A stretch of DNA of 49,594 nucleotides, the filler included, from Sphacelaria rigidula (taxonomy: Eukaryota), in NCBI GenBank assembly GCA_964200075.2. It is 3 parts of 3 records of this genome, joined end to end, with 100 filler letters (N's around TTAATTAATTAA, not from the genome) between each part and the next. Parts side by side here need not be neighbours in the genome. Positions count along the whole stretch, not along the records: positions 16,570 to 33,034 come from CAXNAA020001349.1; 2 more parts are not named here. One strand, given 5' to 3'. The first letter of the stretch is position 1; each line of letters starts with the position of its first letter. Both the position numbers and the translations under genes were made by a program. This document shows positions 1 through 49,594 of the stretch, in pieces. The notes below the pieces were generated by a model. The model had not been told where the DNA came from and made no database searches. It worked only from the letters and a program-made list of their open reading frames with translations.

Positions 1-1959
1 AGCACTCTGCAGCCCCGTTTTTTCCCTTCCACTATGACCCTATACTCCCACGCCTGGTTTGCCGTACGTGTCTAATATTTGCCGCGAAAATGTCGGCAGC
101 AGGAGCTGCAGGAGACGAAGCGGTTGCACTTCGCATACGCGTTGGTGAATCGTTTGCTTCCGGTGCACCTTGTCGCTGCTTGATTGTGATATTAATCGGC
201 CACTCTTGTCCGTCTCAGCTTTCCTTCACTCCTCGGTATGAAGTTCCGATCGGGGCTCAGTCGTCTCTTCTGCACAATGCGGCGGTGAAGACCATACGCA
301 TGTACTTCTTTTTTGGTTAAAAAAAACAAAAAAAATCGCGTCGGCGTCTTCTCACGGTGCCGTCTTTTCGCCCACTATTGAGTATGTGTTGATATTGGCC
401 AGCATATTCTCACGGTAGCGTCGGGAATATGCTGTACATTTCGTTGGCCAATCCATCAAAATAACCTCTGCTGAGCCAGCCGTCCGTGCATGCTCCGTGA
501 ACATATCTCGGAAAAACACAAGAACCTGACAGATGAGTCTTGCAGGATTGGCGACGAAACACTCTTTGAAAGTGATAAAAACAAAACGCCCAGGTATCTC
601 GCACGAATCCGGTTGCATTGAAGATAACGCGATAAGAGAAGGTGAGGACGAGGTCAGGAGAGAAAAAGATTCGGGGCTCTCTCACATGGCTTAAACTGTA
701 GGAGCTTGCGCACCCGGCGCTTCGCTGAAGTCTTGGGGGGAAATGCGGTGGAATGGGATAGCCTATGTCGTTCATTGATTACGGAATCTCTGTTCCACAA
801 CATTCCACGACCATGATGCACCTGCTCGCGTACCCGAGTGAAACAGCTGAATATGGGAACCTTTGTGGCTAATCTCTCTCGGTCATGACTTGTCTTGCGT
901 GGAACACCTGAGCACAGAATTGTTGAAAAACCCCTCGTCTCTCATCTCGAAGACCGACGAAAATTGTGAAGGTACTACCTACAGAGTAGGCTACACCCTG
1001 TAAAGTGTACGTACGCTTCTTCGGCTGAAAAGCACGGTGTGACAGTGCTATCAGGCCGTAGTCCGACCCTCACCAACACTACTTTGTGCTGGCAGCAGAC
1101 TTGGCTGAGCGGCTTGCGCGCCGGCTCCGTTTTGAGGTTTGTTGCAACTCTCAAGTGTGCAAAGCTCTGCAGGCTGCTCAATGCCCAGGTAGGGTGGTGC
1201 TTCTCGAGACGATACAGAATCCAGACAAACCAGGAAGGTAGACAAGGAGTTAGCTCGAGCACAGTGTATAGAGATTGATATGTGCTCAACAGATGTAGGT
1301 GTGCGAGTATTTCTCCGCATACGTTACACACCAACCGGCACATATTCTACCGACTGAAGTCTCCACACGTACAACGTGGGTGATGAGTGAACACAGTACG
1401 GTGCTACTGTGTTTTGACCACGTAGAGGAATGTATAGACAATTCCGTGACAGGTCTATGATTCGTGTACAGTACAGGCCAAACCACGCGTGAGTAGCCCC
1501 TGCATCTATGACTTACGAATTCTGTGCTCATATTGTCTCGCCGGCTATAAACTGCGCCAAGCAGAAAGAACAACTCACATGCTAATATGAGCCAGCAGTG
1601 CCCCCCGCTTGCCGCGGTGTCGGGCTCACGTTTAGTCTACAAAGCTGCCGCTGTGAAAAATACGGACACGAATCAAGTCTTCCCGCTGCCTATACCCAGC
1701 CCATGACCTCATCAGCTTTCACGGTAACAACTTCATGTTGTGTCGACCGGCGCCCGGGCTTGCCTATTCGAAGCTTGCGGCCTTTTCGATCACTTCTCTG
1801 TTATCAGCGCATCGTGTGTAGCACAACGTTGTGACAGCTAAGCACGTATCTCATCCGGTACGGGTCCGTTTGCTCCGTGCGATGGCTTGAACGATAGCTA
1901 GAGACTGTGTGAGTGTTTTCCATGTGTTTCTGTGTCCATGCGGGGCTTGTGGGACGGAT

Positions 1960-2060
1960 GCTGAACGTTGACGGATGTAACAGATTACGTCAATGTTGGC
2001 GGATGTACCACAGTACGTCAATGTTGGCGGATGTAACACAGTGCGTCGACATTGACGTAA
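1960..2060. repeat. 28-bp minisatellite, ~3.5 copies
   Basis: Unit ACGTCAATGTTGGCGGATGTA(C/A)CACAGT starts at 1987 and 2015, with degenerate copies at ~1960 and 2043. Confidence 0.8.
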
Positions 2061-2690
2061 ATAGCAAGACCCTATTAAAAAAGCAGACTGTAATCATGGT
2101 GAAAACGCAGTAGAAATGTAGAACGGTAGGGTCGAGGTCGCTGGCGACCGTACCCTACTGATATGCGTTCAATATCATTTCGTTCTTCGTCGCTCCGGGT
2201 TACATATCTGGAGAGGGGAGAAGAAGCTGGACGGTGGAGTATTGGCGGACCCACGGCAAACAACACCTGCCTCACCTTCGGTCGCTAGTGTAGGCGGTGT
2301 TTGGTGCAACTTCCTCCGCGGGAGTAATGGAGCGTGACTTCTGTGTCGCAAATATGTTCTAGCCCCGCGAACGTGGCGTCGACCCCGCCCATCTCGAAAG
2401 GGCCTTGAATCTGCGGGGCCAGTCCAACAACATCCCTGTAGACGTCCCACAGCTCACGGACGAGCAGGCATCGAAAGCCGTTCAACGTCGGTTTACCGAC
2501 AGAACGAGGCTGGAAGAAGTTGAGGTGTTGAACGTCTCTCACGAGCACGAGAGTGATACGAGGGAGGAAGAAGCTTGTTGTGGGAGAACGAGTACGGGGC
2601 GGTTCCGAATTAGCTTGTTGAAATCCGTCTAATCCTCACGTGCACTGTGTGGGTCCCCATGATCATTTCCAATGGAAAACGATGACTGTC

Positions 2691-2985
2691 GCGCCCTGGC
2701 GGTCCAATGGTTTGTCACCATTAGGGTCGAGATAACGAGGGTTTGAATTCCGATGCGCTGAGCTCCTCCAAAATATTTCATCCCCACCGTCGATGCCGTT
2801 GGTTCGAGAATGGACCAGAGGTGATCGACCAAGTTCCTTTGACGAGAGTTGACGCGGTGCGGGAGTGCTGACTCAATACGCAAGATCAACATGTGGGGAA
2901 TGTAACGGGAGAAGTGGGTTGATCCCTCGAGACCGTAGACTGGTCACGAGGAAGGGAAGCGGTTCGAACTGCGGCAAAATAGTGT
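2691..2985 (+). mobile_element. tRNA-headed SINE-like element, copy 1
   Basis: A-box-like TGGCGGTCCAATGG (2697) and B-box-like GGTTTGAATTCC (2740). The body motif GTTGACGCGGTGCGGGAGT and the 3' motif GGGAGA..TGATCCCTCGAGACC..CGAGGA..GG are shared with 47250-47590, 33900-34120 and (tail only) 17250-17340. Confidence 0.6.
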
Positions 2986-3296
2986 AATCTAGGGGTACAA
3001 CACAAGATGACACATACTGTATAGTAAAGTGATCGTGTGCTGATAACGTGGTAGTTTTCCACAAACAGGTTGTAATGAATTATGCTCCTGCGTCAAGTGT
3101 GCCTTCGATAGTGTAACACACTTGATATCGATGAAGTCTCACAGCACTAGACGGCATGTTGTCCCTGGGAACGGCGATTCACAACAAAAATAGCATGTTG
3201 ATGCTTTGCTAATGTCACCAGTCGCCGCAAGTTGATATCAGTCCCGGTCCGCATTAGTTATCATAGAAATGGACTACCTTGTCCGATTTTCTTGCA

Positions 3297-3710
3297 TGTG
3301 GTCGTCTACCGCAGTGTACATTGACGGAAGTTCTTGGGATCTATTGGCATGGGCCATGCATACTGATGGAATAGCCCAAAATCTATTGCTACCAGCCATG
3401 TCTACTGGTGGACGATATCAAAATCTATCGCCATTGGCCATGAAAATCGGTGGAATATTTCGAAAATGCATCGTCACTGACGACTTATCATGATGGAATA
3501 TCGCGAAAATTATGGCGAAGGACCGTGTATATTGATATGGTATTTTCCTTATCCATTTGCATGAACGATGTGTATCGATGACATAGACCGAACTTCATCG
3601 CTACCGACAAGCGCGTATCGGTGTAATATTGCACACACTATTGCCAGTAAACATGCATATCGATGAGAACATCGCCCAGTACATTGTTACCAGCAATGGA
3701 TATGGGCAGG
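3297..3710. repeat. Degenerate 42-43-bp tandem array, ~10 units
   Basis: Units begin ATCTATTG/ATCTATCG/ATGCATCG at 3339, 3381, 3423 and 3466, with more degenerate units from 3509 on. A recurring ..CCATG....TGATGGAATA...AAA pattern is visible. Confidence 0.65.
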
Positions 3711-5239
3711 GGTGTCCTGAAGTCATTGTGCCTCCACAACGGATATCGATTCTATACTACCGTAGTTTTGTTCCAGCAATAAATCATTACCATGTCCATT
3801 GTCCAGGGTGTGCATTTAGCCAAGGGCGCAGCTCTACTCACACCAAAATTCAACACTGCTGTACACTTTACCCTCGGGAACGGTTGCTTGCCTTGTCCGA
3901 GACGGAACTATAGTGGCACCACTTTCGAAATGGACGCGGAGCTTCGGAACATCCGACAAACCAAAAGCCGAAGATGCTGTCATTTAATGGAAGTTCCTGT
4001 CAAAATGGGACAAGCTCGTTGTGATGAAACACCTTGTGCTCCTATTCACTGTCCGTGTCTCGTCAGAACGTATTCGGCCGCACTTGCGACATTCAGTAAT
4101 GGCCGTCCATCCTCCGTGCTCTGCAACTTCCACACACGAACTGTTGATATACCTTGTTTCTCTAAATGCCGAAGCTCTGGCACATGAAACGAGCGCAGTT
4201 CATCTACACGGCAGCATCACCAATATCCACCGGACCGAATCGTCAAAGGTGTCAAGGGCTCAGTATAGAATGCGAACGTCCACTATAGCTAGTGGTCGCA
4301 TTCAATGTTGCCATGGAGAGATCTGGCTGACCCTACATCTGCTCGTCAAACCTCGCGTTTCCGACTGGACAGCCTGAAGCACTCACTCCAGGCGTTCGGC
4401 TCATGAGATGTCCCCTTCAGCTATTTCTGACGTTGACACCGGTCCCGCTACCAAATTTTGAGGCACACCTTTGTCCATCTCGCCATGTTCACTCTCGTGT
4501 TGATCCAGTGAGCACCCTGTGACAAGGTGCTGATTGCTTCTACACAGCTTACCGCCTTCATTCCTGAATAAGGAAGGCATGGCAAACAGGGTTCGCCTGG
4601 TTTGCGATTGGTGTCCCGATACCTAACAACGTGGATCGGGGTTGTCGCACGGTGTCCCATCTTTCTCCAAGTCATCACCGCCGGAGCTTACGAATCCACT
4701 GTATTCTGATGCCCAATGAAGCGTGTCACGAACGACTCATCTTGGTTACAGAGGGGGGAGAGCGGAGATGGTTTTCAGCCAACCGAATGCGGCTCACAAG
4801 CCGGTCCGTAGTCCTGATGGTGCGGCCACGGGTATGCAATCGAAATGACAGGTGTACGAGGATGATAACAAGGGTGCGACTAGATTAGCTCATAAATGTG
4901 GCATGCAACATCTTTGCTATGCTGGGTATGATATATCGGCTCATTGGAGCCGACAGGTGAGGATCCCAAAGCGGGGATTTATCAACGCTAGAGCACACCA
5001 ATACGGCGAGGAAACGGGGCAACCCTTGTCTAGGGCAAAACGCGGTGATCCCACGTAGGTCTACCGCGGAGGAACACCTTGAATGACACTAAACGTTGAA
5101 CTTCGTACTATCGCAACAATATGCAGGGATATATACAAACGATATGGGATTCTTGAGCAGCACTAGATGCACACCCATGTACGACTACCGAACAGGGTAC
5201 GTGAAGTATCAAAGTTGCGGGGAATGAAGGAGTGTTGGA

Positions 5240-5809
5240 TGTTGGAATTCGACAAATAAAAGTTCCGCATATACATACTCGATATGAGCGGTACAACCAG
5301 TTACGGTTCATCGTTTGAACAAAGATCGTAGTAACAACCGACGAAGTGGATTATCCATCGTAGAATAGTGAATAGCTCATGTACTGTTTAGCTCGTATGC
5401 AGAACGTCAGCATATAGTCGGAATACTCGAAGAGTTGAGTACGAGGAGTTTAAGGTATCAACAGTTTGGATACACAGTTTCATAGTGTTCAAGAGTTTTG
5501 TCGAGAGAGTGACAGCCCTACGGTATTTACTCTGCAAAGCGACCCGCCTCGAGTGAGCGTACCAGCTTGTCATCAGTATTCTATAGAGTGGAGACTGATT
5601 GTGTTAGATTTGAGTCAGGGTGGGATGAGGAGCCAAGTTTAAGCAATCTTTATCAAAGCACAAGCAAGTGTGTAACCAACACTGTGCAACCTCTGCGAGC
5701 TCTTTCGTCAGAGCTGGGTTCCCCACTTGAACCAACTGTTCCTGTCACTTTAACAGTTAAACGCTGTGTATTTTATACACAAGCCACGATAGCCATATAT
5801 ATTTCGACA
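5240..5809 (+). repeat. Copia 5' LTR (570 bp)
   Basis: TGTTGGAATT...ATTTCGACA. Aligns with 8796-9307 and carries extra sequence around 5495-5550. Confidence 0.9.
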
Positions 5810-6472
5810 GGTCAAAGCCTCGCCACGTCAACAGGTGATCAGCCACGTTTACAGGTGTTAACTCAAAGATGTGACTGAAGCACTAGTTGTTTTCCTTCTA
5901 CTGTGTGACTACAATAAAAAACGGTTGTCTTCGGCACCAGTAGCCCGGATGCCCCCTCGAAGACGTCAAAGTGCAGCAAGGAAAGAGCGTGGTCGTCCCG
6001 CCTTTCAGCGAGGATATCAAGAGAAAACTAAGGTGTGTATAGTATAGTTCCGTCGCGAAGACGAATACATCTGAGGTGAAGAAACATTGAGGCGTGAATA
6101 AAAGGAACACAGATCATAACGGATGAATTTACCTGGACCGCCATCTGTTACTGAAGTCACAGGGAGTATCAGTAAGTTTACCGGGACAAATTTCCATAAG
6201 TGGAAACGGTCCGTTCGGGCAGGAAATCGTCCCGAAGAAATTTGTGAGCTTAGGCAGCGGCAGGATGAAGGAATTCCGCAGCTCAGTGCTTGAAGTAGTC
6301 GAGGGTAAGCCCTATAGCAACACGTTCTAGAAGCCTTCCAACGGGAACAGGAACAGAAACGTCTCCAGAGGAGACGGCGACGGTAAGGGTAGCTGTCTCA
6401 TCCAGTCAGGACTTCACAGTTGGAGTAGACTATACTGACACCCATGTAAAAGTAGTCAGCAACGCATAGAAA

Positions 6473-7460
6473 GTGGCTACTTTCAATCGCAATAATGAAA
6501 TGCTGTTTCATATATCGTACTTGACTACAACCGGACCTGCGAACAGTTATTTGCCGAGGTTCGAACTACAAGGCGTGGATACACGTGGTGAAAGAGCCTG
6601 GGAAGGATTGATTGCGAAGTACCACAACTCGTCTAAGCAAAGACGTCGTATTCTCATGAGACAGTTGGATAATTTAACCATGTCACAGGATGAGGATCCA
6701 GACGTGTTCTTCAAACAAATATATCAACTCGAGGACTAGCTCAATTATATGGGACAAAGCGTGACTGCTGACGGTTAACAGATATAATCATACAAGGGCT
6801 AACCGACGATTATGTACAAATCAAGCATGACGCTGACCGCGATCCTGACTTCAGCTTGAGGACATTGAATCAACCATACGTAATTTGTACGTGAACAGAA
6901 TGTTGGGTGTGGTATTTCGAATGAAAAGTGACATGGTGGAGATGGTGCTATGATTGCGACATTGTTTGTTGAATATTCTGGGAAGAAAACACGACACCAA
7001 GTGAAGTGGTTCACGTGGAGTAAGATAGGTCATTATATCCATGAATGGAGATCTTGACAGCAGTTTAATGATATTGGTAGACAGACGAAATGGTTTTCGC
7101 TACACAAAACAACCAACCATAATTACACTGAGTGTAGAAGTCAAAATAGGAATAAAGGTACAGGGAGAAATGATTGCAATGTCGAGCACGATAGTAATGT
7201 CGAGCATATTAGTGGAAATCTGGAACATGCATATCGGCAAGTAAACACAGTTACCATGGACACAAGTACATATTTAGAGCCTACAAATACACAACTCATA
7301 CATGCAAATGCATCGTTGGAACCAGCAGTAGATAATCCAACTGCAAGCGGGACGGGATTTACCTTCCTCACGGAGCCTGTAGGTAATCGCAGTGGAAAGG
7401 TAGCCATGTCAACCTCGTTTTCAGTAATAATCGACTCAGGAGCAGACACGCATTGCGCGG
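6473..7460 (+). pseudogene. Copia gag (UBN2-like), Zn knuckle and aspartic protease relic
   Basis: GERAWEGLIAKY...LDNLTMSQDEDPDVFF (gag), WFSLHKTTNHNYTEC (degenerate knuckle, ~7090-7135) and VIIDSGADTH (protease DSG motif, ~7425-7455). Interrupted by stops and frameshifts. Confidence 0.85.
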
Positions 7461-8795
7461 ATAGTAATTTACCACCTGTTATTGAGCGAGATTTGTCAGA
7501 TTATGTTTAGTCCAGTCCCCCAGAAGGTACAAGAACAGCGGGGGAAAACCTGCTAGGAGGAAAAGGTGAAGGAGTTGTACACACGCTGGGGACAGATACC
7601 CATGTCTATGAGAGGTCTGTGCGTCTACCAGCCATTGTAGTACCCAAATTAGGGAAACACTTTTTTCGCCTTGCAAAGCACTCAAGAATGGCGTGAATAC
7701 TATTTTTTCAGCAGATCCACATCTGGATTTGGGAGATTTTCAAGTTTGAATGAACGTTAACAACAGCGGGATATCGAGGAGTATACGCATGGAAATCATA
7801 CTTGAGGGTATTCAAGTAGCTCAGCGCTGACGACTACAGTGATATAAGCAAAATCAATGGGCGTAGGCACAACTTTGCTAGTCAGTGAGAACAAAAGTAT
7901 CAAGCAGAAGAAAAGCAGTGAAAGTAAGATATCATCGATCAAGTCTGAGACAGTAGATCAAAATAGGAGTAGATACAAGTGTACAACCAAGAAAAATAAC
8001 AATTTTCACGAGCAAAGTAAAAAGCGCAACAACAGCAGTCATATTTACGACATAAAGCAGGGTATATCAAAGAGATACTGAGGATAAAGAGCATAATAGA
8101 TTCATCATTAGGCGAGCAGGTTCGATTAAAGCAGAAGAGGGCATGCCTAGCGAGTGAAACATGAGATCAGTTCGATCACCGGTATATCTGAACAGTAGAT
8201 GGGTAGAATTGCCTGCATACATCAACATCAATGAAGATAGACATGTACGTGCAATAGAAGAGGCACGACCGCACAATGGTTTCATTTCCAAACCACCTCG
8301 AGCAATGCAAACGACAGGGTTGTAAATCTCCAGCGACAATGATATACGAAGCAAGAGCAAATCCGACAAGCATTCGACCGTCATGGACAACAGCGACGAC
8401 GTCGACACCAAGAAGCAGCCGACAAACATACTGCAGATTAATACTTAGGTATAACGTAGAGGGGTGAAAATTGTGGAGAATAAGCATTATCAACGACGGC
8501 ATAGTGGAACGACGATCGAGTGAGGAGCAAGAAGACAAGAGAGCAACTTCGACAGCATCAACGAGGTATGACTCCGTGAGCCTAGCAGATACCGCTCTTC
8601 GATTTTTTTAATAATTATTCAGGAATATATGAGTAGACTGCAGAAAGGAACAGTAAAGTACGTAAAGGTATAGTGGCGAACTGTAATGTACGGGAACTAC
8701 AGTAAAATACAAGTGGAGCACAGTATACACCCTGGACGAGAATGAAGGTAATTTCCTCTGTAGAATTTATGATCGAAATGTCATTTCGAAGGGCG

Positions 8796-9307
8796 TGTTG
8801 AAATTAGATGAATAACAGTTCCGCATATACGCACTCGATATGAGCGGTACAACCAGTTACGGTTCATCGTTTGAACAAAAATCGTAGTAACAACCGACGA
8901 AGTGGATTGTCCATCGTAGAATAGTGGATAGCTCATGTATTGTTTAGCACGTATGCAGAACGTCAGCATATTGTCGGAATATTCCAAGAGTTGAGTACGA
9001 AGGGTCTGAGGTATCAACAGTTTGGAGAAACAGTTTCATGGTGTCCAAGAGTTCATACTTGAATAAGCGTACCAGCTTCTCATCAGTGGAGACTGATTGT
9101 GTTAGATTTGAGTCACGGCCGGATGACCAGCCAAGTTTAAGCAATTTTTGTCAAAGCTCAAGCAAGTGTTTAACTAACGCTGTGCAACCTCTGCGAGCTG
9201 TTTCGTCAGAGCTGGGTTCCCCACTTGAACCAATTGTTCCTATCACTCTGACAACTGAAAATTGTGTATTTTATACACAAGCCACGATAGCCACACATAT
9301 TCCAACA
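8796..9307 (+). repeat. Copia 3' LTR (512 bp)
   Basis: TGTTGAAATT...ATTCCAACA, followed by the TSD TTGGA. Confidence 0.9.
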
Positions 9308-10180
9308 TTGGAGAGGGTCTGTGTGACGCGGCATGAACACGTCCTTCTTGAGAGAAGAAGGGGTAGATACGAGAGTGGGGGATTGAGCGAGGTTAAAAAA
9401 AACTATTCTTTCCACCACCTGCACTACATCCACGTACAAATGATAGGAGGAAAATATCAACAATGGATAACAAAAGCCAAGAACGAGGAAGCAAATATGA
9501 AGATTGGTTTGCCCAACGTCTTTCGAAACTCTGACGATGCATTGCACAAGCTTTTTACTCCAAGGTAGGATCACAGAAATTAACGAGATCTCCGTAAGAT
9601 CTAGTAAGAAGCACACTCTTGTCCGGACCCAGGGACCGTCGTGAAGTAATTTGAGGGCCAAAAGTTGGATCAAGCGTCCAAGAATTGAATAATATATATA
9701 TACATATATAAACGCGGACGAAACGGTCTAAGCACCGAAATATGTTTGAAAAAAAGTACAACTGCAGTCTACGGCCGTGGAGTTTGGTCTCGCTCATCCC
9801 CACCATACTCCATCGCCTATCTTTGAAATCCCGTCTTTACACCGATAACAATCGACCTTCGTTCATCCGGTACAAAAAAAACTGCTCTTATTTCTCAGAA
9901 TTCCCGGTGAACAGTGGACAATTGTTTGCGCATGGATTATATTTTTAGGATAACCGAGGCCGCACAACACGACCGGAGAGCACGTTTGCATTTTTGTTTT
10001 TACGATCCTTTGATGCGCTTGAAGGTTCCTGCGACTTACCCTCAAAAAAACAAAATCGATCTGCAACTTGACAAATCCTCTGCTACATACCAATGATATC
10101 GGAGATGCACTGTTCCGTTGTATTTGGGGTTGAAAGAAAATCATTTGTTCGGCTGATAGTCATGGGGAATGTGTGCTTGC

Positions 10181-10320
10181 GGGGGGAGGGAAGGGGGGGG
10201 GGGGGGGGGGAAATGCAAGTTTTGTGGAAAAAGAGGGGGGGGGTCGGGGGGGGAAAAAAAGCAAAGGGGGGTGTAGGAAGGTTTTACAGGNNNNNNNNNN
10301 TGTGGGGGGGGGGGGGGGGT

Positions 10321-10371
<51 letters not shown>
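10181..10371. other. Poly-G tracts around a 10-N gap; probable sequencing or assembly artefact
   Basis: Long G homopolymers directly flank NNNNNNNNNN (10291-10300), a pattern typical of low-quality two-colour Illumina read ends. Confidence 0.75.
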
Positions 10372-10373
<2 letters not shown>

Positions 10374-11036
10374 ATGCAAGTCTGTCTGAACAAGAAGCGG
10401 GGTGTCCGTGGCGTAAACAAATGCATATGGTGCTGTCGACGTATTTGACTGGCGAAATTGCCTTTCTTACAAAGCCTGTGTTACAAGTACGTTACCGTCG
10501 AAACTGACAGAAACCAACAACGAGAACGGTCATGCAGTATTCCGACATATTCCCCGCGATCACACCCTCTTTCGATTCACCATCTTCCTTTCCAGATCAA
10601 CGTTAATTCGCTCAAAACATAATTGTCGGCCTCTGGTGCAAATTCACGATGTCGGAGCGTCTGGACAGGGTAACTATGGAGCTTTACGAGCACCAAGCCA
10701 GTCTACCCTACATGCGGTGGAGGTCTGCGCGCAATCGAAGGAACTTGAGGCGGATGTTCGGGAGCCCATCGTTGTTCACGTCCAAATTCGGCAAATCTTG
10801 GACACGTTGACGCACAAGCTCCTTGCTCGCAAGACGACCTCCTCCCGGCGGAAGGGGGGGCGGGCGATGGGGCACGTAGACCGGAACACTGCGCTCCCAC
10901 CCTTACTGTAGCCGTCAGGTTGTTTCACTGTCGGTATCATACTATCGCCGAAGGCGCGTGCTGTGTGTCAGGCTGAAGGTTATCTTGGGAGTACCGAGGG
11001 GTGTTGACGAAGCGAGTAGCACCGTGACACGTGCTT

Positions 11037-11519
11037 GTCCCGGACGTATTCCCTCTAGAACAGCCGGTCATTGAAATTGAGGATGGAGCTTTCCATTGAG
11101 GATGAAAACACGAAGGATGAAAATCTTCGTATTCACACCAAATCTTCGAAATATGGTTTCATTGCTCAACCTATTGGTAGCTATCGACAGCTGCGACACG
11201 CCTTACATATTTCGATTTCGACGACCGAAATGCTGGGATCCCAGGTGCAAAACATGTTGGAAATTTCGGCGATCCGATCCGACCACCTGTATTCCCCAAA
11301 AGTGTTTCTTTTTATGGGATTCTAACATTTCGGTTTTATAGTTCGAAATTTGTAGGGTGTGGTGCGGTTGTCAATAACTACCAATAGGTGACGGAATGGA
11401 ACCATATTTCGAAGATTTGGTGTGGATGCGATTTTCTTTATATTTCTATTTCTCATTTTGAATGAGAACCTACATCCTCAATTTCAATGATCGATTGTTC
11501 CATGGCGATACGACCGGTG
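11037..11519. mobile_element. Foldback MITE with ~200-bp inverted arms, copy 1
   Basis: CACACCAAATCTTCGAAATATGGTT in the left arm pairs with AACCATATTTCGAAGATTTGGTGTG in the right arm, and CATTGAAATTGAGGATG pairs with CATCCTCAATTTCAATG. Same family as 44662-45081. Confidence 0.85.
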
Positions 11520-11699
11520 TTTTCCTCGAGCGCACGATACAAGCACTTCGGCGGTTTTCCTGAAGGATCAGGGAAGCGCGGCGGACGCGGGTTTATGAAC
11601 CGGGCGCTCACAATGCGATGATGACGTTTTTAGTTGTAGAGGTCGAAGCATTCGGGCATGCTGAAACTGCTTCGTTGGCAAGTGCGCAGCCCTCATATC

Positions 11700-14600
11700 T
11701 TAAAATGTGCGTTTCTTGAAAAGCGACACATCCCGCTGAGACGCCTGTGGGCTGGGTTCTTCACGATTTTTTGTCGTGGTTGCGCTTGACGCGTGCTCAA
11801 TATTCCAAGAGCGGTATCAGAGTATGAAGATTCTATATGTTTATTGGTTATTTCCCGAACGCTGACGTTTTCAGTCGAAATTTCACCCACCGCCAGATCA
11901 TTGTCACAGCAACAGACCACAAATGCGAACCAGTGGCCGATTTTGCAGTGTCGGGACAACACGCACGGTAAACACCGGATTCAGTTGGGGCACTCCAAAA
12001 TGTTGTGGACCCAAAATCCATAAGTTCCAGAGGCGGGAACATTGCGCAAAGCTAGGATGAATAGTTGGATCTGCGATTCTTCACCAATATGGTTATGGTT
12101 GCTCCAGTCCATCTTTGACGAGAATAGTTTAACCCGCAAAATGATATATTCGTGAGATCCCTGACGAAGGGCTATAAGCTTCGGTCAAGAGCAGAAAGCC
12201 ATGTGGACCAATTCCATCATGGCCCATGGACTTGAGCAGCTCTCGCTAATCGTTTATGGATCCTTAGCTGTTCATTATATCGGACAGCGGGGTCCCAGCC
12301 TTTCTCCCGCGGAGTAAAAACCGACCTCACATGACATGGAAAAGAAACACTCACAGACTCGACCGATGAGACCCGCAGACCTATGCTTCACAAACGAGCT
12401 GTGAACACGCCTACTACGCGTTGGTGCCCTCAACCAGTTGTGAACACGTCTACTACGCACTGTTTCACCTACATCATATACCTGACGGAGGTCGTACTTG
12501 TAGCAAGAGTCTACAGCACCTCCAAAGTTCACCCACAACCAACAAGTAGTCAAAAAAGAGATTGATAAACTCAGATATCGTTGTTGCATAGCAACGCCAT
12601 CGTTTCCCACATGAAAAAGCAATCCCTGCCGCTGTTTTCGGTGACAGCTTCATTCGATACTGTCCGATTTCCGAACAACTTGCAACAGATCCAAAACTAT
12701 AGTCCATCGTAAACTCGCATTCACGCTAGCGCCAAATTCACAATGATGTGTCCAAAACAAGTTTCTCGGCTTCACATCGGCACACAACCTCAATGGCTAG
12801 CGACCGTCAAATTCCAAAGCTTTCGTGACTAGGTGTCTCTCTCATACGAGACAAGGTACCTTCAAAGATACAAAATGTAGCTTTTGTAAGGTCAACACCT
12901 GAGGGTAATTGGGGCGTGTCTTCCACGAAAGCAGCAATCGTTGCTCGAACGCGATTGTTACCGACAAAAACACTCATTTACGCATAGTGATATCACGTTT
13001 GAACGCGAGTTATCGGGTACACTCCAAGAAACTCCAAGATATATCATACTCGGATTCTGGGCCGTCAGATACCCTCCGTGAATGTAGAAATATGAGGCGA
13101 ATGAATAGATCAACACTCCCGCAGCCCACCTGCAACGCTCTTTTCGAACACATGGACACACCATCCGTATGCTGCTTGCAAACAGAAGTGAATAACCATC
13201 GAAGCACTCGTCCAAACACGTGACACTCCATAAAAAAACGTGCCACGGTCGAAAAAAACGATGCTTATGCGCACCAATTTCGAGTACTCGGTGACTAGAA
13301 ATATTGACCTTATAGCTGCTCACATACGATCCTACTCATTTCGTAGCTTCCGCTCATTTTTACTATATAAGCGGCAATCAGCATTTTCTACAGTCAATAC
13401 GTGCAAACCGCATCACGGTGATACGGTCGAGTGTTTCTGCTAAAAATATGTACGAGCTTCACCTCGTCCAGCATACAGCAGTATATTGAAAACTGCCTTA
13501 CCATGGCTCTTCACCAGACACCATGCACATCAGTAACATCCGAGCGACAAATCCACACTCGTATGCAACTATTTCACCCAGCACACACGATGCCACCTTA
13601 TCCGCAGAAACCGTGATATATCATGCGTGCTAACAAGAACAGCACAACACACACGTACCAAACATCCGCGTGTACACCAGCATTTTTCCAGCACACGCAA
13701 TATGACCATACTCGCTCAACCGTCATGCTTCATGCGCAAATAGCAACACAAACATGACCAGAAACCACACCAACGCAAACCTACAACCGTCCACGAAACC
13801 ATTCAGAGATATAAGTCACAATGTGTTCCTCATTCCCAACAGGCACTCGATCACACCACTCCTTGCTCCTCAACAATCATCTAACTCGGTGCTCACCACA
13901 TCAAGCACCTCATATAATGCCTTCCTCGTAGTCGTCCAATTTGTTCCTGAGACACCGCAGCACTCGAACCACAACCTTGTGCACACCATGGAGCAGCGTT
14001 TCCACGCGAACACTCGGTCCGCGCACCATCCGTTCAGCTACAGCGTGAACCGCCATGGTGCCGCTCAGCTTGCCACCAAAGGGTAAATCCACATCGCCAA
14101 ACCAATGCGACATATCACCTACCCCAGCTGATACTTGCGCATTACAGAACAAGTTCATCAGTCGATTTTCCAGGAGGTACAAGAGGCGGAACGGGAACAG
14201 TCACACAGTCCCGCGCAGCGACACCTCCCGATGGCGTTTCACCATCCTCCTCGAACACCTGATGGGAAGGCGGCAGAGACATCTCATTCAACACCACCAA
14301 ACGCCTCAACGCTGTTCATGTACACAGCAATGCACACGTCCACCCTAACACTACGCACCGCTTGACGTCGCCGTAGGAATCGTCATCGCTAATAGCATGA
14401 CAAGCCTGAAGCTCGTCATTCATCCCTGCTTCACGAGGTATGATCCTGTGGCTTCGAGCATGCCAGCGTGTCTTCAGCTACACGCCGCTCCCGCGGCAAC
14501 TCCGCTAACCCGGTATCCACTCTTTTTTCATTTAAACAACCCTGCGAAAAATCTAAACGATATCTCGCCGTATCACTGGGGCAGATAGATTTGCAATGAG

Positions 14601-15700
14601 CATGGCGAGCCTCAAGCTCGCTTGTTCGCTCGCATCACGCGAATAACACATCCTTCCGCTTCGAGCATGCAAGACATGTTCTCAGCTACAAGCTGTTCCG
14701 GCGGCAACTCCGCTCACCCGCCATCCACCTTTTCTTCCAGCAGACAGCCCTACAAATCATCCATAGGATCTCCCGCCATATTACTGATGCAGATAGATTC
14801 GCCAGAGTATGGAGAGTGCAAAATTCGCTTTGGTCGCTGGCATTACGCAGATGACACACCTCTGCAGCTTCGAGCATGCAATTGTCTCTTTTTCTACACG
14901 CTTTTCCGGTGGCAACAAGTAACTGGGACCTTCGCTTTCCAGCGCTTGCTCATTGGCCCATGTACACTTCGCTCTTTCAATATCAACGGCAGTAACAGCA
15001 GCAGTATAGTCCGTACTCACTTCAGCGCTCCTTGACGGCAACAGCGGCAGCTATACTGCCTCCTGCGCTCTCATGCGACTTGTTCGCCCTCTCCAACAGC
15101 AAACCCAGCAGCGGCCCCGCGTCATTTCTTCAGAGACGGGCGCGGCCTGCGCTTTCGGGGACAACCAACACCCCGACCGTCACTATCTGCGGTTCGAGCA
15201 CCGCGCACCACACCCGAGAATGCATAATACGCGTGCATGCTTGCGCAACACAAACAACATTTTCTCGTGCCCAACATCATGGACATCATTCAAGAATGTG
15301 GCACGCGAACATATCTCAGTATGTTCGGGCATGTGGTCGGAAACCGCTTGCTCCTGAATAACGTTCCACCCTGCGTCACGCACATTCGCCTCGTGTAGCT
15401 CACGAATATAGCGGCAGATTTCTCATTTGGAGAATGTGTGATCAAACCATGGCATATCCCGAAACCGTAATCGCCCCACACCACCCTTGTGATGACGTCA
15501 TATTGTTGCGGCGCATAGACAACATGACCGTCCACTGCAACATATGGCTACACCCCGTCAATCTGGACGGCCGAATAAGTGTTGTTACCTCCACGCTTCT
15601 CATCAAGCGCCAAGCCACCATGATATGCGCACATCATAAACTGTTACAGTTAATAATGCAGCAATCGGCACTGCGTTTTCGAAAAACAAAACGAGCTTGC
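11700..15700 (-). pseudogene. Highly decayed DNA-transposon coding relic: piggyBac-like DDD transposase with SWIM-like and YqaJ-like segments (tentative)
   Basis: Manually translated minus-strand fragments in order: GGLALDE (~15605), FLNDVHDVGHEKMLFVLRKHARVLCILG (~15215-15295), 3 x ~207-bp module, YCVCWKNAGVHADVWYVCVVLFLL (~13635-13705), FGRVLR..KRALQVG and GYLTAQNPSMIYLGVS (~13030-13225), WVNFGGAVD (~12510-12535), Cys-rich RCLPCVLSRHCK..VCCC (~11900-11980). Many stops and frameshifts; boundaries approximate. Confidence 0.4.
14400..14925 (-). repeat. ~207-209-bp tandem triplication
   Basis: GCTTCGAGCATGC..CTACA..GGCAAC recurs at 14451, 14658 and 14867. Confidence 0.8.
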
Positions 15701-16212
15701 CTCGCAATCGTAGGGACAGCAACGCTTCCCAATCACCAAGACGCTCTGTGACTCCATGCAACGACGACCACTATGCCTCTTCCTCACGGAGTTGTCACCA
15801 CAGTTTTGACTCCTTAGATTCCTCTTCTTTACCGCGGTTGGTCAACATTGAATCAGGCCCACAGGCAGTATTTGCACCGCGTTTCGTGCACCCCTACGGG
15901 CTCACCAGCTGTTGATTCACCCTCCGCCTCGCGCACGAGCGATACCCCCGCCCGCCCTAGCGCGACCTCAGAACCTCCCTAGCTCTGCCAGCCCCTGTCG
16001 ACCTTCATACATGCCTCACGCTGATCTTGTTTAGTGCAAACTAATCAGGTCTGCAGAATTCCTCTCTTTGTGTGCCAACTACTCCTTCAGCGGGCCTAAT
16101 AAACATTCATCATAGACATACATCACTCTAGGCCAGGCAGCAACGTGAACCCCTCTCATCATGGGCACATAGCCTTGATCAGCTCCAGCTAATTCATACA
16201 CTAACCCTTAGA

Positions 16213-16326
16213 TGCACGGGTGGCTACTGGGGTGCCTGCAACCTCAAATTTGGACGTCACAGACGTTGCACAAGGTCTTTAACGTTCAAATTAGAGGTTA
16301 CAGGCACCCCAGTGGCTACCTGTGTG
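16213..16326 (+). other. ~114-nt foldback hairpin (pre-miRNA-like or MITE remnant)
   Basis: TGCACGGGTGGCTACTGGGGTGCCTGCAACCTCAAATTTGGACGTCACAGAC pairs with GTCTTTAACGTTCAAATTAGAGGTTACAGGCACCCCAGTGGCTACCTGTGTG across a ~10-nt loop. Confidence 0.85.
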
Positions 16327-16469
16327 TTCATTATATCGGAGAGCAGGATCCCAGCCTCTCTCCCGGAGACTGAAACCAACCTCTTACAGCATAGAACAAC
16401 AAATTGTGAGAATTGAGGTTTAACCTTGAGATGAGGCTCAAGCCTAAAACAGTGCTTTCCCCACACTTT

Positions 16470-16569
16470 NNNNNNNNNNNNNNNNNNNNNNNNNNNNNNN
16501 NNNNNNNNNNNNNTTAATTAATTAANNNNNNNNNNNNNNNNNNNNNNNNNNNNNNNNNNNNNNNNNNNN
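16470..16569. other. Artificial contig linker
   Basis: 44 N + TTAATTAATTAA (stops in all six frames) + 44 N. Confidence 0.98.
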
Positions 16570-17249
16570 ACTTATGAGCCTCTTTTTTCGTGCAACCAAA
16601 TACCCCCCCCCTATCGTAGGATGACTCATTTTGTTTAAAACCTCCACGCGTGGCAGACTTGTGCCGTTGATACCTGCAGCACTGCTACCACGCGTTAGCC
16701 GTGCCCTACCACTAGCTGTTATGATCATTATTATTTATTGTAGCCGTTGAAATCAATAAACAAACGGAGAAAAAACGAGCGATCCTATCTTCCAAGCAAT
16801 CGTGAAATCTCGAAATGTTTAACGTGCCGTCTTGTTTTCTTGCTGGAAGGTACGTTCCATGGGCGGTGCCGCCAGGAACCCACCAGGAACCGCCTCAAAA
16901 AAGACGCGAAAAACGCGCATGAGTCACGTCTATTTCACCAACATACGCATAATGAATCGGCGCATGATATTCACTTTTGAACGTAAAAATATAGGAAAAA
17001 AAAACTTCCTAAACAAACAAAACGCTCATAACGAGCAAAAGCCTAGATGTATTTCGGATTATTGAAGTATTGTTGTGAGATACGTTTCTTAGGAAGTTTC
17101 AAGAGGAAGGAACGTTATCCCGAGCGGAAAAGAGGACACCCCGCGGGAAATTGAAATGGCCCGCGGCAGATAGGCTTGATATGTGGTTCTCAGGGCTGCG
17201 GATGAGAGTTGTTGATCCCCTCGAGGATCATTCCCTTTTCTTTCCCATA

Positions 17250-17340
17250 GTCGCCGGGGGAGAGATGGCATGACCCCTCGAGACCACGCACTCGTCCCGA
17301 GGAGGGGGAGGGGTTCAAAGTGCGACAAAAAAAGAAAGCC
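17250..17340 (+). mobile_element. 3' tail of the SINE-like family
   Basis: GGGGGAGAGATGGCATGACCCCTCGAGACCACGCACTCGTCCCGAGGAGGGGGAGGGGTTCAAAGTGCGACAAAAAAAGAA matches 2905-2985 and 47500-47580. Confidence 0.6.
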
Positions 17341-17399
17341 AACTTTAACTTCACTCGCTGTGAACAAGCTGCCCAGGGCAGGCATCAATCTCTGAACAA

Positions 17400-17545
17400 A
17401 CACGACGTTGTGGAGGCACTTCAGTGAGGCAGAGTCCCTGAGGAGGCCGAGCTTGAATAGTTCTCCACACAGGTTGTCAGTCCCAAAAGCCTTGCCGTTT
17501 ATCAACTCGCCCGATGCTTTCTTTCTGCACTTCTTCCATCGAGGG
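17400..17545 (-). pseudogene. Non-LTR (LINE) ORF2 fragment just upstream of the RT domain
   Basis: SMEEVQK /frameshift/ LINGKAFGTDNLCGELFKLGL..LKCLHNVV matches the LINE EEV..KAPGPDG..ELLK motif. Confidence 0.75.
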
Positions 17546-18499
17546 CTTGGCCGCGAACGCTACGAGTACGTTCCCCGGCGTCTGTTCGATGGCATCGATC
17601 TATATATTTTAATTCAATGCGTTTTCTATAATTCGATACAGAGGCTTACCCCACGGACGTGAAGCCGGAGCCTGACGACAGCCAAAACGAGATCGAGATC
17701 GCGCTGCATCAAAGTCGCAAGCTTAGGCACGGCTCTAGGGCCCAGCGCTTAGTGAAGGTACTACTGTACATATCAGGTGAGAGCACATCATACATGCTTT
17801 GCAATACCGACAGATTCGTGATGTGCTCTACAACACTGTAGCCCTTCCGCACCTGTGTTGGCTGTCTAAATGTTGTTCCCAAGGTCTGTGCAAGCGCCGC
17901 AGGAAGGCAGTGCCGTAACAAACCACCTCACAGGGTTCATGTACCGTGAACTGAGGATGACAAACAGAGGATCCGTACGATGAGCCAGCACCAACACTCA
18001 CTTATCCGACCTTTCGCGGGAACTACTGCACAGCACAGACGGCACATTACAGCACATGCTACTTTACTGGAGATGATCCTCGATGCTCAAAACCCCGTAC
18101 ATATATAGCTCCAGCAAGGCCGTACATGGTGCACGCTATCGCTTTAGATCAATCCACTATACTCTACGAACAATGCTATGGTAACTGTTCCTGCGATATC
18201 GTCGAAGTGGGCGTGAAGCCACTTGAGAGCGTGGACGATGTTGCCTTAAAATACTGTTCTGAAAATACTATGACGACCAGCAGCACCCAGTGTTGCGCGT
18301 CGTTTAATGTCACGTTGTTTGCCACCCCTATCAATAACAATACACGGCGAAATCAGCAAACTCGGCGAGGCATGAGATCACGCCATGTTTGCCTCCAACC
18401 ACGGAAAATGTCTGTTGCTCCCTTCTCCAAGAAGTCCAGCTCAATGACACTTTGCAGTACAATAACTGAACATCGATATTTCTCAATCGCGGGCAGAAC

Positions 18500-18880
18500 A
18501 GCATTCTGTAATTCGCGCGAAGGACCCAGGAAGCCTCCCGACGGGTTCCCCTATACGTGGAAAAGCTCAGATCGCCCTCGAACTTGGCAGCTCCGCAGTT
18601 TTTGGTGCTCCAAATGGAAAAAACACAATGTTGACCACGGCTTGACCCCTGGGGGGTCAGTTAAAGTGCCACAATCAATCAATCAAATCATTGATGACAG
18701 TATCACAATGTTTCTCCGCTCTCGATGGGCTGCCGGAGGTTCCAAGTTGATAATCCCCGGAAGGCGGTGTAGAACGCCTCGAAATGAAACACCTATTATG
18801 CACCCGGGAATAGTCCACGGAGCATGTGTACAAAGTTTGGTCGCGAAACTCGAAGACGTCGTATTGTTTTTCTCGCATTA
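18500..18880 (-). repeat. Dispersed non-coding repeat, inverted homologue of 23320-23640
   Basis: Reverse complement CCAAGTTCGAGGGCGATCTGAGC..GAGGCTTCCTGGGTC matches CCAAGTTTGAGGGCGATCCGAGC..GAGGCTTCCTGGGTC. ACCAAACTTTGTACACATGCTCCGTGGACTAT matches ACCAAACTTCGTACATGTGTTCCTTGGACTAT. Confidence 0.8.
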
Positions 18881-21800
18881 AGTCGAAAATAACCGAAAAT
18901 TACTTGACCATTTTGAGACAATGCAGTTGGGAGTTTGCACGTTTTAAGCTTAGTTTGACAAACCATACGTCTCCCCCCACTGATGAGATGGCGTAGTTTC
19001 GATATCCGCGTTGCCTCCCTCGATAGCTCGCTTCGAATACCCTGCGTTTGCAGTGTCAAATTTGCAGCTACCTTGACATGTAAAATAAGGGTTAATGTCG
19101 CAAGCGGCATCTCGGATTCGGCGTCTCCACCCTCCTCTCAGACTGCCGCCAAGACGCTACGCCATGAACGAATCGAGCGGGAAACGTGCACACTTAGCTA
19201 CCGCCATTCTGATTGCTCCTGGACTGGAAAAGGTCATCTAAGGGACGCTAGTCTGGTGAAAAGGCCCACGGCTCTCCCCATACGCGAGCGCTGGACACCA
19301 AGTGCAGCACCATGTGAAAAGCTTGCTTCGGTTGGCCGTCTCATATTATGAGTTTTAAATATCATAAATAGACTCATAGGCACACCCCATACCCCGTCAC
19401 TGGAAGGAACCGCACCCCAAAAAATCGAATTTAGATATCAATATCAACATACGTCATGATCGGTAGTGGTCAAAGCCGCCCGAGTTCGACGGAGAAAAGA
19501 TCACACAAGAGAAATGAAACAGTGTTCCAATGCAGTGCGATAGAACAAAAAAAAGCTCCATCACAGTTCGGAGGAATTACAAGCGTTCCATGCCCGTGAC
19601 ATCATTGTTCCATCCACGTTCGCACGACAAACAGAGGTCCGTGCTGAAATGAACTAAAAGTAGCTCCACAGTGACTCTGCCACCGAACATGACGGCACCT
19701 CAGGCTAAACAAACCACACATGAAACACAAACACTTTCATCACCATGTTGACTGATTCCCGTACCAATGACCACCAGGGTGACACATTACCATTAAAAAA
19801 ACTACCGCGAATTACCGTGGTGGCTGGATACCTCGGTTAACATAACCAACCTCAAAAAGGCATACCAAAGCGGCTCCACGCCCATAGTATCGTGTAACCT
19901 CTGCACACTGATCCAAATTCTTCGCGTTGAATTATATGACGTCAAACCACCGGTCATATCATCTGTCACGAACAGAAAAAAACTGAGCAGTTGTGATTGG
20001 TTGCCGAACATATGGTGGCATATCTCTCGATATACCAGGAGTCGGAAATGATCTGTAGCTTGCATGAAAGCCCTGAGTATGCCCAACAGATATATGATAC
20101 ATTTACTACTGCCCATCGCGACGACATACGGCATGAAGTTGCTCCTAAAGATGGAGCGAATGCTGTGCGAATCCGGCGCTCCGTGGCGGTGTCTTTCCGC
20201 TCACATGGTCGTGGCCGCTTGCCTGGGTGGTAGCTTTACTGCTGGGACGCGTACCGTGTTTCGGTGCTGAGGCCACGCTGTTTATAGAAGAGGTTACTTT
20301 ACCGGCGTGTGGGTGATCTAGTGATGTGGGGCAAAAACGGATCGGGACATTGTGGTGCGACAATCCGAGGGAACTTTGATCAGCGGTATGAAAACAACCT
20401 CTCCGAAAAAGGACTGCAGTGTTATTGAGATGATTTGTTTGGCGATTCAGCCCCGGTTTTCGCCGGAGTACAGGAGTAGTAGAGGTAGTAAAGGGCTTTG
20501 CAGATAGTGCCACCTCGGGAAGGGCGGCCGGCGTGTTTTCACCTGTACAGAGAGCATCACAGAACGTGCCTTTAAGATACTGTAGAACATGTTCCACAGC
20601 AAGTCTGTGCAGACCCGCCGGTCCGAATCCAACGAAAACACATTTTTGATATCCACCCGCCCACAAAAGAGACGACGCATCATGGCGCGCGTGAAGTACA
20701 CTCACGACACGGGCACGCACAGCACCACAGCTCACACATACATGCACAGACGAGCCAGCAGCAACAGCCCTTCAATTTACCGCACATGCCTTGCAGAGAG
20801 GAAACCCAAGCTACTCTCATGTGTGCAGATTGATTGCTTCTGGTGAATGCATAGTCCGGAGACATCGTAGTACCGCAATCATTGTTCGCAATACAGACAG
20901 AATAACATGTTGTAATATCTGCAGTACTATCAACGTGCAGTACCTACTTATGTACGTTGTAGTAAGGCTCATTATTATCGAAGAATTGCTCTTGTAGAGA
21001 AGTTCTGAAATTTTTGAGAGCTCCAAGCGGCTCATCATCTCAATGTTTCGGATATATATTTGTTTCGCATGTCAGGATCAGAATGGAAGCGGAAAAGGGC
21101 GATAGCGGTATAAATTTCACGCTGAAAGAAGCATCACCTTTCCAGCGTCAGAGCCCTGTTTGGAGCACTATACACTAAAATCCGATGTACCTCTTGAGCC
21201 TCCAGTACGGAACGACAGGGAGGCACGACCACCCACCCACCCCCCACCACGTTCACAGCCAGTGCACAACCAATGTACCCTGGTATTCAAAGCGGGACAT
21301 GCATCACAACCGTCAACCTCGTCACTATGGCCTAGTCACGAAGTAGGAACGCTTGGCATTGCAAACAGGGGGCTTTCCTGTCGCCGCCATGGTGTCAGCA
21401 TTCGATCGGTTGTGTTGCGTGAAATGTAAATGCTCGGCGTGTACAAGACGTTGCCTTGTGTACAGCTCCTCACTCTTGCCGGCCTAAGATGGCAGAAGAC
21501 GGTGTGAGCGATTCGTAGTCTACAGTGCGCGAACAGAGCTACACCTGGCTGCACTGCCAATCCGATAGAGGTCATGACGTCTTACACGACCTTTATGGGT
21601 GGCATCTTGCGAATCGTTGCATTGCGGCTTTTTCTGTGCTGCGGAAATGCTGCCGTGCTGTCTCTATGGCATCGCTGTACTTAACCGTGCCGCAATGTAC
21701 CGTAGGGTTCTACATTGCACTGTACTGCACTGTCTGCACTGTATACTGCACGGCACTCAAGTGCCCTGTAGTGCAGTGAAGTAGTGCAAATGCAGTGAAG

Positions 21801-22011
21801 TGTAGTGTGGGGTACGTCTTGCAGGGTAAGGTACAGCACAGACTCGCTTCTGCTGTACAGCGCTGTGTGAGCCTATACATTTTCGGACCGGATGCTGGTC
21901 CATCGCACACTTGGCGGGGCAGCCTGTGGCCAATCACCACAACCCCAAAATTCCATGCCAATCCATGTCACATAAGCTTCCGTTTTGAAATTGTCCGCCT
22001 CCACACTAACC

Positions 22012-22097
22012 GGTCGCCCTGGTGGCTCAGTTGGCAACCTCGAAACCTTCAGACGGTTGGGTCGTGGGTTCAAATCTGGGAGCGATCCGGGGTTTTT
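22012..22097 (+). pseudogene. tRNA-like sequence (pseudo-tRNA or SINE head)
   Basis: A box TGGCTCAGTTGG (22023), stem AACC-TTCAGAC-GGTT, B box GGTTCAAATCT (22067), GGTCGC/GCGATC end pairing and a T5 run at 22093. The cloverleaf is imperfect. Confidence 0.6.
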
Positions 22098-22611
22098 CCT
22101 CACACCATGCCCAACAGTGGAGAGTGACTATGTCGTGGGTACACAAAAATCGACCTAACTGTCGACGAGGGAAATGGACCGCTGAACCCCTCTCTCGAAA
22201 ACAAAACAAAGGCAAGCACCGCAGAAGGAAGGTGGAGAACTAAAACAGTTACACACAAAAAAGCTCCTGTGTTGGCCTTCCTCCTGTGTGACCCCGGCTG
22301 GTGCGTCCACATATACCGAGAGGTGTAAACTGGCGTCTCGAATAGATGGGACGACAACACACACACACACAACACACACTGAAGTTTCACGAGCCTCCAC
22401 TTTGAAGTTGTTCCAGTCTGATTTTGAAGTGACTTCCGATTTCTCCGAAACTCTCTATGATCGAGTTCTGCCGTTGCTGTTAGATATCTCATCACGGATA
22501 CAGGGCTGATGTCGCCGTTGGCTTGCCTTAGCCGGCACAATGAAGGACAGGATGGTGCTGCCTGCTTGTGTACGAGCTGGTTCACGCTCATTACCCAAAA
22601 AACACTCATCG

Positions 22612-23232
22612 GCAAAAACGTCACGCCGCTTTGAGAATTTAGACCCTAAAATTTCGCACAACTCTCCAAGAACGAGGTTTTTTTTTTGCTTCAGAACTTT
22701 CCCACCGTTTCTCGGCGGTCCCCATTTTGTCGGGGAAACACCGATCCAATCGGACCCCCCGTAAAACGGTATTTTTTTCTCCGAAAAACCTCGTTCTTCC
22801 AAAGTTGAGTAATCACCCATAGAACAGCTGTGCAAAATTTCAGGGTCCAAATCCTTGAAACGACGCCAGGTTTTTCGCTTTGCGGTAAACCTTGGCGTAC
22901 CGGGGTGAAGCCGCAAACTTCTTGATGTTTGTACCAAAACGGCGTGTTGGGGCCTTCTTTGACGTGAACATGATAATTCAAGCATCAGTTGATCGAGTTA
23001 TGCGGCGACAGATCGGGTGAAGAAGTGAAAAATATATATCGTGGTGCCGGTTTTCCGGGGTCCCAAGATGAAGACTACTTCTGAAAACGACTTGGATCCC
23101 GTCGGACCCCCGAAAAACGGCGAAAACTCGAGAATTGAAAAAATGTCGTCCGTAGATGGTCGCGTAATGATACATAACATATTTGTGCAAAGGTCCAGGG
23201 TCTAACTCCTAATAACGGCGTGGAGGTTTGCG
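22612..23232. mobile_element. Non-autonomous TIR element (MITE-like), ~600 bp
   Basis: Left CACGCCGCTTTGAGAATTTAGACCCTAAAATTTCGCACAA matches the reverse complement of the right end, CACGCCGTTATTAGGAGTTAGACCCTGGACCTTTGCACAA. No coding capacity recognised. Confidence 0.6.
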
Positions 23233-23319
23233 CGTTTGTGGAAGACGTGGGCTTGAAACGTGCAACTCCTAACTACTTGGCTTTAGCATGTAAACGTCTT
23301 ACGTGGTGAACTATATGTC

Positions 23320-23640
23320 TAGGCAAGAAAAACTGTATGGGGTTTCCGAGTTTCTTCACCAAACTTCGTACATGTGTTCCTTGGACTATCTCGGGACGCA
23401 TTCTTCATTATTTTTCTGTTGGGGCATTCTCTACCGCCTTCGGGAGGTCTTCATACCGGGACCCCCGGAAGCCGGTAGAGAACGGTGAAACCATGAAATA
23501 TTATCGAGAATACAATTCTCCCATGTGGAGCATCAATACCTACGGAACTACCAAGTTTGAGGGCGATCCGAGCGTTTTTACAATAGATATAGAGACACCA
23601 TCAAGAGGCTTCCTGGGTCTTTCGTGCGTATCATTGGTGG
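23320..23640 (+). repeat. Dispersed non-coding repeat, homologue of 18500-18880
   Basis: Shares the blocks quoted for 18500-18880, in inverted orientation. Confidence 0.8.
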
Positions 23641-26600
23641 AATTTAGACGTCGCCGACACCCGACATCACCACAACATCACGGTTCCGGGTATAATTTGA
23701 TCCCCGTAGTAACCGTTTCAAAATACGTTTTTTTTCCGTTAGATTCCCGAGGCGATGGCGGTTACTAGGATTTAAAACATGTGGAGATTGAGTGAAGATT
23801 GGGTTTGGAATTCGTAATTTCGATCTCGGAACAATTCGGCGGGCGCTGATTGGTCGATATACCTTTTCGCCCTTAGCGCTACCACTATGGCCTTACACAC
23901 AAATCCGACTATGTCACGCTCTTCAGCTGCCCATGGCGGTCAGAATGATGTCATGTATGCGACTATTGGGTAGGTATTGCGAAAGGCATTTGCTGATGAC
24001 ACAATTTGTGGTGATGAACGTGAACCAGCCTGTATGACATTCAAAATTAAGGTAAACATCTTTCTCGCAATCTCTCTGTGAAACGGGTGGGGTTGTCGGA
24101 AAGGCAAGGAAGGGTGTCATCGATCGGTCCTGCCAGAACGCAGCAGCAGCAGCAGACACAGGTAAAACTTCCGGCTGTAGAAAGCTCAGTGCAAAACTTG
24201 CAGCACGCTTCCTGTCAGTTGTGTGCGCAGATATACTCACCACAACACTAGCTCTAGACTTCACAGACGGTGCGGTCGTGTACACTTCTAGCAGCACAGC
24301 AGGCGAATAGGTCGCTACCGGATTATTTCCACTCTTCACTTCGAAAGTGTGTATATCCGCAAACGGCAACCACCGTACTTGACCGCAACAGCTCAACCAC
24401 CACAACCGACGCACACACCGTCTGCGTAGATGGACACCGCGATACCACGGGGCTCCTTACTCTGCAACATGTCCCACGGTGCCATTGGCAAGGTTCCTCA
24501 TAGCTCTCGCACCCTTGCGAGCGCCACGGAGTGCTCACAGGGGGGCTCTGCGAAGTGTTGCGCTGCAGTCCGAAGTGTTCAGACGTCTCCTACCGTGAAG
24601 CTTCGGAGAAAATCTCAAGGCTCTTCATTTTCGGAGAACGCCGAACGCCGCGTCTGAAAACGCCAAATATTCAAAGGAAGGGCAATATACGAAATAGGGT
24701 ACACCCTGGTGCTTTTCGAACAATATAGAGTCACGTTTTGTTTCGGTTTGGAACACGGTGCTGCACGCGGTCTCAACACCTCGAAAAGATGTTGCAGCTC
24801 CTCAGCCCCACGCACAACGTGACTGGGTGGCATGCCGGACCTTTTATTTTTTTCACACGTGATTCTGGGCGAACCAGAAGATACAGTGTTTTGTGAGCGT
24901 ACAGTGTTTTGTGAGCGAATCAGGAGGGTACACCCTGTTCTCTGCTGAGAAAATATATTTTTATCTCTTTTTGTTCACGTGCGGGCCACTTCATGCTCAA
25001 GTGCCTACCCTTTTTAAGTACGTCTTGTGCGGGGTCATTTCGTTCTCTGAAGCTCTGAGAAGCCAGGGTGTCGTCTTTACTTACTTCTGGAATACATGTT
25101 TTCCGCTGATTCCTCTACGCTTGCAATTCGCTGGACATGAGCGTGCGTTCTGTTTCTGCTTGCAGATGGAGTATATCAGTTTTCCGCGCTGTGTTTTGCA
25201 TGGCCGTAGGGCGATACGGCGTTGCGACGCCTTTCGTTGAATTTCCTGTATCCATGTGTCAGCAGACCCTTCGACTGTCAGGGGTACCGTCGTTCATTTC
25301 GACCACTCTTCATTTGTGGAATCGGCATCGGTTTTTTCATGAAAATTGAGTCGGAATCACGCTCATTCGACGATCAGAAGACATTACCTAAAATCATGCC
25401 GCCGCTCTCCACTGAACAAAATCTTATAACTCTCGGGGCAGGGCTTGCACACTTCGGACGTGTTTTGATCTTACCTTGCACATATGTCTCAACTGTCCTT
25501 CTTATTTTCTGTCTCTGCACTGCTGCAGCTGGTGCTATTACGTATACGGCACACGCAAGTCCTGCGCATCATAAGTAGCCGGGTGCAACGTGCGCTTCAT
25601 TTCCAATGTGAAGCATCATCATCTCAACGGGTGCTGATCCTCTGTGTGCGTGTGTTTCGCGCGCGCGTCTCACACAAACCGTCGTTTTTCCTTCATTCTG
25701 AGCCGACTTGTGCCATGTCAAATACCACGTGCTCAGCTGATGAGCAGGTGGGGCCTTCTCTTCAAGGAATGCCACGTGTCATGACGCATCACCGGTCTCC
25801 ATGTATCTTGGCTGTTGGTCTGTTGAGCGTGTCGGTGAATGCCGCCAAAACCCTTGTGTATATTTCGCCCATACAGTATGTCGACAACCCGCGGTATACA
25901 ACATCTACTGGCTGAACACTATCCTGACGGAAAAGCGAGTCGGGATGTATGGAGCGAACAACGTGTGGACCGATTTAGGAATGCAATATGTATTGGCCGT
26001 ACATACAGCTTGCCACGAAAGACATCAAGGTATTCATTCGCACAGCATGTTCCTTCAGGAGATGCGCCGACCCATTTTGTCCGTATAAACATTACATGCC
26101 GGACAGGCGCAGTATGGATTGACGGCTCAAAATGTTTCATGCCCAAAAGGGGCAATCTGATGCCGGCGCAGTACGTTGTGCGTAAGTTAGTGCCATGTAC
26201 GTTGGACGTGAGTGGGTGCAGTGTGTATATTGGGTGTGTATTGTACGGGTGGGTCGATAGGTGCAACACTTGCCGACGAGAAATGATGATCGTGTGGTAG
26301 GTGGAATCCTTCGACACACCTCCAATTATATTCCCGATACATCCTCGGTATGTATTCTTCCTACACTCCACTACATCAACGGCCTGTGTTGTACACTATA
26401 TACACGTTTATATAAGATTAGGACGGCTCACGCTTCCGGCGGGGCCCCCTTTGCCGGGGGGGGGGGGGGAGGGGGGGTTGCCTCGCGGTTGGGCCGCTCG
26501 ATGACCAAACCATCATGTACAGTTGACCTGGTTGTTGGTTGCGCTACGCGCAACCACTTAACTGGTTAATAGTTGGACACTCGATTTCTGAGCTCTAAGG

Positions 26601-26993
26601 AAGGTGCTCTTCTTCGCTTCCGAATAACAGCAGGAAAATGTCATCAAATAAAATCAAAAAGAGAGATATCAAGAGAAAATAACCGGAACATCTGTCTCCC
26701 GAGTTGATCGGGGTTTTTGTATAAACACGCCCATCAGATCTGCTACTGTAGTAGACAGAAGAAGAAGGCAAAGGAATTAGCGATTTGAATAACTACCAAG
26801 CGAGGGTCGAATCAACAACCCCAGGCACCCTCGTCATTTTTCTACAAGGGCGTTTTTGTTCTTTTTTCACTATGCGTCGACAAAAATAACGTAGCATATT
26901 GTACCGCCGAGACTCAGAAGCAGGTCTACGTTTCTTGCGACGACGTCGGTAGCATTCGCGACATTCATCACTTTTCCACGCCTGCAAGCAATC

Positions 26994-28641
26994 CACATCC
27001 TGGGCTATACAATATGTAATATATTTGCCCGCTCAATATGTCGACGCGTCGGCTGATCAATATATTTTGGGCGATCAATATGATGGCACGAGAGGGGGTC
27101 AATATATATTTTGTCGTCAATATGTCAAGTCTCGCGACATGCGATATATGTCGACGACACGCGCCTCGTCAATATATATTGGCCTAGTAACATATTGGTG
27201 CGGTAAGGCACTGATGTATGTATATATATACATCGAGTAGTATAGCGGCGTTCACACGAGGTCAATATATGTTGATGATTCAATATACCCAACACCCGAA
27301 GCGCCAATATATATTGCTCATCCGATATGTGCGTCAATAGATCCCAATATATATTGGGCGGACAGTACACGATGTACGGGACGGTCACAATACATATTGG
27401 TGTAGCAATACGTTTTATTAATTTTCAACATGTAGATTGGAAAGTGTGTTGAAATTAGCATAGTCGGCAGTTCTATGTTCGCGGCCGCCATTGAAAGATG
27501 TATCACCACATGCCGAAAACGCTCAAGATATTCCTCCGCAAGCGTGTTCAATATATATTGGCTGCACAAAAGCTATGCGATGAGCTTGCGCAATATGTAC
27601 CGGAAAAACAATATTTTTGCATGGTGTGCCTTCAATATTCACCATGGTGACAACATGTTACGCATGACTTCGACTCAATATATATTGACACTTCGATACA
27701 TACACGGCCGGCATGCATAATATATATTGAATGTTTCGTTCCCGGAGCAAATGTTTGTCCAAAATATATTGTCGTGCATTACTTCACGATCATGACACGA
27801 GAAATATATAATGTTGCTTCAATGTCTCCGAGGACATCTCAACACAAAATGTATTGAAATAGCAGTATTTGTGCTTTCTCCAACACAAAGTATTGGTACC
27901 ATGTTGGAACATATTGTACCGTCCAGGGTATAAACAACACAACACCGGTGACCAGGGGAGTACCAAAAGACGCATATCGACCGGCGTTTTCTGTCGTCGT
28001 GGTGTTTACCGAAGATATATTAACTGCTGTGAAGGGGATGGGCGGCCTCGTACCGGTACACAGATAGATATCAAAAGGCATTGATACCGTGTCGCCTCTT
28101 GCCACCATATTTTCTGACCAGTATATGTATATGTATATATATATGTCAAACGCATTCGACAACTCTTCGCAGCAATGCACGCGAACATCTGCGACTCCCT
28201 TCGAAGCTTTTCCCAATCTGCATGGGCTCCCGCATCCACCCCGACTGGATTTTCCTCAAGTGTACACCATGCTTACGATAATATCAGATATGTATGTTGA
28301 CTAGCCAATACATTGACACCCGAGCAGACCCAATATATATATATATATATTGATGGAACAACATGTTTTCAACCCCAGGGTACCAATATATAGTGGTGGT
28401 GCAATATGCCGTCGTCCACACTGCCCCAATATATATTGGACAATGTGTCTTCAATTCCACAGTACCAATGTATATTCGGCGAGCAATATGTATGCAGTCC
28501 CACGACATCAATATATAGTGGGCGCGCAATACGTGGGCAGTCCAAGGGTACCAATATACATATTACGCGGGCAATATATCACAAAATTCCAATATGGTCG
28601 ACTAATATATATTGAAAACATATTGTATCGTCCAGGGTGTG
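26994..28641. mobile_element. CAC...GTG TIR element(s) filled with phased CAATATATATTG repeats
   Basis: Left CACATCCTGGGCTATACAATATGT matches the reverse complement of the right end, CACACCCTGGACGATACAATATGT, at 21/24. A second right-end copy lies at ~27910-27930. Internal units of ~39-43 bp contain CAATATATATTG and CAATATG. No clear TSD. Confidence 0.65.
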
Positions 28642-31600
28642 AAGCAATCACACAGTAGCGGCCGATTATCCTCACGTATTCTCAACCGTCTACTCGCCAA
28701 CCCTCCCGTCGAAACCGATATCTAAAACGTCTGCTTTATGCTTCCCGAGCGGTTGTTTTTACTACACCGGCAACTGCACCGCTGCCGGTACACATGATGA
28801 ACAATGCTCTTCTCAGCCTCCGTATGAACTCAAAAACACGAACCACAACACAAAAGGAGAGCTTGGCTGTCGATAGCGCTGCACCTCGAACTGTGTTCAC
28901 CTCAACTCCGTGACTCGCTGAAAAAAGCACCGCAGCCGGCCGAAGGGCGGCAAGGGCTTCTATAGGATAATATAACAATGTCCTTGGCATGGTTTGTACT
29001 CGACGTATATTTTCTCATCACTATGTTCTCATATATTCTCTTGATTCGATATACCGATTCGTCGATATATCCACAGCCGTCGGAGGGGGTACATGTTAAA
29101 ACATGTTGCTCGGGAGGCAACCTCGTGTCCAGCACATGCCGACACGAATCCAACGTGGGTTACGGCATCTTTACTGCCAATTACAGCACACGTCAAGACC
29201 CGGATGGATGCTGTCTACGATGCAAAGTATGGACATGTATCGAAAACCGCATCGATCCGTGTAGGGTGTGGCTCCTACTCACCGTTTTGTATCTTCCGAG
29301 GGCAAGTAGGCAGGGCATGGCATAATGAGGGTAGGTTACATGGTTGTTGTCTGTGGAGAAGCGCTTTTGCAGGATGGTATCAGAAGAACTGATTGTACGC
29401 CAGCGGTGATATCATCATTGGCAACCAGAGACGTGTAACACCGTGTGGTCGGCATGGGAACAACTTATCAGACACGATTGCAGTCAGCCTCAGTCACGTC
29501 GAACAAGAGCGAGAACAAGAGTGGTCCATGTGATGGTAGGCTTGTAAGCACTTGTGTCTTCAACCGATTGTGTGTGCCCTATTTCAATCAACCTTTTATC
29601 AATCATTCCCTTCGCTCGAGTTCCCATAATTATTAGGGAGTGGTTGCGTTTTGTTTACCTTGGGTGCATCTGTCTTGTGACCACGCCTCGATTTCTCGGG
29701 AATCACTGAGTGTGCGACAATCGAACACAGAGAGCCCATATGCGGCCTTGGGGAGAAATGAACAAATGCCACCACATGTTCAAAGTAACCACGAACAAGA
29801 CGCCGAGGTCACAAGAACTTGTGTCTGTCGATCTGCTGATGTAACTTCCTCCCAACCGTTATTTCCGGTCTCGAGTTAGGGGCTGGATGCGATTTGATCC
29901 TAGAGTGATGTTTACACGTCCTGTGCACTCAGATGGAGGGTAGGTATGATGTGAAGGTGCTATCCTGTTTTGATCTTCTTGATTGGCGAGAGCGCCATTT
30001 TTTCGGGGACTAACGTGTCCAATGTGTTGGTGCAAAACATACTTCTTCTAGTGTGCTCTAGACTTGTGCTTTTCTGCTCCAAAACCTCGGTTCTAGTCCA
30101 CGCCAAACGATCCAACTTTATCACGACCATATACAGTGGGGTGTCCCGATCGCGTTGTTGTGATTTATCGTGACACACACGGAGGGCAGGGTATATGGCA
30201 TATCTCCCTGCACATGTGAAGCCATATTCATTCGCAAACTCGGCATCAACTCTCGAGGCATACTATGGAGGAACGTGAAGTAAATGGGGTGGTCCATCAT
30301 GCCTTCTTGGAAGATAGTCCATGTGTTGAGGACAGATGATGTGGTCATGCATTCGTTAGTAGCTGTCTACCAGAATTCATTGGGTCGTCATGTACCGGTG
30401 TTGATGCGGGAGTTGAGCTCCTTACAAACGCCAACCAACGCGAAATCGATGTCTTCAAGCATAGGCTTCACGCCTCAAGCGATACCGTGACTTTACTAGT
30501 TCCCCAGGGAATGGACAGTCCGTAGTCAGTAGACACTGGTACGTCCTACTCTTTCAACGAGCTAACTTGAGTGATTTTATTAGGCTAAATTTCGAAGTGT
30601 ATAGTCTAGCCATTCATGTTGTGTCTCCTGGTTGAGTTGAGTCTTTGTGTGCTGAGTAGATCCAGCATTCAGCAGGGCACTTACTATAGCTTCTCGCATG
30701 AAGAGGTAAACATGTCAGTGCGTGTCACTCTAGTCCTCATAACCGGTATTTCCCAGGTGGCTTCTCAGAACGTCGTCTTTCTGAGCTATCGCTTGGTGGA
30801 TCAGTCGATATTGACCGAGAGTAAAGTAGGATTTCATAAATTTTCGGTAGGGTTGCCGACTCATTCACGGGAAGATCATCTTCGGTTGTTCACCCCGTTT
30901 TTAGTAGTGTAGTTTCACGTGCTTGGTCGATCAGTTTCCGTACTCGTGTGCTGCATGCATGTCAACTGGCTGTGGAGACACTGACGGTTTGTAGCCATCC
31001 GTCGCCGAGGATCCTACCTGCCTTTTGAGGCCCGCAGCCGCCGGCCGGTTGTGTCAATACGCACCGATACATCGGCAGCACGTATTAATGCAGAAATTTG
31101 CAGAATGATACTTGTGATGACCTTAAAATCCTCTTAATCATACAACTTCGCACGATCAAATGGCGGGATTTTAGTGAAGGAAGTTGTAGAGACATTTGTG
31201 ATCTACATACATTTGAATTTCATGAGCTTCCCCCATTACGCAACTGACAACACGGAGGGGTGGGCTATAAATTCCTTGTAGAGGCTCGAGATCTTACTTT
31301 CAATCATGAAAAAAATACATCCCGTTGTGTGTGTGTTTTTTATCGATATTATTTACTCGTACTGCTGTTTTTGGCCGTAGTGTATGGCATTTGTTTGTGT
31401 TGCTTTTTACATGAGCTGCACCATCAAGTGGAGAATCCAGTGGAGAAAATATGCAGAGTTTTGCAAACTTCTATACCGGAGGAATCGTCAGCACTATGTT
31501 CTGTTTCGGAAATGGAACGTTTAACGAAGCAAATGCGTACCCGGTCTTATCACATAGTGGAGGCCCATGGAAGATATGCACAGCCTGTGTTCACCATTTT

Positions 31601-31839
31601 TCCTCGAAGTACTGTATATCGCGGTTGACGAACACTTGAAAATCTTGACGGCTTTTGAAACGTTTAATATTTTCAGGCAGCGTCAGGAACTGTCTGCCCC
31701 TCTTGTTCGGCTATGAGACGGTGAGACTGCTAGAAGCAGCCGAAAGTGTTGCGCAGGAGCCTCTCGCTTCACCAGCGTAGAGGTGGTACGAGCTTGGCAG
31801 TGCCCCTACAGGGGCTGCTTGAGATGACCATCAGATAGC

Positions 31840-33034
31840 GTGACGGGCGTCAACGTCCTGGAGGTGTTTGCGAAAAGGGTTTGGATGGACGATGAAGTCA
31901 GCAAGGAGTGCGACATCGATGAAGTAAGCGAGGAGTGCGGCACCGAGGGCTGCTTTAAGAAGCCATCGTACTCTGTAGTAGGAAGCCTGAAGGCGGAGTT
32001 CTGTGCCGCCCACGCCAGGTCCGGGATGATGGGTGTGAAGAGCAAGAAGTGTGGCCACAAGGACTGCTCTAAACAACCATCTTTCGGTGTAGCGAGAAGC
32101 CGGAAAAGGGAGTTTTGTGCCGAGCACGCCAGGCTGGGGATGGTCAATGTGAAAAACAGGGAGTGCGGCAACGAGGGCTGCTTTACACATCCGTCGTATG
32201 GTGTAGCGGGAACTCGGAAGGCGCAGTTCTGTGCCGCCCACGCGAGAGTGGGGATGGTCAATGTCGTGAGCGAGGAGTGCGGCAACGAGGGCTGCTCCAA
32301 ACTCTCCCCGTACGGTGTAGCGGGAAGTAGAAAAAGGGAGTTCTGTGCCGACCACGCCAGGCCGGGAATGATCGATGTAGTGAACAAGAAGTGCGGCAAC
32401 GAGAGCTGCTCCAAACTCTCCTCGTACGGTGTAGCGGGAAGTAGGAAAAGGGAGTTCTGTGCCGAGCACGCGAGGGTGGGGATGGTTGATGTGGTGAACA
32501 AGAAGTGCGGCAACGAGGGCTGCTCCAAACAGCTATCTTACGGTGTAGCAGGAACTCGGAAGGCGCAGCTCTGTGCCGACCACGCGAGGGTGGGGACGGT
32601 CGATGTAGCGAGCAAGAAGTGTGGCCACAAGGACTGCTCGAAACAACCATCTTACGGTGTAGCCGGAAGCCGGGAAAGGGAGTTCTGTGCTGAGCACGCC
32701 AGGCTGGGGATGGTGGATGTAAGGAACAAGACGTGCGGCAACGAGGGCTGCTCTAAACGACCATCGTTTGGTGTATCGGGAAGTCGGCAGGCGCAGTTCT
32801 GTGCCGACCACGCGAGCGTGGGGATGGAAAATGTAGTGAAAAAAAAGTGCGCCAACGAGAGCTGCTCGAAACTCCCGTCGTACGGTGTAGCAGAAAGTAG
32901 GAAAAGGGAGTTCTGTGCCGAGCACGCCAGGCCGGGGATGGTCGATGTAATGAACAAGAAGTGTGGCCACAAGGACTGCTCGAAACAACCATCTTACGGT
33001 GTAGCCGGAAGTCGGAAGGCGCAGGACTGTAACG
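31840..33034 (+). CDS. EsV-1-7 cysteine-rich repeat protein, partial (truncated at contig end)
   Basis: Nine complete 38-aa (114-bp) repeats plus a partial tenth, starting at 31936. Pattern C-x4-C-x16-C-x2-H, consensus CGNEGCSKxPSYGVAGSRKxEFCAEHARxGMVDVxNKK. No stops or indels in the array. First in-frame ATG at 31885; true start unknown. Confidence 0.9.
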
Positions 33035-33134
33035 NNNNNNNNNNNNNNNNNNNNNNNNNNNNNNNNNNNNNNNNNNNNTTAATTAATTAANNNNNNNNNN
33101 NNNNNNNNNNNNNNNNNNNNNNNNNNNNNNNNNN
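33035..33134. other. Artificial contig linker
   Basis: 44 N + TTAATTAATTAA + 44 N. Confidence 0.98.
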
Positions 33135-33135
33135 C

Positions 33136-33227
<92 letters not shown>

Positions 33228-33228
33228 C
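33135..33228. repeat. (CAA)n microsatellite at contig start
   Basis: About 31 perfect CAA/AAC units. Confidence 0.95.
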
Positions 33229-33426
33229 GATAACAACACTATTCCCAGCTCCAACGTCCACGTCATCTCCGACGCCATTGCAGCCCAAATCAAGCCTGCC
33301 AACATCATCGACCAGACAAAGCCGAAACCACGACCACACGTGCGCTTGAGAGATCCCCTACCCAAGACTACTCCACTGTGGCGACCTAGGACAGCTGCGG
33401 GGGATAATGCGGTTGAAGCAGAAACG
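33136..33426 (+). CDS. Candidate upstream exon (poly-Asn plus low complexity) of the RRM gene, 5' truncated
   Basis: Open AAC frame N(n)DNNTIPSSNVHVISDAIAAQIKP...DNAVEAET ends at a phase-0 donor ACG|GTAAGC. It joins in frame to the 43830 exon, giving EAET-MFLGNLP. Confidence 0.5.
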
Positions 33427-33899
33427 GTAAGCAAGCAATCTCGAATTGAACGAAGAAATCGAAAAGCGTTGAAATCAGATCGTATGGCCGAAAAAAAAGC
33501 GTAACCCGTCAGCACGAGACAACTGTCAAAATATAATTGTTCGCTGACCTTTTCAGCGCCGCTAACGCCGATTCTTGAGAGAAGCATATAGATACTCCAG
33601 TTTTTTTTTGCGAATCGTCATCCCAGCCTGGTTACAAAATATCGCCGTATTCCGCCGCCTGCAACCCCAACTCGTGTATCATGTTGTCAAATTGAAGTAA
33701 TTGTTTCTAACTCTCTTTCCTGTTGATCAAATAGGGATTTGCCTCTTCACTGCAAATATAGTGGAGATTTTCACTCATATATACGCCACTGCTGAGTTCT
33801 GTGGCTTGATTCTTATGCGCGCGAATGCTCAAGCAGTAAAATATCCAAATATGTTCACTGCGCAGTTTTCGTTGTTTTTTTATTTGTCACATTTTCAAT

Positions 33900-34120
33900 A
33901 GCTACCGTTCCTCGAGACGAATCCATAGTCTCCAGGGATCACCTCGTCTTTCCCCCGGTACCTGCCTAATACTGGTATGTTGGTATCGAGGATGAGATCA
34001 TGGCCAACCCTCCCGCACTACGTCAACTCTCCTTGTCGAATAAGTCATCTTCAGATGAAAGTTGCAATCTTGAATGCTTTACTAGAGATGTCAACGGCCA
34101 TACCGTAAGGCATACCAGGA
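33900..34120 (-). mobile_element. SINE-like family copy (body and tail)
   Basis: The reverse complement contains GAGAGTTGACGTAGTGCGGGAG and GGGGGAAAGACGAGGTGATCCCTGGAGACTATGGATTCGTCTCGAGGA. Confidence 0.6.
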
Positions 34121-34412
34121 AATCACCAAGAGATTGTTTGATATGTGAGTAAGGCGTTATACAATGACTTACATACACCCAGACAACGGTACCGAAGCGT
34201 GCAGAGCGCTGCAATATGTGCCCCGACGTGCCCCTTTGGCTACCAACAGTGTGTTGTTGTCGTTCTGAACATAATTTTTGGTGAAGGTGTTGCGGTGTTC
34301 GTTTCGACTTTCGTCGGACCGTCATACTTCATCCTTCGTGCTTACGCCATTCAACTGCAGCAACCTCCAAGGAACGCTGCACAACTCCCCCCCCCCAACA
34401 CACACACACACA

Positions 34413-34941
34413 CTAGTCCGGCGAGAACCCGGCGTGCTCCGTCCCGGCTTTGTAGGGCTGGACGCCCGATGGGGTTGGCGTCGGTTGGCGATGGCGCTAA
34501 AAAACGCGCCACTCACTGCGTAAGCTAGGTATCCAGGTTACCGATTTTGTTTTGCGCGCTTACGTTCTTTTTTGCGGTAATCATGATGGTGGTCGAGCTA
34601 AATCATGTTGTGAGGCGTGGGAGAACCTCAGTTCCGCACAAAGAAGATGATCATACTACGTCGTGTTCACATGGTGAGACACCCATGAGGCAGTGTGTAA
34701 GCCGCGGCTGTCTCTGGAAGTGGCGATACCAGATGATAAAGCAACTGACTGGAGGCTGTCATCCAAATGCAAGATAATCAGTACCCTTCGGGCCAAACAA
34801 TCTTAGCAGGATACAGGTCACCCTTCATGCGACTCGCCGGACACATCATCGACGCTTCGCGCTTGGTGATTGATTGCGAGCCTGGTCCGGCGAAAACCCT
34901 GCGTGCTCTGTCCCGGCTTTGTAGGGATGCGAGGTCGATGG
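34413..34941. repeat. Pair of ~60-bp direct repeats (34413-34472 and 34882-34941)
   Basis: CT(A/G)GTCCGGCGA(G/A)AACCC(G/T)GCGTGCTC(C/T)GTCCCGGCTTTGTAGGG occurs twice. Confidence 0.8.
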
Positions 34942-37900
34942 TTATGTGACTATGGCATGCAAGATCATGAGTACACCCCCCCCCTCACACACATACACTT
35001 CCTCCCGTGACCTACATCGATTCATTTTCTCATTCTCGTTATTGCTGCCTGCTGCATGCTGCTCCTGTCGCCCAGTACGACCGTCGATCGAGCGTGATCT
35101 CTTTCGACAAGGACCCCAATGGCCGAGAGGTGAGGTGCCTCTCACTCATCTATTTCACTTTCCTGTTTCTATACCTCTTTATTTCATCAGACGTTTACTT
35201 TGGCCAAGGCTTTCCTCGGGAGCGGTTTCTGGAAAATGATTATACGGTATGGTATTCGATTTTCGCGGCTACTCAGATCCACGGTGTTTGGTACCTGTAC
35301 AGTGCGGTACGTAGTGTACGGTATTTTGTTATCGTGGATTCTACGATTCCTCGGTGTCTGGTATTACGAAAGTACGGTACAGACGACGGTACCGGACCGA
35401 ACGAATGCGGTGCCCACGCGGTTCAACACTAACATCGCGGGAGCTGCGAAAATCCGGAACCACGGTACCCGGTCACGGAAAATCATGGTAGTTGGTATGC
35501 TGCACTGTATGTATGCGTTTATTTTTTCATTTTTCTTGAAGGAAGGAAACAATCTCACTCAACACCCACCCCGCTGATGGTTCGTGTGCCGATTGCCCGG
35601 GATATACATTTTCAATCGACGAATGTATTGCGGCCTCAATAGTCATCGTCCAGACGCAGAAAGCAACTCTGAAAAAATACGACCAAAACAAATCAAGCGC
35701 GTCAAAGAGAACCAATCTATTGTAGCATTCATTTCGTTGTATTTAAAATGACAAATTCCACATCACAGGTTGAAACAGATGAGAAAACAAGCGCAAGTGA
35801 ATCAACCGGTGATCGTAACCAAAACAGGAAACAGCGAGAATACGCGGACCAATCGAAGCGAGAAATACGGTAACTTCCAGAGACAGCCAAGGGTTCCACA
35901 CTGCCTCAATGGGGCCTCACCATGGCCCCGGGGGGTGGGGGGGAGGGATGGCTCCTGGAAGAAAAGTTACACAGAACGCTCCCTTGCATCTACCGAAACT
36001 ACTGGCATGATTTGCAAAGTATCGACAGTGCCAACGTCACCTATCTTACGAAGCTAAAAACTTGAAACGATGTCATGGACTCATCTCCTATCACCGCACC
36101 GAATACCAAGTATCACGCCCTGCAGTAATACTTTAATCGACGTGTGAGTGTTTTGTACGGGGGATGCATATCGTCTGCGTGCACAACTCGTGACGTAGTT
36201 GGAGCCAATCTCGAACCTACCCACAGAAAGCAGCGGATAAAGTCGTGCCAACAAAGGTAGCCTTGGCCAGCTAGTCTAAGTGGTTGTGAGACTTTCTGGG
36301 AGCGCTAGGCAGGAAGCTCACTCGGAATTGGGTCGTAATCGTAACGCGACACCATGAAACAATGCCCGTCTTCAACATGAAAAAGAGCAAATCCTCACAA
36401 AATGGTCGCGCTTCGGAATGCGGTTCTGAGTGCTCTCCGGTGCCTATCCGAAAGTCTAGGTGGTTTTCGAGTGTTCCTCAACTCTCCATCTACACAATGG
36501 CACCTCTATTTGCGGTTGGTAGATCAATTTTTCCTCTTGGCTTTTGGCTTAAACACGATCGACTAATGCAGCCGAAACGTGGAGTCATTGACTTTCAGTG
36601 TACGTGCGGGAGGACTGGTCAACACTTTTGACCGCGGATCTGGACGCATGTGTTACATATTTTTGTTAGATCGTACCGACCGCAACAGGGTTTGTTCGCA
36701 ATTGAAAGTACAATGAAGAAAAAATGCACGGCCAGGGTTCGGATCCGTGGCCGTGGCATCGTGTGTACACCAGTTGTACCTCCAAGCCACACAATATAAT
36801 ATAAACAAGTTCTCATGTGGGATCTATATTTTCGCTGTAGTCATTGTAGTTCACGGTACGAACGATACGGTTGTTGTTGTTGATGATGTTGTTGTCTTCA
36901 CATTACAACCGTTCCGATATCTGCGCAGCACTCTGTACTGGGCATCTGATGCGGATGCCTTCCGTGGGTGGTCACCGGCTAGTAACCCCAAATAAGGTAA
37001 AAGCGAATAAAAAAATTAAATCGAACCCAGAAAATTCACATAGACGCGATACGAAAAAAATAAACAAGTAAAACAAGAAAAACCGCTGACGTCATCAGTT
37101 CCGGTGCTGCAGGCGGCCATTCGGCCTGCGGGAGGCAGGAGGCAGGGCCCAATGGTCTCCTCAACCCGCGAGGTCAAACAGAAATGGCGCCAAACTTGGG
37201 AACCAACATCACCAACCATAGCGATAAGAATCGCAGGGCTCCATCCTTATCCCCCTAGAGGGACAACCATATGTACGAATATACTAGGCGTGACAAGGAA
37301 AGCACCCCACAACAACACACCACCTCGAGGGAGGGGCACATGGTAGGAAACAGTTTGTAGGTACAAGGAAGATATGGGGATATTTGTTCAGTTCGGTACA
37401 AGTTTGCTACACTTTCTTTCATGTCCTTCCTGCTCTCCTCGGCCGCTCTGTTATCTTCCACTTTTACACTTTCACCTTGCTTCGCTCATTCCCCTGTTGT
37501 TCCTCTCACTCCTCTGAGCCATCGTCACTCCTGCAGTGATTCTGTTCCCGTTTAATCGCACGTATTCGGCTGGCCTTCTCGTCGTTTTTGTGCTCAACGG
37601 TCATAAATCTCTCCGCTCCCTGCAGTACCCCCGCGTGCCACGTTTTCCCCCCTTCCTTCTTTGCTTCTGAGGGCCAGAGGATACTTCCAACTCCGAACGT
37701 CTGTCGGTTGTCGTCCGTGGAGCCGTTCATGGCTCCGAAAACTTGAAGATCGTTCCTCCGGCACTTCAGCCAGTTCTGCTGCGGGCACCCTGGTCCTGAA
37801 TCTCCCCTCCACCCCCACCCCCCACGATCGTTCCGAATGCCAGTCGCTTCGGTAGTTGTCCGTCCGGTTATTGAGCCAGGGCTTCCGCGAACAGCAGTCA

Positions 37901-38465
37901 CCGTTACCGGACAATGGCTTCAGCACGTTAGCATCCGGTCTTCTTGAGGGCCTGGGCGTGAAATAACTGTCGTTATGTGCCACGCACGCGACAGAGCCCA
38001 ATAACTCGCAGGAGGAACAGGTATTGTACCGTCCTCAGCAACCGGTAGTACTCGCGGCGCGGGGTCCACGTCATGCATCCGTACCGTAGGGCCTCCATCG
38101 CCTCCGCCTTCAGCAGTCGTACCTTGAGTCTCCACGGTGCATTCGGTCGGTCAAATAGCTCCGGAGAAGTCTTTCTGGTGCACGCACGGTACAGTATTTC
38201 ACAGCAATAGAATCATGCTTTTGCGATATCCTGGTACGGAACGGCGCTGGACTCGACACATTTGTGCGAAACTGCTGTTAAGTTCCATATAACGCAGCAA
38301 ACCGCGGGAGAAGGCCCGAGGGAAGTCTTGCTCTTAATCCACCCTCTTCCTCCTTCCTTTTCTTCGGACGAGTCCGTCCTCTCGAGGATTATCCCATCTC
38401 TTCCCGGTACGTGTCTGACATTATGGCATATACATGACTATATCATACATGTGTATGTTTTGGCC

Positions 38466-38555
38466 CACCCCAGTTGGTCTAGCTGGCACATCTCGAAATC
38501 AAGTATTTTCGTAGAGCGGATTTCAGGATTCGAGTCCCATCGGTTCCGCTTTTTT
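38466..38555 (+). pseudogene. tRNA-like Pol III unit (pseudo-tRNA or SINE head)
   Basis: A-box-like TGGTCTAGCTGG (38475), B-box-like GATTCGAGTCC (38527) and a T6 run at 38550. Stems are poor. Confidence 0.45.
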
Positions 38556-40106
38556 GTGGAGAGGCATATCTGATTTCGGTCGTTGGAAACGTGGAGGACG
38601 TGAGTAGCGAAGGAGAGTTTTTTGCGGGAGTCGACGTGGTACGAGGATACTAATCCAATCCGCGTTGTTGAAACGTCGGGCACATACTTGGGGCGAAATA
38701 TGTGGATCTCTTGAGACGGAAGGCTCGTCCAGGTGAAGGAACAAGCTCGAGAATTAAAAGCATGACGGGAAAACATTATACACATGTGCATTACGCACCG
38801 CGTCCTCCAAATTTCTCATCCTCAGTACATGATGGTTATCCCATGGATTCAACCTGCTTATCTCTTCTTGTGTCGAGCTAGTTTGATCGACTGGTTGATA
38901 TTTTCGCATGAGCTGGTCCGCTGAAGATCTCGGGCTAGTGATACCGGACAGACAGACGTTCGCACGTACTCGAGGTCAAACAATAAAAAACACTCGCTGA
39001 AGACTTGAATAGGAAGACGACTATAACGAAATGAAGTGAAAGCAACATGGAATATTGTCAGACCACATAATGTTCAAGTATAAAACAAAGAGCAAACAGT
39101 TGAGACTGGAGAGACGGATGCTCTGGACTCAGAAGGGTCCCGGGAAGAAATAAAAAGGAATGTCCTCAACGCCTCTGTCCGTGCGTGTTCCTAGCTATTG
39201 CTGGACATATATATGCACGATGTACAACAACTACGGGTGAACGGTCAGGATTTCATGTCGCGATCCATTGTGCATGTGCATGTGTGGTGCTAAGATGTAC
39301 TTTGAACTTGAAGTACAGTATACGTGTTTTTCCTCGATCGTTCGTGACGCATGTCTCCAGTTGCAGTTGGTTGCGTCGTATTTTGGAATAAGAACATATG
39401 AACAACCAAGGACCAAATGGTTGGAGCAGTAACGTTTCTATTCCATGTCGCATGTTTCGGTACGTGGTTGCCTTCTGTTTTCGTTGTGCCATCGTCCATA
39501 TATGATACTCAATTAGATATGAAAGCACGCTACAAACAGCGTCTGTCTCGTGCTGTATAGAGACCAAACTTGTCGAGCATCTCTCCATCGACCGGGCATA
39601 TCATTCATCTACTCCAAGTTTTGGTTGTTACTCTGTGTGGGCCATGTCCGAGGTCTGTGCCGCAGAATTTTGGCATGCAATAGATTCAATATGTGCAATC
39701 CATCGATCTGTACGTACTTTGTACAGTACCGGTCTCTACATATACCGTGGACGACACCGCTACGACGGGGATCCCGTCACAGCACGGGGTTCTAAAATGC
39801 GAGGTCCCGCTGTAGTTCGGCCAAATCACTTGTCACGGATCCGACCCGCTGTACCATAATAAAGCAACTGCACTGTATCAGTATATTACACGGTCCCGGC
39901 ATAGTGCAGTCATGCCGACTGGCGATTCATTGCACTACACTGGGACCATCAATGCACGTTGTATACCACCCTCGTGGTTAAAACTCCCCCTATCAACATG
40001 AGAACGCTCCCCCCCCTATCCACCACCCTGGACAAGACGTTTGGAGTCGCCCAAAATCATCATCCGGAGGTTGTGTACACTGTCGTCTATGCCATAAGTA
40101 TGCATT

Positions 40107-40468
40107 TGTGGAAGACATCTCTTTGCAGTGACATCTGAGATTGATGCCACACATGTATGAAGAACCAGGGCATGCAGGTACAAGGTAGGGACAGTCCGAA
40201 AAGACCAGATGACCGAGACCCCGTAATGCCAACGAAAGTAGACAACTCGGGGTGATGTCAGAGGTAGCCGGATCTCAGAATGACCCTGCATCTCCCGAGG
40301 AGCTGGTCATCCCACGGTGATAACATTCACGTCTGACCTACTTATTTTCTACATATCACCAGAGAAAATCGTCGCCAGCCTCGGAGTTTCTTCGGCATCA
40401 GGACGACATGTCCAAGGACAGTCTCCCCCGTAGGTCTCTGTCTACCCTAGCGATACGCCTTCCTCATA
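40107..40468 (+). repeat. Gypsy 5' LTR (362 bp)
   Basis: TGTGGAAGACATCTC...CGCCTTCCTCATA. Confidence 0.92.
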
Positions 40469-40535
40469 TTGGCGACACCAGAAAATACCTCAGGCAAGAC
40501 AGGCCGTAGAAGTAAAAAACAATACTGAGAACCGA

Positions 40536-42140
40536 TTGCTCCGACGCCAGGGACACCAGGGTTCTCCAAGGAACGCTACAGCAGATCATGCAGCTCTTCG
40601 ATGTCTACATGCAATGCAAGATACGAACCCATTTACCCGTTGGATAATCGCTTCACAATCATATGTCTTCATGGTCAGAGACAAACCGGGGAAACTTCAT
40701 GTCATTTCGGACATCCTCTCATGACAACACCAGTTTCAGATATCAGCTGGGAAGCTCGACAGTTAAAAGCCGGTACAAAATAACAGAGAGTTGTTCCCCG
40801 TGAAAGCAGTATGCGTAAGCGCTTCGAACGTCATGTCAGTCGACCGCGAAAACTGCAAAAACAGCAAGCACAGGAGTACGCACACTGTGTCGGGGTTGCC
40901 AACGCCGAAACACGGTCCACAACCGGCAAAAATTGTCAATAGGACACGTTCCAGTAAAACGTCAATGCGAAAGAGTGTCGGTAGACCTTGTCGAATACAA
41001 AACAGCTTCGATGTCAAATGCTCGAGTACTATGTAAATATGTACTGTCCGTAATGGGCCACCTCACATGGTATGCTTTGCTCATTCCGATGCGGAGTGTA
41101 CTGGCACGTCGGTAGCCAAAACTCTTGTTGATAGAGTGTTTACTACATTCGGCATCCCGGAAAAGCTGCATTCCGACCAAGGAGTCGAATTTGAAAACAA
41201 GTTAATATACGCATTGTAACAAGAGCTGGATTTCAATAAAAACCGCACGACGCCGTTACGCCCGCAAGGTAATTCAGTGTCGAAAAGAGTCCACTCCACT
41301 ATGCACGCGATGTTAGCTATGCATATCCCAGTTGGAAACAAAATCTGGGCATCTATGCTTCCATTCATACAAATGGCGTACAACACATCCTACCACCATA
41401 CTGTGCAAGATACACCGTTCTTCTTACTGTTCGGAAGACAGCCCGGATTACCGATTGACATCATCCTCGGCATACAAGCAGCAACAGCCGAAGAATTTTT
41501 CAAAGAAACACGGGAAAACTTACAGTTGGAATTTGAACTTTCGAGACAAGCTCTACGAGAAAGAGCAAATGAGCAAGAAAACAAGAACACCGAATCAACG
41601 TCGTTCCCAGTGTTCAAACCCGGTCAAAAGGTACTCCTTTATCGACCATACCAGGACTCAGAAGGGCCGAACCCGAAATTCCAGTTACCACAGAGAGGAC
41701 CTTTCACCACAACTGAGAGACGATCGCCGGTTGTTTACAGAATCAAAAGAGGCGATGATTTCACAGAAGTGTCAGTACATATCGCTCACCTGGAGAAATA
41801 TCACCCTAAACAGACACCACCAGCAACAGATTTCGATAAGTCGAGCGAGTTGTTCCTAGGCAAACGGATACCTCTACCAGAGATAGACCAACTTGACGAA
41901 GCGCCGCCTAAAATAGAGCGTTACGTTGTGGAAAAAGAAGTGGGCCACGCTCCAGGACCAGGCCGGAGAAGGGTTTATGACTATGAGTATCGGTTGAGAC
42001 TCAAAAGCTACGGCTCAGCAGCCGACCAAGCCTACAGAGCTGATGAAGTACCACAATGCAAACATTTCATCGATGAATATCGTCATGGCAATGGGTTAGC
42101 AGAATGCTCACGTCCAGATCCATTATCGAAAAATACCTGA
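40536..42140 (+). pseudogene. Gypsy pol relic: RNase H C-terminus, integrase core and chromodomain-like tail
   Basis: ADHAALRCL..RW..QSY..KPGKLHVISDILS; RVSVDLVEY; FGIPEKLHSDQGVEF; RPQGNSVSKRVH (third catalytic E appears replaced by K); AYNTSYH..TPFFLLFGR; RYVVEKEVGH..YRLRLKSYG..D..CKHFIDEY. Stops and frameshifts occur upstream of 41277. Confidence 0.9.
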
Positions 42141-42364
42141 GAACGGAAACGGAAGTGACTGTTCAACAGACTGTTAGAGCGTCCTAGCAAAACTTTGAAG
42201 GGTTAAGCAGTAGCCTAGGGTTACAAATCTGAAATCACTTAGAATTACACATGAAACGACCTTAGACCAATGCAGACATCGACGGAATAACACCCGACAT
42301 GTGAGCGGTGACGGGGGTACAACTTTCCAAGGAAGAAAGCCTCTTAGCAACGGGGGTAGTTGCT

Positions 42365-42912
42365 GACAAGAAGCAAGCAAGGGTTATTCCGACGATGTTT
42401 CGCCCAAAGAGCACAATGCTCACAGGACAAAAACGTCATGATCACCGCTTTGTAACTAACGCGAGCACTTTGTCCTACTCCGGTGTCAGCGGAACCAAAG
42501 GCATCCCAGAACCCGAGTATAAATAACCCAGGCGTCCGTAGACCGAACAGCGTCCTAGTGCCCAGTCATGTATAACCAACTGATGCAGCTAGCACCAAAG
42601 TGCAAATACATCTAATGGAAATATGTCACACATGACACAAAATGACAAGAAGCAAGGGTCATTTCGACGGTGTTTGCCAAAATAGCACAACGCTCACAGG
42701 ATGAACGCATCATACCCATCGCTTTGTTGCTAACGCGAGGACTGTATGCTACTCCGGTGTCAGTGGAACCGAAGGCATCCCAGAACCCGTGCGTGAATAA
42801 CCCAAGCGCCCGTGGACCAAACAGCGTCCTGGTACCCAGTCATGCATAAACGGCACATGCAACCAGCTTTGAAGTGCAAATGTATCAAATGGAAATATGT
42901 TACACATGACAC
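42365..42912 (+). repeat. ~275-bp tandem duplication in the Gypsy 3' non-coding region
   Basis: GACAAGAAGCAAG...CTACTCCGGTGTCAG..GGCATCCCAGAACCCG...GGAAATATGT(C/T)ACACATGACACA at 42365 and 42644. Confidence 0.9.
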
Positions 42913-43175
42913 AGTTGCATGACAGAGAATACCGAAATCAAAGGGTTTTGCAACGCATGCATGTTAACGATCACAGGCAGGTAAACTTTACTGGAGGTGT
43001 TTGATCAATGCCACAGCATAGAGAAGGGCTGCCTTTGCGATGAGCGATGGCGTGACTCGTTCAATTATTATCAGTCAAAGAAACTTCCACGATTATATCA
43101 TCAGCGAAGCTGATGATCGCCTTGTCCCACTAGCCACGGTCCTGATGGGCTTGAGGCGCATAAAGGGGGAGGAAA

Positions 43176-43543
43176 TGTGGAAGACATCTCTTTGCAGTGA
43201 CATCTCAGAGATTGATGCCATACATATATGAAGAACCAGCGCATGCAGGTACAAGGTAGGTAGGGACAGTCCGGAATGACCAGATTACCGAGACCCCGTA
43301 ATGCCAACGAAAGTAGACAACTCGAGGTGATGCCAGAGAGAGCCGGATCTCAGGGCGGCCCTGTATCTCCCGAGGAGGTGGTCACCCCACGGCGATCACA
43401 TTCACGTCTGACCCACTTCTTGTCTACACATCATAAGAGGAAATCATCGCCAGCCTCGGAGTTTCTTCGGCATCAGGACGACATGTCCAAGAACAGTCTC
43501 CCCCGTAGGTCTCTGTCTACCCTAGCGATACGCCTTCCTCACA
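43176..43543 (+). repeat. Gypsy 3' LTR (368 bp)
   Basis: TGTGGAAGACATCTC...CGCCTTCCTCACA. Confidence 0.92.
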
Positions 43544-43829
43544 CATTGATACTTTTTATTTCAACTAGAATATACCTCGAAATGTTTTTACCTTGACCGC
43601 TTGGGAGTGAAAGTTTACTTACGAATGCCATGATGTCGCTCGTCGGCTAATGCCTCTTTTTTCTTGTTGTTTGTACCGAGATGTCGTGTTGTTTTTGTGC
43701 TGTTGTTCGTTCTTCTTGTTTTTCGTTGGTCCATCGCTTTTTCTTCGTCGACCAATGATTTTCACTCGCTTTTTTTAACATATTTTCCCCCTTGTTGTCG
43801 TTTTGGTGACATTTGATTATTATCCTCAG

Positions 43830-43904
43830 ATGTTCTTGGGTAATCTCCCCCTGAGTGTGACTCAAGCAGCGCTTGTACCATTGTTGACTCTGAACGGAGG
43901 AGAG
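43830..43904 (+). CDS. RRM RNA-binding protein, exon A (RRM1 RNP2)
   Basis: T-rich tract, CAG| MFLGNLPLSVTQAALVPLLTLNGGE |GTGGGT; 75 bp, phase 0/0. Confidence 0.8.
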
Positions 43905-44661
43905 GTGGGTCCGCCAAATTGATCGCGTGGAGAAAAGGACACTATCCTAATCGGATTGCATTTACAGTAAAGTAGGTAGCTTGTGTTTGTGCGATCTTGG
44001 TGTGTTAACAAAAGCATCGACCCGCGATACTATGAGAGCCAGAAACCAAATAGCGCAAAATTAAACGTTGCATCGGGTTTCGCCGTTTCGCTCGCGGATG
44101 TGTTTCTTGCGGTATAGTTACTGTATTTTCTTTCCGAAGAGTGCGTTTTGATTCATTTTTCTCGCGTGTTATCTTACAACGAAAAATATTTTCTGCTTTC
44201 CGAAAAAATATTTTTGCCCACCAAGAGACAGTATTTACACGGCCATACAGCGACCAATCCCTGTAGGGCTGGGTATTGGGACCAATATATATATATATTG
44301 GTCGTCATTAACACATCGAAGTAGATAAATATTGAAAATCAGCGATACCAATATACCAACATATTACTACCCGTGCAATGTCATTGCCCACCGAATGTGT
44401 ACATATTATGATTATTTTCCAAAAATAGATACGTCGTCGAGCTGTAGTGTGTGTAACTTGAAGTTTGGGCTAAGACTACTGTCTGTGTGCGTAACAGGCG
44501 GTCGCAGCGTGCCCTTAGCGGCAGACCAGTAGACGAGAAAGCAGAAGCACAACCGACCTCGCCGGCATTGAAGCAGTGTCTCCCAATATCGGCAGCTGCG
44601 ACAGCGAGTCCGATGATCATGCTGTGGTAGTGAGCAACCCTCAAAACTCAACAGCTGACAA

Positions 44662-45081
44662 CACGGGATCTTACAAATTGGGGATGGATCTTTTATTGGG
44701 GACGAGAAACCCGGAGAATTAAAATCTTGGTATCCACACCAAATCTTCGAAATATGGTTCCATTTTTTCAACTGCTACACGCCATAGAAATTTTGATTTC
44801 GACCACCGAAATGTTGCGGTCCTAGGTGAAAAAACAATTTCGGAATCATTTTAGCGTCCGTTCGGACACCCAAAATTCTCCAAAATTGGCTTTTCCCCTA
44901 GGACCCCAACATGTCGGTTATCGAGATTCAAATTTGTACGACGTGTGGTAGTTGTCAAAGGTTGTCAGGAGGTGAAAAAATGGAACCATATTTCGAAGAT
45001 TTGGTGTGGATACGAAGATTTTAGTTCTCCGGGTTTCTCATCTCCAATGAAAGATCCATCCCCAATTTTTGAGATTCCGTG
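44662..45081. mobile_element. Foldback MITE, copy 2 (intronic)
   Basis: CACGGGATC...GATTCCGTG termini with long inverted arms. Same core as 11037-11519. Confidence 0.85.
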
Positions 45082-46052
45082 TTCCACGCTGCGGCTAGCA
45101 GTTCCCGAATTCGACAAGTAACCCTCGGACTGCCGCAAATCACATGTCTCCCGAAATATATATATATATACATATATATTCCTTTACCAGCACACCTCAG
45201 CAAACAGTGCTCAGCACAAGGTACTCTTTTTGCACTTTTCTTCAGGCTTTTTTTTTTAGAAGAATCAATCTATGCATGCTGTTCAAGTGTTGCCCTTGGT
45301 GTGGTCAATAGAGAGCTCGATTCTGCAGAGATGAAGCCAAACCGTGGATTTCTCCAGCCTCCGGTGGGGCGGGGCGCGCACTCATTTGCGACGGGGAGGG
45401 GGTTGGGGGGTTTGACTCGGTCTTACGCCGTAGCGTGGCGGTTGCGCAGGCACACGACCAATACATGGCAGCGGCAACATGTTGGCTTTGCAAACACTTT
45501 GCGATGTATTGGTATTGGCAACCTCTTGAATGTATCAATATTGGAAAACAAGACCCGTACACAGCCCCAGATCCCATGCCAAATCAGTAGTTATGTGCTT
45601 CATTCACCCTCTGAATGTCCGAATAGTTTTTGAGAGAAGCGGAACACGTCTTACAAAATATGTTCGTCCCCGAAAAGAAGAAAGAAAACAGTCATGCCAG
45701 GTCAGACGGAATCTTAACGTGGAGCTAGCTGATGCGTATTCGTCACATTGTCACAGTCCTGGACTAGGCAGGACCGCCATCTGTTGTCTAGCGTCATGCT
45801 ACCTTCGACACGAACCTCGTTGCATCACATGTACCTTTTTTTTTTCTCACTCAGCGACGCGCTGCATGTTTTGCTCTTTCTTGTGCGTGCTTCATTGAAT
45901 GTTGTCTCTCCCGTGTGTGCTATACTTTTCACTGCTGCTGCTGTTGCTGCCGCTGTTGTCATTGCCGTTGTTATTGTTGCTGTTATGGTCTATTATCGAT
46001 GTTGTCGTGACATGGTGTCATCATTGTTTGCCGGGTTGTTGTTGCGCTTTAG

Positions 46053-46175
46053 GTGGAGCTGTTGCGTATTCAGAGATTTGACGATGACATAGGGCAATGC
46101 ACAGGAGTAGCGCTTGTTCGCTTCACCAGAAGGGCGGCCGTCCACAAAGCTATGAAGGCCATTCCCCGGTGTCGG
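46053..46175 (+). CDS. RRM protein, exon B (RRM1 RNP1 and helix 2)
   Basis: TTTAG| VELLRIQRFDDDIGQCTGVALVRFTRRAAVHKAMKAIPRCR |GTAAGT; 123 bp, phase 0/0. Confidence 0.85.
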
Positions 46176-46317
46176 GTAAGTGCAAACATAATCACGAACT
46201 GTGTCCACTCTGCCGCTTTTTGATGGGTTTCAGGGGTACTGGAGCGTGTTCCGCGGAACCGTTTGATTCCGCGCTGTTTCCAGTAGAAGAGTGATTGACA
46301 TTGTTGATAACTTGTTG

Positions 46318-46450
46318 GTAGTAGTAGTAGTAGTAGCAGCAGCAGCAGCAGCAGCAGTAGTAGCAGTAGTAGCAGTAGTAGCAGTAGTAGTTAGCAGCAG
46401 CAGTAGTAGTTGTCGTACTAGAAGTAGTGTAGTGTAGTGCAGTGCAGTGT
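46318..46450. repeat. Compound (GTA)/(GCA) and (GTAGT)-like microsatellite, intronic
   Basis: Read directly from the sequence. Confidence 0.9.
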
Positions 46451-46621
46451 AATCGTCGCAGTCGTAGGAAATTCGTAGGCTACAATGTGCGTATTGTATG
46501 CACATAGGTACGCACGTTGCTCTCATGTTATTTTGCTCTTGTTTGCTTGTGCTCGTTCAAAACAGTTTCCCTTATCGTCGCCAATAACTTCTGCCTCAAT
46601 TTTGCTTTTGCGACGTTCTAG

Positions 46622-46705
46622 ATGAACGGCAACAAACTCAGAACCCGAGCTTCCACCGCGGACAACACCCTGTTCATTGCAAACCTTGAGTACAATTGGG
46701 AAGAG
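46622..46705 (+). CDS. RRM protein, exon C (RRM1 end, linker, RRM2 RNP2)
   Basis: Pyrimidine tract, CTAG| MNGNKLRTRASTADNTLFIANLEYNWEE |GTGAG; 84 bp, phase 0/0. Confidence 0.85.
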
Positions 46706-47249
46706 GTGAGAGTTGGATTTATCATATATGCATAGATATTGCGCACAGTAGGTGGGTTCATGTGTGGGTTTGTGAAGAGAATGCTTGATCCTGATACCTC
46801 ATTCATAGATACGTACTCTATATAGGCCATGGTACTGTTCTTCCGTGAACCCGATACATTAATCCTAGATATCGGCATTTTAGGTGCACCAGAAAAACGT
46901 ACTTAATGTGGCTCGAATATGTGGTCCTTTCTCACTACTGTACTGTGTGTTTTAGTCCGTTCAGTACGTCAATTAAGCGAGATGTGCTGGGCTATGGTAC
47001 CTCGAGCTCTTGGACGATTAACCAGGAGGTCATGATATTGATGGAAGATGGAATTCAACGCAGACTCAAGCGTTCGTTCACTTTTACTTTCTGATACCTT
47101 CTTTGTGGAACTGTCGAGACCTCACAGTGGACAGTGTTTTTTCTGACGTTATTTCGGCTGATCGTTTTGTCCACCTGTCGAAGAATCTAAATTATAGACT
47201 GCTGTCTGCGCTCAATACCTTTATTTATTATTATTATTGGTCATATAGT

Positions 47250-47590
47250 CCGCCGCGCAGTGGAGGTCCAATGGTACAAGCGACAGTGACATCATTGGGT
47301 CTGGCAGGACGCAGGATCGATTCCCGTCAGATGAGCCTAATGTGACTTTTTCAACAGAAGTATCCGACGTGTGTCGTTGAAAACATGAGGATATGAGTAG
47401 CAAAACGAGTGTATTCGACTGAGTTCTATGTTGTAGTCGACGCGGTGCGGGAGTTCTGATGGTCATGATCCAATCCGAGACACCAAAGTATAAGGCGTGC
47501 ACCGCGGGAGAGATGAGCTGATCTCCCGAAACCACGGACTCGTGCCGAGGAGGGGAAAGGGTTAAGGGTAAGAACAATAAAGTTAAAAAG
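47250..47590 (+). mobile_element. tRNA-headed SINE-like element, near full-length intronic copy
   Basis: TGGAGGTCCAATGG (47261), GGATCGATTCCC (47314), GTCGACGCGGTGCGGGAGT, the conserved tail and an A-rich end. Confidence 0.65.
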
Positions 47591-47592
47591 GT

Positions 47593-47690
47593 CTACCCTT
47601 CCCATTTCTCGGGACGACCCCGTAGTCTCAAGGGATCAGCTAATCTTTCCCCCTGTACACGCTTGATGTTTGGTATTGCTGATTCGATCA
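47593..47690 (-). mobile_element. Inverted 3' fragment of the same SINE family
   Basis: Reverse complement ATGATCGAATC..ACCAAA..GCGTGTACAGGGGGAAAGATTAGCTGATCCCTTGAGACTACGGGGTCGTCCCGAG aligns to 47465-47562. Confidence 0.7.
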
Positions 47691-48160
47691 TATATATATA
47701 TATATATATATACAAGGTTCCCCTTCGGGAGGTTGGTACTGGCCTCCCGGGGGTGGCGCAAGTCGAAGATATATCAGTGTTATTCATTTTCCATATTATG
47801 GAGGCATTTGTGTGGGAGAATATGTACCTTCCAGTATATACTGTCAATTTCCACAGTTTCAATTGTCTCAGACCAAGAGTGGAGATCATCACGGGAAGAG
47901 GGGCGGGCACTTCCATCATGAAAAGCTCGCTTCACGGGCGGTGTGCGGAGGTGGAAAAAGCACCATCACGCACGAGACCCGTCACAGCACACATAGCAAG
48001 TGATCGCTACTGAAAAAAAGTCGCGTCCCGGTAGTACACGGCGCACTTGGTCAGGGTTCTCTACATGCCGGCCCCACCCCGCGCGCACGGATTTCAAATC
48101 ACACTCGGCTAAAGAGATATACGTAAACAATGATTGATACTCGATTTTACTTCATTGCAG

Positions 48161-48199
48161 ACTGAAGAAATCTCTGAGAAAATTCATGATTTGGGGCAG
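48161..48199 (+). CDS. RRM protein, exon D (RRM2 helix 1)
   Basis: TTTTACTTCATTGCAG| TEEISEKIHDLGQ |GTGAGC; 39 bp, phase 0/0, in frame with exon C. Confidence 0.7.
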
Positions 48200-48356
48200 G
48201 TGAGCAGTGGCGAGCAGTAGACCCAGCTCGTCCAGAACGTGTTTTGGTCCAAAGTTGGCTCAAAGGCGTCGACTTGAGCTCTCGCAACGCACGCTTTACT
48301 TCAGAGACACTCTGCAACCCCCTTGCCCGAGGGTTCTCGATATGCCTTGGTCGGTG

Positions 48357-48380
48357 TTAGGGTTAGGGTTAGCGTTAAGG
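48357..48380 (+). repeat. Short interstitial telomere-like repeat
   Basis: TTAGGG TTAGGG TTAGCG TTAAGG. Confidence 0.6.
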
Positions 48381-49594
48381 TTGGCGGCATCTCCATAGTA
48401 CCAACCATTGTTTACGTCGATTTCTCTAGGTCCCCTCTGCGAAGTACCTGCGTAGGGATGCATCTCTGTCACAAGGACATCTCTGCAACCCCTGTCACAA
48501 GGACATCCCTGCGCCGGTACTTTACAGGTGCATCCTGTGAGGGAACTCTCTCTTACGGGTTGCATGACCACAGGGATTTCGGTCCTCCCTGCGCTGGTCC
48601 TCCACAACAGGTGACCCACAGTGGGGGCGTTTGCCCACGTGCGTACCTTGTTTGACTCGCCAACGGCTCATTCACGGTCTTGTGTTTGCTGTTGACAAAG
48701 GCCAGGGCAATGATCAATTGTTTTCAACTGCTTTGTTCTCATGTTCTCGTGACATTCGCTGCAACACCGCTGTCATCGTGCTCCCAAATCGACGACAATG
48801 CAAAGAAAATCACGGTGAAGATATACTCCGCCATGAACAGGCTTTTGTGGTTCCGGTTCCGGTTTGAAGTTTTCCATAATCTTGAAGAGGCTTTTGTGGT
48901 TAGGGATCGACATCCCGCGAAAAAGAGCCAGTGTGGGCAACTTTCGATGGCCAAAACACGCGCCACAGGTATCAAATGACAGCCAAACCTGAAAGGTAAT
49001 TTACCGCTGCGCCTTCTTCGTGCACTGCAAAAAAAAGCGCGTGATGAGATGCCTTGCCGCCAGAGAAGACGCGGCAAAAGTGGTGAAAAATGCGAAATGA
49101 TACATGTACACACACATATATATATAAACATATGTGCGTCAGAATTACCTTCACCACAGTTCATCTGGAGGCCAAAATCTCCGACTTCGATAGCTACCAT
49201 GAGCGAGAGGTCGAATTCTATAGAGCCGTCACGTAGGATATTGGAAATGTTCGGTCGCAACTTGCGCCGCATGTTTTCGTCCTTCTGAGCAGACGCGCGA
49301 TTTTGACGCTACTGTCGAGAAAATTGTTCTGCAGATATTCGTTACCTGTTGGTGGTATCGATCCACAGCTGTAACATTATGCGGTGTAGGTGGCGAGGAG
49401 TGCTCACTTATAATCGGCTCGGTTGTTTCATTCCCGCCTCGTCTTCTCTTGTCACGTGTACGATTTCTTCCCTGCCATTGAAAAATCGCTGGCATCGGAT
49501 ATCGTTGATATCTCAGAACAGATCTGAGGCATTCCCTCGTTGAACGGGGGGGGGGCGGCGTACTCATTTGTTGCTTGCCTTAGTCGTTCGACCA

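What the first reader, a model, noticed from the sequence alone, without database searches (positions are those of the whole stretch)
31936..33034. Long intact EsV-1-7 Zn-finger-like repeat array with hypervariable positions: candidate modular, TALE-like recognition protein
Seen: at least 10 exactly phased 38-aa repeats with invariant C1, C6, C23 and H26 and a basic SRK(R/A) patch. Variation is concentrated at a few sites: position 9 reads K,Q,H,L,L,Q,Q,R,L,Q and positions 35-36 read KS,KN,VS,VN,VN,AS,RN,VK,MN. Known: EsV-1-7 repeats are shared between the phaeovirus EsV-1 and an expanded brown-algal family that includes Ectocarpus IMMEDIATE UPRIGHT; their ligand is not established. Inference: a fixed scaffold with a few variable residues per repeat is the architecture of programmable nucleic-acid readers (TALE, PPR, C2H2), so the array may encode a repeat-by-repeat recognition code, perhaps in antiviral or developmental control.
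Basis: partly seen in the sequence, partly recalled or inferred. Interest (0 to 1): 0.8.

Follow-up and report, generated by a model that had tools for sequence, protein, structure and literature searches.

The report
Brown-alga-type EsV-1-7 zinc-repeat gene
This is the front part of an ordinary member of the large EsV-1-7 cysteine-rich repeat gene family of brown algae and giant viruses, cut off by an assembly gap; its repeats vary too broadly to look like a TALE-style one-repeat-one-base code, and what the family binds is still unknown.

Summary
Window 31885-33034 (+) is one open frame with a 17-aa head, nine complete 38-aa repeats and a tenth cut by a scaffold linker. Cys1, Cys6, Cys23 and His26 are invariant, and the frame matches Pfam PF19114 at E 4.6e-137 with 10 stretches.

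The TALE-like reading is only partly supported.
- Variation is broad: 29 of 38 positions vary. Positions 9, 35 and 36 hold 19% of the array's entropy.
- The repeats fall into three subtypes that persist without those codons.
- dN is below dS in 44 of 45 repeat pairs.
- The AlphaFold model (pLDDT 85) is a small beta/zinc-knuckle unit with a one-turn helix. It has no solved counterpart.

Some evidence points the other way. The same positions are the most variable in 89 related arrays. In giant-virus relatives, arrays of variable length precede a conserved C-terminal domain. Earlier scan notes on other DNA read that domain as a nuclease.

My best reading is a basic zinc-repeat array that binds DNA or RNA through multi-residue surfaces. 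This is inferred, not shown. The locus is a new member of a known family.

The parts
31670..31676 (+). Splice-acceptor-like site (ttttcag); possible start of the coding exon at about 31677
   Evidence: Sequence. Contigs of runs X2 (record 12) and X3 (record 18) match 31673-32018 with 0 other letters. They carry 110 and 25 further letters on the upstream side that do not lie on the stretch. Contigs of X1 (record 6) and X7 (record 30) run through from 31438. This is a weak hint only: X2 and X3 are merely guessed to be RNA and come from one study.
31885..31935 (+). Start codon and 17-residue acidic head (MDDEVSKECDIDEVSEE), made of two degenerate 27-base copies of a repeat tail
   Evidence: First ATG after the in-frame stop at 31825-31827. 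Tandem Repeats Finder reports period 27, 2.1 copies, at 31890-31946. pLDDT is below 50 at residues 1-5 and 8-11.
31936..32961 (+). Nine complete 38-aa (114-base) EsV-1-7 repeats with C-x4-C-x16-C-x2-H spacing
   Evidence: phasing, invariant residues; PF19114, E 4.6e-137; pLDDT 82-96 over these blocks.
32962..33034 (+). Tenth repeat, first 24 residues only; the last three codons (D-C-N) depart from the consensus
   Evidence: pLDDT is below 50 at residues 370-380.
33035..33134 (.). Scaffold linker N44 + TTAATTAATTAA + N44 that truncates the gene; what follows need not be adjacent in the genome
   Evidence: An identical linker stands at 16470-16569.

Best explanation
Window 31885-33034 is the 5' part of a nuclear gene of a brown alga or close relative. 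It belongs to the expanded EsV-1-7 cysteine-rich repeat family.

Each 38-residue repeat most likely folds on its own around one zinc ion. The ion would be held by Cys1 and Cys6 (a knuckle) and by Cys23 and His26 (the start of a one-turn helix), with short strands at positions 12-14, 20-22 and 31-33. The repeats follow each other without spacers. Together they form an elongated, positively charged array.

I think the array works as a targeting or tethering module that binds a polyanion. DNA is the most probable ligand and RNA is possible. Binding would go through the conserved basic residues (K8, R18, K19, K37, K38). Some selectivity would come from several variable surface residues per repeat (9, 29, 35, 36 and others), probably grouped round the knuckle at each repeat junction. 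The protein would then act as a regulator.

Shown: family membership, phasing, an intact frame under purifying selection, a confident fold prediction, and family-wide variability at the same positions.

Inferred: zinc binding, the ligand, and the regulatory role.

The array grew by duplication of repeat subtypes, and it continues into the assembly gap.
For: Membership: PF19114 at 446 bits, 10 stretches. 559 relatives reach E<=0.001 among 8000 candidates scored. The named ones come from Sphacelaria, Ectocarpus, Pylaiella, Ascophyllum and Laminaria, at 30-59% identity.

Ligand set within one repeat: homologous arrays begin at C1 and end after H26..V34, for example P0005 and P0007.

Fold: AlphaFold2 with a 121-row alignment gives pLDDT 85.4 and pTM 0.57. 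A three-repeat model gives pLDDT 85.5. Secondary structure falls at the same repeat positions in all nine repeats.

Selection: pooled pN/pS is 0.51, and 44 of 45 repeat pairs have dN below dS. The most recent duplicates show 0.07/0.24, 0.09/0.25, 0.07/0.32 and 0.09/0.37.

Charge: pI 8.97, K+R 64 against D+E 44, and net 0 to +5 per repeat. The mean is +2.2 over 588 family repeats.

Variable sites are shared. Within-array entropy is highest at positions 9, 36 and 35 in 51 arrays. Positions 9 and 36 are in the top three both in 37 arrays that carry a C-terminal domain and in 52 that do not. The two profiles correlate at Spearman 0.79.

Fusions that fit a DNA-targeting module:
- 12 of 12 giant-virus ORFs that I aligned carry, behind the array, a conserved ~165-aa domain with invariant D, E-x-D-E, H, R and N-P.
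- 63 of 150 relatives carry this domain.
- It is found in 6255 cluster representatives at E<=0.001.
- Of the best 150 representatives, 130 have at least 1 and 93 have at least 3 Cys-repeat motifs in front of it.
- A passage of PMC12477816 reports an Ectocarpus Tc1/mariner transposase with an N-terminal EsV-1-7 domain.
- A passage of PMC12629598 records the zinc-finger transcription-factor hypothesis of Macaisne et al. 2017.

Weak hint of a spliced transcript: contigs of X2 and X3 leave the genome at a ttttcag site at 31673, where contigs of X1 and X7 run on.
Against: No experiment on zinc, DNA or RNA binding exists in what I could read.

The only helix has three residues, so there is no recognition helix of the C2H2 kind.

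No nucleic-acid-binding fold, nor any other fold, matched. Foldseek's best E-values are 1.0 and 1.3. VIA-align's best Z is 2.5. The weak rows (RING, LIM, B-box, PHD, nsp13 zinc domain, GRF) are mostly protein-binding zinc modules.

pTM 0.57 leaves the overall shape of the array uncertain.

The nuclease nature of the viral C-terminal domain was not established here. The best PDB profile hit is 2eo0 at E 0.53. Pfam Hjc appears at E 0.1 in 1 of 12 sequences. NCBIfam and PHROGs give nothing useful.

That domain is absent from 0 of 36 named brown-algal relatives and from every ORF of 40 aa or more in this window. The fusion argument therefore carries over only by homology of the repeats.

The C-terminus of this gene is unknown because of the gap. 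The order of the repeats inside the array could not be verified from the short public contigs.
Confidence: 0.55

Rival explanations
1. The array is a protein-protein interaction scaffold. The zinc repeats would act like LIM, RING, B-box or PHD modules, and the variable junction residues would select protein partners rather than nucleic acid.
For: The only structural rows returned, though weak, are such modules: RING Z 2.5, 2.4 and 2.0; LIM, B-box and PZP/PHD at Foldseek E 1-10. There is no recognition helix. Per a passage of 10.64898/2026.04.27.720984, the Ectocarpus family members carry no other Pfam domain. Graded variability over many surface positions is what protein-binding repeat families show (general knowledge, recalled).
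Against: All structural matches are within noise for these tools. The array is basic (pI 8.97). The repeats sit in front of a conserved domain with acidic, catalytic-looking invariant residues in giant viruses. They also sit at the N-terminus of a transposase (PMC12477816 passage). These are places where DNA-binding modules are usual.
Confidence: 0.3
2. One reading: a programmable TALE/PPR-like reader. Each repeat would specify one base or a short word through positions 9 and 35-36.
For: The same positions are the most variable within arrays family-wide. Position 9 is among the five most variable in 47 of 89 arrays, and position 36 in 39 of 89. The residues at those sites are mostly R, Q, K, H, N and S. 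Viral relatives join arrays of variable length to a constant C-terminal domain.
Against: The three sites hold only 19% of the entropy here and a median 14% in 89 arrays, against 9% if evenly spread. 29 of 38 positions vary. The residues follow repeat subtypes inherited by duplication: of 73 within-subtype differences, only 12 fall at positions 9, 29, 35 and 36. At position 9, pN is 0.46 and pS is 0.77. The predicted unit is not a helical solenoid. pTM is 0.57.
Confidence: 0.07
3. The locus is a decaying or mis-assembled copy without function, for example a collapsed repeat at a contig end.
For: The frame ends at a scaffold linker, and its last three codons depart from the consensus. Hundreds of similar contigs from the same organism lie on the array: 1545 were laid for X1, of which 913 are only 90-95% alike. 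Collapse or chimeric joins are therefore conceivable.
Against: There are 383 codons without a stop or frameshift. dN is below dS in 44 of 45 repeat pairs. Exact public contigs from three studies cover parts of the array with 0-2 other letters: 31438-32018, 32109-32365, 32640-32760 and 32731-32890.
Confidence: 0.05

Closest known systems
EsV-1-7 cysteine-rich repeat family (Pfam PF19114 / InterPro IPR043822): EsV-1 gene 7, the brown-algal expansion, Ectocarpus IMMEDIATE UPRIGHT
   Same: The motif C-x4-C-x16-C-x2-H, the 38-aa period, tandem arrays, and no other recognised domain. Passages of 10.1101/2024.02.19.579948 describe 2018 such proteins in 31 genomes, often in tandem gene arrays, as a possible novel zinc finger.
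   Different: This copy has at least 10 repeats, at the long end of the family. 15 of 150 relatives have 10 or more, and the maximum is 16. It has only a 17-aa head, whereas IMM has a unique N-terminal domain and five repeats (passage of the same preprint). No paralogue lies within this 49.6-kb window. The best identity to any database protein is 59%.
Giant-virus proteins with an EsV-1-7 array followed by a conserved C-terminal domain. Earlier scan notes read that domain as Vsr-like, of the 'EDxHD' homing-endonuclease type (I-Bth0305I, PDB 3r3p, PMC3239194).
   Same: Homologous repeats at 30-40% identity. The same positions are the most variable within arrays.
   Different: The window and its 36 named brown-algal relatives lack the C-terminal domain. 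This gene's own C-terminus is hidden by the gap. I could not confirm the nuclease assignment.
TALE, PPR and PUF repeat proteins (modular nucleic-acid readers)
   Same: Tandem repeats of 34-38 residues with recurrent variable positions.
   Different: Those are all-helical solenoids without metal, and their specificity sits in one to three residues (recalled knowledge). Here the unit is a zinc-knuckle/beta fold, and 29 of 38 positions vary.
Zf_WRKY19 (Pfam PF24906), a repeated plant zinc-finger motif
   Same: Two relatives, P0002 and P0030, also pass this model (35.3 and 35.9 bits, cut-off 27). The match covers the knuckle part of the profile.
   Different: P0001 itself gave no PF24906 match at E<=1. 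The matches cover about half of the 24-position profile.
C2H2 zinc-finger arrays
   Same: Tandem zinc modules with variable surface residues. The family is hypothesised in print to act as transcription factors (PMC12629598 passage).
   Different: The ligand order is C,C,C,H with 4/16/2 spacing. There is a one-turn helix instead of a recognition helix, and no C2H2 Pfam match.

Membership tests
EsV-1-7 cysteine-rich repeat family (PF19114) | Match to the Pfam model above its gathering score | tested here: met
   E 4.6e-137, 446 bits against a cut-off of 25, 10 stretches.
EsV-1-7 cysteine-rich repeat family (PF19114) | Cys/His pattern C-x4-C-x16-C-x2-H in every repeat | tested here: met
   9 of 9 complete repeats have it. 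The tenth has C1, C6 and C23 before the gap. 588 repeats from 116 of 120 relatives have the same spacing.
EsV-1-7 cysteine-rich repeat family (PF19114) | Tandem repetition with a period of about 38 residues | tested here: met
   Nine intervals of exactly 38. In relatives 38 is the commonest interval (366 cases); the next is 39 (21 cases).
EsV-1-7 cysteine-rich repeat family (PF19114) | Zinc binding by the Cys3His set | not testable with these tools
   Inferred from invariance and from the predicted knuckle/helix geometry.
IMMEDIATE UPRIGHT orthologue | Unique N-terminal domain ahead of five repeats (criterion in passages of 10.1101/2024.02.19.579948) | tested here: not met
   Only 17 residues precede the first repeat, and an in-frame stop lies at 31825-31827. 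There are at least 10 repeats. The IMM sequence itself was not compared.
TALE-like modular reader | Near-identical repeats with variation confined to about two residues | tested here: not met
   Repeat pairs are 69-90% identical in DNA. 29 of 38 positions vary, and positions 9, 35 and 36 hold 19% of the entropy.
TALE-like modular reader | Helical solenoid repeat fold | tested here: not met
   The model has strands at positions 12-14, 20-22 and 31-33 and a three-residue helix at 24-26. This is a prediction only.
TALE-like modular reader | One repeat reads one base | not testable with these tools
   Needs binding experiments or a solved complex.
Giant-virus EsV-1-7 array with conserved C-terminal domain | C-terminal ~165-aa domain with invariant D, E-x-D-E, H, R, N-P | tested here: inconclusive
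   No ORF of 40 aa or more in the window matches the profile, and 0 of 36 named brown-algal relatives carry the domain. But the gene's C-terminus lies in or beyond the gap.
C2H2 zinc finger | C-x2-4-C-x12-H-x3-5-H pattern with a beta-beta-alpha fold | tested here: not met
   The ligands are C,C,C,H at 4/16/2 spacing. No C2H2 family appears among the Pfam matches at E<=1.

The most novel reading that the evidence does not exclude
EsV-1-7 arrays may be a fourth kind of modular nucleic-acid reader, zinc-based rather than helical. A patch at each repeat junction (positions 35-36 of one repeat and 9 of the next, helped by 29) would read a short DNA word. Array composition would then set the target, for nucleases in giant viruses and for regulators such as this gene in brown algae.
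Probability: 0.08. Interest if true: 0.85.

Novelty: new member of a known kind. Interest (0 to 1): 0.3.

Why it matters
The locus itself adds one more, rather long, member to a family already catalogued in brown algae. Passages of 10.1101/2024.02.19.579948 count 2018 proteins in 31 genomes.

The open question is what the family does. Passages of two preprints call it one of the largest gene-family expansions, and the largest orthogroup, of brown algae. One member, IMM, controls early body-plan decisions. No ligand is known.

- The same few repeat positions are the most variable in algal and viral arrays alike.
- The predicted fold has no solved counterpart.
- Thousands of viral proteins put such arrays in front of one conserved domain.

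If the repeats read DNA in a modular way, they would also be of interest as an engineering scaffold.

Tried and rejected
Own genome: none is held. Genome-wide repeat statistics and dN/dS over all paralogues could not be done.

Expression:
- No RNA holder is listed.
- Runs X2 and X3 are only guessed to be RNA, and both belong to one study.
- Their contigs give next to no cover of 29500-31623 (depth 0-4). Contigs of X1 and X7 do cover it. A part without cover is no evidence.
- No listed contig bridged the end at 33034, so the C-terminus was not recovered.

Sequence search of P0001 against PDB chains: only SoxX at E 0.11.

Fold searches of both models (Foldseek pdb, VIA-align wide): nothing at E<=0.001 or Z>=5. 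This does not show that the fold is new.

ORF after the gap (33136-33501, a poly-Asn run plus a basic tail): no Pfam family and no BLAST hit to the 120 relatives then held. Whether it belongs to the gene is open.

Six other long ORFs of the window: no Pfam family at E<=0.01.

Viral C-terminal domain:
- PDB profile search: best hit 2eo0 at E 0.53.
- Pfam: Hjc at E 0.1 in 1 of 12, zf-A20 in 2 of 12.
- NCBIfam: 0 families.
- PHROGs: only unnamed families at E>=0.016.
- ESM Atlas: neighbours are Nucleocytoviricota hypothetical proteins. One cluster is automatically named 'Endonuclease (Fragment)'. This is a lead only.

Mutual information between positions 35/36 and 9, in the same repeat and in the next repeat: all pairs exceed shuffles (z 2.1-7.6), with no clear preference for the junction pair. 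Relatedness of repeats confounds the test.

Macaisne et al. 2017 (Development 144:409) is not held. I cite it only through other papers' passages.

Supplements are closed. Table S17 of 10.1101/2024.02.19.579948 lists the family's members with coordinates and may already include this gene.

The 342-base period reported by Tandem Repeats Finder does not fit the subtype order A B C C B A B C A. The best partners lie five repeats apart (2-7, 3-8, 4-9) or are adjacent (4-5).

Full report
**What is there**

The stop-to-stop frame 31828-33090 (+) is by far the longest in the 49.6-kb window. Its first ATG is at 31885. From there, 383 codons run open to the first N at 33035.

The product has a 17-residue acidic head followed by repeats of exactly 38 residues. 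The C-x4-C motif recurs ten times at 38-residue steps. Nine repeats are complete and the tenth stops after 24 residues.

Tandem Repeats Finder gives period 114, 9.7 copies, 76% matches and no indels. C1, C6, C23 and H26 are invariant, as are V14, A27, G30 and V34. Pfam PF19114 (EsV_1_7_cys) matches at E 4.6e-137 with ten stretches.

The array ends at a 100-base linker, N44 + TTAATTAATTAA + N44. The same linker stands at 16470-16569. This is a scaffold join, so the gene is truncated and what follows need not be adjacent.

A loose six-frame motif search finds no second EsV-1-7 gene in the window.

**How the variation is distributed**

- 29 of the 38 positions vary among the nine complete repeats, and eleven exceed 1 bit.
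- Positions 9, 35 and 36 hold 19% of the summed entropy, or 25% with position 29 added.
- DNA identity between repeats is 69-90%.
- The repeats sort into three subtypes: A = repeats 2, 7, 10; B = 3, 6, 8; C = 4, 5, 9. Repeat 1 stands apart.
- The same grouping appears when codons 9, 29, 35 and 36 are left out.
- The subtypes differ just as sharply at positions 3-5 and 20-21.
- Of 73 amino-acid differences within subtypes, 12 fall at positions 9, 29, 35 and 36. Of 347 between subtypes, 74 do.

Most of the 'hypervariable' signal is therefore inherited subtype identity. The best partners lie five repeats apart (2-7, 3-8, 4-9) or side by side (4-5). This points to duplication of a multi-repeat block plus a local duplication.

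The pooled pN/pS is 0.51, and 44 of 45 repeat pairs have dN below dS. The exception is 3 versus 8, at 0.19/0.17. Per codon, pN exceeds pS at 20, 25, 29 and 35, and at several codons without synonymous differences. At position 9, pN is 0.46 and pS is 0.77. Nine or ten sequences are too few for a site test. The overall picture is purifying selection on a working frame.

**The family**

559 proteins reach E<=0.001 among the 8000 candidates scored. The named ones are from Sphacelaria rigidula, Ectocarpus, Pylaiella, Ascophyllum and Laminaria. Identity is 30-59%, so no close orthologue is held. Longer relatives exist: 30 hits of 672-2000 aa. 15 of 150 relatives have ten or more repeats by a loose motif, with a maximum of 16.

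588 strictly spaced repeats were taken from 116 of the 120 relatives. Among the 51 relatives with six or more such repeats, within-array entropy is highest at position 9 (1.85 bits), then 36 (1.83), 35 (1.61), 11, 24 and 29. The window's profile correlates with this one (Spearman 0.56, p 3e-4). The effect is modest, though. In 89 arrays with five or more repeats, the three sites hold a median 14% of the entropy, against 9% if spread evenly.

**Structure**

AlphaFold2 on the whole product with a 121-row alignment gives pLDDT 85.4 and pTM 0.57. A three-repeat piece gives pLDDT 85.5.

In every repeat, strands fall at positions 12-14, 20-22 and 31-33, and a three-residue helix at 24-26. Isolated bridge residues appear at position 38 and at position 9 of the next repeat. 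I infer that positions 35-36 of one repeat and 9 of the next lie together round the C-x4-C knuckle. I could not see coordinates.

Relatives start at C1 and end after H26..V34. This fits one zinc site per repeat.

Neither model has a solved counterpart. Foldseek's best E-values are 1.0 and 1.3, and VIA-align's best Z is 2.5. The weak rows are zinc modules: RING, LIM, B-box, PHD/PZP, GRF and the nsp13 zinc domain.

The array is basic: pI 8.97 and net 0 to +5 per repeat.

**Expression**

No run on record as RNA holds the stretch.

Contigs of two runs guessed to be RNA (X2 and X3, one study) match parts of the ORF exactly. Both leave the genomic sequence at 31673, at a ttttcag site, with 110 and 25 further letters. 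Contigs of X1 and X7 run through that point. A spliced messenger would look like this, but it is a weak hint, not proof.

Many hundreds of contigs at 90-99% identity lie on the array (1545 for X1). The organism therefore carries many similar repeats.

**Relatives in viruses**

19 IMG/VR loci, among them three GVMAG contigs, encode relatives at 24-40% identity. All ten ORFs that I scanned are PF19114 arrays of 6-10 stretches.

Behind the array, 12 of 12 aligned ORFs share a domain of about 165 residues with invariant D, E-x-D-E, H, Y, R, R and N-P. 63 of the 150 relatives carry it. None of the 36 with a brown-algal name do, and no ORF of this window does.

A profile of the domain finds 6255 cluster representatives at E<=0.001 and 3841 at E<=1e-10. 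In the best 150, the domain is nearly always C-terminal behind a region of variable length. 130 of these hold at least one Cys-repeat motif there, and 93 hold at least three.

Earlier notes of this scan, made on other genomes, read this domain as a Vsr-like nuclease of the EDxHD homing-endonuclease kind. I read passages of PMC3239194 on that family. I could not confirm the assignment: the best PDB profile hit is 2eo0 at E 0.53, aligned over a PD..E-like stretch. Pfam Hjc appears at E 0.1 in 1 of 12 sequences, and NCBIfam and PHROGs give nothing useful.

Within-array variability has the same profile in arrays with and without the domain (Spearman 0.79). Positions 9 and 36 are in the top three of both.

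**Literature** (passages only, unless stated)

- 10.1101/2024.02.19.579948: 2018 EsV-1-7 proteins in 31 genomes, up to 335 per species, often in tandem arrays. [quoted passage not shown] IMM has a unique N-terminal domain and five repeats.
- 10.64898/2026.04.27.720984: the largest orthogroup of brown algae, of viral affinity. The Ectocarpus members have no other Pfam domain. A term search of this text for AlphaFold, DNA-binding and nucleic acid found no occurrence.
- PMC12477816: a Tc1/mariner transposase with an N-terminal EsV-1-7 domain.
- PMC12629598: the proteins are hypothesised to be zinc-finger transcription factors.
- PMC7457493: IMM is a protein of unknown function.
- Searches for 'EsV-1-7' (11 papers) and for 'EsV-1-7' with 'DNA-binding' (3 papers) turned up no binding experiment and no proposal of a repeat code.

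**Verdict**

The locus is a new, fairly long but otherwise ordinary member of a known family.

The best-supported mechanism is a basic array of independent zinc modules that binds DNA or RNA through multi-residue surfaces and acts as a regulator. Only membership, an intact frame under constraint and the fold prediction are shown. The ligand is inferred from charge and from the company the repeats keep in viruses and in a transposase.

A TALE-like one-repeat-one-base code is not excluded. The distribution of variation, the subtype structure and the predicted fold do not favour it, and I put it at about 7-8%.

Noticed in passing
window 16470-16569 and 33035-33134; also 10291-10300: Two identical 100-base linkers (N44 + TTAATTAATTAA + N44) and one run of 10 N. 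The window is a scaffold of at least three contigs joined with a stop-in-all-frames linker, so order and distance across the joins are not certain.
   Followed up: partly
window 33135-33238 and 33136-33501 (+): Directly after the gap lies a (CAA)n microsatellite of 34.7 copies. In one frame it opens a 122-codon ORF (a 31-residue Asn run, then a basic tail ending ...RMAEKKA). It has no Pfam family and no similarity to the tails of the 120 relatives then held. Whether it is the gene's C-terminus is unknown.
   Followed up: partly
window 41220-42140 (+): A 306-codon open frame with only sub-threshold Pfam matches: Integrase_p58_C (E 0.011) and the Tf2-1-like SH3 domain (E 0.095). It may be a remnant of an LTR retrotransposon integrase.
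   Followed up: partly
P0001 (window 31885-33033): Pfam DUF1490 (PF07371) scores 63.4 bits against a cut-off of 28.4 through two partial stretches on the repeats. I recall it as an actinobacterial family. This is almost certainly a false positive that automatic annotation could pick up.
   Followed up: no
L001-L017 (ORF ends, e.g. L001 6006-6515, L003 5335-5844): A conserved C-terminal domain of about 165 aa behind giant-virus EsV-1-7 arrays, with invariant D, E-x-D-E, H, Y, R, R and N-P. It has 6255 cluster representatives at E<=0.001. Pfam, NCBIfam and PHROGs do not name it.
   Followed up: partly
P0150, P0142, P0136, P0138: Longer relatives carry precomputed Pfam domains beside the repeats: reverse transcriptase RVT_1, EF-hands, an MFS transporter, and electron-transfer flavoprotein. 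These may be real fusions or merged gene models. I did not examine them.
   Followed up: no
window 31978-33034 (tables 1 and 2): In each of four public runs, 1134-1545 contigs at 90-100% identity pile on the array, with very uneven summed depth (for example bin 32450-32567). The source organism carries very many similar repeats.
   Followed up: no
P0002 and P0030: Two relatives also pass the plant Zf_WRKY19 model (PF24906) over the knuckle part of the profile. This hints at a distant link between EsV-1-7 repeats and that plant zinc-finger repeat.
   Followed up: no
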